This document shows positions 1-64,000 of a stretch of 64,000 nt of DNA, piece after piece. The position numbers and the translations under genes are program-made. A model generated the notes under the pieces. The model had not been told where the DNA came from. It saw only the letters and a list, made by a program, of their open reading frames with translations, and searched no databases. The stretch spans positions 1,178,001 to 1,242,000 of the forward strand of contig JBLDXI010000012.1 of assembly GCA_047495785.1 (NCBI GenBank), written 5' to 3'. Numbering within the stretch: position 1 is the first letter of the stretch; each line of letters starts with the position of its first letter. The DNA comes from Lepidodermella squamata (lineage: Eukaryota; Animalia; Gastrotricha).

Positions 1-3000
1 GCGTGTTAGAGAAATACTTCGCAGTCCCGGTGAGGGTACTTTGAAGATAGGCACAGTCTTGCGGCGCAGGGAATGCTTTGAGAAAATGAGATTTGAGAAG
101 TTATAGGGAACTCCTAAAGACAAAGTCTTACGTTTGCAAACTATGTCAGTTCCAGCGTAAAAGCCAGATCCCAGATCAGGCAATGGCATTCGAATGATAT
201 CTCCACTTTCATACTTGTTAGGGTGGTTACACGTGTGAAGCGTTACTTGCATTGCACCACATAGAGGCGTAGACTTCGCATTGTACGCATCAATAGCAGC
301 TCGGCGTTGAATGGCGAGCGTGATTTCTATCAATGGCGTCGATGAAGCAAAGGCATTCCATACGGCTGTTAAAGGGAGCGAAGGGTCCAGTTTCCCGAAC
401 AAGAACGCAGAGTAGCAAGTCGATGTGGACGTGAACCACCAACCGCCCAGCATAGCCTGAGCACAACCCTGTGATGGGCCCTGGTCTGCAGTTGAAAATT
501 CGAGACCGTTGTGATCGGAAAGGGAGTCGCCTAATAATATCAGTTAAACTGGGTCTTTCAAGTTCATCAAAGGAACTTACCCGCCGTTCCAGCCCCTAAA
601 CGGAATCCAGAGACAAAAAGGCGGTATCCGTCACTTTCACTCGTTATTCTGAAACTGTCGTAGTAAATCGTGGCGGTTTGACCATTATTGGCCTTCATGT
701 ACACCCTTAGCTGATACGAGGCAGAATTAGTGAGCTTGTTCAGATTTTCATTTCCTGTGTAGAAGTCCGAGCCTCCATATCCATTGTTCCCGAAGCCTGC
801 TTTATAGTCAGCCCAGTTCTTTTCGAAGTCAAATGTTTTGACTGTTCGGCGGGCAATTAGCTGAAAAATATAGGTAAGTGTCATGGGATTTCGAAATTTG
901 AAATGCAAACCGTCCATCCTTTCAAGCCAGTTGCATCTGCTGACATTTGACAAGGCAAACGAGTAGCCCCCAAGCCAAAGGGGTACATCCAATACCGAGC
1001 ATCACTCGCAGTTCCACCGTACTGATCCAAAATATGCTTGCAATCAACAGGCTTTTCACCTTTCAAGTATTCCTCAACATTAAGAAGCTCAAACATCAGG
1101 AGAAATCTTACTTGGTCTCTTAATCATCATGACCATAGATTTCAGAGATTCGTAACGGCCCTTCCAGGTAGCCCAATTCATGCCCATTTCGAAGTCACTG
1201 CTGCCGTAGGCGCCATTCACATTCGACTCGAGGCAGTAGCCACTATTGACAGCGTACATGTCTTGATCGTAAAACCAACCACCACTACGACTCTTTGGGC
1301 AATAATCGCTGCTGGACTTATCATAGGTTTTAAATGTTTTGGTTTTGTGAACCGAAAGGCTGTCGCCTTAATTGAGGAAAATTTGCGCTATGTTTCCTCC
1401 TAAAAATTGGACTTACCAGGAGTTTCGATTTCCGATGTGACATAGCTCCCAAAATTCAAATCATACAGCGTAGTAGAATCTCCGATGATAAAGCTTGTGT
1501 AATACGCTGTTCGCTTCTCCCCTGTGTAGTCTTCCATCACGATAGCTAAAGTGTATGGCAGATTGGTTTTCTTGAAGTCGGTTAGAGTGCGTATGTTGTC
1601 ATTCCCTAAGTAGAAATTTCCACTCGGGTTGCCGAATCCTTTTGCATAGGTGTCCCAGTTTTGAGTGAAGTTGACTGTACCGTCGTAGTGTCGTGCAATG
1701 GATGTCCAACCACCTCCTAACGCAGCCATGTCGCAGTACACATACACCGTAGTCGAAAGAGAGACATCTGTCGGGTAGATGCGATAGACACCCGAACCAG
1801 CGGTAGGATTATTCTGCAATATATCTTCGCAGTCGACTGGGTACGGGTACGTAGGGAAGAAAGCTGGGTAGATAATACAGAAAATGGCTTGGCGATAAGG
1901 ATATTCATAAAAAATGATTACTAGGCAAAGAGTAAGGCATCGGTGATCGGCGGATCATCATTTTAGCTGTTTTGACCGATTCTAGATAGCCCTTGAAGGC
2001 GTACCAGTTGATTCCCTGCCCATAATCTCGCGACCCATAAATTCCGTTAAGATTACTGAAACGGATGTGATTGAATGCCAGCAGGTTCAGAAAAGAAATT
2101 AATTTTGCTATTCACTGACCTGTGATGACAACCATTGTACCACCAAGCTCCATAGTACTTTGTTGCGCACTGATAAACGTTGTCTTTATCCTTGGTTGCG
2201 AAAGGCATATTGTTATGCACTGCCAAGGAGTCTCCAGCGTTCCCGCAAACGAAGTTGCCCAATCTCAACCTGTAGTTATCGCTCTCGTTTTCAATCAAGA
2301 AGCTGTCATAATTAGCGATGGCTATCGTGTCGTCGAAAGCCGTCAAAACAACCAGTAGAGAATATTTATTTATTCCAGCAGTAAGTCTATTGATGTTGTC
2401 GTTCCCGAACCAAAAGTTGGTCGACAAAAATCCGAAACCGGCCTTGTACGTCGCCCAGGTTTGGTAGAAATCTTGAGTCTTATCAACGCGACGCTGGATC
2501 ACAGTCCAGCCACCCCCGAATGCAGTCATTTCGCAGTAAACCTTCATCGCCGCTTGCCCTGGAGGATAGATCGTGTACTCGCCACTAGGTAAGCTAGGCT
2601 GATGGAAGGCCAAGTCCTCGCAGTCGATGGGTTGGAATGACCACTGCTCTATTGTCAAAAAATTAGAGTATAGGCATATAGAAATTTCTCTCCAGTTATG
2701 TCCTACCGCAATGCTCCCATGGATTAGAAACGCTCGAAGTTTGATAATTAGTTTTGTATCCGATTGGACACAAACACTTGCACCCGTCTGAGTTGGTACA
2801 ACAAGTCGAGCAAGAAGCATGTGGAGGGCATCCAAATATCTTCATTCTCATGACACTTTGAGTGAGAAACTGCAGGGGCTGTATTCGCAATACACTAGTC
2901 CGAATGGGCGGGCAAAACCTTGCAGAAACGTAGTTGTTCGGTGATCTTCCGCGGCCTCCTGCTATAGGCTATCAAAATGCGACATAATTTTTTCATACTA

Positions 3001-6000
3001 ATATTTCGCGAGAGATACCTTGACAGGCGAAGTAGGATCAGTTTGAGTTGTTAGAATGGGGTAGAACATATTCAAACCTTTATTGTCTACTTTGAACCAG
3101 ACCCCGTAGGTTGTAACACGGCCATTGTTATTGCCAGCAACTTGAATCATGCTTACCGTCATTGGTTTACCAAAATCCACTTCAAGGTAAGGCCTGACAT
3201 CCGTGGTCAGCGGAATCCAGCCTTTCGTCGGGTCCTGGCCGAAAACAGCGAATTTTGGATCCTCTTGTGCGCTCGAGGCAGTCACTCCGTTACCACCCCA
3301 TTGCTTAGCATAAGCTAGAGGTAATAGGTCAGTAGACTCGCACACTGGGGGAGGGGCATCAATGAAGTAATTAACGGGCTCAGTGATGGGGGTGCTGCAA
3401 GTTGATCCAGTGTAGCCAGCTGGGCAGAAACACTGACAAGTTCCAACCTCATCGCAACAGTCAAAGCCTTATTAGAGAAAATCAAACGAATGAGACGAAA
3501 AAACTTCGATTATCAGTTCATACATCTTTTCCCGCGACCCGTACAGCCAAACAAGTCAAGTAGCAATCCTGGATTCACGTTGTAAGTATTAGGGACGATG
3601 CGTAACGAAATTGCCCTGATCGGTGGGCAGAATGTTTGCTGCACGATAGCAGAGGTACCGGTGTTGGGCCCAGCAAATAGCTAGATTTAAAAGAAAAAAC
3701 TATAACCATGCTGCAGGTAATCGTTAAGTTTCAGGAATCACCTTAGGAGTTCCTTCGGAATTATAATAGAAATTGTAAGTGTATTCATGTTGCACTGAGG
3801 ACCATTTAATGTAGTAGGAGGTGATGTAGCTGTTATCCCCAGTAACTTGCCGGCCACTCATCATGAGACCAGTGATGACTTTGACAACGCTGAAAGTGAC
3901 CTGCCAATAGTTGGCTGTGTCAGAAGTTGTCGGAATCCAACCATCCTGTATCATGTTTGCCCAGTCGTTGACATTCTCTGGTTTCATTGGTGCACCACTA
4001 CCGAAGGTTCCGCCATTACCTGAGTCAGCACCAATATATTCGGGCAGAAATGGAAACGCTTGTTTCGTCGCGGCAGACCACCAAGAAGTATCAGAATTGA
4101 GGAGCAATTCGGTCCAACAATCACAGAATGGACTCGCTGAGGAGACAAATTAGCAATAAAAAATCGACTAGAAGTCAAACTTACGAGATACAGCAGCATC
4201 ACAGCCGCGCAGGTCGATTCTCAAAGCTGGGCGATTCGTCCAAGCACTCGGAGTTAGCAGTAATTCAGCAACAAGTACTCGAGGGCAGATTTCTTGATTG
4301 TTCTTGATAGTGCTCTTAGCGGCGCCGGCAAAGGTGATAGGCCGAAGCTTCACATGCAAAGCTATCGCACGGCGAACGTAGAAATCTTCCCAAGACGTCG
4401 CTGATGCCGCTGACTTGTACTGAAGAGCATAGTTAGAGACAAGACCTGATGAACCTCCAATTACACTAATTGCGCGTAAGAAAACGGGGTTGATGAAAGC
4501 AAGCTACACGAGATCACGACAGTAATGGTGAGATTATAGTTGTTATAAAGTGATATGACCTTAATCCATGGCGTTGAATCACTCGTGGCTGGTAACCAAG
4601 GCATTCCATTGGTCACCATAACTTGAGGAGCTGCTGATGTTATGAATGAACTAACAGTGAAACCAATCGTGGAATTGAAATATTGCGAGGTCATTATGTT
4701 CTCCCCGCAGATGGATGGCGATGATCCCACTGAAATAACCAATATTTAGATTCTAGATTGAATAATATCTCAAATTACTTTTAGGGCAAGCATTTGAAAG
4801 CGTCATGGCACTCTTCTCGCATACGTATTCCTTGGTGGTATATAAATAGTCGAGGTCGTACCATTCGTACAGATTGTTGCTAAAAATCGCAAAGCCAGGC
4901 TCAGTATTTTTTCCTGACCAAGCCATGTTCGGCTCCGTGTTTCCTAAATCTGCGTACTGCCAGTCGGCTAAAGTTGTCCCGTCATCCCAATCAAGCCACG
5001 CTGTTACAATTTGGAAGTTCAGGCCCTTCTAAGGTAAGTGATTTTAAGAAGCTCACATAACGGCGTGTTCCCCCCGGAAATCAGCGGGAACCTCGTGCGG
5101 TAGAGCCCGATGAAGAACGTAGACGCACCAGAAGCAGAGAATCGCCCAGCGAATGTTCGAACGAAATTGTCCTCGATACCGGTGTTCATCGTCACTGTAT
5201 AAGCCCCGAAAAAGTCGCAGTATCCCCTGTATTGGTTTTGGTAGAAGTCATTTGTAAATTTTATGTATTTGTAGCACTGGCCATTGAAATAGGTCCATCC
5301 TATCTCGCATGTCAAACACGGCTGAGTTCTTTCACATATAAAATATCTGTTAGTAGAAGACGACGCAAGCACAGATGTTGCTAAGATAGTAGGCGTGCTC
5401 GAAACATTTGCATAGTCGACATATGAATAGCCATTCCCAGTAGCTGGGTGCCCAGATCTCCAAAACTTTCCTAGGGTCGGAAATTTCGGGTCGTTGTTGT
5501 CCCAAATCCATTCTTGAATAAGGTTTTATTATGAAGGTTAAATTATGGGATTTGCTTACTGTTGTCGGGATCGGTCGTATACTTGACGAACAAGATACCA
5601 CTGCTTTGCTTGGTCATGCTGTTGTCAAGCCCGATCCAGAAGGTTTGACCATTAGGGACTGATAAGGAAGCCAGATAATTGGCGATTTCGTCTTGAACAG
5701 TGTCCCCGTTGATCGAAACAAGACCATAGGAACCAAACATTTCCCAGCATCTCCTTCGCGCTAATAGCGGGTCGGAGGCTGTTTCGCTGCAGAGAATAAA
5801 TTCTAGTGAAAGTTGAGCAAACATTCACCCACTTACTTGAGCACAACTTTTATGCACGTCCCTCCCGGTTTCCCAGCAGAAATCCATTTGAAGCCAAGAG
5901 GGCACATGTCTAATTGCACAGGGCGGAAGCATATTTAGTAATTATTCATTGGGTTATTTCGTCGCAAACCTGAACAGGACTGCGCCGATGGAACAGTGCA

Positions 6001-9000
6001 AATTGGATAGCGAGGATTAACACAAGCATCCACATTGATTTTCATATACGTTTTATCGATGAACGCGCAAGGTTGTTGCCACGTGTTAGTCGGCGCAGCT
6101 GCCAACCGGCTGTATGAGCTTGATTCACCATCCCAAGTGTAGGGAGCTATAGTGGGTAACCTTCTTAGCAGCGCTCCCCAAAATAACCGAAAACTCACTT
6201 GTTTTCGACAAAATCAAATCAGTCCAAACTCGTTTGCTAGACGCTGTAAGGTACTGCTCGAGAACCTCGTTTTCGTAACGATTCAGCAGGGCAAGCGGTT
6301 CCAATCCAGCAGCCTTACAAGCTCGCACAAAGTTATCTCGATTGGGCGTTTGATCGTTGAACACCCAAATGCATTTATTAGGGGCGACTCTGAGAGGTAG
6401 CGTAAACCCAGAATTTTGATAGAACGGTGTGAGACCCGCAGTTGGAATAGGGTTCCGGCACCCTGTTTTGCGAAAAAACATTAAAACTACCCACCGAGGG
6501 AGGAAAAGGTACCTAGGCAAGGGCTGGCGATTTCGCAAATGAAGGTATAGTAATGACTAGAGCTCGGTGAAATCACAGTCATATTTAAGGAAGCGCTATT
6601 CGGCTGGTTAGTGTAGTCGAAGCCGCAAACTGGCGTTAATCCAGGCGGTGTTTTCTGCACCAGAGCTCCGTAGCAATCACTGTTAGCGCTCATCTGCTTG
6701 TTAACGATAGTCGCGCTAATAGGAACGGTGCCATCAGGCCACGCCCAAACTCCATACATGTCTGAAGAGATTGTTATTCAAAACTTATTACGGGTCCAAG
6801 GAATCTTACTTTTGCTAAGAGCTGTCCAATAGGTGCTTTGGGTGAATTGAGCATCAACTATCAAATTCTGCATTTCATTGGCGGTTGTAAATGAGACAAG
6901 TGTGGCGCCCTGGTTGGTACACTGCTGTATCGCCTGTGCTCGGGTTTGCCTAAGCATTAAATTCAATACGTGAAATCATGCCAGCTCAGGTTTTCCATGA
7001 AACTTGCCATGTGGTAGAAAACATGTAGCACTTGTTATTGTTTTGATTGAATTTGAAGCCACAAGGGCAGCATCGATCCTGGTCGGCCGAATATTGGATA
7101 TGAGCGACAATATTTCTTTAGCAAAAAACTTGCTTTGCAAGATGTTGTCGTTGTTGAAGTTGTAGTCGTTGACGTTGTGGGCGCATACAGTCTCTGATAA
7201 TTAACCTGGCAAACCGTATTCGAGTAATACTGATTATTCACCCAGCCATAGCCATAGGGGTAATAGACCATCTGTAGCTGCCAGCCATTATTAATATAAC
7301 CAGCAATAGGCGCATAGGCAACAGTGCTCGTGTCGACCGGTTGATTAGTGTCCTGCAAAATATTGCAACAGTGTTAACCTGGGAATATTTGCCTGCCATG
7401 CTTCGTCGGTTTATCTAGGACCCGTATTTTCGATTTCTTCGATAAAATGTGGCTGAGGTATTGGCAAGACTAAGCTATAAGGTAATACGTGTAAATCCTT
7501 ACTTCCCAAATCCAACGTCCTGAATCCAAAGTAACTCCAAGCCAGAATTGGTCATTCTTATAGTACTTTTCTGCGAGCCAAGCGGCCAGTGCCGCCAATC
7601 CAGAAGTTTTCGGTGTCATCAAATTACTCTCCGCATCCCACCCCCAGCACCAACTCTTGGCATTAGATGAACCAGTTACACCATATCTCGAGAAACATTT
7701 GTCAAGAAATTTGAATCCGTCTGGCATAGAATCAATCATAATCAATGGCTTCGTTAACAATGCTCTGACTTTTACCTGTGCAAATCTTGCAGGCATGTGA
7801 GTACTAAAGCGCGATTCGGATAGTTTACATAGCATGCCATTAACTCGCAATGCTTACCTCGCAAATGTAGTTGCGCGAATTATCGGCGCTGATATCTTCG
7901 ACTTTTACCACCCACTGTGTGCCGTTTTGACGCAAGTACGCAACGTCTTGGCTGTTAGCTGGGTTATCTTCCCAAAGCAACCAGCTAGCATCTGCACTGG
8001 TGTAAAAGCTGTTCGAGTTCTTGGTGAAGGGAGGTCGGATTGTCATTCTATCATCCAGTGACAACCACGTGTTGTCTATTTGGAATTTTCCGAGATTATA
8101 GCGAAATTATTTGGAGTGCTAAAAGTTTACCCGAGTCGGAAGATCCGAGCCAAGAAGAGTAACTTGAATGAACTTTCCTATTTGCCACGAGGGATAGGAA
8201 GGTATATTCAAAGAATTAGTTCATCAGCGCGGCTTACTTGAGGTAATCCTAAATATGCGACAATGTTAGGCAAAACTCGAACGCAACGGTTTTTCTTACT
8301 TGAAACCCGGTCCAGTAACCTTTGCCGTCCGAGCTGGATACGCCACTCATCTGCATAATATCTTGCAGCTCTTCTAAGCTATTCGGAACAAATAGATGAG
8401 CACCATCATCGAGACAATCGTAATTTGCTTTCTTGTATTTCTCATTCGCGTTGCTGATGAAAAGGCGTATACGACAGTAAAATGAAATGGGCACTCAAAA
8501 TTTGACTTACTTCACTTTGTAACAGCTGCAAATATTTCAGGGGTTGAAAGGTTTACAAAAATCAAACAAATCAATATAAAATTATCTTACCTCTCCCAAC
8601 AAGCATTATAAGTGTAACCTTTCGGGCATGGCGCTAGTTTTAAAATGAAGAAGATAATCATGAAGTGGGAAGTGCTTAACACTAACGAGTTCCACTACAA
8701 GATGGGGCGCAATAACTCGGCAAAGTAGTTGTTGTCGTTACGGGCGTAGTCGTTACTACGACCGCAGGAGCTGGTGCCCCGGTAGTAGTCGGCTGTTGAT
8801 CAACAATAAACCCATCAATAACCCAGCTTTTTACGACAAGGCTAGATATTTTACCTGAGATCTAGCGTCAATAACCGGCCCCTGACACGCAATGTTAGCC
8901 GGTGATACATTGCTTGTGCATGGAACGTCGACCCAACCTTTGGCTGTCGCCATTGTACACTTGTTTTGGGTTTGATCTTGGGGTCTGTTCGTTGTTATAT

Positions 9001-12000
9001 CCCATCGCACATCATAAGGATCCTGCAGGACCTTATTCGCATTCTCCCACAGGTAATCAGCTGTTAAATTAGCCCCTGAATTTAGTTCTCAAATGAAACA
9101 ATGCCGATTCTTACATTTCAAGTGATTATAGCCTATCCAACCATTTGTTATGGCCGCCGAAGTTGGGTAGAGCCCAGAAGCCCAGTAATTGAATTCAAAT
9201 TGCTGCCGAACAGCCGATAGCTTCCCATCCCGAGCTTCACAAGACTGGCTAGCAACTAATCGGTCAACTGGAGTTCCAACTCCTCGCGAATAGCATCGAT
9301 CAAAAATGCGCGTGTCACCAGGCCTGCACTGTTGAGAACAAGGATTGGCGATTTGGCACACAACGGGGTAAGTGTTTGAGGACGGAACAGCCCTGAGTAG
9401 TGGATAGACTTTATGCTATAAGTTAGGAAAGAAGTCTAATCTAGGAGATATCTCATAAGTTCAACGTTACCGGAACTACACACGCGTAGTTATCGGTGCT
9501 CCAATCTTGGTAACGGACCCATAGTGAGCTAGGAACTTCAACGGGTGGGAAGCTTTCCCAATACCACTTCTTATCGATTACATCGCGGTAGACGCCCAAC
9601 CAAACACAAATGTCATCTGGCGTATTCCAGTAATCGACAGGCCATTTCGCCAGGTTGATGTAAGAGTCTGAGGCTAGCCACGAAAAAAAGCTGGCCAAAT
9701 TTTTCTGAGCGTTGCCGTAAGGAAATGAAGCCAAGGTTCCGCCTTTGTAAAGAGGGTACATTTTATTAAAACAATTTGCTCGAAATGTAAATCTTTTGTA
9801 CCATATTTGACACATTCGGAGACAGCAGCATCGTATGATACAGGGTTTTCTAAGAACCTTAAAATTATGACAGAAATTTTCCAACATGAAAGTTCCCCAA
9901 GTTACTAACTAACAGAGAGCTATTCAGAGCTTTTAGGAAGATGCAGTTTCCGTCGACCAGCAATGAATCGCATGGGCAGCAGTTTTCTGTTGAGAGACCT
10001 GTTCAGTTGCATTATGAATTGATGCAACAATTCACAATAAAAAGAATAAAACATACTCGCAGCATCAATTGTGTCCGGATTAAAACTACCAAGGAGTTTG
10101 CCTGAGTAACACGTTTCAATAAAAAAGACGGATTTTCAGATGAATCATGATTACTTGTAGTCCAAACGGAGGATCCGTCTGGAGTGAATGCAGAGCTTCC
10201 AGCGTAAACTTGCAATACAGGTAGGTTGCAAGTTTGGCCTTGTGAAAAATAGCTTATGCAATAGCACCAAGAACTAATTTTCTCAAGTTACCAGTCCATT
10301 GGCCAGCGCAATAGCAGGTATTACCGCCGGGCGATTGACAAATTCCTCCATTCGAACATGTTGGGTTACAAATCGGAATCTGGCAATATGTGCCTTGCCA
10401 ATTCGTTTTACATGTGCAAACACTGGCGGTTCCATTATCGACGCAGTTTCCGGAAACGCAAGCGGGGTTGCAGTTAGGGGTCGTGCAATTTGCCCCAGTC
10501 CAGCGAGAAGGGCAGGTACAAAAGTTGGGCCCTGAGCAGGTGCCGCCATTTTTGCAAAAAGAGGCCGGGCATTGGCTGGTCGTACAATCAGGACCTGTCC
10601 AGCCTGGTGCGCAGTTGCACTGGCCAGCAACACAGGTTCCACCGTTTTGACACGTCGCTGGGCAAGCTGTTAAGAGCTGGAATGCAACATATTCGTAAAT
10701 TATCGAATGCTCTTACTGATATTGCAGGTTGGGCCATTGAAAGCTGTCGCGCAAACGCATTGCTGGCTTCTGCAAGTTCCGCCGTTTTCACAAGGCGGAG
10801 AGCAGATTTCATCCGTGCAGACAGTTCCGGTCCAGTAACCAGGGCATTTGCAGTAGCCAGCAACACAAGTTCCGCCATTTTGACAATCGGGATCGCAATA
10901 GTCTTCAGGAATTGATATTTTTAAGACTTCGAAACAAGGGATCAATGCCTTTTTATACCTTGGTTGCATGTCGACCCGGTGTACCCGAAATCGCAGATGC
11001 AGAACGACCCGATACCGCATGTCCCGTGGACACAAGATGGCGTGCAGAAAAAAGTTTCGCAGCTCAATCCTGTGGTCCCGGGTCTGACAAACCAGAGATA
11101 ATGAAACTTGCGATAGAAGCTAGTGTATGATAAACTAACAGGCATGAACAGACACCAGCGGAAATACAGCTTCCACCATTTTTGCAAGATGGCGAACATA
11201 TGGGCGTTGAACAGTCAGGACCACGCCATTTCCCAGCCGTGCACCTGATTCATTTTATTCTTCAAAACGAGATATAGAAGTGAAAGTAGTAACTTACGTG
11301 CATGTGTCAGGGGCTGAAAGTCAAGGAGCGAGTTTAGGGTTAACTTTCATAAGAATATAGGTCGAAATTGCTTACCTGTGCAGTTTCCGTTGTGCAAACA
11401 AACCTGTGCTGGCAATGAATTTCATGAAATTCCTCCTGTCTAAATAACTCACCTGATTGCACTTGGCTGTAGGGAAATAATGTGTAAATTCACTTTCTTG
11501 ATTTCAGGCATAAAAACTTACCAACTGTGCAATCGATATTACTCCAACCGGTGCTGATAAAGCGAGGATCATCATTTCATCTGCCACGAAAAGCGATGAA
11601 AACTTACACACAGGCGCAAGGTTGCCCAGGGGCTGGACACGTTCCACCGTTTTCACATCGAGGAGTGCAACGGGCTGAAAAAAGTCCCGTTTATGCGATA
11701 CAGAATCCAAGAACGAAACTTACGAAATTTGCAACCAACACCGTCAAAGGTTGATGTACAGCTGCAAATGAAAACCAATAAGATGGATTTAAGAATTGGG
11801 CTTGAATACGTACTCGCATGTATCAGGTGCAATACATGTACCTCCATTCTGACAAGGTATAGTGCATATAGCTGATGGAAAATTGTTAAAGAAAGTTCTA
11901 TGAGGAAGATTCAATTAGCTTACGGGTAGTGCATGCTGTTCCTTCCCAACCCGGCCTATTGGATAGATCAATGTTTGGCGAGGCAAATTCGTGCGAAAAA

Positions 12001-14433
12001 TCGAAACCTACTCGCAAGTGCAAGTGTTTTGAGGGCTGTCGAACGTACAGTTGCCGTGAACGCAGACTGGATTGCAAACTGGCCATTGGCATAGATTTCC
12101 GGACCAAATTGATGAGCAGCTTGAAAATTGGATCATGGAACACCTTTCTATCTAACCATTCAAATCTTACTTGCACGTGTTTGGTTGGTAACAAAAGCCG
12201 CCGTTCAAACAATTTGGTTCGCAGATTGCTTTACATTTAGAAATGATAAATCGCTAAATTAAGAACTTATCATACTTACCAACATCACAAGTTGCATTGG
12301 TCCAACCAGCCCTAATTTTAGACTCGAGTAAGGACTAACATCACGCCCATGTGATAACTTACGTGCAAGAGCAGTTGTTAGGTGCGATACAAGCTCCATT
12401 TTGGCAAGGGGGACTGCAAACTGGGGTCTGGCATGAAGTTCCGGTATATCCGGGCATGCATCTGAATCAGGAAAATCAGTTTTATGTGGCCTGAGCACCT
12501 AACTTAGTGAAATTTACGTGCACTGGTTGTATCCGGTACAGGTACCCCCATTTTTACAGGTAGGCGTGCATGAATCTGTTGGATGATACGAATTTCAGGC
12601 TGATATTAACTAGCACCTCAGTTTTTACATAGAGCGCATGTGGGTCCGGTGCGCTGAATCCTTCAACAAAATCTGCGAGTCATCGGTTTGATCTTATTCA
12701 TATGATCTTTCTTACGTGCAGGTGCATGTGTCGGGCGCCGTACAATTCCCGCTATTCAAGCACGGCGAAGTGCAAATTGGCGTTTGACATTGAGCTCCAT
12801 TCCAACCGGGTTGGCAGCTTGAATAAGCATTAACAATTTAATCAAAACCCGGGCTAATAACAAAAAATCGAGAAAGCTTACACGCAAGTTCCCGCATTGC
12901 ACGTTCCGTTGTTTTGACACCCAGGAATGCAGTTGGCTGAATATTCATATGACTATTTTAAGTTCACCTTTGAAGGGAAAACTTACGAGTTTGACATGTT
13001 GCCCCCATCCAGGAAGGTCTAAAACATTATTGGCTGCAGACATGGGGTTTTATGGAATAAATACTTCTTACGTGCAGGTGCAAACTCCAGGTGAAGTGCA
13101 AGTGCCTCCGTTGCTGCATCCGAGAGAACATACTGGTATCGTGCAGGTTGCGCCAGTATAAGAGCTTGTGCAGTTGCAAGTGTTGGGCCCGGAGCAAGTA
13201 CCGCCATGCTTACAAAGCCCTGTGGTGCAGGTATAAGTCTCACAACTAGTTCCAGTCCAACCGCCGGTGCATCTTTTTATCGAGAAATTTCACGTTTTAT
13301 TGGTCAAACGAGCTATGAACGGCTTACGTGCAGGAGTTCGCCCCGGTACAACTTCCTCCATTCGCACAAGCAGGGGTGCAAACGGCTGAAAAAAGCGGAA
13401 TTTTTTCCTGCAAGGATAGTACTAATAATAAAGCTTACGGATAGAACAGTCTGCACCAGACCATCCAGTATCACAGGTGCAGCTGAAGCCTGTAGATGAC
13501 GTCGCGTCGGGTTTGCAGGTTTCAGTCAGACAGTTGCTCGAGCAAGCCGCTGCCAGACAATTAGAATTAGTCGTCAGAAACGTTCACATGTGCAAATAAA
13601 TCAACCTTGAAATGTAGGGCACAGCGCTTTTAAGGCAGCTATTTCTGCTGCCGAACTGATTGACTGCTGAAATATTGACAGACAGGCGTATTGGACGGTT
13701 TTGTAGGTATCCCATCCAAAAGGATTCGTTGTTTTGTCATTTCTGAGTGGAATCATGATTTTATTAAAAATAAGTGGTGATGGACTTGACTATACCTTAT
13801 AACACCGAGGGTACATGTGCCAGTTGTAGCGTATTCAGCATACGGATCGGTAACTGTTACAACTGTCGATTTGCAAATCACGCGAATCGTTTTAGTTGCA
13901 CTTGCTGCATCCCATGTAATCGCCACAAAGTTCCACCCGCTTTTGATGTTGCACGAGTTATCATTAAACAGGTAGGCTTTAGTTCCAACTGACGATGTCG
14001 AACCTGTGCGGATGTAAACGCGGTTTGTCGAGGCGCTGCTTTTCATGAAAGCCATCTGAGTTGCATCAGAGTTCATGTTACAGTCAAATATTGGATCCCC
14101 ATCGTCCAGGTTTACGTAGAGCGAAATAGTCATCGATAACGTTTTATCTGCATCGGCGAGTGGCCATTTGAAGTCTATGCTTCTTATTTTGAGTGGAATT
14201 ATCGTGGTGGCAGTTTCCATTGCCCCATCTGCTCCATTTGGCCCTGTTACAAATGGCAAACCGGACGTGTTCGAAGTAGACAAGGCCAATGTCTGATCGC
14301 CACTTGTTGGGTTGCGGCCGAATTGCTTGTTCATAGGCCAAAAAGCCAACAGTTTTGTCATGTCCAGCTGGCCCCATGAAACACTACAGAAGCTGAAAAG
14401 TAATATATACCCAATCGCCGCCGGTGACGGCAT
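1..14433 (-). CDS. Giant secreted multidomain protein: signal peptide, LamG/concanavalin-like domain, roughly 20 EGF-like repeats, several C-type lectin domains, 3 F5/8 type C (discoidin) domains, 3 fibrinogen C-terminal domains; many exons; 3' end lies beyond the left edge
   Basis: The ATG at 14433 begins MPSPAAIGYILLFSFCSVSWG (signal peptide). EGF motifs (CxxPCxNGGTC...CxCxxGWxGxxC) occupy about 10.0-13.5 kb. CTL motifs (CxxGWTYFNGQCY, FWIGL/FWLGV, YICE) occupy about 4.8-9.9 kb, and F5/8 motifs (WIPxxxD.YLEVDFG, ALRIDLRGC) about 2.9-4.7 kb. FBG motifs (VYCEMTAFGGGWTVIQRR...YKAGFG...FWFGNDNI, GAWWYNGC) occur at about 1.9-2.65, 1.1-1.85 and 0.35-1.05 kb. The reading frame joins across short introns at the junctions I checked. 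Confidence 0.85.
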
Positions 14434-15820
14434 CTTTTACTTTGAAAATTTTCACCCAGAAAACCTTTCAAAGGTGACGTAACTTCTAAATCTTCTTTGC
14501 GCTTTTATAATACAGAGTTTTCCAGATGGTTCTTATGATTTATTCAATGTTTAATCAAGATATTGTTTACAGCAGCAAAAACTTGTTGTATGCAGGTTAC
14601 CAAGTGCTGACTGATTAGAGCACAAATTATTTAAAGCACTTGCGCATTTTTGTCGATAATTCAATGAGCTAAGTCTGCTTTGGTTTTCTCCTAAAATGTG
14701 TGCACTTATATGAAAGATTTCTAGACTATATCATTATCGCGAAATATACAAAGCTCGGCTTATAATTCTAAAACAAGAAGAGTTATAGACGCGGCGCGGC
14801 ACCGTTGCGCTGTAATTAATAAATCATCGCTTGAGAAGGGTTACCAGTACAGGTGGTATGCGTGTAATGACGCATCGAATACGTGCGTTTTTATGAACTT
14901 GAACAGACATTTTCTTGATCTGGCATAGTTTCTGTTTGCTTCAAAAACATCGAAGACATCGAACTGCTCCATCTACGTCATCGAACAGTGTCATAGCAGC
15001 ACAGACACCACAGATTAGGCTAGAAGTACAGTACAAAGGTCGAAGAAATGATGAAACAATTATTATGCAGGAGCTCATACCGATGTGGCGAATAAATTAT
15101 TGAAATAGCCAAATATACGCTTATTATCTTGTAATCGAAAGGTGGTAAAACTGGGTATTCAAATTACTCTGAGCTAAATTCGTTTAGCCAACCTAGAGGA
15201 ATGTCTCAGGAACACGCCAACAAAAACCTATTTGTTTGCGTCAGTGCCTAGATAAATGGAAATTGCGTCAGTTGAGGATTTTGGACACATTAATTTTCGG
15301 TTTTCTCGCATTTCTCTTAACTCTTAACGCAGACATTTTCCTTGTTTGAAAGACGGTTTGAAGGACGATGTGTTCTCCATCCCTTACTGGCGGATATATC
15401 AGTGGTAACGAGGAAATCTGGCACCGCACTTCCCCGACCATTTTCGTGGAAATGTTCCCTGGTAAACTCATAGATCGATGAACTCGCGAATAAAGATGAA
15501 AATTCTATTCTTATTTTGTGAACAAAGTTTCATACGAATGGTCGCACGCGCCGGCGATAAGGCGAAAAAACATATCTAAAAGTTTAAAATCTTCACACCT
15601 CGAAAAGCTGCCATAAAAGACGGCCAACAAGCGGCAAAGTTAGAGCTTAACAACACCAGCATATAATTTGCGATGATTATATCACATAATCGCATCAGCC
15701 GCGGTGTTTTCTCGAGCAACAGAGTTGCGTGGGATTTGCCTATCTTTTGCATACGGCATACCGTTGAACCAAGAATTTTCAAGTTTCATCAAAAACCAAA
15801 GTTCAGTTAGCAAAGGAGAA

Positions 15821-16361
15821 ATGTTGAAATTTAGCTGCGCCCTGCTAATTGTTGTCGGATTTTTCGATGTCGCAGAATCAGCAAGTATATAAAACATATT
15901 CTAAAGTTATGCTCTTGGTGATTATAACTTGTGTAACTTAGTTACAACCCCTCTGTCATGCATGGCTCATGACGAGAAGTTGAACACGGAATTCGAACCT
16001 CCTTCGGACACGTCACGCTGCATTGGCTCATTCTGCTATAAAACGACCAAGTTCACGGTAAACACCACAACAACAGGTCGCGGCTGTGCGGCTAAATGCA
16101 CAGGTATCAGATTTCGTACGAGCTCCCAGTTTTACTTAACTCATTTACGTTGTTTTAGAGGGTGAACTGATGTCAACCAACGGTATTCGCATCACGACGT
16201 ATTGCTGCAATCTCCAGTAAGATTAAAGAAAACGATTTCTGCTATCGACGTATTGCTTTGTTAATGATTTCAGAGATGTTTGCAACGAGGCCAATCGGCA
16301 ATACGCCTTTGCGGCCTATCTTACGGTTTCCGCGGCGACGTTGCTTCTGCTTCTTCGCTGA
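15821..16361 (+). CDS. Ly6/uPAR (three-finger, quiver-like) GPI-anchored protein, 4 exons
   Basis: Signal peptide MLKFSCALLIVVGFFDVAES, then LSC...C.GSFCYK...RGCAAKC...YCCNLQDVCN, then a hydrophobic tail YAFAAYLTVSAATLLLLLR*. The first intron appears to use a GC donor (gcaagt). Confidence 0.8.
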
Positions 16362-16769
16362 TTGAACCGGGTAGCAAGGAAAGTGGTAATAAAATCAATG
16401 CACAAAAAAACAAGTATTTCGTTCCTTACGGAAACTTTCAAAGCAATAAATAACGCTATTTGTAACTAAAACCTAAGGACAAATAATGATGAACTGCCTA
16501 ATAAAATGAGTACCTTCTTCGAGCCAGATCCCTTAAACCGAAAAAAGTTCATAGCATTAATTAATGTTTCAAAGGAGCTTTGAGGACTAGAAGGGCACTT
16601 AGTCCAACCATAAACCATAGATCTTGCCGAAAACTAATGAGTTGAAGATTTCAGTATTTTACACAAGTCACAAGCGATGTTTAATTCAAGGTGGGCATAG
16701 TAATATTCAGTATAGAGCAAAACGTACTGTAAAAAGCTCGGATTGTGTTATATTGGCCATTCGTTTTAG

Positions 16770-17318
16770 TTAATAGTAGTAAAAACCGGGACTGCATGGT
16801 CTGAGGCCATACAGGACAGAATTGAATGGTATCCAAACGCCGCTGCAGTAGACTCCAACAGCCGTGGCCCATATTGCGATAGTGATTGCAGCAAAAACCT
16901 AAAGTGAGTGAATTTGAAAAAATGCATGGCCAAGGAAGCGTCAACTCACTATGGCGACAACAGCCAGAGTCTTGGCACAGGAGTAGTTCTCAAACGTCGC
17001 CCTGTCCTTATGAGCCATGACGATAGCCGGAATCGAACAAGAGAAAGTAAGACAGGCGCAGAAGCTCATGACTAAAGCAACAATTGAATGGCACTTCGCT
17101 GCATTTTGCATATCAATCAGTGCTGCCTGCGCTAATTCTGGGCTAGCCTCGGTCGTTACGTAAATTACAGAGGTACCGGGAGCTGGAGAGACCATCGGTA
17201 AGGGTTGAACGACAACAACTTCGCCCTGGGGAGATTGATTGCCAGTGTAAGGCGGCGGGGCACCAGGGGTTTGGTCCGGGTACTTGGTCATTTCCGTTGG
17301 ATAAGTATCTTGAGACAT
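16770..17318 (-). CDS. CD225/dispanin-like (IFITM/PRRT-type) small membrane protein with a PPPY motif, 2 exons
   Basis: The Pro-rich N-terminus contains GAPPPY. It is followed by SIVALVMSFCACLTFSCSIPAIVMAHK...CAKTLAVVAIV and, after splicing, VFAAITIAIWATAVGVYC...FYYY*, which matches the dispanin two-hydrophobic-segment pattern. Confidence 0.65.
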
Positions 17319-17715
17319 TTTTTCAGCGTGTCTGCGGCCAATTTTCGGTTTGGCCGCTTTATAACATCCAGCGCGGTCGTAATACTTTGGGTCTGCATTC
17401 TGCATCGCTAGCTTGGTAAAAAATGCACGACTCCTCCTACTCGCAATATTCATGTTTACCTTAGTACCAGAAACGACCTCGTGATCGAGCGTGGGCGAGG
17501 AAATTGCGTATAAGAGAAAACGATGTAGTCTGGATTTTTGGGAGATTTTATTAGCATCATTCACTTGAATACAGAAAATCATAGGGATATACTATTTCAG
17601 CTTGAAACTATTTACCAGACTAGAGAAATAGGAGTAAGACACCCCATTTTGCAAACAGCCAAGAGTATAATATCGCAAGGAAAGCCTTAAATAAATAGCG
17701 TGTTACTGATGGTTG

Positions 17716-21210
<3,495 letters not shown>

Positions 21211-22481
21211 TCTCCGGTTGATTCTAGAAACACTATATTGCCTACTGCGTCCTTTATTCTTATGGGAGTTTATATGGACTCTAGATAATTTCCAAGTTGT
21301 TATCTCGCAGCTTCGTTGCTACCACGCCCGGTTACATTGAATACCACGCCTTGTTTTTTGGGAGGAAGAAGGTTTGAGTGATAACATCATTATGATAAAG
21401 CAGGCAACGTTATGATAAGCTTGCGTCTTTTGCATCTTTTTTCAGGTCGTTTTACCGAGTGTCCTATTCATATTGGAAATGTTGCCAATAATGGCTTCTT
21501 GTGGAAAAGGAGTAACCGATTTAAATAGCAGATCCGCAAATTCAAGATAAGCAATTAATGGCATCGTATCGAATAATCCCGGCACGAATGATCACAATTT
21601 TTAATCACTGCTACTAGAAACAAGGACAAGGGTTTGGCATGCGTATCGCTTCCACGTCACGATAAGACAATGATTCTTATGTCGAAGTGTCTCATACATC
21701 CGATAATCACATGAGCCATTATATGCGGAGAAAAAACTAGCGTGCAAATTGAATTTTTTACTATCTTTTTACGCTTAATAAAACTCCACAAGCCCGCAAT
21801 AGAATTAGAGTGACATGTGAATCTCCTCACCCGTGTAATAGAAAAAACGCGATATAGCTTAAGCTCAGACAGAGATCGTTAAGCCGATCCGCCATTAGTG
21901 ACATGTGCGCCCAGAGCGTACTGAATACAATTGTTTTCGAGCATGTTGCCCTGTTTTCAACGCGACAATTTCCCGCAGGTCTGCAGCTTTTCTGATACTC
22001 TGCAAAACTGCTACCAGGTTCTTCATTCGCAAAAATGATCTCAGTAGTTTTTACAGAAGAAAATGGTTATATTATTTTTATCGCTGCCAAAAAAATAAGA
22101 TAAAATTAATTTTTGATCAATTTATTTCGTTGGCTATTGATTTATCTCATTTTTACGCGCATTTTACAGCTATTCTACTTGCCAACGTGTTTTTTGCCCC
22201 CAAAGAATTAGCTCAAATTTTGTTCCATCGATTTTAATTTGATAAATTTAAGTTATCTTGGTAATAACTTTATTATATATCCTGACAAGGCTTCACTGTA
22301 ATTGCTTCATTGACACATTCTGGGGTTGACCTTTATTTCATTATAGCGCTGCAGTGGCCCCTAATTATCCACCATATTCTTAGAACAATAAACGCTGCTT
22401 GACTAAGCACGGCAGAAGACCTCTTAGAACCTATAGTAGGCATTCCCTTATTTGTGCTGGAGTAATTTGCTTATCAGTGCT

Positions 22482-24133
22482 ATGCTTTTAGCTATGCCTT
22501 CATATTTTCTCCTCATTGGATATTTTCTCATCGCTCTTCCCACAAGCGCTCTCGCAGGAGGATTTCGAAAATTTGTCCTAACAGGTAAAAGCTCTGAAAC
22601 CAAGTTCCTGATGACGTAAATTTCCGTTTCCGGCAGATATGCCATGCTGTAATGACAGAGAATCCGCGCGAAATCTTGGCCATCTGCAATCTCAAGGTGC
22701 TGAATTAGATCTGCTGAGGTCGATTACTGGTGGCAGCTACAGTAAATGGGTAAAGCCCCGTGCTGTCAAAGGATCGAACTTACTAGTCCAAACTAGGCTC
22801 TACCTAATCAGAATTCAAGAGTTGGACGAGGCCACTGAGACATTTTACTCCACCGTCCGGTTTCAAATCGTGAGGCATTCTTGACTTCCCACGATTTTAA
22901 TACCCCATGTTATTTAGAATTGGCAAGACCCTGCATTATCATGGGATCCACTTGCGTTCGGAAATCTGACGTCTCTGGTAGTCCCAGGTGGCGTCTTGTG
23001 GCTTCCTGATTTGCAAATAGTCAACGCCGTGGATGAGATGTACGAATTGTTACATGACGCCAGCTTTTCTTACCGAGTCTACAGTGATGGTAACGTCTGG
23101 TTCCATCCAACGGGGAAAATTGCAACGCGGTGCCGCTTCGATCTGATGTTCTACCCTTTCGACTTCCAAAGATGTCTCATAATCGTCGAATCTGTTATAT
23201 ACGCGACTGATGAGTTGAGACTTATCATTCGCGAGAACAAAACTGACCCGATATCACTCGGAATGCTTGCTGAAAACGAGTTGTGGGAGCTCCTACCTGA
23301 GTACTGCAATGCTTACTCAACAAGATATCGTAGCGGTTCGAAAACAGAGTTTAGTAGAGTCATATTCAGCATAGTCATGAAGCGAAGGCCGAATTTCTAC
23401 ATAATGACAATCATTGTCCCAACTGCCCTCCTGGCTATAGTTACGGTCTTCACCTACTTGGTACCGATTCATTACGTGGATCGAACAATTCAAAGTGTGA
23501 CAGTTCTGCTGGCTGTTGCAGTTTTTGAAGCTGCGATAGCGGATGATTTGCCCAAGACCTCTGAACACTGCATGCTTACGATTTATCTGACCCTGATTCT
23601 AGCGACTTCAGGGGTTACGATCTTCACCTCGACGTTATGTCTAGCGTTGGTGGACCCTGGCGAATATATCGACGCGCCTTGGGGCTTGCCGAATCTCTTT
23701 AGCGCTATATTCTGCAAACCATGCAAGAAGAAAGGGGGTAAGAAGTTGAAATCAACTCATGCTCCAGACGGGGCCAACTCTTCGGATGATACTCCTGCTC
23801 CTGCTACTGAGAATGGTGTGGCGTCTTTTCGAAAGCCTTCAAAAGTAACGAGGCGTTTTATTTCAATCATCTTTTTGTATTATTTCCTTTTAGAAAAAGC
23901 GAATGGAGCTGGTGCCACATCACCAATACGAACCAGAGCGATATCTTAGCACGAGCAAGGCCATGTGGTACACGGCTTATTTAATCAATTGGGCGGCATT
24001 TTTTCTATGCGTCGCTGCGTCTCTTGCCATACCTATTGCCTCGTTTGTGTTCAGGCCTACAGCCCCGAAAAACGAGACAGCTCCTGGATTAGGCTACTAT
24101 ATGGATGGATATTATGGATTCTCTTCAGTGTAA
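22482..24133 (+). CDS. Cys-loop ligand-gated ion channel subunit (nAChR-like, non-alpha, divergent), 4 exons
   Basis: Signal peptide from ATG 22482. Motifs WQDPALSW, LWLPDL, Cys-loop CRFDLMFYPFDFQRC, M1 after RRPNFY, M2 DRTIQSVTVLLAVAVF, LPKTS linker, M3, and M4 in the last exon (23894-24133). Confidence 0.9.
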
Positions 24134-24779
24134 TCCGGAAACCTATCTCGTTTTCTTCGTTTTGCATCTTTCTATGATTAGCAATCCCAAAGTATTGTTT
24201 TGTATTAGAACATTTTAAAGATTATGAATGAATTCTCGCGTGATGTGCTGTGTCATTAAATTCTCAAAAAGCTTCCTGGTTCAAGAAAGATCTGTTTTAT
24301 TCACTGATACGAAATTTTTACATTAGCTATTATATGAATTGGCCCATGTTTTGAACACGGAAAACATGCATTCGACTTGTTGTATAAGTACTTAATCGAC
24401 TTTATGATTGATTTGATCAATCGACTGAGAATGGCAAGCCCTTCCAGATTAAGTCTAACTTAGCTTGACAGACAATTTGACTCGGATTTAATCTGGTAAG
24501 AGCTTCGTTTCTAAACGGACTACGCACGTTTTCTAGTGCATTCTAAAGTTGTGAAGCGTGTCTAGAATAGGTCATCGCGGGAATGGAAGCTTGAAATATG
24601 AACAAAGAGGGGTAGATGAAGAAAAGAAGACGTGCGCGAAAATAAATTTCATCACTAAAGCAGGTGCGAAAGGAATAGTTACTGCCAAGTGAGTTTATAT
24701 CATTCATCATGGCGATTCCAAAGATGAAAATCATAAAAAAGTGAAAGGTATTAATGCCATTAAAATAAAAAATTAATCA

Positions 24780-25983
24780 TTAAACTTGGTGCAAATCAGA
24801 ATAATCACTAGTTTTTCGCACTGAGACTCTTATTGATGAGAATATGTGCCCGATAGAATAGCATATAGGAGAGATGCAGCAGTCTGTTAGAACTTCGAAG
24901 AACTTTCTCGCCAGTCCTAGATTGATCATAAACTGGCGGAAGCACGGCACGCAGCACCAGATGTGGCAGAAAGCCATGCAGGCGAAATAGAATGCCCAGC
25001 AGACGGCGGCTGGAATGGCGCAGATTAACGCGATGATGCGGTATGTCCATAACTTGACCAGTGTGAACGATTGGTACGAGGCACGCCAGATGAAATCAAA
25101 ACTGTAGATTGTTGGGTGGGGCTCGGCGAATATCTCTTCGAAGGCAACCTATAGGATAAAAATAAATAAATCGAAGACACTACATTCCTTTCTCTCAGCG
25201 GGATACAAGTTAACGATCCCTTTTTCAACAATAGAACCCATACTTTTCAACCAACTGGATACTGGAGGAATAACATATCGCAAAAGTTATAATCAGCCTT
25301 TTAAAACGTTAGAATCCCCACTGTCAAACTTATAATTTCCAATAATTGTCCTATTGAGGCTATGGTAACAGGAGCTTCTCTTCACCAAAGGTAACCCGAA
25401 TCCTGAATTCCGGATTCAATGTAAAAGATTCCCCCTTCTTGAATTGTCACTGACAATTTTTTCTTGAAGGCTAAGTTTGGGGTTAGATTTTAGGAATTTG
25501 AGTTCTTTAGGTTCAAAAATAGACCGACCATCCAAAGATGTCTCTTCGATTTCCTATAAAATCTTCTTTCCTATCATTCCGTGGATGCAGGACTTCGTTA
25601 TTCAAAGGATAAAGTTCAGCAATGCAAAGAATGCTTACCTTGAGATGCTGATTGATGAACTCGGGATCGCGGTTGAAAAAATCTATATTGGTAGCTATCG
25701 GTACAGATTTTTTACTGCCACTGTCTTCTGTTACGGCGAATTCCACTGATTTCGTAGACTCGGGGCCATTGTGGTGACTTTTCGTTGGAGTAACAGCTCT
25801 AATGCTGCTCGGACGACTCCCCCTAGCGCTCTGATTCTCAATGCTCCGAGGCGATGCCGGGGAAGTCCTGCTACCATGTACTTCAAGAGCAGCGAGCTCT
25901 ACGCCTTCTTCGCCAGGTTTTGAGTCGTCTGGTGGTGACAGGATGATTTCGTGATGTAGCTCGTCTTTACTCTCATCCATCAT
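24780..25983 (-). CDS. Caveolin (canonical-like), 2 coding exons (25983-25639, 25148-24780)
   Basis: IDFFNRDPEFINQHLK|VAFEEIFAEP (caveolin signature FEDVIAEP), YSFDFIWRASY, WTYRIIALICAIPAAVCWA, HIWCCVPC, IFSSIRVSV. Confidence 0.93.
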
Positions 25984-26411
25984 CGTTTCGCGAGATCTGA
26001 GATGAGCTAATACGTTTGGGATGGAGTAACTCAGTGATACATGGATTAATTGATTCCTTCTGCGATCATGATTGAATGAAACGTCTAAAATATAGGAAAA
26101 CAATTTAATGAAAGTTGCTGATTGATGTTGATGATAAGAGCATTATATCGCGTGTTGAAAAGCGGTTTAATATTAGTGCGGAGTTTTCGTCGCCGGGCGG
26201 TTGGTTGATTGCAACAGGCGAAACGAATGTTTACCGGCGATGATGATGATGATGATGAGTTTTGTGTTGTGTTGACATTCCGCAACACCGAAACTGGGCT
26301 GTGTCACGTTGCTGGAGCTGCCGACTTGTTTATGCCGTGTTTTTGCGTCGCGCAGGAAACCAGCGCATGACCAAAACACGGAGTGAACAGTTCCTCCTTT
26401 GTCTTTCTTTC

Positions 26412-26436
26412 GCTCTTTCTCTCTCTCTCTCTCTCA
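26412..26436. repeat. (CT)n microsatellite
   Basis: A ctctttctctctctctctctc run. Confidence 0.7.
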
Positions 26437-27409
26437 CTGTGTGTTTTATTTATTCGTGTGTCGCCTCGCTTCAGATCACCATCTCCTACACTTAATAACC
26501 GGCTATTAAACCGCATGTTCGTGAGCGCCGTATTAATACCCTGAATGGATGTGCGTGTATTTTGCTTCTCGCTCCTCGCTTCTAAGCAGCATTTGTTTAT
26601 CTCTCGCTTTCGCGATCATGCGAACAGCAGGCCGTATACGGCTGCCAGCCGTGACCAACATTCGTCGTAGAAAAATGAGACGTATTAATCGTAATAGCAA
26701 AACACAAGTTCCGGGTTTCCAACATGATAATAATAGACGGCCGTCGAGGTGCACACAAAACAGGCGGCGCGTGCTGCGGACAAGTTTCGGGATGCGCGCA
26801 GCTCCGGACTACACTCCTTTAAAAGCCGCGAAATTGTGCGCCGCACAAATAGAGATGAAATTATTCCATCCTCGACGTCCGGCCATCACTTGACAAACCG
26901 GCAGCGTGACACCTACTCCGCTGCTGCTGCGAAAACACAACTAACTGAACATACAATAATTGCTGCTCAATATTCGTGTTTTTAAAGGAAACGCGTTGCA
27001 AATACGACGCTTTAAGCCGGACCTATATAAGGCATACGCAACTTTACTTCTCCAAGCACTATATCAATCTACTTGCCAGCAATTTTCTTCTCACAAGGTA
27101 TATTCTAAACCGAACGAAAAAGATTCAACTGAGTAATATCTTGCTTGGAAACTGTCAGTAACTGTCAGTCCTGCATCACTGCGCCTTTTGCCATGCTATC
27201 ATACAAAGTCGCCGTTTTTCCGAAATTATACGATTTTTTCAACTATAATGGCGAGAGGATAGTCACTGCAAGGCAAAGGTCAGCTGTTGACAGAAAAATC
27301 AAAAATATGTCGGATGTTGATGATGTGAAAATTCTAACATTTTGGACTGTGATTTTTGGAATATTTGGAATAATTTAAAATAGAAAGGTAAAATCTATAA
27401 TAATTATAT

Positions 27410-27875
27410 CGAAGTGTACTTTCATACATAAATATTTTTATGAATGTCAAAATAACCTTTCACGCATATTTTTTTCATAATACTGTGTTTTTCACGAAAA
27501 CGACGAATAAGACTTAGGGTTTGGGGTTGGGGTTAGAAAGTCAGGGTTAGGGTTATGATTAGTTTTAGGGCTTGGTTAGGGTTCAGGGTTCAGGTTAGCG
27601 TTAGGTTTAGGTCGATTTTCAAGTTTTTCCGAATTTCGATTTTTGGGCCCTTGCACTTCCCCGATATAACTATTTTCAAGCGGAAAAAATTGGCTACGTT
27701 TTCGGAACCCCGTTTTTTGTTTTTAATAACCGAAAACTAGCCGGCCGTCATTTTCTTTACGTTTCCAGCTCGAATTAAATGAAAAAATATGTATGAAAGG
27801 TGATTTTTTCATACATAAATACATAAATAAAAAGGTAAAAATTTCATACATGTTTATGTATGTAAGTTTGCACCC
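27410..27875. mobile_element. Non-autonomous DNA transposon (MITE-like) with imperfect inverted termini and an internal degenerate TTAGGG array
   Basis: The 9-bp direct repeat TAATTATAT flanks the element (27401-27409 and 27876-27884). aaaataacctttcacgcatattttttt near 27450 is an inverted match to aaaaaatatgtatgaaaggtgatttt near 27782. The termini ttcatacataaa / tttatgtatgtaa are also inverted matches. Confidence 0.65.
27514..27612 (+). repeat. Degenerate interstitial telomere-like (TTAGGG)n hexamer array
   Basis: ttagggtttggggttggggttagaaagtcagggttagggttatgattagttttagggcttggttagggttcagggttcaggttagcgttaggtttagg. Confidence 0.75.
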
Positions 27876-28674
27876 TAATTATATTGGTTGGCAGTAGCTA
27901 AATTATGGCTAGCAGGCTCCTGCATCCCATTTTAATCTGGAAAATATAATCTGGCATCAAACCTGTCGCTCAATTGAAGATACCTGAATTGTTGTTATAT
28001 AATCTCAAGCTATTTATTTGCACCCAATTGGATCCAAATTTAAATGTAGCTAAATGAAAAACAAGGCTTAAATTCCTCCTCCCACTTCGATAACATTTTT
28101 TATTCGACGAGGTCAATTAATAGACAATCGATTCCACGGACTAGCGCGCAAGTTCGCTTTATCATGCGACTCAAAGTGCGAAATTGCGCGAATGACTCAC
28201 CTTTGGACAAACGACTAGCCGATTCATTAACACCTCTCATATAGTGCCCTCGCTCCATTGTCTCAGTTTTGTCAGTTTATTATTTTTTTATGATCAATAT
28301 TTTCGAATGGCTCTGCGATGCGAAACAATCATTACGTAAAAATGAATATTGCAAACTTCGGAAAATTACTGTAGACATTTGGCTATTTGGCTACTGGGCA
28401 ATTTCTCAAAGTAAATTACCGCCAGTATTTAGCACTGTTTTGACTGTTTTGTGTCTAGTGGTGGAGCAATTTTTTTGTATAAACCAAAATCAGATTTTTC
28501 AACCAAAATCAATTATTTGGTTAGAGATGAATATGCTGATAAAAAAGCTGATGGTGTCTCGAATTAAAAAAAGAATATTTGGGTTGTTTTATTGGCAATT
28601 GGCATAAAGGTGGTTAGATGGGCTTTCGATTGCTCAAGCCGACATTTGCAAAACTCAGTGTCAGTAGGTTATGT

Positions 28675-29049
28675 TCAAAAATGAACATAAACGTATGCTG
28701 GGGCTGATTGTTGCTTCCGGATCTGCTGCTTTTTCGCAAATCTCCTGACGAAATCATCCTCCGACTCATTCACCAGATACGCCTCGCGACGGCGAGATGG
28801 AGATGGAGACTTCTCGATAGTTGGAGAATCGGTTGATACAGAATTCAAGCCAATCGACGTCGTTTTCTTCCTGAAAATTATCCCTTGTAAATTTATGGAA
28901 TTTAAAATTTAAATAGTTACTCACCTGTACTGTAGAATGATCTTAACAGCCACGACTATCAGAATAATCGCCAAGGCACCTACAATTGGGCAAATAATTG
29001 CCAGAAAAAAGACATTTCGTGTAGTTGACGGGCCGTCATCATCACCCAT
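28675..29049 (-). CDS. Small single-pass membrane protein (about 106 aa, no signal peptide), 2 exons; absent from the ORF track
   Basis: Exon 1 reads MGDDDGPSTTRNVFFLAIICPIVGALAIILIVVAVKIILQY. A gtgagt...tttcag intron leads to exon 2, RKKTTSIGLNSVSTDSPTIEKSPSPSRRREAYLVNESEDDFVRRFAKKQQIRKQQSAPAYVYVHF*. The TM is followed by a basic stop-transfer segment. Confidence 0.6.
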
Positions 29050-29585
29050 TTTGAACGATTTCGATGTTTCGATTGTAGAAATGAATCGGATGATATTGAA
29101 AATTTTGAAGGTGAGCTATTTACGAAAATTTTACTCGAGTGCACGATGCCAATGAAAAACACCCTCCCCCGAGCAACAACTTGTTTTTTTTCTGCCATCG
29201 TCGTAATTAATGAATTATTGATGTTGCTTTCCATTTCCACGCTTCAGAAGTGTGTTTTTTCTCTTGCTTACCTGGATGGCGGTGTGTCGACTTTCCCAGG
29301 GCAAGGGGTGTGTATGTGACCTCAATTAAAATGCGCCAACTAGTGTTCCAGAAAAGTTCGGAATTTAATCCAGGTGAGGCGATATCAGCGACGGCAAATT
29401 ACCATGTTTATCTTAGTTTGGCTGAAAGCCGAACTTCCTATCAAGTGAATAACGGCAACTTCAAAAACTAGCAAAATATTTCACCAGCCCCCTTAATAAA
29501 ATGACAGGGTTTATTTGGGCCAGGCTATAAATTAAGCCAGGTCACGCACTTCTTGCGCGCAATTTGTCTCGTTTGACCTTATACC

Positions 29586-30124
29586 ATGATTTCTTCAAAG
29601 TTCTGCTTCGTTTTTGCTGGCATTTTCGCATTGACAGCGGCACGTGTCGATGACAAGTGTATGAGCTGCATTTGTCAGGTATTCAGAGATAATCCAAGTT
29701 TTTCAATTATTATCCGAGTTTTTTTAAGGTGGAGAGCAACTGCAATGTGAATATCGGCTGTAAAATGGACGTCGGCTCGCTGTCTTGCGGTCCTTACCAA
29801 ATCAAGGAAGCCTATCACACCGATTGCAAGGCGAAAGGCGGCGTCGATTCCGATTGGAAAAAGTGCACAGGTACTATGGCGTGTTCAGAGAAGTGCGTCC
29901 AAAATTACATGGACCGTTACGGTACTTCATGCACTGGTGGCAAGACACCAACTTGTGAGGTAGTTTCAGCAAGCATTTTTCTTCTGCAGCTTCGCCGTAC
30001 TAATTATTGCGTCTTTAATTAGGACCACGCCCGGATTCACAACGGAGGCCCGAAAGGTTGTAAATCAACCGCGACTGATGGTTACTGGAAAAAAGTCAAA
30101 GCCTGTCTCGACAAGTCGGGTTAA
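29586..30124 (+). CDS. Invertebrate (i-type) lysozyme / destabilase, 3 exons
   Basis: Signal peptide, then CMSCICQVESNC, CKMDVGSLSCGPYQIKEAY, CSEKCVQNYMDRY, CEDHARIHNGGPKGC, YWKKVKAC. A TATA-like ctataaat lies about 60 bp upstream. Confidence 0.95.
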
Positions 30125-33100
30125 GCTCTTGATGTACAAGTTCCTATAAACAATATTGCTGCATATGACGCGCATATAATCTATAATACAGATTTGGGTA
30201 AATAAAAACAAAGCTACAAGGCAATTCTTACGTTTTTAACATGTACCTACGCTTTTGAGGGCGCGACTAAACACGTGCGGTGTGTCAACAGCATGTTGCG
30301 CCTAGCTGCGCGTGTCTTTTAAGGCAGCTACGTCGTTTTCTTGAAAAAAACCGAAGATTGTAATAGCGCCGCGCGAACTTGAGTTTGATCAAACACAGAC
30401 TAGTGCGCGGCCGGGCCGGGTTTTTTTACCGGTCGGAATATTTGCCTACTTTTATACTCCGTAATGGTAGTAGTAGCGCAAAAGGATGATGATGATGATC
30501 CTGCCAAGTTTTTTGCGTGTCTTTATATCGGTCATGATGCGCGCATAATTTTTGCCTTATGCGGGGTATATAACGAACAGATTTATTACTTACACTCGTC
30601 GCTAACGATTTTATTGCGCATGTCGCAATCGCGCGCGCTGACAATGCGCGCGGTCTCGTTTTTTTGTATTCCGGCGGGTCAGCGCGCCGGCTCTCGACTG
30701 GCGAAGACTCGAAGATGCACGGCGGGTACACCAGATTATCGGTATATAGTTTTACCTGTTTTCCGCTGAAAAATTTGTCTCAAGTGTCTTCTTTGATGCA
30801 TCTACAAAGTGTATAATAAAAAGTAATTATACACACAGCTTTTTTGGGCCTTAGTTATGAAAAAATTGATTGAGCTAACGAATTTCAACGTTTTTCATGA
30901 TTCTTCTTATCACTGTAGAAATGGTATAAAAAATATATTCATCCTACTCGATTTCTCAGAGAAATTTCTGATCGAATTCAATCGAATACGCGACTTTTGA
31001 TCGATGCTTTGAATTTTACCCTAATATAAATATCATTAATCTCTGTTTGTCCTATAACTAAGGTTCGTCTCAGTCGAGAAGCTGATGCATGTGATAATAA
31101 AACTTTTAAAAATCATCGATTAGGCCCAAAAGATATCTCCTTCGAATCGCGGATTTATTCAAGGACCTACTTACACAATAAATTATGCGAATTCCCTCAG
31201 CAAGAAAGCGATTTTAGGTACCACCATTTTGCTTTCGTGAAGAAGCACCGCCGCGCTTTCAACTGTGGAAACTTAAGTCGCAAATGAAGCTGTAAGATTT
31301 CTTTCTCCGAATTTAGCTTGTTCGAGAAATTTAAAATATTGCCTGAAAATTTTAGTTATTATCACATCCATTAATAGGCTAATTTTCCCCAATTGGAAAT
31401 TGCTGTACAGTTAAAGAATAAAATTATAAAATTATCCTATATATCCCTTCTCATCGAGAGCTTTTTAGCTTTTGAAATCACACCTGCCAATATCATACGA
31501 TTTTTTTTATGATAATGATATTAACATCATTTTCGCGCTTTTAATTGTCTGTTATTGTTGCTGCGTTTATTTTTTGTGACCTTAATTCTTGACCTGGATG
31601 AAATTTGATTTCGTAAACTGCCTTAAATTTTGATTGCTGGCATAATTTCGTTTTATAAGCTCTTATCGTCTGTATTTTCCGAAGAGATGAATTAGTAGTG
31701 GGATTATTTACCTTGGCTCACAAGTATAAATGGCCTCTAGCCTAATATCTAGCATCCCGTAACGCCTTATTCTCCTTTGATAATCGACAGGCGTGGAAAA
31801 CAATCATACAATAACTCATCTATAGCCTATAACACACGTTTTCCACGCCCAACTAATTTTTCGGCCATCAAAAAGTGAGCCATTTACTCTGTAGATATAA
31901 CCCGTGCCAAAATAATGGACCAGGTAATATAATGAGGCTAACATCATCTATAACACAGTACACGTATATAGGTAATATTTTGGCTGTAAATAAATAATAT
32001 AGATATGACAGCTTTTTATTATTAATAGCGGGATAATATTGACTAAGGATCAGTAGTAATGCGGCTTGTCTGCGCGTGGATTTTCGCCGGCTATATTAAT
32101 AGCAAAAATAATACCGGCTCATTATAAAATCAATTTTTCCTATATCGCAAATTTTCGCAATATTTTATTAGTTCTATCTGATTCTCAAAAGATGACACGC
32201 AAGTGCAGATCTTTATATCGTGATTATAACCGATTTAGGCCTCTGGTTACCCTTATTTGTAAGACTCATATTGATCTTCTGTTATACCTGGCTATTATAG
32301 TGGGATGTAATGAGGACGAAGAGTGGAAAATAACATGTTCGCCACAACAGTCTTGTTGCATTTTTATCGCATGCAATAGGCGATAAATAAAGTGTTATTA
32401 CCAGGCGCTAGCTAGCAATTAATTAAACGATGCTAGCTTTTTTCTGTTGTTTAGTACACAGCATGAGTCTGAGAGGTGGGAGGGGAAGGCGAAAAATACC
32501 GCAATTTAGCACTCGCGGCATTTTTTTATCTGGTCTCGGGTAAACTAGGATATTATATGTTACAACTGCGATAATGTATATCGATGAATAATCTTCTATT
32601 GTTTTTGTTGTTCTCATATAGGCGTAGGTCGTTTTTTACTATGATAATATTTCTTTTTCGGATGTTTGTAGTGTAACGCAGCCGCCGCCTTAAAAATGCG
32701 CCCACTGCATGCGACTTCATTTTGCACAATTTTTGCGATAACAGTCTCGTCGCCATCCGCCTACATTTTTTGGTGTAATTTAACCAGGCCTGTCCGGCCG
32801 AGGGAAAATGCCTGAAGTATTGCTATTTTTCCATAACAAACCGGCTAATTTGCTCGGCCTTTTCATACCTATTTAATTATATAGGGTTTTTTTCTGATTT
32901 GACAGCTAATTTGGCCGTTTCACACCTGCGATTATTTTCCCTATGCTCCGTTCGTCCCATTTAGCTATTCAAGTGCAGATGATTAGGTATTTGGGATTTT
33001 ACCCACTTAATAATGTCCATTTACATTATTCTCCGTAAATATTACCGAGCAATTAACCACGTCTATTATGAAAATTGTTAGTATTTTTCTAATTGATTTT

Positions 33101-33546
33101 TTAATCAGTTTGAAGTGTTGGAATTATGAAGATTTTCTTGAATTATTTAACTGTGTAAAAGCTTAACAGCTCATTTTTCAATCCCTTTATCTCCTAAACT
33201 ACTCATTTTCCATTCCTTAAGCCCGCAGTTTGGTCATTTCCTAAATATTTTATATATTTTACGGAAAAAAGCTGAGCAAACATTCGGCTGATTAGTCATA
33301 TAAATTTCGCATGAATATTGTCGTAAAAAATATACATCGAAAATTCCAGTCTTTTATAGTCACCTTTGTGGTAGCAATCCAGCTCAATTTTTTTAATTGT
33401 TCAGAAACCATTTTAGAGTTGAATTTCCCGTTTTAATTCTCATCGTTAGTTTTTAGGCATTAAAATAAGGTTTATTTGTAGCCCTAATCAAAAATGTTTG
33501 CCGTTTTATTTATATAGGAAAATTGGTGGCTAGTATAGATAATTAA

Positions 33547-36451
33547 ATGTCAGAGTCGGTTGTTGTCATATCCGGGAAACCGGCGACGACGGATTACGCC
33601 GCCGGGGTTCGACCGATCGATCTAAACAACCGCGATCCGCTCACCATTCACGACCCTTCTACATTCAAGGTATGAGATGAGCAATGAAATTACTTTTGAA
33701 GAAATTCGAAACCTGAAAAACAGATGAAGGGCGCGTTTTATTATTCTCGTTTTGTGTATATGTTCAAACTCGATGGAGATGATTTCGGGGTCGAATATCA
33801 TCGCCGACGCGCTAGATAATGGCCGATAACTGGCCTTATGACGTGCATGTAGCGTCTTATATTGATCGGCGCGACTTGAGTTCGATATATTAAATCGTGC
33901 TCGGCTCAGGAAGAAAAAGCCGCGCGCAGCAGATCATCCTCTGCTATATATTTTGCGACTAATTTCATCATCCCTCGAATTATTTTCCCACGTCATCAAA
34001 TAGAACTGAGGCTCATTACCATTTTTTGCGGCGAAAAAAAAATTGCACGGAGAATTTTAACTGAATATATGCCGCAATTTTGTAGCTCGTCTCGTAAAAA
34101 TTAAGGAAATTATCGTTTTTAATAACAATTTTTCGAAAATTTATTAAAATTTCGTTGTCTATTCGTTATTATTATTTACCCCGGCAAAATTGTGCACTCA
34201 AGCCCGGGCGGTGATTATATGCTAGATAGCCCATCATCGCCACAACCGGCGCCTTTATTTACGCTTCACGCTACTGTCGAAGAGCTACACGAAAACGATC
34301 AACAAGTCTATCTAAGCGGCCGAGCTGGCCAGCAGAGCAGTTCTGGGACCAAAAGTAAACCAAATCGTAGCAATAGATCGAACACGGCGGCTAAACGCTA
34401 CCAAATGACAGCTGTTGGCCCGACTAACGACAACTCGTTGGCCATGGCAGCCGCTCATTACGAGGCATCGGCCAAAAATTCGAATGGAGAAGACACTAAT
34501 AAATTACCTGTTGTTATCGAAGAAACAAGCCTGCCGTCTTCGTCTGCTACGTCACCGTACGCTGTTGCGAAATCGGGCCAACACGGCCCGCCAGCTTATT
34601 CAACCCAGCAGGCCAAGGATACTAGAGACCCGCCCCTGCCAAATAGAGCGTATCGGACTGGGGATTCTGCGAATAGTGCGGGTATTGACGATCCGGCTCA
34701 TAGCATATCGGCTTCGATAACTAATCTAGGGGTCAATTATATAGCCGGGGATAATAACAACAGACCGTCACGATCGCGCTACGACGGCCGATATGACACC
34801 AATATTCGCGATCCTGTTCCTATGAATCACGTTCTTTCAGTAATTACAGAAAAATTTGCATAAAATTAATTAATTTAGGAAAAATATTATTTTTAATTAC
34901 ATTTCAAATTCGTTTTTTCCTCTATTAACAGGTTGCTTTCGAAGAGATTTTCGCTGAGCCTCACCCTGGTGTCTATTCGTTCGATTGGGTATGGAAGGTA
35001 AGAACAGGAATCGATCGCCGATTGCTAGATGATTTTTCGATTTTTCGATTTTTTAGGCCTCGTTCACAATTTTCAACTTTATGCGGCTATGGACCTATCG
35101 CATTCTCTCGATTTGCGGCATTATCAGCGCGTGTTGTTACGGCTGCGAATTCGGCTACACAGCTTGCTGTATTATCTGGTGCTACACGCCATGCCTTAAG
35201 TTGTGGGTCCTACAAATGGGTCTGGTCAAACAGGTACGCAAATTTTCGCAAATTTTCCAATTGTTACCCACCCAGATTGCCCGTCGAAAAAAACCACCGA
35301 TTATGGAATTAGCCTTTCATTTTTTAGTTTGCCCCGTAGAACCCTAATTTTGAAGTGATTGATTTGCCAACTGACCTATACCCTAATATAATAATACTTT
35401 GAACTCACCTTTTACTACCCCAACTTCAGTTGCTATGAATTTCTCTGTTTATTATTGTTTTCTTTTGTTCTTTCACCACAAACAAATTCGATGCCTGCGA
35501 TGACAGATGTTAGCCGTATGCATCGATGTGTGTCTAAGACCGTTTATCAATGTCTGGTCATATTTCTTTTACAACATTCGCGTTACAATCGTTCGCGGTG
35601 GTGGCGGCGGCGATATGGCATGATGAGTTATTATGAGCAAGGCGACGAACGGGAATGGACGGCAATAATGATGATAAACACAGATAATAACCGTCGTAGC
35701 ATAGCGTTTTTGTTCTGGTTTTTTTACCGCACACTGCTTATAATTTAGAAGGACAAACCACCTTAAGCTTTATTAGCCTTATAATTATTATCGCCGAAAA
35801 AATGCGCGCAAATGCTTTTCAACTACCGCATTGATTTTTCCAACATTCTTTGGCTTCCTTTTATCACACTATACGAGATTTTCTACTTCATAGTCACTTT
35901 CTGTATACCTGTGTGTGCTGACATTGATTTGTTTTATTTTTCGGCGATTCAACCGGCTATCGTAATAGCTGGCTTTGAAAGGCAGAAGCAAATAATGATG
36001 ATGACAAACGGTGCCCAATGTACATGTATTCGACATTGATTATATTTACAGAGAAAATATAATTAATATTATAATTTATTTTGTGTATTATCAATGTCAT
36101 GATCGCTTGAAAAATCGCTTGCTTGTATAATGAGCGACATGAAGTTACGAAAAAACCAAAAAGGAAAGCAATAAAGAGCAGTTTTTGCTACGAAATTTTC
36201 GAGTTTTGTGCAAGTTGAACGGCGGTAAGTTCAAGAACCTGATCCAACCACATCCCATCAAACAATGTTGTCCACTTAATTTATTAATTTCGCTTATTAG
36301 CTAATTTTCTGAATTTTTTTTCCAGATTATTGTCGTCTGCATAGAGACGTGTATTTCACCGTTTATACACGCAATATCGATGCTGCTTTGGAATATTCGA
36401 GTAACCGTCGTGAGAAGCGCGAATCCTGCCGACTTTTCGTCCATCGCTTAA
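33547..36451 (+). CDS. Divergent caveolin with apparent alternative first exons (33547-33669; 34219-34839), shared exons (34932-34997, 35057-35233) and alternative last exons (35507-35623; 36326-36451)
   Basis: Exon 1a ends DLNNRDPLTIHDPSTFK|gt and exon 1b ends DTNIRDPVPMNHVLS|gt. The shared core reads VAFEEIFAEPHPGVYSFDWVWK|ASF...WTYRILS...IWCYTPC. The two terminal exons are MLAVCIDVCLRP...YNIRVTIV...* and IIVVCIETCISP...WNIRVTVV...*. All junctions are phase 0. Confidence 0.85.
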
Positions 36452-37655
36452 CGAAACCTCAAGATATTTTCTTCCTAAAAATATAAATGTTTGCTATATC
36501 GTCCCGCGGAAACACTCGCTGTTATGATCTGTCCAAAATATTTTGTAAACAACGAAAAATATTAATAACCGGCTAACATTAACATTTGTACGCTTGTTTT
36601 ATGAATTATGAATAATATTATGGTGCCAAGTTTTGAAGGCGAGAAATAAAGTGAACAATATTTTTTCTTATTATCTAAAAACTGCGTGTGAAAAATTGAG
36701 AGTTTACCGAGTGCACACCCTAAATACATATGTGGCTCCAGACTATATTTGAGGGTCCAGCTCTAGATTTTCTCAAAATTTGGTTTTATCGATTTATTTC
36801 GATTTTAAGTATCGATTGGAACAAATCAGTGATTTTCCGATACCAAATATCGCACATCAATTTTGCCAATACTTCTCTCACCCGTCGGCCTACTTTCGAT
36901 TTTTGAGAAAAAATTCCCGAAATGCCAGAAAATAATCGGTCACCCAAGGTACTAGCTTCCGAATTCGCTTTTCCGAAGTCGATTCGATTATCGATTTGTG
37001 ATTTTGGAGGCTCGAAAACTGAAATCACCCCTCTGTATCTGCTCACGCAGGTGGAACCTTGGCAACTTTATTTTACATGAAAATGAAGGTAGAGCTAGGA
37101 TTTGTTCAGGTAGAACGGCCGATTATAAATGGTCCAAGTCCTGGTGGCTGGACGGCAAAAAAGAGTGGTTTTCGTTGTCTTTGAAAGACTAGAGGCAGTC
37201 GGATTTCGTCGTCTGATTCTTCAGAGTTTTTTTGACAGTTTCGGCGGACAACATTTTACTCCTATTTATACGGTAATACGGGAATTTTTCGATACAAATA
37301 ATAACATAGCCATTGCCGATGAGTTCATTGTCTTTACTTATATCAAACTTTCGTTAAAACAGGGGTTGATCCATGTTGAGTAGGAACTTTGATTCAAGCT
37401 AAATAAAGTCACCAGTATTAATTCTCTTCAACGTAGTTCAATTCTTCACACACAAATAACAGAGCATGCAAAAAGGCAAACATGGTGCCGCCGGTAAAGA
37501 CGCAGATCTTTATCAGTGGCTGGATCTAGATATGGTGCATGAGAGATCATCACATCATGACAAGTAAGAAGGAAAAGTGTAGCAAGTTGATTTGGTCTAT
37601 GTTTTAATAAGATTATAGTGTCCGTTTTGATAGAGGGTTGGATGGTTGTCGCGAA

Positions 37656-39537
<1,882 letters not shown>

Positions 39538-41025
39538 GTTGGACGATGAAGGAAAAAACCTTATGTAAAGTGTGCGCTATTCAAGATGAAAATTCGAATA
39601 ATGATGATAGCGTGGTTTAAATGAGGCCGTTCAAAGCAATAAAATCTCAATGCCCATAAAAGGTCATGTCAAAAAAGTAGAGAAGCACGCGCTAACACAT
39701 TTCTCGCACGTGCCAACGTGCTACAAACGGCCAAAATTGAAAATGGCGATTTTTTTAGAAATTAAGACCTTTCGAATGCCTAACCCAGGGGGGTAGAGTG
39801 AAAAAGCAGCATGAAGTGGAAAATGCGAAACGAGCTTCTCATCATTTTGACCACTCTTCATAGCCTTTCATCGAACTGAGGTTGAAATAAACTGTTTTCA
39901 GTTTTGGCACCGCCGATTTTGAAAATCAAGTCGCCGAGAGAAGATGAGAAACGATTTGAGCATAAATGATTCAGAGTCATACATGACAGAGGTGGTAATC
40001 GATTAAAAAATCAATAAATTAAAGGGAAAACTGCAAATAAAGCTTTTGAATGCCCGACGTTAAAACATTTTGCTGTTTGTTCGTTGGCCTGGGTTGTTTT
40101 TCGAAAAAACTCTTGCGAAATGAATGAATCCGTTCAGCAAATATGGCATGACTCTTCATATCAAATGTAGTTGCGGGATGCAAACTAGCAAAAGCATTTT
40201 ACGTTCTGACACGTTTTACGACAAATCCTACAAAAAATGCTACTGCTTTCCTTGCGGACGGTCTAAAATAAGGTTTATAAGGCAGGCAGATCGTAGAATT
40301 TGAATATAACTGATTACAAAAACCATGGATACAAGCAGGCAAAGATGATTGAACCTTCAAATTAACTTGATAGGTAGTTACTAAAAGGTTCTAATAGATA
40401 GTTTGAAAGAAAGCCGACGTTATATATGTCAGGTCTACAGCTGAAAACAAGGTCGCGCAATGAAACTATTTGTTGCCGAAGCGATATATTTGGTGTTGAG
40501 TGTCAGATGTTGTCATTTGAATCAGGTGTCAAATGCTGTCTTTTCATTGTGAGTGTCAAAAATTGTCGTTTGACAATGCCAGATGTCGTTTGCATTTGGC
40601 GCCGCAGCGAGCGCGCGTGGCTAGCGGCGGACGAATATCGGCTTCGGCAACAATTAGTTTTACCGGAAACTCTGAATTTTACCCAGCAACCTGATTTTAA
40701 TTTCAGAATTAATATTATTAATTTATTATCACATATTTTTTTTAATGTTTCTACCAGCAACTGCTCACCGGTTGAATTAAACCGACATTATTAGTGACGA
40801 GGTAAACGAAGGTGCGAACTGAAAGCTGCATGACACATTCGTTCACCTCATAAGCGGTTCCGTTCGGTTCAGCTAATCTGATTCAGCAAAATGATGGAAA
40901 AAAAATAATAAAGAGAATCTTCCCATTATATAGCTTGGGGAATCGAACCACCGCCCCATGTATTCCTAATAAGCAAATGACTCAGTGGTTAGATTCTATT
41001 ACCTTTGAGCTCTCCCAAATAAATA

Positions 41026-41588
41026 CCGTATTTCTCGAAAATTTACCGCGGGCTATATTTATGAACAAATGATTTTTGATTCGGGTTGTATTAGGGAGTG
41101 GGGATATATACGGGTGTGCTGTTTAATTGCGAATCATCACAAAAAGCCGCGAGCAATTCGTATTAAGACGACGTTTTTAGATTGTTTTATTTGTCGATTC
41201 AGTGAAAAAGTGAAAAAGTTAACAATTTTTTGATCAACCAACAAAATCAATTATCAATAAAAAAAAAGTCAGGTTCACTTTCGTCATCGTTGAAATCATC
41301 CAGGCTGATGACTTGATCGAACGTGTCGTTTGATGCCATCTTCGAAGCCAGTAGCTCTCGGCCAGCAGCGCACGGCTTTCCATCCTTGAAGCGATAGCTA
41401 ATCACTGATTACGATAATGCGTCATTAATAAGGCTTTTCTTTTGTTCCAACGCATGCTTCGCCCAAATTAAAATAGCTGTGGTACAATTTCGAGGCCTGG
41501 GTTAAATATGAACAAACGATTTTTTCGTCGGGTTGTATTAGGGAGCGGGGATATATACAGGTGTGTCGTATATTTTCGAGAAATACGG
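41026..41588. mobile_element. Tc2/pogo-like (Tc1/mariner superfamily) non-autonomous element
   Basis: Perfect 17-bp TIRs (CCGTATTTCTCGAAAAT ... ATTTTCGAGAAATACGG) with TA on both sides. A subterminal direct repeat of about 55 bp (atgaacaaa.gattttt...tcgggttgtattagggag.ggggatatatac.ggtgtg) sits near both ends. Confidence 0.85.
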
Positions 41589-42106
41589 TATTTCTAAGCT
41601 AGTTTGGAAATTTGTTAATGACCTGTTGGTACTTGCAAGTAGAAATATGGGGAGAAATATGAGCATATGACTTATGAACCGTAGGGTCGGTTCCAGATGG
41701 GCCAAAAAGCGGCGAAAGTAGAAAGTTTCGCAGCGCGATTTCTGGTCCTGGTCTTAGTTCGGCTAGGTTCACCTCTTTGCTGGTTGGCTCTTATTTGTCC
41801 GCTTCCATTCACGTAGCAGTTTTCTAGTTCATGCCAGTTCTCCTTGTGCCTAAAAGTTCATCTCCGTTCATCATGACTACTAGCCGCTCATCAGATTCGT
41901 GCCCAGAATGTTGAACATACTTATTTAACATTTCGTAATCGGGAAAATATTGGTAAAAAATGGCCAAATGTTCATTAAAAAGCTTTTTTATCCTCCAAAT
42001 TTATTTTATTCGGCCTCATTCAACAGGATAACTCACAACTCACAATTCCAGAGAAAAAACTTTCTCCACATCCCGCCTTTCACGTCTGCATCCCATAGCG
42101 ATCGAT

Positions 42107-42797
42107 CTAGGGTTTGTAAAAGTAGATGTCACCAGGAGCAGGCATGGCAATTTTAGGTTCTTCACATTGGCGGTAGAATATGCAGTGCCCCGAGCTTTTT
42201 TTGGCAATGCCACGGCAACCCTTTATGAGCGTGTGGCAAAAAAAAGCGCAATCTGCGATCGTGTTAAAATCTGACGCTATGCCCATCGGGCCTGTGCACT
42301 TGTAGTCGACCGGCCATAATCGATTAACGTCTGAAAATAAGGGAAACTCGTCATCATGATAAATCGAGGACTTGATATTCCAGAAACGAATTTCCGTCTG
42401 GAAATTATTCAATGATATTCCGGTGAACTTACTTTCATTCTTCTCATAGACTTGAAAACCCTTAGGCACTTCGGCAGTCTTGTTAGTGCAGTTAGCGCCC
42501 CACAGGCTCAATTGGCAAGTTTTCGTCGCATTGTTGTGGGCAAATGCGATGCATGATCTGTTCAGCAGGCATGACTTCTCACATTCGGCGAAAGGCTGTT
42601 CGAGCGTTGAATAGACACTATCGCATGAGTATTTTAATCGTATGAAATTGGGCTTGCTTGGCAAACCAATCTTGTCCATGTTGCTTAAAGCAGCATCTGT
42701 TACACAGGTAAATCGTGCGTAACGCACCTTACAAGAAATACGCTCACTCACCAACCGCAACAACGAAACCTAACAGAAAAGCAAGCTTTGAAAACAT
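42107..42797 (-). CDS. Secreted PAN/apple-domain protein (two PAN-like modules)
   Basis: Signal exon MFSKLAFLLGFVVAV|gtgagt. Then ECEKSCLLNRSCIAFAHNNATKTCQL and IADCAFFCHTLIKGCRGIAKKSSGHCIFY (CxxxC...C...C pattern). Confidence 0.7.
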
Positions 42798-43699
42798 TTT
42801 CAACTAATTTTTCAAGAAAGCTGAGAGATATGCGAAATAGCTCGGGCAAACCGAGTTTTTATAAGCTTTTCGATTCTTCTCCGCGTTGCCACGTCAGCTT
42901 TTTACCCAATGCGATGTGTGCTAGTTATCCAGCTGGTTCGGCTTCTTCCACCTTGCACACACGCCGGTAGTGCTGCCTTGACGTCAATGGTATTACCGAC
43001 AGCGCCAATTTGACGCCAAGCGCCTTCGTTGTGCATCAATGCGTCGCTGGTATAATATCTGATGACGCACGTCATCTAGAAAAATCCTGAAGCTGACCCA
43101 ATTTTTTTATGTCGAATATTTTATTTCGATTATTTCTAAATATTTTATTTCGAATACAGCTATAAGTTGAAAGTAGCTCCCAAGTTCGTGTTCGTTTTGT
43201 TTTGCAGTGGCCGGACTGCAGTGGCAAGTTTATTATTAATCGACCAATAGCGTGCGAGCAGTTAATTTTCAACTGGCCTTTTTGGCCGGAGGAAACCACC
43301 TGGCTGTGCGACATAACAGCAGGAACACTGTGCACCTTTTGTGCACCTTTTCGCTGTTTTGTCGCGAAATAAAAAATTTGCTGTTTTGTCGCCGTACCAG
43401 AAACCCACCGCGGCAACCGCTTGCCGACTGAAAAAATGCCTCTTTTATTTAGTGGTGAGACCTACTCACCCTATTTTGTTCCTAGAATTGGGCTGGCAGA
43501 CCAAGCATCGGGAGTTGAAATTGAAAACGAAGTTAAGAATTCAGCGCTTCTCGAAAAACAGGAAATATCTCAAGAAATCGAGAACCAGATCTAAAGCGTG
43601 GTAACTTGGGTTCATTTTTGAATGAAAAATATTCTCTACAATAAATCATAATTAAATTTTCCCCTAATAATTGAATTAGTCGAGATTTGCGTCGTATGG

Positions 43700-43782
43700 G
43701 CAATATTGATGCGAATTTCAAATATTTGGGTAACTGCCATGAAAAATCGCGAATCCTAACCGACCTTTTGTCCATCGCTTAA
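43700..43782 (+). pseudogene. Decayed copy of the caveolin terminal exon at 36326-36451
   Basis: gcaatattgatgcgaatttcaaatatttgggtaactgccatgaaaaatcgcgaatcctaaccgaccttttgtccatcgcttaa aligns to gcaatatcgatgctgctttggaatattcgagtaaccgtcgtgagaagcgcgaatcctgccgacttttcgtccatcgcttaa, with frameshifting insertions. Confidence 0.7.
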
Positions 43783-44314
43783 TGAAAAGATAAGATAACA
43801 TTTTTCCGCGGTCTGATTTTTTCGTAAAAAGCGAAAAAAGCTGGAGCCAATAACTTCGCTTTATTTTTATTTTTAATTATAAATATCAGGTGTTGTGACT
43901 GATTTGTCATCACGAGAAAATAAATCAAAATAAACGGAACATTCAAAGACGAGAAACTAGAACGAGCAGTAATTATTTGCTGCCTAGCAATTATGAGTAA
44001 ACAAAAGTCTATGCATCACGCGACTGGGATCCGGAGCTCAACGCGGTCAGCCGTGTGATTGTAAAAATTGCGATGAAAATGACCAATAATATAATCAGCG
44101 TAAATGTATTGCAATGAGCTGGTGCCGGTCGGTGCGAACTTTTCGAAATTTTTATAATAAAAATCAAATACACCGGAGGGAGGAAAAATGCTGTCCTGTC
44201 AACGGTAACCAAGGAAACGATCGTTATTTATACACACATCGGAAAAATTGGCGGTATCGTTATTCGAATGATATTCCTACAAGAAATGTACATATATGAC
44301 CTCATTATAATCGA

Positions 44315-44877
44315 ATGTCTCGAGTAAGCCCTGAGCCTGGAGCTGATCAGAGTAGAAATTTTTTAGATCTGCAAGATCGCGATCCCAAAACAGTTCATGA
44401 TCCTCTGTTTTTCAAAGTTGGATTGAAGCACCAATTTTTGCCAATATAATTTTTGTTTATCAGGTAGCCTGGCCTGATATTTTTGCGGAGCCAGATCCTG
44501 GTGTTTATAGCTTTCCAAAAGTCTGGGCGGCATCATACGCAGTTTTCAACTTCTCGCGCCTATGGACCTATCGAATTTGTAGCGTTTTCGGCGTGCTATC
44601 GGCATGCTGTTTCGGCTTCGAATACGGCTGTACCGCCTGTTACACAATTTGGTGTTGCACTCCAGGTCTAAACGTTACACGGTTACAATGCTTTCCTGTG
44701 AAAATGGTATAAAAAATAATATCCTTCTTAATTTTTTATTAATCCAGTTTCTCTTTCAAGGGGCTAACAATTATTCTCGACTCGTGTCTTCAACCCTGCA
44801 TCAATGCTATTTCTTACTTATTTTATAACATCAGAGTGACTATAGTTAAAGGAGAGGCCAATAATGACGTCGTTTAA
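44315..44877 (+). CDS. Divergent caveolin paralog, 3 exons
   Basis: MSRVSPEP...LDLQDRDPKTVHDPLFFK|VAWPDIFAEPDPGVYSF...WTYRICS...GFEYG...IWCCTP...|...FYNIRVTIVKGEANNDVV*. Confidence 0.88.
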
Positions 44878-44924
44878 TCGAAAATAATTGCCAACATTTT
44901 AGAATTTTTTTTTAACACCCGAAA

Positions 44925-45463
44925 ATGTCGATGACTTTGAACATGGAGCACCGTGATCCGAAAAAGGTCTATGACCCAGAGACATTTCGAGTCGCGTGGG
45001 AAACCGTGTTCGCCGAGCCTGACCCGGGTGTTCACTCGTTATCACCGATCTGGAGTGCCGCCTATATCACCTTCGACTGGGTTCGACTTTGGACTTACCG
45101 AGTACTTTCTATTTTCGGCGTTGTAGCCGCGTGTTGTTGGGGGTTCGAATACGGCTGTACAGGTTAGTGATTTATTCAATTTTTTTCAACCATGTTAAGA
45201 TTTTTCTTAAAATATAGCTTGTTACACAATATGGTGTGTTACCCCGTTCTTCCGGCTCTGTCAAATGCGGTGTATTCCCGTTAAGGCTGTGAGATTTTTT
45301 ATAATTTTTATATATATTTTTCATAATTCGATATTTTTTCCCACAGTGCATCACAATTTGCCTGGATACATGTTACAGACCATGTATCAACGTGTTTTCC
45401 TACTTACTATGGAACATTCGCGTGACAACGGCCAAGCAAGAGGGCCCTACCCAGAATATATAG
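44925..45463 (+). CDS. Divergent caveolin paralog, 3 exons
   Basis: MSMTLNMEHRDPKKVYDPETFRVAWETVFAEPDPGVHS...WTYRVLS...GFEYGCT|ACYTIWCVTP...|...WNIRVTTAKQEGPTQNI*. Confidence 0.88.
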
Positions 45464-45715
45464 TCTGTGATGTAAATTTTACTTCAAACCACAAATCATA
45501 GCCGTAATTTTTGTTAAAATTTCCTATCACGTGTTCATTTCTGCAGTAAAAATGAAAGGAGGAGAATTATTGATATGGTTGAAAAGAAAAACATTTGTCA
45601 TTCGCTCCTTGGTAACGTTAATCGATATTTGGCACCAGGAAACGAAGCCTGGCTACAAGCATCCGAAATGCATCATTTATTCGTATATTCAAGTTCCGCT
45701 CAACGTTAAAATACC

Positions 45716-46290
45716 ATGTCTAAGGTTAGCCCGAGTGAGTCTCCTATCAGTTCGATGGCGAACAGTCTCGACTACGGAAATCGAGACCCAAAAATCATTC
45801 ACGATAAAGAACATTTTCAGGTAAATAAAATAATTGTAGTGAACAAATTACCAAACAATTTTCCTTATTAAGGTGGACTTCAGTGACATTTTCGGTGAGC
45901 CCGATCCAGGGGTTCACAGTTTCAAAGGCGTTTGGAAGGCTTCTTACCTTGTTTTTAGCTACACCCGGCTGTGGACCTACCGAATTCTGTCGATTTTCGG
46001 CGTGATCAGTGCGCTGTGCTTTGGTCTGGAATATGGATGTACAGCTTGCTACATGATCTGGTGTTGCTGGCCATGCCTCAAGCTTAGCAACATTTGCGTC
46101 CTCCCAATTAGAAAGGTTCGAGAATTATTATAAAAAATCGGAAGAATTTCTTAATTAATTCTGTTATTTTCAACAGATATTCGAAATTTGCCTCAATACT
46201 TGCGTCATGCCATGCATCCGGGCTATATCTATGCTTTTTTGGAACATCAGAGTGGTTGTAGCAAAAGATGCTGGAGCCGCGAATGTTTGA
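45716..46290 (+). CDS. Divergent caveolin paralog, 3 exons
   Basis: MSKVSPSE...LDYGNRDPKIIHDKEHFQ|VDFSDIFGEPDPGVHSF...WTYRILS...GLEYG...IWCCWPC...|...FWNIRVVVAKDAGAANV*. Confidence 0.88.
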
Positions 46291-46691
46291 ACTGTTGAGA
46301 AAAAATGATGAAATAAAATTATCAAATAAAAGCATATTTTCAAATAATTTTCTTTTATATAAAATTGTCTATAAATTTGCCTGCCTATATAATCGGGTTA
46401 AAGCATCATATCGGAAATTAATGAAGAATCGATTAAGGCGATGGTATTAAATATTAATATGATTTATACCGACATTGACTGAAACATCTATTCTTACACG
46501 GCATTGTTCGTCTTCATATGATTTAGAAGGCAATCGAACGGCTCGGTTGCTGCAAAACAGTGCGCAAGGCGTTGCCCAGGGTGTGACATTACGTAGCAAC
46601 TATTTAACAAGGCGGCTTATAAATAAAAAGCGCGTTGTACCTACACTTTACAAGTAAGCAAACACTTAGCTTTTTTCTGGAATTTTCCACC

Positions 46692-47189
46692 ATGACTGAA
46701 ATCGACGCTAGTCGTCTAAATTATGGCGAGCGAGATCCGAAAGAAATTCACGACCCAACCCAGTTTCAGGTGGCTTGGGAGGAAGTTTTTGCCGAGCCTG
46801 ATCCGGGCGTTCATTCGCTGAAAGGAGTCTGGCGTGCCTCTTACCTTGTCTTCAGCTACGTAAGGCTATGGACCTATCGACTGCTTAGCATCCTCGGCGT
46901 CATTCAAGCCTGCTGCTGTGGTATCGAGTATGGCTGCGTGGCTTGCACAAGTAAATTTATTTTAAATAATAAAATTAGCCCGACTAATTTTTCTTGATAT
47001 GTTATAGTTATCTGGTGTTGGATTCCGTGTTTGAAGTTGTGCCAAATTCAGCTTATTCCTATCAGGAAGTGCTTTTCGATTTGTCTCGATACATGTATTG
47101 CTCCGTGTATCCATGCAATGTCGATGTTGTTCTGGAACATTCGCGTTACCATGGCGAAAGACGATGGGAAAGGCGTCCAGCAAGTTTGA
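46692..47189 (+). CDS. Divergent caveolin paralog, 2 exons
   Basis: MTEIDASRLNYGERDPKEIHDPTQFQVAWEEVFAEPDPGVHS...WTYRLLS...GIEYG...|IWCWIPC...FWNIRVTMAKDDGKGVQQV*. Confidence 0.88.
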
Positions 47190-47532
47190 ACATCGCTGCT
47201 TCGAATCGCTTATGTAGTAACTGAAATTATGATTTCCCCGTTAGGCTACTCGTTATTCTAAATATTGAGTGTAATATTCAACTAGTTTCGAATTTATCCT
47301 GAATAAAATAGGGTAACAGCGCTATTTGAGATCGGTGTTCCGGAAGAATAAAAGTTGAAGGGGTGTTCATGCAAATTTAGCATGGCAAAATATATCTGAA
47401 AGAGGCAAAATGAATCTCAGCAGAGACAAATCCTTTTTTATTCCAATTTAATTTATCATAAATATCAATTGAGGCTTGTTGCTTCAATCATCTGCTCATC
47501 AGATTGAAAATGTTGAGATTGAGTTTCCAGCA

Positions 47533-48121
47533 TTATTTTTCTGCGGCGGCACCGGTTTCGACGGCGACCGAGTACGAGAAGTTGTTGGAGGCCGAGTAGC
47601 TGCCGCTCTTGCTGCCCTTGCGACCCTTGCCGTGCTTGCCACCGTGCTTCTTGCCACCAAACTTCTTGCCGCCGTACTTCTTGCCACCGTGGCGCTTGTT
47701 GCCATGCTTCTTGTTGTAGCCGCCGAAGGAGCCCGATCGCGAGTACGAGCCGGACATGGATCCGCGCTGGTGCACGCGCATGAACTTCTTGGTGGAGACC
47801 TTGCGGGTGTGCTTGTTCGTGCGGGCCGACACCGACGCGGACACGGACTTGGAGAACGAGGCACGGCGGTGCTTGCGCCCAGCGACGAAGGCCTTCTTGG
47901 CCGGGCGCTTCTTCATCGCGTGCTTCTTCGGCTGCCGGTTGTACGACACGCTGATGGAGACGCTCTTCGAGACGCTTTTGCCCTTGTTACCACGGCCAGC
48001 CTCAACGCTGGTGAAAGCTGAAATTGGAATGAACATAAATGCAATGGGAAGTAATGACATGAGTATGATTTTTACCAAGGCCCATGAGGGCGACAGCAGC
48101 CAAAACTAGGACGGCGCGCAT
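47533..48121 (-). CDS. Secreted, highly cationic Ser/Gly/Lys/Arg-rich protein of unknown family (copy 1), 2 exons
   Basis: The signal exon MRAVLVLAAVALMGL|gtaaaa splices to AFTSVEAGRGNKGKSVSKSVSISVSY...GGKKYGGKKFGGKKHGGKH...*. Codon usage is strongly GC-biased, a TATA box lies upstream, and a paralog is at 56505-57075. Confidence 0.85.
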
Positions 48122-48934
48122 TCTGATTTTTTGAATAGGACGGAAAAGAGGAAGTTTTAATTTCGAAGGATTGATGATGATGCATTTGCTTGAGATCTCT
48201 TGAAGCTTTTATACGAGACTCTTTCATTTTCTGAGGCGCATTAGATTAGTTGTTGATTTCGAATTAGAAATTGACAATCGCCATGAAAATCATTAATGAT
48301 AAAACTCGATGATATTCTGTCAATAAGTCATGGCATCGACAATTCAAGAGGCTACGACTAGGTGGTTGAGAAATCACTGAGCACTGAGTGTTCTTAAGGA
48401 GTGCAGTTGATTATTGATCAAGAATTTTCGATCACACACGACCCTTCCGTACTTAACTACCAAGGTGAGTTTCTGGATTCTCCAGAATTTAAGTGCCAAT
48501 CCAGTCTGCTCTGGCGAAGGCTTGCCAATTCTTTTCCGTTTTTTTTGGACGAAAACCTAATTATTTAAAATCATCGTTGATATTAAAAATTAAAATAAAT
48601 TTTCGAGAAAAAAGAAACGAATGTAGAAATTGAAATGAATGACAAGCTGAATTTCTAACTTGAGCAAATGTTCACGTGAAAGCCATTTCACGTGGCCTTT
48701 AACCTGAAACCAAATAAAAAATTGCATCATGATCAAAACAACAAATGACCTGGGCCCACTGTCATTGCTATTTTTAGCATGTCTCACCCGTGCCAAAGCG
48801 CGCGCCAAAATCCGAACAAGCGCTATAAAATCCGCTTGAACACGGGGCCAACTCATCATCAATCAATAGCATTTCTCAGCTTTCTAGCTTTCGTTTTGTC
48901 ATATTTTTCCGCTCGTATCTAATCATCTACAAAA
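48122..48934. promoter_or_regulatory. Divergent promoter region shared by the cationic protein gene and sHSP copy 1
   Basis: TATAAAA on the minus strand at 48207-48213 and on the plus strand at 48824-48830, each about 90-110 bp before its ATG. Confidence 0.55.
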
Positions 48935-50520
48935 ATGGCCTGCTCTTTCGCTAACAACACTTCGTCCGTCCTGTCGGCTGGTTTCGACGGTCTTGCTGCC
49001 AAGCTCGGCCAATACAACCAATCTGGTCTGGCTGGCATCAACGCCGCCTCGGCTGCCACTGGCTTCGGCGCCAACAGCAACGTCTTTGGTGGTGTTCTCG
49101 GCGGTAACGGTAACGGTAACAACTGGGCTGGTGCCTACAACAACGGCCTCGTCGGCGGTCAGATCAACGCCAACAACGTCGCTGCTCAGGTCGGCGCCAA
49201 GATCGGCGCCCTGATCGGCCAGGAGTACGGTGCTCAGCTCGGTGCTGCCATCGCCGGCCAGCTGAACGCCACCTTCGGAGCCCAGTGGGCCGCCCAGCTG
49301 GGAGCTGCCTACGGCGCCGAGGTCGTCGCCGACTTGGGTGCCCAACTTGCCGTCTTCGCTGCCGCCACCGGATTCGGCGCCCAGTCGACCGCCCAGCAGG
49401 GTGCCCAGTGGGGTGCTCAGGCCGGCGCCCAGTTGGCCGCTGTTCTGGCTGCCAAGCTCGGCGGACAGGCTGCCGCTGCTGGTGCCTTCTTCGCCAACAA
49501 CCAGGCCGTCGCTCAGATCGGCGCCGCGATCATCTCGCAGGCTGGTGCCAAGCTGGGTGCCTGCGTCGCTGCCCAGATCAACGGCGGTGCCTTCGGTGCT
49601 GGTGCCAACGTCGCTGGCAACTTCGGCGGCTTCAACGCCCTAAACAACGGTCTGTTCGGTGGCCTGAACAGCTACAACGCCGGCCTCTTCGGAGCCAACC
49701 AGTTCAACAACTTCGGTGGTAACGTCAACAGCTTGGCTGGTGCCTACAACAACGGCCTCTTCGGTGGTGCCAACAACTTCTCTGGCCTCTTCGGTGGCAA
49801 CGCTGCCTTCAACGGTCAGTTCTCTGGCAACCAGCTGAACAACTTCGGAGCCAACTCCTTCGGCAGCCTCTTCGGCGGTGCCAACACCTTCGCCAACCAG
49901 GCTGGTCTCTTCGGCGGCAACATCAACGGCCTCTTCAACTCGCAGGCTGCCGCCGACAAGCTGTACAACATCGCCTTCCGCCCGTCCAGCCAGGCCGAGC
50001 TCTACACCCTGACCAACCCGGTGCAGTACGTCGACAACCAGGGCAACCGCCAGCTGTTCCTCGCCTTCGAGCTCAAGGGCTTCAAGCCTGAGGAGGTCGC
50101 CGTCACCCTGAACAAGGCCGAGCGCGCCGTCGTCGTCGAGGCTGCCCACGAGGCCAAGGACGGCAAGGAGCACACCGTCGCCCGCAAGTACTCGCGCAAG
50201 TTCGTCCTGCCCGAGGTGAGCTATTGAATCATTTCCAACTTGAAATGCTTATTTTTCTATATTTTCAGACCCTCGCCAAGGTCGAACTGGCCAAGGTTGA
50301 GCTCAAGTCGCAGCTGAATGCCAACGGCTTCCTGACCATCGAGGCCGAGCTGCCGAAGCTGAGCGCCGAGGAGATCGCCAAGCTGCCGGTTTCGTCGTCT
50401 CAGCTGCTCAACGCCGCTGCTCTGAACAACAGCAACGTCTACGGCAACGTCTTCGGTGGCAACAACGTCTACAGCAACATCGCCAACGCCGTCAAGCCCG
50501 TCACCGTCAAGACCGCCTAA
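48935..50520 (+). CDS. Small heat-shock protein (alpha-crystallin domain) with a 340-aa G/A/N/F-rich N-terminal extension (copy 1), 2 exons
   Basis: The C-terminal ACD reads LAFELKGFKPEEVAVTL...VVVEAAHE...RKYSRKFVLPE|...LKSQLNANGFLTIEAELP and ends with an IxI-like VKPVTVKTA. The N-terminus has GAQLGA repeats and GLFG repeats. Confidence 0.9.
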
Positions 50521-51297
50521 ATATGAAATCTGAAAGCCTAGGAGCATAGAAAAACTCTCAGTGAAAAGACTCGAACTAACGTGATTAACCAAGTGCGATC
50601 GGATTTTATTCAGAGATGCAATAAATCAGAACTTTTCTCTGTATTTCATAATTTCGTGGTGTCCATTCAATCGGTTACACCCCACTAATGACTTCAATGA
50701 ATGACTTCAATATTCCAATCTTCTTAACTGCTCCATACCCAAAGTTTTTAGGCCTTCATTTGATATCAACTAAACGCTTTCCCGGAGGAAAATCACGATT
50801 TCAATTTTACAAGTGGAAAGGTCCCACTTGAAGGTTTAGAATACCAGAGGTGCAAAGCAAATGGACTCAAACTAATGCAAATAGCCATCCCGAATTTAAA
50901 CTCGGGAAAACTACAATAAAACGTGAGCGAAGGGGATAAAACGGAAGAATTTGCTCTTTCTCTATCTAACTCGTACAAATGACAGTGTACCTGAATGGGC
51001 TCGTTCCGTTTTATCACATTTCACTGTGTATTTTTGGGTTGGGCAACGTAGGAGGGCGTAACCAAATTACTCTAACATAGGCTTTTGGCTGATAGTCAAT
51101 ATTCCCTCGGTATCTGAAGTACGGTTGCCGCTCAAACAGAGCTGATAAATCTGTCTCCTAAGGTAGGAATCACAGACCACTGTCTCGCGGTATGTCAATC
51201 GAAATGTATATGAATCAACCCCAGTCTTTATATATACGACTCGCTTCGTTTTATATAACCATTTTCACAAACTTTTACCGGGCACATCGAATAACAT

Positions 51298-52659
51298 ATG
51301 GCTATGAAGTTACTGGCTATCATTTCTTTACTTCTGGCATCGGCTTATGCTGACGCTCCATCGTCCTCATGGAACAACGTAGGGGGTAATCACGCTCACA
51401 CAGGTTATAAAGCCGAGTCATTCGCGGCAAGTAGCGGCGTTGAGCTTAAGCGAAAATTCGACGCGACTCTCGATACGAATGACGTTGAAAACGATCAAAT
51501 CGTAGCCCACGCCGGATGGATTTTTCAAATCGAGGACAAATGGCTGCTTCAAATCTACGATGCGGAGACCGGCCACCGTATTCGCACCCTCCGCTTATTC
51601 AATTCGGAGGCATTATGCGGCCAGCCGATGATAGCGCAACTTCGCGATGAAGTTTCGTTGTTCGTTCGATGCGAATTCTCAGCGACGCAGCGAGATGCCA
51701 ACATCAGTTTGATAAAAGTTAAATTGAACAACAATTCAGGCTGGAATGTGATATCGTTTCAAGGACATACGAATAATTACGCGCCCTCAAACTCCTTCGT
51801 CGATGTGATAAGCTGGAAGAAAGGCTATTGGTACACGGTTGCCGAGTCGAGAAATGTTATTGGGTTTTTCAATACGATGATACCGCAGCCGATAAAAGTT
51901 ACAATTCCGACTGTCGGCGACTCCGTACTTTATGCAGCTGCTTTAAGCGAGGATTATCAACGATTGTTTGTATCCCATGCCTTCTCCCTGACACAGATAG
52001 ACGCGGAAAGTGGGGTTATTCTAGGCACACTGCAATTTCAAGACCCAACCTTGGCGAGCTCAAAAGCAAGATGGTTCGTGCCGGTAGTAACGGGAAATCG
52101 AGCTATTGTCACATCTTTGACCTGCGACGCCGCGGCGTGCGAGATGCAACTACATGGCATTGACATAACAAGAGACGCGAAAATGTCTGTCGCTTGGACT
52201 TACAACTTCGGCCATTCGGATGATTATGTTCATGACAGCTTTGCCACGGATGGATCGTCAATCTACGCTGTGAACTTTGTAACGTCTGGGTTGCTTGTCA
52301 TCGACGTTACCACCGGGAAATTGATCAACACATTCCCTTGTGACAGCCTTGGCAGGGGTGTTAGTGCGCGGCCTTACACTATAGTCACGGATGACTATGT
52401 CTTCTCCGAGGCTTGTAAAGGGCTAACAGTCATGGACAAGAAAACTGGCAAGATAATTGACAAAACGCATGAGCCGGTCGCTGGGCTGTCCTATCATAAG
52501 AATGCTGTATATTTCCGGTATTATGATGAAGAAACTGGTAAGCAAGTAATCAGATCTGTCGCCTTGCAACAAGCTGTTATATCTATGAGCCCGATGACTG
52601 TCGGAAGTTTCGGAATCACGTCTCTATGTGCTGTTTTCGCCGTTTTCAGTGCCTTTTAA
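51298..52659 (+). CDS. Intronless secreted, probably GPI-anchored PQQ-like/BamB-like beta-propeller protein
   Basis: A 453-aa single ORF with a signal peptide, WNNVGGNHAHTGY, repeated blade ends (IYDAETGH, IDAESGV, IDVTTGK, MDKKTGK) and a hydrophobic C-terminal tail. Confidence 0.75.
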   Translation: MAMKLLAIISLLLASAYADAPSSSWNNVGGNHAHTGYKAESFAASSGVELKRKFDATLDTNDVENDQIVAHAGWIFQIEDKWLLQIYDAETGHRIRTLRLFNSEALCGQPMIAQLRDEVSLFVRCEFSATQRDANISLIKVKLNNNSGWNVISFQGHTNNYAPSNSFVDVISWKKGYWYTVAESRNVIGFFNTMIPQPIKVTIPTVGDSVLYAAALSEDYQRLFVSHAFSLTQIDAESGVILGTLQFQDPTLASSKARWFVPVVTGNRAIVTSLTCDAAACEMQLHGIDITRDAKMSVAWTYNFGHSDDYVHDSFATDGSSIYAVNFVTSGLLVIDVTTGKLINTFPCDSLGRGVSARPYTIVTDDYVFSEACKGLTVMDKKTGKIIDKTHEPVAGLSYHKNAVYFRYYDEETGKQVIRSVALQQAVISMSPMTVGSFGITSLCAVFAVFSAF

Positions 52660-53049
52660 CAGAGCATTCGTTCTATAATTCAATTCCATTGCAAATCGCT
52701 GTTATTGATTTGATTCGCATTTATATTTTTCTCATCTTTCACCTGTATCCAAGAGAGATTCAGTCTTTTGAAATGCTAGTCCAATGCGTTACCTATAATG
52801 TCGACCTATAATGACGGACACAATAAAATATATTATTATATTGAACTATGAAATTCTAATCGTTTCAGTTCAAGAATGTTGTTATTCTTTAAAAGTCGCT
52901 CCGAAAGTGACTATGACCCCACCGAACGCGGCCGCCTCGAGACCGCAGCTACCGGTGAAGGTCGGTGACCTCGTACGGCCAAGTTTGCGCTCAAGGCCAG
53001 ACCTCGTCATCCCGGTTAGGGTTTGTCGTTAGATGACGTTGGGGCCAGC

Positions 53050-53212
53050 TCCTGAAAAATTACCTGTTTTATATATAGCGAATTTCGATTTGTTAAATAT
53101 ACTCACCTATTCTGCAGTCTTCAGAAAGAGCCACGGCTATCAGAATAATACCCAAGGCGCTTCGTACAATTGGGCAAAAAGACATTTCTTGTAGCTGGTC
53201 GTCATTATCCAT
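53050..53212 (-). pseudogene. Frameshifted copy of the small membrane-protein gene at 28675-29049
   Basis: It is homologous to exon 1 of the first copy and keeps the gtgagt donor and ttttcag acceptor. Indels give MDNDDQLQEMSFCPIVRSALGLF*, which loses the TM reading frame. Confidence 0.6.
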
Positions 53213-53716
53213 TTTGAACGATGGATGCTTTGAGAGTTGAAGATTTTGCAAAGTTCAGACGAGTTATTTATGAAGATTTTATTTAATGAAAAACACCCTC
53301 CCCCGAGCAACAAAACTTTGGGTTTTTTCTGCCATCGTCGTAATCAATGAATTATTGATGTTGCATTCCCAGCATCATAAGTCATAAGTGTGTTTTTTCT
53401 CCCCTGCTTACCTGGAAGGTCGCCTTTTTTCAGGCCAAAGGGTGTGTGTGACCTCAAATATAAGTGACGCCGACTGGTGTTCCAAATTACTTCTCACGGT
53501 TTCTAGAATTACTTCGGAAATTTACTCAGGTGTGCAATAAAGCGGAAAATTACCGTGGTTATCTGAAAGCCGAACTTAATATCGAGTGAATAAAAAGATA
53601 AAAGGAGCTAGGAGTAATTAGGGCCAGACTATAGCCAGACTATATATATTATAATTATAACCAGGTCACGCGCTTATTGTGCGCATTTTTTCTCGCTTAC
53701 CTTCAATTATAAAACC

Positions 53717-54254
53717 ATGATTTCTTCGAAGTTTTGTTTCGTTTTCGCCGCTATTTTTGCGTTAGCAGCGGCGCGTGTCGATGACAAGTGTTTGAAATGC
53801 ATCTGCCAGGTAATTAGACGATACCTAATTGCGGCATATTGTTTACTGAAGCGTTTTTTAAGGTGGAGAGCAACTGTAATGTTAACTTCGGGTGTATAAT
53901 GGACGTCGGCTCGCTGTCTTGCGGTCCATACCAAATCAAGCAAGTCTACCACACCGAATGCAAGGCGAAAGGCGGCGTCGATTCCGACTGGAAAAAGTGC
54001 TCTAATTCAATGGCTTGTTCAGAGAAATGCATCCAAAATTACATGGATCGTTACGCAACTTCCTGCACTGGTGGAAAGGCACCAACTTGTGAGGTATAGC
54101 AAGCATTTTCCTTCTGTAGCTTTGCCGAACTAATTATTGCGTCGTTAATTAGGACTACGCCCGAATTCACAACGGAGGGCCGAAAGGCTGTAAATCAAGC
54201 TCGACAGCTGGTTACTGGAAAAAAGTCAAAGCCTGCCTCGACAAGTCGGGTTAA
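53717..54254 (+). CDS. Invertebrate (i-type) lysozyme, second copy, 3 exons
   Basis: CLKCICQ|VESNC...CIMDVGSLSCGPYQIKQVY...CE|DYARIHNGGPKGC...YWKKVKACLDKSG*, with the same intron positions as the 29586 copy. Confidence 0.95.
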
Positions 54255-54618
54255 GCTCTTGATGCTCTTGAAGTTCCTATAAACAATATTGCTATATATT
54301 ATTGATGACCATGTATTGCTCTAATTGCTATTATTTCGCTTGCTCTTTACGCGCACAACCGATTATTTTCACATAATAAAATAGCTTCGTGACGAGGAGG
54401 CGAACCTGGACCCTATTAGTCTGTTAGACCACCAAGACTGTAACTGAAATTCAATCATCGGACTGAGTCATAGCATGCAATTTTTACGCAACATCTCTTG
54501 TTTTACTGTCTCGAGAAAAACTGCGAATAGCACAAGAGTATCACATCGAATGGTATCACAATTTTTCTCAAGCAAAGTTCTTTAACATTGCGCATAATTG
54601 CTTCTCGTTAGATTTCAT

Positions 54619-55907
54619 TTAAGCGGTCTTGACGGTGACGGGCTTGACATCGTAGGAACGGCGGTTGATGGCGTTGATGCCGCCGAAGGCCTGGACGGCG
54701 GCGTTGAAGCCTCCGAAGGCGGGCAGCTTGTTGTACAGCTCGGACATGGTCGGGCACTTGGCGATCTCCTCGGTGGTCATCTTCGGCAGCTGGCACTCGA
54801 CGACGAGGTGGCCCTCCTGGGTCAGGCACGACTTGAGCTCAACCTTGGTCAGGTCGATCTTGGCAAGGGTCTGAAATTGAGACGAATTTAGGGATATTAG
54901 TTAGAGGAGCTAAGAAATCTCACCTCGGGCAGGACGAACTTGCGCGAGTACTTGCGGGCGACGGTGTGCTCCTTGCCGTCCTTGGCCTCGTGGGCAGCCT
55001 CGACGACGACGGCGCGCTCGGCCTTGTTCAGGGTGACGGTGACTTCCTCAGGCTTGAAGCCCTTGAGCTCGAAGCACAGGTACAGCTGGCGGTTGCCCTC
55101 GACGTCGATCATGCGGATCGGGTGGGTCAGGGTGTAGAGCTCGACCTCGGAGGACGGGCGGAAGGCGATGTTGTACAGCTTGTTGTCAGCCGACAGGCTG
55201 TTCGACCAGGTGTTGGCGCCGAAGGTGGTCGGGTAGTTGAGGCCACCGAAGCGCTCGAACGAGCCGGTCCAGTTGTTGGCGAGGCGGGCACCACCGAAGC
55301 GCGACTCGGCGACGCGGGCGGCGATGACGTAGCACTGCTTGGCGCAGACGTCGGCGAAGAGCTCGGCGCCGATGCGGGCGGCGAACTCGGCGGTGTAGAT
55401 GGCACCCAGGCGCTGGGCGATGATGGCACCCAGTTCGGCGCCGTGCTCGGCTCCGAAGGTGTAGCACCAGCGGGCGCACTGCTCGACCGGCCAGCCGTTG
55501 ACGAGCTTGACGGCGAGCTCGGCACCCAGCTTGGCGCACATCTCGGCTCCCCACTGGGCGCCGATGCGGACGGCCACCTCCTGGCCGACGAAGGTGTTGA
55601 GGCGGGCGGCGACGATGGCGGCCAGCTGGGCACCGCACTCGGCACCGAAGACGCGGCCGGTCTCGGCTCCGCACTCGATCGGCGAGGCGAAGGTGTTGTA
55701 GGCGATCGGGGACGAGGCGAAGGCATTGACGTTGTGGATGCCAGCAGCAGCGGCGAACGGGGTCGGGACGGCGGCGTTGATGAGGCTGCGCTCAACAGAC
55801 GACGGCGAGTAGATGTCGACCTTGTTGCGGAGCAGGCTCTCGACGTTCATCGGGCTGGTGTAGCCAGCGGCGAAGGTCGAGGGGATCGAGGTGTATGAGC
55901 AAGCCAT
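54619..55907 (-). CDS. Small heat-shock protein with a glycine-zipper-like N-terminal domain (copy 2), 2 exons
   Basis: It starts MACSY (copy 1 starts MACSF), has GAECGAQLAA/GAQWGAE/GAELGA repeats, an ACD nearly identical to copy 1, the same intron position and the same VKPVTVKTA* end. Confidence 0.9.
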
Positions 55908-56504
55908 TTTAGAGTTTGAAGAGGATCAAAACACGAACGAAAATGAAAGCGAGAAGATTGCTGTGAGCTTTAAATTGCAAAAGCAGGTGATGATCGTAGC
56001 TAATCAGCAGAACGCCTTATATAAGCCAAAATTCGAATAAGGCACGCGACGTACACAATCAAAAATTGCTCGTGTGCTTCTATTGGTCACACGATCCGAT
56101 TTCATTGTGACACGAATAAACCTACTGGCAACTGGCCATCAAAAGCTCCTAAAATAATGAGAGTTGGATACTCGCAAAAACTCTAATCCCTTTTAACCTT
56201 TGTGGTCGAGGAAGGTCGATAAGATGCGAAGTGATCTGAAATGAAAGTGAGAAAAATATTATACATTGAACAAAAGTTGGTTCAGTATAGATTGCTAGTA
56301 AGCTAACAAATAATATTTCCATGAAGATCAATCCCTCATTATTTCGGCATCCACGGCCAGTTGTGCGGTGTGCGGCAGAATAGTAATCCTGATGTGTCTG
56401 AAAGGATAGACGAAGTCACAGAATAATGCTACCTTATTTCCTGAATTCTTTAATTTTTATTTCGAAAATGAAAAGGTCGAAAATAAATTATCGAATGTTA
56501 TCAA

Positions 56505-57075
56505 TTATTTGCTGGGAGCAGCACCGGTTTCGACGGCAACCGAGTAGGAGAAGTTGTTGGAGGCCGAGTAGCTGCCGCTCTTGCTGCCCTTGCGACCCTT
56601 GCCGTGCTTGCCACCAAACTTCTTGCCGCCGAACTTCTTGCCACCGTGGCGCTTGTTGCCGCCCTTCTTGTTGTAGCCGCCGAAGGAGCCCGATCGCGAG
56701 TACGAGCCGGACATGGATCCGCGCTTGTGCACGCGCATGAACTTCTTGGTGGAGACCTTGCGGGTGTGCTTGTTCGTGCGGGCCGACACCGACGCGGACA
56801 CGGACTTGGAGAACGAGGCACGGCGGTGCTTGCGCCCAGCGACGAAGGCCTTCTTGGCCGGGCGTTTCTTCATCGCGTGCTTCTTCGGCTGCCGGTTGTA
56901 CGACACGCTGATGGAGACGCTCTTCGAAACACTTTTGCCCTTATTTCCGCGGCCAGCCTCAACCTCGGAGAGAGCTGGTATAGATATAAACAAAAATTCA
57001 CTTCATTAGGTCGAAATTTTCCCAGTTACCAAAAGCCATAAGGACGACAGCAGCTAAAGCGAAAACAGCACGCAT
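56505..57075 (-). CDS. Secreted, highly cationic Ser/Gly/Lys/Arg-rich protein (copy 2), 2 exons
   Basis: The signal exon MRAVFALAAVVLMAF|gtaact splices to ALSEVEAGRGNKGKSVSKS...; the mature part is nearly identical to copy 1. Confidence 0.85.
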
Positions 57076-57883
57076 TTTGATTTTTTGGAGAGAAGAACCA
57101 AGAATAATCAGCGAATGTAATCAGATGCTGTTTTCTGTAATCATTCGGATATATAAACCCTGTGATGGTCAATAATCGAGGCGTAGCAATTAATTGAATC
57201 CATCACTTATGTGTTGCAAAAATTATATTCTAATTGGAATCTCCCTCGAACCGAATCAAATTATGGCTTATGGATTCTCATTCGAAAATTTCTCTGAATC
57301 TGTCGTCTCAGTAGAGCCATGAAAACGCCTGCGGATCTCCTAATCCTAGGGTGAATAAAACTATCAATTCACCATGTATACTTGGCATTTCACATTGCTG
57401 AATCATCAGCATTCGATTGAGCTCCAAGCCTTGTACTATTAAGGGTCAAGTGATGACACCTGTAACGTCTTCATCTGTCCATAAAACAATCTCACTTCGT
57501 AGAAACCGATTTTATTCTTTCCTTTCCAGCTTTCATAAGCACATCATTTTCCACTCGTATTCGCTCAAAAGCGTGTACTGAAAAAAAGCAACGACGATTA
57601 CAAGACGAACATGTCGATAAACAGAGACTTTTTCAGGTCAACAAAAAACTCGTGCGATATTTTCTCTTTTTTCATAATATGTTGAAATAATAAGATAGAT
57701 TTTCTGCTTTTTCGTAACCAATTTTCTTACACCAGAAATCTACAGCAAAAAGCGCATCGCTGTCAACAAGAAGACGCAGAGAGATAAAGACAGACAATTT
57801 TTATTTCGAACTTATCGCAATTTTATAATAAGAATAATTTTCCCCGAATATTTACACAGAGAAGCAAGAAGAACTCGCAGTGC

Positions 57884-57903
57884 AAGAGAGAGAGAGAGAG
57901 AGA
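57884..57903. repeat. (GA)n microsatellite
   Basis: An agagagagagagagagaga run. Confidence 0.7.
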
Positions 57904-58294
57904 ACAATCTATTTATTTATGGAATAAAAACGAAATAACATCACGCGAGTGATCGAGAAAACCGAAATTTATTACTGGCTGTTCTTAAAAAAAATTCACC
58001 GTGTCGCTTTCGGCTGATTTTTCATCCACGTGAAGTATTGAAATTTACAATATCATCAAATATCAATCTGTTCACTAGTTGCTATTCGTCACTCGGCCGA
58101 TTTTTAAACAGGTAGTGTACATAATTTTTTGCAGAAAAAAACTGAAGAGGAGACACCATACTGTGAAAATATCGATTTTTAAGAACAGCAGAAAGATTCG
58201 AATTTGTTTTGTTTTGAATATTTCTATGAGGAAAGGGCGGAGTTATTTTTTCCAAAAATTTTCAAGGAGGAATTTCGAAAAAAAACCCGACATT

Positions 58295-61200
58295 TTATTC
58301 AGCTGTTCCTTTTTCTTCGCTTAAAACACGGGGTCGTTTCAAATCTTGGTCTTTTTTCGCGTCCGAAGACGGCGGCGCCCCTGACGCCGAGTGAGACGAT
58401 AGCGAGTCGTCCAGCGAGCCGTCGCCCTCGCTGCCCTCCGAGCCTTCATCCTCGTCCTCGATCGAGCCGCGCGAGTTCGAATTCGAGTTATTGCTATCCT
58501 CCGCGTTTTTCATCCGAGGCAACACCGTCATGGCCCGTTTCGCCTTACGGTCATGCCCGCTGTCTTCATCGTCCTCCGAGCCGTCGCTGTGCTGCACGCC
58601 GAACGTACACGCCGAGCCGCGCCGCACCGCCCCGCTCACCGTCCGCATTTGCTGCTGAACAGGCTGCTGCTCCTGCGTTGAGTTGCTGATGTCCTCCCGG
58701 CTGTTCCGAACCGCCGAGTCGGAGCAACCCGGCTGCCGGGCGTGTTTGCTCGACCGGGCGCCCTCAGCCGCGCGCCACTCTTCGTGTTGAGCTTGAGCTG
58801 GATTGCCCTCCTCCGCCTCCACGTCGCCGACTAGCCTGTTCAGGTAGTGGAATAGGTGCATGGCTTCGGTGGGCGTGGTCGATGTGAGCAAGAATACGCG
58901 CATCGCGCCCGTCTCCACCTCGGACGCCGTCACGTGGATGCCGCGGGCTGACACCTGTTTCAGGCGCATGCCGGCGAAGATGGGCGAGTTCATGAGCAGG
59001 CGGAAGATGCCTTGTTGGCGCATGACGATGCGACACTTCTGCGTTGTCCGGTCGCGGTTGATTTTCACGAGACCGCGGCCGCGCTCGAGCCACGTGTTCT
59101 TTTGACTGTCGAAAACGTGGAGCTTGCATGTTGCCTGAAAAAAAGTAAAAAAATATAGCGATTTTTCAAATTAAAGCTAAATGCATTTTAAATTATTCTT
59201 CATGATTTCACGGAAGAAAAGCTGGAAATTTTGGTATATTATTTACTTCAGTGGGATTTTTACGCATTTTGACAAGTTACCAAGTTCATCAGCATTTAGA
59301 TGGCAATTAAAACATAAAGTACTCTCAAAACATAAGCCGGGAAATCGCCAACCGATACAGATGAATGATGCTGATGAATAACCGAAGGATGTGTTCGCAT
59401 TTTTTTAATGTACTGTTATTAGCCTCATTTTTATTGAGCCTGCCAAATATTTCATCAATCCAAGTTGCCATAACCATATTTTGTGCCAACATTTAAGACT
59501 GCTTCGAAATTGGACAGTAAAAACGGCTTTGAGATCTTCTACGCAATACCGGGGGTTGATTCCGAGGGCTAAATCGGCGAATCAACCGACCCCTCTAGTA
59601 TCGAAATTTTTAACTTACTTCTCTATTTTGTAAAACTGATCAGTGATCGGATATATTGATCATTTATTTTGATCAAACATTAACAAAATCGGCCATTTTT
59701 ACTATGATAAAAACAACACGTGATCAATTTCTACTTTTTCTGCCTCTAATAAGCGATGACTACTAACGGGGGAGTGCTGATTGCAGGGTTGAAGTTATTG
59801 AGGGAGCAATGTGTAAATTACGACAGCAACCTCGGGAAACGTTTGGGGAGGGCGAGATAGAGTTCCCCTCCTTGACGGCCAGGAGGGGAATTGACGCCCT
59901 CTACTCAAGCTGAGCTGTCAAAGCAAACAAATCAATCCATATTTTCTCGTGTCCCATATATTGCTGGCAATTGCCTTGGGGTTAAGACTTTCAGATAATG
60001 TAACTTTAGAGACTTTAGAGACGCCTTGTATCCCATTTTAATCACAGCCTAACGCCTTTAAACTATATTAATGGCTTGGTATTATTGAGCCCAGTGTAAT
60101 CATATAAATTCAAGATTCTAGTAGAATCTGGTTTAATTAGCTTAAATCGATCTAAATAAACGTTCACCTAATTGTGATCGCTTCAATTTTCAAGGCCCAG
60201 GGCAATGAAGATGAAGAAATTTTGTCAAGTGATAGCTTCAGTATGTATCTAAAAATGTAACAAAACTGTTGACCTCGTTCCAGCTATTTGTTTGAAATGT
60301 TGACTTCGATTTTCTAGCTGAAAATCATGGAAGTTTTCCAAACAATATATTTAAAAACTCGCAATTCGATCAAATTTTTTGCTAAAGATATAGCCACTGC
60401 TTTCAAGATGAACAAGATAATAAGCATAGAGCACATCAATAACTGGGACCAATGATTCAAAAAATAAAATTTGCGAAAATGACACGTGGTCAGACTGTCT
60501 ACAATTGCGGGTAATTTCATTAGTGACATATCGTCCGTAGGGAAATTAAAAAGTCAATTTTAATTCAATTACGCCTTAGGAAAATCTGGCAGTGACAATT
60601 TATCAGCGACAAATGAGCAAAGAACAATTCATCACTTTTACATGAACAATTTTTGAATCTAATTTGCCTTGTTTTGATACGTCGGTACTTGATTTGAAGT
60701 ATAAAGCATAGATAAACTGCCGAAAACTGCCTATTACTATGATGAAATCTCGCAGTTGACGTCTTAAAACCGAATGCCGGAGCAGAAATAAAAAAGACAT
60801 GGAAAAAGCTCAATTTCAGTCCGGAAATTATGTTTACAAATAATTTTGTCTCCGGTTTTTAAGTGCTCGAACGGTTGAAGATTATGCTTTTTGTATCAAA
60901 TTCATATTTTTCACTATACCTAGTTCAAAACCCTGCACCATTCATATTTTTTGAAAGAAGCCAGTTCCGTTAATCAGTAATTTTCATCTCGAAATCCTCT
61001 TCTCTACATTTTCTAAAATTAATGCCTGAAATTCCTATTTTAAATTTTCCGAAATTCGAAAGTTCAACATACATGGAATAAAGTGTCTTCATTTTCTTCG
61101 CCGGTTTCCAACGATGCAACAGGTGGCGGCAGGCGATTGATATTGAAAACGTTCAGATTCTCCGGAGTTTGGAAAACCGATTTTTCAACTGAAGGACTTG

Positions 61201-61881
61201 ATTCTGAGATACCGGTGTCGGACGCCCCTTTAATGAGGCCTTTCGAGGCAGCGAGCAGAAAACTGCCCTTATCACCCTCGTCGTCTTCCTCGACTTCTTT
61301 CGCCTTATCACCGACTGCTGTTTTCGCAGGCGACTTGTCATCGACTTTATCGTTAGAATTCGGTGACTTTGAAGTAGATGGCGATGATGACGAGTGTTGG
61401 TCGGTGGTGGATGATGATTTCTGAGGGGAGGTGATTTTTAGGTCGGATTCCGACTCGTGAGGCGGAGAGTGCACAACATTAACAACGCGGTCGTCGATAT
61501 TTTTGCCGAAAACAAACGCCGGCTTCGGCGCTTCCGCGTTTTTCAACGACGCCTGGTCAGCGTCGCTTAGCAAATCCTCCGGTTTCGAGGACAGAAATTT
61601 CATAACAGCAGGCGTATGAGAATTTTCAGGTACATCTGCATCTATTAAATTATTTTTGAAATATAATTTTAAAATTAAATAAAAAAATCCTTACTTTGGG
61701 TTGTTATGACTTTGGTATTGATGTGAGTCGTTAGAGGGGCAAGTGCTGAGGGCTTGAATGCGAAACCACCGGATGAAGGTCCAGAAGAAAAGGCGCTAAA
61801 ACTTCCAACTGAAATTTCAGGTAAAAATAAAACGAGAATTGAGCGAAAAAATCAGAACTTACAGCCTTTCTCGCCCGACAT
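58295..61881 (-). CDS. RANBP3: Ran-binding protein 3-like (RanBP1 domain), multi-exon with a 1.9-kb intron
   Basis: An FVFGKNIDDRV motif, then ETGEENEDTLFH|ATCKLHVFD...WLERGRGLVKIN...RIVMRQQGIFRLLMNSPIFAGM (RanBD), and an acidic Ser-rich tail. Confidence 0.8.
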
Positions 61882-62089
61882 GGTGAAAGCTTTCGCGTGA
61901 AATTTTAATATAATGATAATAAAACCAACACCGCGACTAGAGATAAAACTAAAACAGAAAATGATCAGAAAATTCAAAAGATTGAAACGATTTTTTTTTG
62001 AAAACACAATGACGAATGAACACAGCCTTATTTAACACAATCGTTAACAGGAAAAGTTATATCGAAATTGCAGCAAATTGTTGAGCTTG

Positions 62090-63024
62090 TCATTCAGCAT
62101 CATCACCTGAAAAAAATCGTAAACAAATTGTAAACATTTAAAAAATCCACCTTAATTTTCAAACAAATTTAATTTTGAATTTCAATAAATTTGCACACCT
62201 GTGTCGGCATTTTGAGTTGACAGAGGCGCGACTGACGACGGCAATTGGCCAGCTTTGAGCATTGCGTTGAGCCGCTCGACTTCTTCCAGCGTTTTCGCCT
62301 GAGAAATCGCGCGTTTAATTTTGTCAACCTCTTCTTTACTGAGACCAATAGCCGACGCCGCTTGCTTCTTCGCAGCCGGCGCGCCAACAGCTTCACCGGG
62401 AACGAAAGTCTGCGCGCGTTTCTGTTGTTGTTGTTGCTGGTCTTCTTTGCCGCTGTTCGCCTTTTCAGCCTTTTTCAACGATTTAAACAGCTTCTTCGCA
62501 GCGGCGCGTTCACGCTTTCGCACGCGTTGAAAGTCCAAGCGTTTCAAACTTGGGATTCTGTGAATCAGGTAGTAGCGGTAGTTTCTTTTCGTGCACAGAG
62601 GATTGCCGAGTAGACAGAGGTATTCAAGATTGGCGAAATTGGCCAGTGGGTCGATGTCTTCCAACTCCTGAATGTTATTATTCGTCAAAATGAGCCATTG
62701 CAAGTTCGGCAGACACTCTTCAAGCTTTTCACCAATATGCCTAAAATAAATTAGAGAAATTCGAATAAAATCTAAAAATAATAGAAAAAATTACCCAATA
62801 CGATTGTTGCTTAGCAACAACCATTTGAGACGACGTAATAATGGGAATCCATCCAACTTGCGGATGTCGTTATCTGTGAAGTCGATGGCATCAAACTGGT
62901 CGAGAGTAGCGCCCAGGCTTTCAATCGCCGATATTTTGTAACCGCGAAGATCCAGCTCGCGTTCACGTACCGGGTTCGTGCGTTGAAACGCCTGTTCAAT
63001 CATTTCCGGGGTTAATTTTACCAT
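62090..63024 (-). CDS. SNRPA1: U2 snRNP protein A' (LRR protein), 3 exons
   Basis: MVKLTPEMIEQAFQRTNPVRERELDLRGYKISAIESLGATLDQFDAIDFTDNDIRKLDGFPLLRRLK, NPLCTKRNYRYYLIHRIP, IKRAISQAKTLEEVERLNAMLKAGQ. Confidence 0.97.
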
Positions 63025-63227
63025 TTTTTTCTGGTGTTAAAAAAACCTAAAAAATAAACAGAAAATGATTAATCAAAACAGCAAATTTATTGCGACAGTG
63101 CAAATAAAAAGTGTCACACGTAAATAAAAAAAAAGAGATCAAGTCACAACCGTGTTTAAAAACACAACCAAAGATGGAATGACTCTTCATTGAGCAGGCA
63201 AGTGGAGGAAGAGCATAAAAAATGAGA

Positions 63228-64000
63228 TCAAGTACTCGTGGAAACAGATATTTGGCTGCTATAACAATTATTATTAGGTAATGGCAATTTCGGCACGATC
63301 ATTTTGGCAACTTCAAAGAAAACTGGTGATAACGCCTTTGGCGATATAACCAACTGCTTGTTTTCCCCGCCATTTTTGCTGCGAGATCCTAGAATAAATA
63401 AATTCCTCCTTAAAATAGAAAAACGCAAGTTGCGAATAAACTCACGTCTTCTTCTTTGCTTTGACTCCTTTTTATCATTTGAGCTGCTTTCGTCCTTGTC
63501 AGCTAATAGTGACAAAAGAGTTTTCTCCTTCGACTTCCCGTTGCTGCTTAACGGGGAATCACTCATGCCAGGAAATGACATTTTAGCCCGTCTAACGAGT
63601 TCAGCTTCAAGTCTAGTAACGTAAGAAGCCGCAGCTTCCAATTGCGCTCGATAGCTTTTCGCCTCGGCGTGAAATTTCGCAGCTTCGCGATGAAGCAACG
63701 AAACTCGGCTCTTTTCCGAGTCTAGCCGCTCCTTCAATTTTTGAACAACTACTGTCGCTTCAGTAGCCCGTTTCTCCGCCAGCTTTTTCTTCGAATTCGC
63801 CTCTCCCAGTTCAAACAATGCGTCTTTCAGCTTTTCCTCGCATAGTTGCAGCTTCGATTTCGCCGAATCAAGTTCAGTGAATAAATTCATTTCGCTTTGC
63901 GATTTCGGCGATCGGCCCATTAAAACCAGTTGCCGCTCAGCAGTTGCTAGTTTTTTCGCCAGGGCTCTCAGCGCTGCTAATTGGTCAGTTTGATGGCACC
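63228..64000 (-). CDS. Coiled-coil protein, 3' part (5' end lies beyond the window)
   Basis: A long open frame with heptad-like E/K/L/A composition (ELDSAKSKLQLCEEKLKDALFELGEA...); family not recognised. Confidence 0.55.
   Translation of the reverse strand, partial: CHQTDQLAALRALAKKLATAERQLVLMGRSPKSQSEMNLFTELDSAKSKLQLCEEKLKDALFELGEANSKKKLAEKRATEATVVVQKLKERLDSEKSRVSLLHREAAKFHAEAKSYRAQLEAAASYVTRLEAELVRRAKMSFPGMSDSPLSSNGKSKEKTLLSLLADKDESSSNDKKESKQRRRREFIRNLRFSILRRNLFILGSRSKNGGENKQLVISPKALSPVFFEVAKMIVPKLPLPNNNCYSSQISVSTST

Follow-up and report, generated by a model that had tools for sequence, protein, structure and literature searches.

Caveolins assemble into disc-shaped oligomers of about 11 protomers and bend membranes. 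Human, sea-urchin, and choanoflagellate caveolins have been produced in E. coli. A locus in the genome of the gastrotrich Lepidodermella squamata encodes five plus-strand caveolins with a remodeled intramembrane segment, raising the question of whether these proteins form a distinct, functional class and, if so, whether their discs are built differently. The initial annotation of the locus had proposed a lineage-specific class with altered disc geometry, possibly sensitive to pH or ions, or hetero-oligomeric.

Gene content of the caveolin locus

Of the six matches to the caveolin signature motif in the window (the whole 64-kb stretch of DNA analyzed), all but one are on the plus strand (Table 1). 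The plus-strand genes, denoted G1 to G5, were modeled with canonical GT-AG introns and encode intact proteins. G1 (33.5–35.6 kb) lies apart from the tandem array of G2 to G5 (44.3–47.2 kb), in which the stop codon of G2 and the start of G3 are 47 nt apart; a TTTTAG occurs 26 nt ahead of the ATG of G3. Together with G0, the canonical-type neighbor on the minus strand, the six genes are found inside 23 kb. The main exons of all these genes reached the gathering score of Pfam family PF01146 (25 bits), with 28.8–69.1 bits for the exon pieces of G1 to G5 and 111 bits for G0; G1 exon 2 and the last exon of G5, both very short, fall below this cut-off when scored separately. For G1, exon 3 matched the family at 1.4e-6 and exon 2 at 1.4e-3. 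All five genes of the initial annotation were reproduced, but the span cited for them, 33547–47189, is not purely caveolin and includes unrelated genes, namely those for beta-tubulin and a PAN-domain protein.

Table 1. Features of the caveolin locus and orthologues in a relative. Positions are those of the window, except for the orthologues.
Feature	Position	Strand	Description
G0	24780–25983	-	canonical-type neighbor; exons 25983–25639, 25148–24780; 237 aa; Pfam 4.6e-32
G1	33547–35623	+	exons 33547–33669, 34932–34997, 35057–35233, 35507–35623; 160 aa, short isoform
G1 alternative long 5' exon (probable)	34219–34839	+	open frame; donor GTAATT at 34840
G1 alternative 3' exon (probable)	36326–36451	+	tblastn match; acceptor ...TTTTCCAG
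beta-tubulin	37656–39537	-	unrelated gene between G1 and G2
PAN-domain ORF	42107–42763	-	unrelated, between G1 and G2
G2	44315–44877	+	exons 44315–44416, 44464–44706, 44761–44877; 153 aa; GT-AG model
G3	44925–45463	+	exons 44925–45162, 45218–45288, 45347–45463; 141 aa; GT-AG model
G4	45716–46290	+	exons 45716–45820, 45873–46115, 46177–46290; 153 aa; GT-AG model
G5	46692–47189	+	exons 46692–46950, 47008–47189; 146 aa; GT-AG model
Glu codons	G1 35147–35149; G2 44620–44622; G3 45147–45149; G4 46029–46031; G5 46926–46928	+	from the sequence
R0	P0004		orthologue of G0
R1	P0003 in L003/L004		orthologue of G1
R2	L001 1800–2299		orthologue of G2
R3	P0152/P0002		orthologue of G3; intronless
R4	L001 3410–3927		orthologue of G4
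R5	P0151		orthologue of G5; intronless; 78% identical

Two additional exons, both absent from the initial annotation, probably belong to G1. The 207 amino acids encoded by the long 5' exon are disordered, include an RDP motif of the pin type, and end in ...NIRDPVPMNHVLS; the donor of this exon would probably join exon 2 at 34932. The orthologue R1 has a homologous long N-terminus that shares the motif LHATV[AE]EL and is contiguous with the core. The 3' segment encodes an alternative spoke end and beta-strand (IIVVCIETCISPFIHAISMLLWNIRVTVV...) and matches the C-terminal exons of G1, G4, and G5 (tblastn E-values 1e-8 to 3e-8). An open homologue of this segment is located 3' of R1 in L003/L004, and the segment probably serves as an exon of G1.

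A shortened hinge without proline

In human CAV1, helix 1 spans residues 89–107 and is connected by a loop (108–110) to helix 2 (111–130) (Porta et al. 2022, PMC9094659). In G1 to G5, the spacing between LWTYR and IW..P is 24 residues with no proline, whereas G0 has 25 residues including CAIPAAVCW; the reported absence of a P110 equivalent and the shortening by one residue were both recovered in all five genes. For comparison, we used 120 representative clusters outside this group, drawn from the best 150 matches in a library of 1.84 billion proteins. The one-residue deletion, which maps to the helix-1/helix-2 junction, was found in none of these 120 clusters. P110 is present in 110 of them and missing in 10, so that, at least among the best 150 matches, it is typical of caveolins, not universal. 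All 10 members of the divergent clade (the five genes and their five orthologues) combine the deletion, at the end of helix 1, with replacement of the hinge proline by I, V, L, or F, and G108 is kept. Judging from these alignments, the combination is unique to the clade among the 120 outside clusters from the best 150 matches.

Conserved sequence elements of the caveolin disc

Han et al. (2025, PMC12330381) classify human CAV1 as Type II-CAV, the only type in which a pin motif precedes the hook on its N-terminal side. G1 to G5 are assigned to this type because they keep the pin motif, which in all 10 clade members begins with RDP and continues with the conserved pattern [IV][HY]D[PKR]xxF[KQR]. 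Also shared with human CAV1 are the signature motif with the hook ([FW]xx[IV]F[AG]EP), the WTYR scaffolding helix, the small-residue ladder A112/G116/A120 (A/G/G(A), invariant in the clade alignment), W128, P132 (IW..P in all), and the xIRV sequence of the putative C-terminal strand, connected to P132 by a spoke of equal length; NIRV(T/V) in the clade and NVRI in human CAV1 are equally far from P132. The P132 equivalent and the NIRV sequence are retained in all five proteins, as the initial annotation had it. Exon 2 of G4 aligned with human CAV1 (7SC0) at an E-value of 1.2e-15, with a gap at A105 and the changes P110 to I and Y118 to E. As far as such alignments indicate, every sequence element that builds the human caveolin disc is kept in G1 to G5.

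The differences from human CAV1 comprise the missing A105 residue, an aliphatic residue at P110, Glu at Y118, Gly at A120, one extra residue in AEPDPGVH, and a much higher Cys content. The pin-to-signature linker is 12 residues long in the clade, compared with 11 in human CAV1 and 10 in G0, the latter being the most common length outside the clade, and G2 to G5 have gained a proline at the C143 position. Mapped onto the human structure, all of the clade changes would lie at the disc rim.

Two features highlighted in the initial annotation do not define the subfamily. The signature motifs of G1 to G5 are FEEIFAEP, WPDIFAEP, WETVFAEP, FSDIFGEP, and WEEVFAEP, and W indeed replaces F in G2, G3, and G5, but the residue flips between orthologues (W in G2 and F in R2, W in G3 and Y in R3, F in G4 and W in R4); in the 120 outside clusters from the best 150 matches, F occupies the first position in 114, W in 4, and Y in 2. 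Likewise, the five proteins contain 10–12 cysteines, but the 122-residue core of G0 has 10, and a quarter of the outside caveolins are equally rich, so that Cys content does not separate the clade.

The glutamate in helix 2

The Glu inside the hydrophobic segment (GCEFG, GFEYG, GFEYG, GLEYG, and GIEYG in G1 to G5, respectively), which corresponds to human Y118, had been described as invariant. This holds for the five window genes but only for three of the five orthologues, R2 having Gln and R3 Ser. The equivalent position is polar (Y/H/S/T/N/Q/E) in 64 of the 120 outside clusters from the best 150 matches, 6 of which, including Macrostomum lignano and Antedon mediterranea, have Glu; these six are unrelated and retain P110 or the normal spacing. 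A literature search for caveolin Y118 matched only papers on Y118 of paxillin. The position is generally polar and variable, with Glu no special trait of the subfamily.

A112, G116, and A120 permit crossing with helix 1 of the neighboring protomer on the cytoplasmic side (PMC9094659). By a helical-wheel argument, the Glu (Gln or Ser in the two orthologues) would point away from this small-residue face of helix 2 and, close to the rim, would give the membrane-facing surface a polar or negative ring. Charged rings have precedents in many caveolins, about 60% of modeled caveolin discs bearing them on the membrane face (PMC12330381), and the ring proposed here would be a further variant. The Glu could, instead, sense pH, ions, or lipid headgroups and confer a new mode of regulation on the disc. 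Its presence in all five window genes and three orthologues is compatible with such a role. If it faced the membrane, each disc would bury a ring of about 11 carboxylates, and the authors of PMC12330381 acknowledge not knowing what the charged rings of caveolin discs do. However, the substitutions in R2 and R3, and the polar variability of the position outside the clade, with Glu in six unrelated clusters, make this very improbable. We favor the charged-ring variant, in which the Glu would not be a dedicated pH or ion sensor.

Orthologues and selection

Close relatives of G1 to G5 were represented by only three clusters among the best 150 matches, all of them 1:1 orthologues from metagenome contigs of one relative; within these matches, this genome and that relative are the only known sources of the clade. 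A clade-profile search of metagenome contigs from JGI retrieved no relatives. A four-gene array in the same order and orientation is present on a 12-kb contig of the relative. The orthologous proteins are 61–78% identical, with pN of 0.16–0.26 against pS of 0.78–0.85; between paralogues, pN is 0.27–0.37 and pS is saturated. The orthologous genes are under purifying selection.

These data bear on the idea that the five genes are decaying or unexpressed duplicates. A word-index protein search with the G5 ORF gave no candidates, which is uninformative in this respect. Five open frames with canonical splice sites, the conservation of amino acid sequence despite saturated synonymous sites, and the maintenance of the array in the relative render this idea scarcely credible. 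G1 to G5 instead have the hallmarks of intact genes, predicted to be spliced, that encode a distinct, conserved caveolin subfamily.

Phylogeny and origin of the clade

The divergent caveolins form a clade with a support of 100 and a stem of 0.78–0.81, G1 being the earliest-branching member (supports are SH-aLRT values from quick tree searches). Along with the hinge that is unique among the 120 clusters, this bears out the proposal of a distinct conserved class. In the best trees, the clade is the sister group of G0/R0 (support 90–92). G0 and P0004 share with it a phase-0 intron before the signature motif and a similar Cys pattern, and VAFEEIFAEPHP is common to G1 and G0. Unlike the clade, G0 keeps the hinge proline, Tyr 118, and Ala 120, and a long disordered N-terminus is its only form.

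The nearest named relatives in profile searches are the Macrostomum lignano proteins A0A267GQL3 and PAA75353.1 (P0005 and P0007; 82 and 80 bits). These spiralian caveolins are Cys-rich and have Glu at the same position (GIEFAC), but they keep P110 and normal spacing and fall outside the clade. A second spiralian group, including proteins of Intoshia linei (A0A177AXB7, annotated as 'Caveolin-2') and Owenia fusiformis (A0A8J1T7U8), offers another possible origin, namely that the clade is part of this older group and not an offshoot of G0. Several of its members lack P110, and motifs of the GCxFGC type, Gly at position 120, and PxRK in the spoke recur in it; local resemblance to the clade is seen in P0069, P0074, P0120, P0150, P0090, and P0098, and P0090 both lacks the proline and has Glu. 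A union of the two was not rejected by the AU test (delta lnL 4.15, p 0.387), run on a 52-row set in place of the full 132-row set, and deep nodes of published caveolin trees are likewise polytomies (PMC12330381). Nevertheless, the group has the normal 25-residue spacing and forms a separate clade in the best trees, which place the divergent clade beside G0/R0; the one-residue deletion occurs in no member (0 of 120 outside clusters, best 150 matches). Furthermore, AEPHP and near-identical signature exons are common to G1/R1 and G0/R0, and all six genes lie in close proximity. We therefore consider an older spiralian origin rather unlikely.

The reading that we prefer, with a probability of roughly 0.7 on the sequence evidence, is that the five genes encode functional Type II-CAV caveolins that form an old, conserved clade, probably within Gastrotricha, and that a G0-like canonical gene, duplicated locally, is the most likely ancestor of this clade.

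Disc architecture

Given the retained elements, the clade proteins would still form membrane-embedded amphipathic discs, in which the helix-1/helix-2 junction and the hook would be repacked. In human CAV1, the P110A mutation is reported to disturb topology and compactness (Brandmier and Glover, 2025 preprint, PMC12265636, which also cites earlier work from the Epand laboratory), so a proline-less caveolin might fold differently. P110A is an engineered single change, whereas in the clade, the loss of the proline is natural, is coupled to the deletion and other rim changes, and has been kept by selection in ten genes across the two species.

AlphaFold2 monomer models of R5 (P0151, pLDDT 83.8) and R0 (P0004:105-248, pLDDT 84.4) both contain one continuous helix through the hinge and are silent on geometry, given that the divergent and canonical types do not differ in this respect. 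No strand was modeled at the C-terminal NIRV, as expected without partner chains. A Foldseek search of the PDB with the R5 model gave no match, and a wide VIA-align search returned only generic long-helix and coiled-coil matches (Z ~6); for a single long helix, neither result is informative.

The deletion, the proline loss, and the longer hook could jointly alter the assembly architecture, and co-expressed G2 to G5 could additionally form hetero-oligomeric discs; this scenario seems unlikely to us. Under it, the number of protomers or the curvature of the disc could differ, or the proteins could adopt a P110A-like transmembrane topology. Co-expression would fit the tight tandem spacing of G2 to G5, notably the short gap between G2 and G3, and the spliced-leader operons proposed for this genome.

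Implications for the caveolin family

The clade is a real new subfamily variant of the known caveolin family. It adds a caveolin expansion for Gastrotricha, which the caveolin papers cited here do not mention, and the polar, variable position 118 tempers any reading of a 'buried glutamate'. P110 is regarded as a critical hinge of CAV1, and P110A is disruptive, yet the 2022 disc structure left the role of the hinge unclear. Ten naturally selected caveolins from two species that lack this proline and have a compensating one-residue deletion provide a natural test case for the role of the hinge in disc assembly, protomer number, and curvature.

Identification of caveolin genes in the window and in a relative

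A six-frame motif scan of the window identified six caveolin signature motifs. Five are on the plus strand, in the divergent genes G1-G5, and the single minus-strand motif is in the canonical-type neighbor G0; gene models for all six were constructed from the window DNA. All introns are GT-AG, the majority 47-61 nt long; the GC content of the window is about 43%, and that published for the L. squamata assembly is 43% (PMC11660948). Every main caveolin exon exceeded the Pfam PF01146 cut-off, and human caveolin-1 (7SC0) aligned with G4 exon 2 at E 1.2e-15; in this alignment, A105 faces a one-residue gap, P110 faces Ile, and Y118 faces Glu. Single exons or database proteins served as input for searches and folding, and translations joined from window coordinates were used for alignment, trees, and substitution counts.

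Caveolin genes, their orthologs in the relative (R2-R5; metagenome contigs L001 and L003), and neighboring genes
Feature	Sequence	Coordinates	Strand	Length	Phase-0 intron boundary
G0	window	25983-25639, 25148-24780	-	237 aa	
G1	window	33547-33669, 34932-34997, 35057-35233, 35507-35623	+	160 aa	35233/35507
G1 putative alternative long first exon	window	34219-34839	+		
G1 putative alternative last exon	window	36326-36451	+		
G2	window	44315-44416, 44464-44706, 44761-44877	+	153 aa	44706/44761
G3	window	44925-45162, 45218-45288, 45347-45463	+	141 aa	45288/45347
G4	window	45716-45820, 45873-46115, 46177-46290	+	153 aa	46115/46177
G5	window	46692-46950, 47008-47189	+	146 aa	
R2	L001	1800-2299			
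R3	L001	2475-2900			
R4	L001	3410-3927			3748/3808
R5	L001	4652-5095			
G1-locus alternative pieces	L003	about 511-582, 889-1638, 2079-2183			
Cys-loop ligand-gated channel fragment	window	22996-23949	+		
Destabilase/i-type lysozyme	window	29586-30022	+		
Beta-tubulin, spliced	window	37656-39537	-		
PAN-domain ORF	window	42107-42763	-		
HSP20-domain protein, long Gly/Asn/Ala-rich region	window	48935-50227	+		

A profile built from the five main exons and compared with 1.84 billion representative proteins produced 304 matches at E <= 0.001, three of them above 120 bits; the next-best match (83 bits) is the G0 ortholog. Two ENA metagenome assemblies are the source of the three close clusters, which represent one organism. 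On its contig L001, R2-R5 form a four-gene array with the order and orientation of G2-G5 (62-78% identity), and the G1 ortholog (R1) is on contigs L003 and L004. In ortholog pairs, pS is 0.78-0.85 (saturated) and pN is 0.16-0.26; in paralog pairs, pN is 0.27-0.37. Rather than decaying copies, these are old genes maintained by purifying selection.

Hinge deletion and proline loss as the hallmark of the clade

The loss of the intramembrane proline and the one-residue shortening described in the initial annotation are both borne out by the G1-G5 sequences, as is the retention of P132 and the NIRV sequence. For comparison, 120 representative caveolin clusters outside the clade (G1-G5 and orthologs R1-R5), drawn from the best 150 profile matches, were aligned in human CAV1 numbering. 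Proline occupies position 110 in 110 of these 120 clusters and in 0/10 clade members; the deletion is present in 0/120 vs 10/10, and Gly120 in 7/120 vs 9/10.

The remaining proposed traits fared differently in the same set. All five window proteins contain the GxE[YF]G motif, but the supposedly invariant glutamate (position 118) is Gln in R2 and Ser in R3 and is found in 6/120 outside clusters, compared with 8/10 clade members. Glu118 recurs in unrelated clusters with P110 or normal spacing (P0005, P0007, P0070, P0090, P0091, and P0124): P110 is retained in the Macrostomum lignano (P0005 and P0007) and Antedon mediterranea (P0070) caveolins, and P0090 combines Glu with the absence of proline. 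With L in 32 outside clusters, Y in 30, H in 9, S in 7, E in 6, Q in 6, and rarer residues in others, position 118 is polar (Y included) in 64/120 and is apparently a hotspot for polar residues in helix 2 of caveolins generally. The F-to-W change holds for three window signature motifs but not as a clade trait: F, W, and Y are exchanged at this position between orthologs, and W starts the motif in 4/120 outside clusters. Cysteine richness is not distinguishing, given that 30/120 outside clusters have at least 9 core cysteines and G0 has 10. Because these counts separate the deletion and proline loss, and not Glu, W, or Cys content, the former two are the true hallmark of the clade.

Phylogeny and origin

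In trees of 132 and 52 rows (SH-aLRT support), the ten clade members group together (SH-aLRT 100, stem 0.78-0.81 in both), with G1/R1 as the first branch. G0 and its ortholog R0 form the sister group (support 90-92), and the setting of the clade is spiralian, considering that, among named sequences, the closest outgroups belong to the annelid Owenia, the mollusc Gigantopelta, and the flatworm Macrostomum. Proline-less members with GCxFGC and PxRK motifs are also scattered through a second group of spiralian caveolins, that of Intoshia 'Caveolin-2' and an Owenia paralog. Local derivation from G0 is favored by the sister-group support but not proven, since forcing the clade together with this second group costs only 4.15 lnL (AU p 0.387).

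Gene structure

G1 apparently has alternative exons at both ends. Its first exon would be either the short one at 33547 or a long, disordered one at 34219 with its own RDP pin motif, and either of two last exons would encode the spoke end and predicted NIRV strand. Each of these four pieces is open and has been conserved at the G1 locus of the relative. A phase-0 intron before the last ~38 codons, common to G1-G4, R1, and R4 but missing from G0, looks like a derived clade character. The relative's orthologs of G0 (P0004), G3, and G5 are intronless, and their window counterparts have one or two introns; those in the hydrophobic segment of G3 (after GCT) and G5 (after GCVACT), both phase 1, lie three codons apart. 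Together, these differences suggest that introns have recently been gained, lost, or slid.

The gap between the G2 stop and the G3 ATG is only 47 nt long (44878-44924; 175 nt in the relative) and contains AATAAT, as well as TTTTAG 26 nt before the ATG; this spacing is operon-like.

Predicted disc architecture

In the human disc, helix 1 (89-107), a loop (108-110), and helix 2 (111-130) are arranged such that small residues A112, G116, and A120 permit helix crossing, W128 plugs the cavity at the interhelical loop, and palmitoylated cysteines are on the membrane face (Porta et al. 2022, PMC9094659). The clade retains the RDP pin motif, signature motif, WTYR, small-residue ladder (A/G/G), W128, P132, spoke length, and the NIRV sequence of the predicted C-terminal strand. 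The changes are all at the rim: a helix-1 end shorter by one residue, loss of the hinge proline with G108 kept, Gly120, a pin-to-signature linker of 12 residues vs 10 in G0 (mode elsewhere, 10), and, in G2-G5, Pro at the C143 position. We infer a coordinated repacking of the rim in what would otherwise be an ordinary caveolin disc.

On a helix wheel (100 degrees per residue), about 200 degrees separate position 118 from the small-residue face, so that it may point towards the membrane side, where Glu, Gln, or Ser could form a polar ring near the rim. Charged rings on the membrane face, several built by a single Glu or Asp and of unknown function, occur in ~60% of modeled caveolin discs, including human Cav1 (Han et al. 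2025, PMC12330381); the clade Glu thus varies a pattern that has already been described, and the Gln of R2 and Ser of R3 at this site speak against a dedicated sensor.

AlphaFold2 monomers of R5 (P0151) and canonical R0 both showed a single helix through the hinge, and structure searches with the R5 model gave no useful match. There is a small chance that the proline-less clade adopts a different topology; P110A in human CAV1 is reported to disturb topology and compactness (PMC12265636), making a natural proline-less clade worth experiment.

We found no paper on this clade, and the L. squamata genome paper (PMC11660948) does not mention caveolin. The clade is a real, conserved, previously undescribed subfamily of the known caveolin family, distinguished by a unique one-residue deletion coupled with loss of the hinge proline.

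Follow-up and report, generated by a model that had tools for sequence, protein, structure and literature searches.

Gene pairs in the window

Four genes belonging to two families, A1, B1, B2 and A2, are present in the window (the whole analysed stretch of DNA, 64,000 nucleotides in length). All four genes are intact and have two exons each (Table 1). A1 and B1 are arranged head to head, and A2 and B2 are arranged in tandem, which agrees with the two neighbouring pairs, one divergent and one tandem, described in the original prediction. The identities proposed there, a secreted polycation for A and a low-complexity, non-secreted small heat shock protein (HSP) for B, are upheld by a signal peptide and a Pfam HSP20 domain, respectively, and the two TATA boxes proposed for the divergent pair are located in front of A1 and B1. 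A1 and A2 are 90% identical. B1 and B2 are 44% identical over 289 aligned residues, with the alpha-crystallin part being nearly identical. Exon 2 of A1 is 91–98% identical to 47 other copies. For exon 1 of B2 there are 18 further copies of the B2 type, with identities of 95–100% over the matched stretches and 87–99% in gapped alignment.

Table 1. Positions of exons and promoter elements of the four genes in the window.
Feature	Position	Strand	Evidence or remark
A1 exon 2, mature polycationic protein including stop codon	48017-47533	-	ORF and splice acceptor; 100% self-match
A1 exon 1, signal peptide, GT donor at its end	48121-48076	-	Same 46-nt exon with conserved hydrophobic core in 27 copies
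A1 TATA box (48208-48213) and A-type upstream box (48233-48239)	48208-48239	-	
B1 promoter, CACGTG boxes at 48673 and 48689, TATA box (48824-48829)	48673-48829	+	
B1 exon 1, N-terminus, Gly/Ala helical domain, Asn/Gly/Phe linker, start of alpha-crystallin domain	48935-50215	+	Pfam HSP20 and family alignment
B1 exon 2, end of alpha-crystallin domain and C-terminal tail with V-x-V motif	50269-50520	+	
B2 exon 2	54870-54619	-	89-100% identity to other B2-type copies
B2 exon 1, Cys-rich variant of helical domain and alpha-crystallin domain	55907-54924	-	Pfam HSP20
B2 TATA box (56018-56023) and B-type box CACGCG/CGCGTG (56043-56048)	56018-56048	-	B-type box 141 nt before ATG
A2 exon 2	56974-56505	-	
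A2 exon 1, signal peptide	57075-57030	-	
A2 TATA box (57150-57157) and A-type upstream box	57150-57184	-	

Third codon positions of the four genes are rich in GC (GC3 of 0.81–0.93), as compared with 0.79 in the tubulin-like ORFs and 0.47–0.56 in the caveolin, lysozyme and 453-aa neighbours, so the tubulin-like composition above the background noted earlier is confirmed. GC-biased conversion as a source of this richness can be rejected because the introns inside the same genes have just 28–36% GC. The codon bias, together with the copy number described below, suggests that A and B are very probably expressed at a very high level.

The two protein families

A1 and A2 consist of a signal peptide followed by a mature protein of ~150 aa with a pI of ~12. 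Ser-x alternation forms four runs of 10–12 residues in A1 and likewise in A2, and these stripes alternate with strongly basic and Gly/Lys/aromatic blocks (in A1, all four (SX)n stripes are encoded by exon 2, as is a Gly/Lys/aromatic block). No relative of A was found in a word search or in an exhaustive search of 1.84 billion representative proteins, nor in the ESM Atlas, metagenome contigs, Pfam or NCBIfam; A is an orphan protein. The predicted signal peptide indicates that this 150-aa polycation is likely exported, and its Ser-x stripes would be prone to form beta-strands. A would most likely be used in bulk to build a secreted structure, which might be the cuticle or scales, an egg shell or a glue. 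Polybasic Gly/Lys/Tyr proteins are used as cement by sandcastle worms. The H-fibroin of caddisflies contains (SX)n blocks (PMC13267644, PMC4929942). Like these silk and cement proteins, A carries a secretion signal, is built of Ser-x or basic Gly/Lys/aromatic blocks and belongs to an aquatic animal. However, A has no sequence homology to these proteins (our searches gave no matches), has only ~150 mature residues rather than thousands, and its stripes do not end in the Glu that completes the caddisfly (SX)nE unit.

B1 (510 aa) and B2 (411 aa) are non-secreted HSP20 proteins that match the Pfam HSP20 profile (PF00011) with 26.5 and 29.3 bits, respectively, against a cut-off of 20.8. Both exceed the size of a typical small HSP (about 12–43 kDa, which is a typical and not a strictly defining feature). 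Searches and folding were carried out on single exons, and joined exons were used just for residue and codon counts. Exon 1 of B spans positions 6–65 of the 102 positions in the PF00011 profile. Exon 2 searched alone gives no HSP20 match, and that of B1 matches no family at all; the usual G-x-L-x-I...P-K ending is visible in exon 2 by eye, and the C-terminal I/V-x-I/V anchoring motif is present in both B1 and B2 as V-T-V, four residues ahead of the stop codon. The front part of B, comprising 240–340 aa, is made of the Gly/Ala domain and the Asn/Gly/Phe linker. It has no relatives in the word search, and the whole exon 1 of B2 gave no match in metagenome contigs or PDB sequences. The AlphaFold2 model of B2 exon 1 has a mean pLDDT of only 45, with four long helices clear at residues 76–207.

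These features suggest that B would stay in the cell as a large, self-assembling small HSP which is not heat-inducible. Small HSPs serve as bulk or structural proteins in several animals, for example alpha-crystallin of the lens, ODF1/HSPB10 of the sperm tail, p26 of the Artemia cyst and the schistosome egg antigen p40. B has in common with them an HSP20 domain and an apparently very abundant non-stress role, its promoters being free of heat-shock elements, and B2 is Cys-rich, as is ODF1. In contrast to all of them, B has a front part (four-helix Gly/Ala domain and linker) without relatives and is present in ~45 copies. The roughly 100 A and B genes probably encode major materials of gastrotrichs.

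Genome-wide copies and a block with U3 and U6 RNA genes

Search of the assembly (121.2 Mb, 151 contigs) reveals ~59 copies of A and ~45 copies of B in the 121-Mb genome, numbers that come from an assembly probably based on amplified DNA. The duplicated module of the original prediction thus stands as far as the presence of the pairs is concerned, but it is not twofold, as the window holds only a sample of these copies. For the same reason, the many copies genome-wide, we reject a local duplication as explanation of the A-B pair. That the linkage might recur elsewhere in the genome, which had been marked earlier as worth checking, is strongly borne out: an A gene is situated within 3 kb of 17 of the 19 B2-type genes and three of the seven B1-type genes (together 20/26), and of none of the 19 genes of other B subfamilies. 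The linkage is confined to these two B subfamilies. Of the 59 A genes, only 26 have a B gene nearby, and 33 A genes and 25 B genes are without a partner within 3 kb; arrays of A alone or B alone were analysed by their coordinates.

Chimeric and palindromic reads are a known product of MDA, and the repeats might in principle be an artefact that arose when amplified (MDA) DNA was assembled. In size and contig number the genome analysed here is indeed close to an assembly published from MDA DNA, which has 122 Mb in 157 contigs (PMC11660948). However, introns, UTRs, linker lengths and all of the flanking DNA vary from copy to copy, and the copies are therefore true paralogues and not duplicated reads. 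These differences effectively refute the artefact, to which we assign almost no weight.

The A-B2 pair is part of a larger arrangement. A U3 snoRNA gene follows 12 of the 19 B2 genes, and 19 of the 31 U6 genes in the genome are located behind an A gene, at a distance of 219–320 bp except for one at 899 bp. In total, such blocks contain 61% of the U6 genes and 41% of the U3 genes in the genome, and they also carry U2 and tRNA genes. The full order A-B2-U3-A-U6 is present at four loci on two contigs (L032, L034, L035 and L038) and partial orders are present at three others (L026, L036 and L040). No third protein family was found among the GC3-rich ORFs of 20 module loci, and the two A-B modules of the window itself contain no RNA genes. 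In a tree of the A genes based on their non-homogenised 5' parts, all six downstream copies form one clade and the upstream copies fall in others. This separation of upstream and downstream copies indicates that the block was copied whole. Spacing of the blocks is variable (5–70 kb); they do not form a uniform head-to-tail array and their spacers cannot be aligned.

A comparable repeat is known from Hydractinia, whose histone repeat also contains 5S rRNA, a tRNA and the U1 and U2 snRNAs; the same paper (PMC5011920) cites 5S-histone repeats in Artemia and in bivalves. As in those repeats, unrelated and heavily used genes have been copied together in a fixed order, with their functional parts evolving in concert. 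However, the protein genes here encode an orphan polycation and a giant small HSP, both lineage-specific, and not histones, the copies are dispersed over several contigs at 5–70 kb without a uniform array, and the spacers and even the introns have diverged completely.

We consider it probable that the adjacency of A and B has been inherited by duplication of this block within a dosage-amplified array and was not assembled for a purpose. The A-B linkage would recur because one multi-gene block with U3 and U6 genes was copied as a unit. The ancestral block would have been ~5 kb long, with the order A (upstream type), B2, U3 snoRNA, A (downstream type) and U6 snRNA, and would have multiplied into many copies, dispersed across no fewer than three contigs. 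The window would then hold two eroded copies of it, one being A2-B2 without RNA genes and the other A1 together with a divergently oriented B1-type gene. A and B would both be dosage-amplified families, and what A, B, U3 and U6 have in common might be a very high demand rather than a joint mechanism. A by-product of duplication and inversion, which the original prediction had kept as its fallback, fits best, at a scale far larger than two copies, and the idea of a new two-protein system is replaced by a genomic explanation that can be tested. It is odd in itself to find two protein families that are lineage-specific and very probably very abundant physically interspersed among most of the U6 and many of the U3 genes.

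A selected unit of high output would account for the same blocks in a different way. Cajal-body-associated snRNA and histone loci provide an analogue for such an arrangement, in which protein genes amid U3, U6, U2 and tRNA genes would share an open-chromatin or nuclear-body hub that boosts output, for example for rapid egg provisioning. The large share of U6 and U3 genes inside the blocks, the tight spacing between A and U6, and the conservation of order and orientation but not of spacers are consistent with it. However, both modules of the window have no RNA genes and yet their genes look intact with conserved promoters, and hitch-hiking during duplication is a simpler account of the same pattern, so that we regard this hub as very unlikely.

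Promoters and homogenised exons

Each of the four genes in the window has its own TATA box, and those of the divergent A1 and B1 genes are ~610 bp apart. CACGCG, CGCGTG or CACGTG boxes are present in 28 of 29 B promoters and in one of 27 A promoters. The A-type upstream box, of the GCGCYTC type, has the reverse pattern. Both families have in common a TATA box with an ATCATCA-type initiator. With four TATA boxes and mutually exclusive upstream boxes, no shared or bidirectional A-B promoter and no shared proximal elements were found. Each gene would thus appear to run from its own TATA/initiator promoter, with an upstream box specific for its family. Heat-shock regulation can be rejected, since three-unit heat-shock elements are absent from the 29 B promoters and matches to two units are less frequent than in the window background; the A promoters are without heat-shock elements too.

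The co-regulation of A and B proposed earlier therefore receives no support from the proximal promoters, whose upstream boxes differ by family. It could be argued that A and B are nevertheless a functional pair, co-expressed in one specialised cell such as a shell-making oocyte, a scale-building epidermal cell or a gland cell, where A would be the exported material and B an abundant cytosolic holdase or condensate which supports the cell or is stored with the product. Persistence of the linkage in most B1 and B2 genes despite randomised spacers speaks for such a pair, as do the TATA/initiator architecture, the high GC3 and the ~45–59 copies found in both families, and the lack of heat-shock elements suggests that B is driven developmentally or constitutively and not by stress. 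However, the proximal boxes are mutually exclusive, the many A and B genes that are partnerless within 3 kb do without such proximity, and the two proteins are predicted to be in different compartments. Moreover, the blocks also hold U3, U6, U2 and tRNA genes, for which no role in such a pair can be conceived. Weighing these points, we find a functional pair rather unlikely, and descent by block duplication remains our preferred explanation.

Coding cores of the copies are 95–100% identical at the nucleotide level, introns and spacers are beyond alignment, and alignable DNA ends near the transcript ends. At sites where the amino acid is invariant, codon identity is 0.975 in B2 and 0.917 in A, as compared with 0.743 and 0.542, respectively, expected from codon usage alone. 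Codon bias alone is thus rejected as cause of the exon identity. The B2 introns belong to at least four mutually unalignable classes, and even a 53-nt intron between two exons of 99–100% identity is unalignable between copies. Gene conversion together with selection would keep the coding cores of A and B near-identical, and the introns and spacers would drift freely. Duplicated stress and structural genes, hsp70 pairs and globins among them, are known for concerted evolution limited to coding regions; there, as here, exons are near-identical including synonymous sites and flanks have diverged. Unlike in those genes, the 53-nt intron is itself unalignable, which is unusual for ordinary conversion tracts. 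The locus is therefore a natural case for studying exon-limited homogenisation, with identical exons around a short intron that is free to diverge, and also for how small animals scale up gene output.

A bolder proposal, which we judge decidedly unlikely, is that A-B2-U3-A-U6 is a selected high-output cassette, with orphan bulk-protein families placed within U6/U3/tRNA arrays as one hyper-transcribed hub and subject to intron-sparing homogenisation. If true, the cassette would serve a tiny, few-celled animal, perhaps for rapid egg or cuticle production, and the intron-sparing process would keep the A and B products identical.

Some observations fit less easily with descent. The adjacency of A and B has outlived a complete turnover of the spacers in ~20 places, and the fact that it is found both in tandem and in divergent orientation might be due to selection for proximity. 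Promoter architecture, extreme codon bias and similar copy numbers are common to both families.

Structure and predicted nature of the window genes

Reading of both strands reveals four intact two-exon genes in the window: A1 and A2, which belong to a family of secreted polycationic proteins (A), and B1 and B2, which belong to a family of oversized HSP20 small heat-shock proteins (B). Their introns are 53-58 nt long with acceptors of the TTTCAG type, and each gene has a separate TATA box. GC content at third codon positions (GC3) is 0.81-0.93 in these genes, compared with 0.79 in tubulin-like ORFs and 0.47-0.56 in neighbouring genes. Because the introns themselves are 28-36% GC, the GC richness is a codon feature rather than a regional one. 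Gene models and GC3 values thus bear out the original observation of two A and two B genes with GC-rich third positions.

Coordinates of the genes, B2 elements, U6 genes and block orders
Feature	Position	Strand	Remark
A1	window, exon 1 48121-48076, exon 2 48017-47533	-	strand reading
A2	window, exon 1 57075-57030, exon 2 56974-56505	-	strand reading
B1	window, exon 1 48935-50215, exon 2 50269-50520	+	strand reading
B2	window, exon 1 55907-54924, exon 2 54870-54619	-	strand reading
B2 intron	window 54871-54923	-	53 nt; compared with 18 other B2 copies
B2 helical domain	window 55173-55700	-	
U6 behind A	L032:7917-8022, L034:8012-8117, L003:2249-2354		and 16 further places
Full A-B2-U3-A-U6 order	L032, L034 (contig C12); L035, L038 (contig C29)		
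Partial block orders	L026, L036, L040		

In A1 and A2, which are 90% identical, exon 1 encodes a signal peptide of classic type and exon 2 a mature chain of about 150 residues. The A1 chain (pI 11.7) contains 42 Lys+Arg, 8 His, 2 acidic, 26 Ser and 23 Gly residues and no Cys, with four Ser-x stripes of 10-12 residues each and a Gly/Lys/aromatic block. In design, the stripes and basic blocks resemble caddisfly silk (PMC13267644, PMC4929942) and also worm cement, although A is not a member of either family. With spliced A and B models searched exon by exon (exons were joined only for residue and codon counts), a word search of 5.8 billion proteins and an exhaustive HMMER search of 1.84 billion representatives found no relative of A, nothing was detectable in the ESM Atlas or metagenome contigs, and no Pfam or NCBIfam family matched. 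A most likely serves as bulk material that is exported to build a secreted structure.

B1 (510 aa) and B2 (411 aa) lack a signal peptide, and their start codons follow a leader of 87-110 nt without upstream ATG. Their matches to Pfam HSP20 exceed the curated cut-off, and both proteins carry a V-x-V motif at the C-terminal end; they are 44% identical across 289 aligned residues, the alpha-crystallin part being nearly identical. The word search found no relatives of the front part of B, and a search of metagenome contigs with B2 exon 1 found nothing. The low-confidence AlphaFold2 model of this exon (pLDDT 45) suggests that four long helices (residues 76-207) precede a disordered linker, with beta strands after it. 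Paired C-x3-C motifs are present in the helical domain of B2 and B5, not in that of B1. The B2/B5 domain has at least eight cysteines, among them two C-x3-C pairs at a spacing of about 44 residues, and B1 has other residues at the cysteine positions; from sequence, these cysteines could serve disulfide or metal cross-linking. B is most likely a small HSP that self-assembles, has a structural or storage role and is expressed either constitutively or in development.

Two further ORFs lie close to the modules, as neighbouring A and B genes are called here. The one between them (51298-52659, + strand, 453 aa) has a signal peptide, a C-terminal hydrophobic tail, ordinary codon usage (GC3 0.51) and no match in a Pfam search, while the adjoining one (58295-59068, - strand, 257 aa) has a GC3 of 0.77 and an acidic Ser-rich tail.

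Genome-wide copies and a larger block with RNA genes

Six-frame searches of the whole genome (121.2 Mb, 151 contigs; the published MDA-based assembly of Lepidodermella squamata has 122 Mb in 157 contigs, PMC11660948) revealed about 59 A and about 45 B copies. These numbers are lower bounds, taken from an assembly that probably derives from amplified DNA. The window pair is thus a sample from two large families. The B copies comprise 19 of B2 type, 7 of B1 type and 19 of further subfamilies; all 30 first exons that could be read are open, and B2-type copies share 95-100% amino-acid identity on matched stretches (87-99% gapped). Whether A-B linkage recurs elsewhere could be answered positively: 17 of the 19 B2 genes have an A gene within 3 kb, immediately upstream on the same strand in 13 of these 17 and on both sides in 6. 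The same distance separates an A gene from 3 of the 7 B1 genes at most, and each of these three pairs has the head-to-head arrangement seen in the window. On the genome-wide map, none of the 19 other-subfamily B genes has an A gene within 3 kb, and a B gene is neighbour to only 26 of the 59 A genes. Recurrent linkage is therefore confined to particular B subfamilies.

Several copies are damaged or divergent. An A gene at L027:6406-7437 (- strand) is split, with about 550 bp between residues 1-72 and 71-160 that point to an insertion, and broken fragments of A (C29:2557486, one TAA stop) and B (C29:884140, two TAA stops) are present. A divergent A subfamily, known from coordinates alone, occupies C29:760000-1210000 with about 11 copies of 64-76% identity at 8-140 kb intervals and without B genes; in four cases U6 lies about 0.7-1.7 kb upstream of A, not downstream.

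In an Rfam scan of the module loci, 12 of the 19 B2 genes are followed by a U3 snoRNA gene in the same orientation, accounting for 12 of the 29 U3 genes in the genome. Similarly, 19 of the 31 U6 snRNA genes lie downstream of the stop codon of an A gene whose strand they share, at 219-320 bp in 18 cases and 899 bp in one. At such proximity the U6 promoter must overlap the 3' end of the A gene, a Pol II gene that is probably very active. U2 and tRNA genes are also found within blocks, and the full order A-B2-U3-A-U6 spans about 5 kb. A selected high-output hub that includes the RNA genes is one reading of this arrangement, which we regard as improbable. No third GC3-rich protein family recurs across 20 module loci. 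The Rfam scan of the window gave zero matches, and the two window modules are therefore eroded versions of the block.

In L026-L042 the distance from the B2 stop to U3 is about 330-770 bp (for example L032:6089-6320); the U3 copies in L029 and L030, with scores of only about 55 bits, may be degenerating. About 0.8 kb beyond the L032 block, an HSP70-like ORF (L032:8798-9901, - strand, GC3 0.74) runs off the locus end. The 1.3 kb located 3' of the window B2 (53290-54619), which contains a destabilase-type lysozyme gene (53717-54099, Pfam PF05497), is common to L033 and L039 at 91% identity, and the B2 copies of these three places are part of a different, larger duplicated segment.

Exon-limited identity and descent of the block

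Alignable DNA between copies ends close to the transcript ends: in A copies the alignment begins about 14 nt ahead of the ATG and reaches the stop codon, in B2 copies it extends from the initiator to about 140 nt beyond the stop, and the A-B spacer aligns in one pair only. Nucleotide identity among 19 B2 and 27 A copies is 95-100% in the structured coding cores and 50-80% in the UTRs, while spacers are random. The introns of B2 form at least four classes that cannot be aligned with one another, with exon sequence on each side 99-100% identical. An assembly artefact as the source of the repeats is excluded, because the copies differ from one another in sequence. The intron classes cut across two N-terminal variants, which indicates that B2 genes are mosaics. 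Around the 53-nt intron of the window B2, exon identity includes synonymous sites.

Codon bias as the sole cause of exon identity was rejected. At amino-acid-invariant sites, codon identity is 0.975 in B2 and 0.917 in A, well over the 0.743 and 0.542 expected if each copy merely used the preferred codons of its family; in B2, Gly codons reach 0.96 against 0.44 expected and Ser codons 0.94 against 0.33. Exon-limited homogenisation is therefore needed. Its simplest form would be gene conversion, blocked by diverged introns and flanks, together with selection, though this would leave the sparing of the 53-nt intron unexplained. Near-identical products from many copies suggest that dosage rather than diversification is favoured, a pattern that fits bulk material better than an arms-race antimicrobial.

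Homogenisation has not affected the 5' UTR, exon 1 or intron of A, which thus keep historical signal. In a tree built from these parts, all six A copies downstream of B2 form one clade, and those upstream belong to other clades, across contigs. Such sorting by position indicates that A-B adjacency stems from a single ancestral arrangement or from very few. To judge from this tree, the block was copied whole, and the approximately 20 linked pairs are not equal to 20 independent observations.

Promoters and the reading of the A-B pairing

In both families the TATA box keeps a constant distance from the ATG downstream of it (about 90 nt in A and about 116 nt in B), and the start region is of the ATCATCA type. 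Upstream of the TATA box the promoters differ. Of 29 B promoters, 28 contain CACGCG/CGCGTG/CACGTG boxes, in most cases one at -141/-143 with another between about -180 and -270, as against 1 of 27 A promoters; CACGCG/CGCGTG alone reach 3.8 per kb in B promoters compared with 0.44 per kb in the window. Conversely, 11-13 of 25-27 A promoters contain a GCGCYTC-type box, compared with 0-3 of the 28-29 examined for B. Comparison of A with B promoters yielded no common non-trivial word, and a heat-shock element is absent from both. In the head-to-head A1-B1 pair the TATA boxes are about 610 bp apart, and among four close B1 copies only the proximal 90-300 bp of each gene is conserved. Family-specific boxes and separately conserved proximal regions thus do not support one shared switch at the level of proximal control, and the co-regulated module proposed originally finds no support in the proximal promoters. 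That A and B form a true functional pair in one cell type, as their recurrent linkage might suggest, is unlikely.

The best supported of the readings weighed, and one we hold to be reasonably probable, is that A and B inherited their adjacency as members of a multi-gene block, amplified for dosage, in which U3 and U6 lie as well. Its nearest known parallel is the histone/5S/snRNA/tRNA repeat unit (PMC5011920). Unlike that unit, the A-B block is dispersed, has fully diverged spacers and is centred on lineage-specific proteins.
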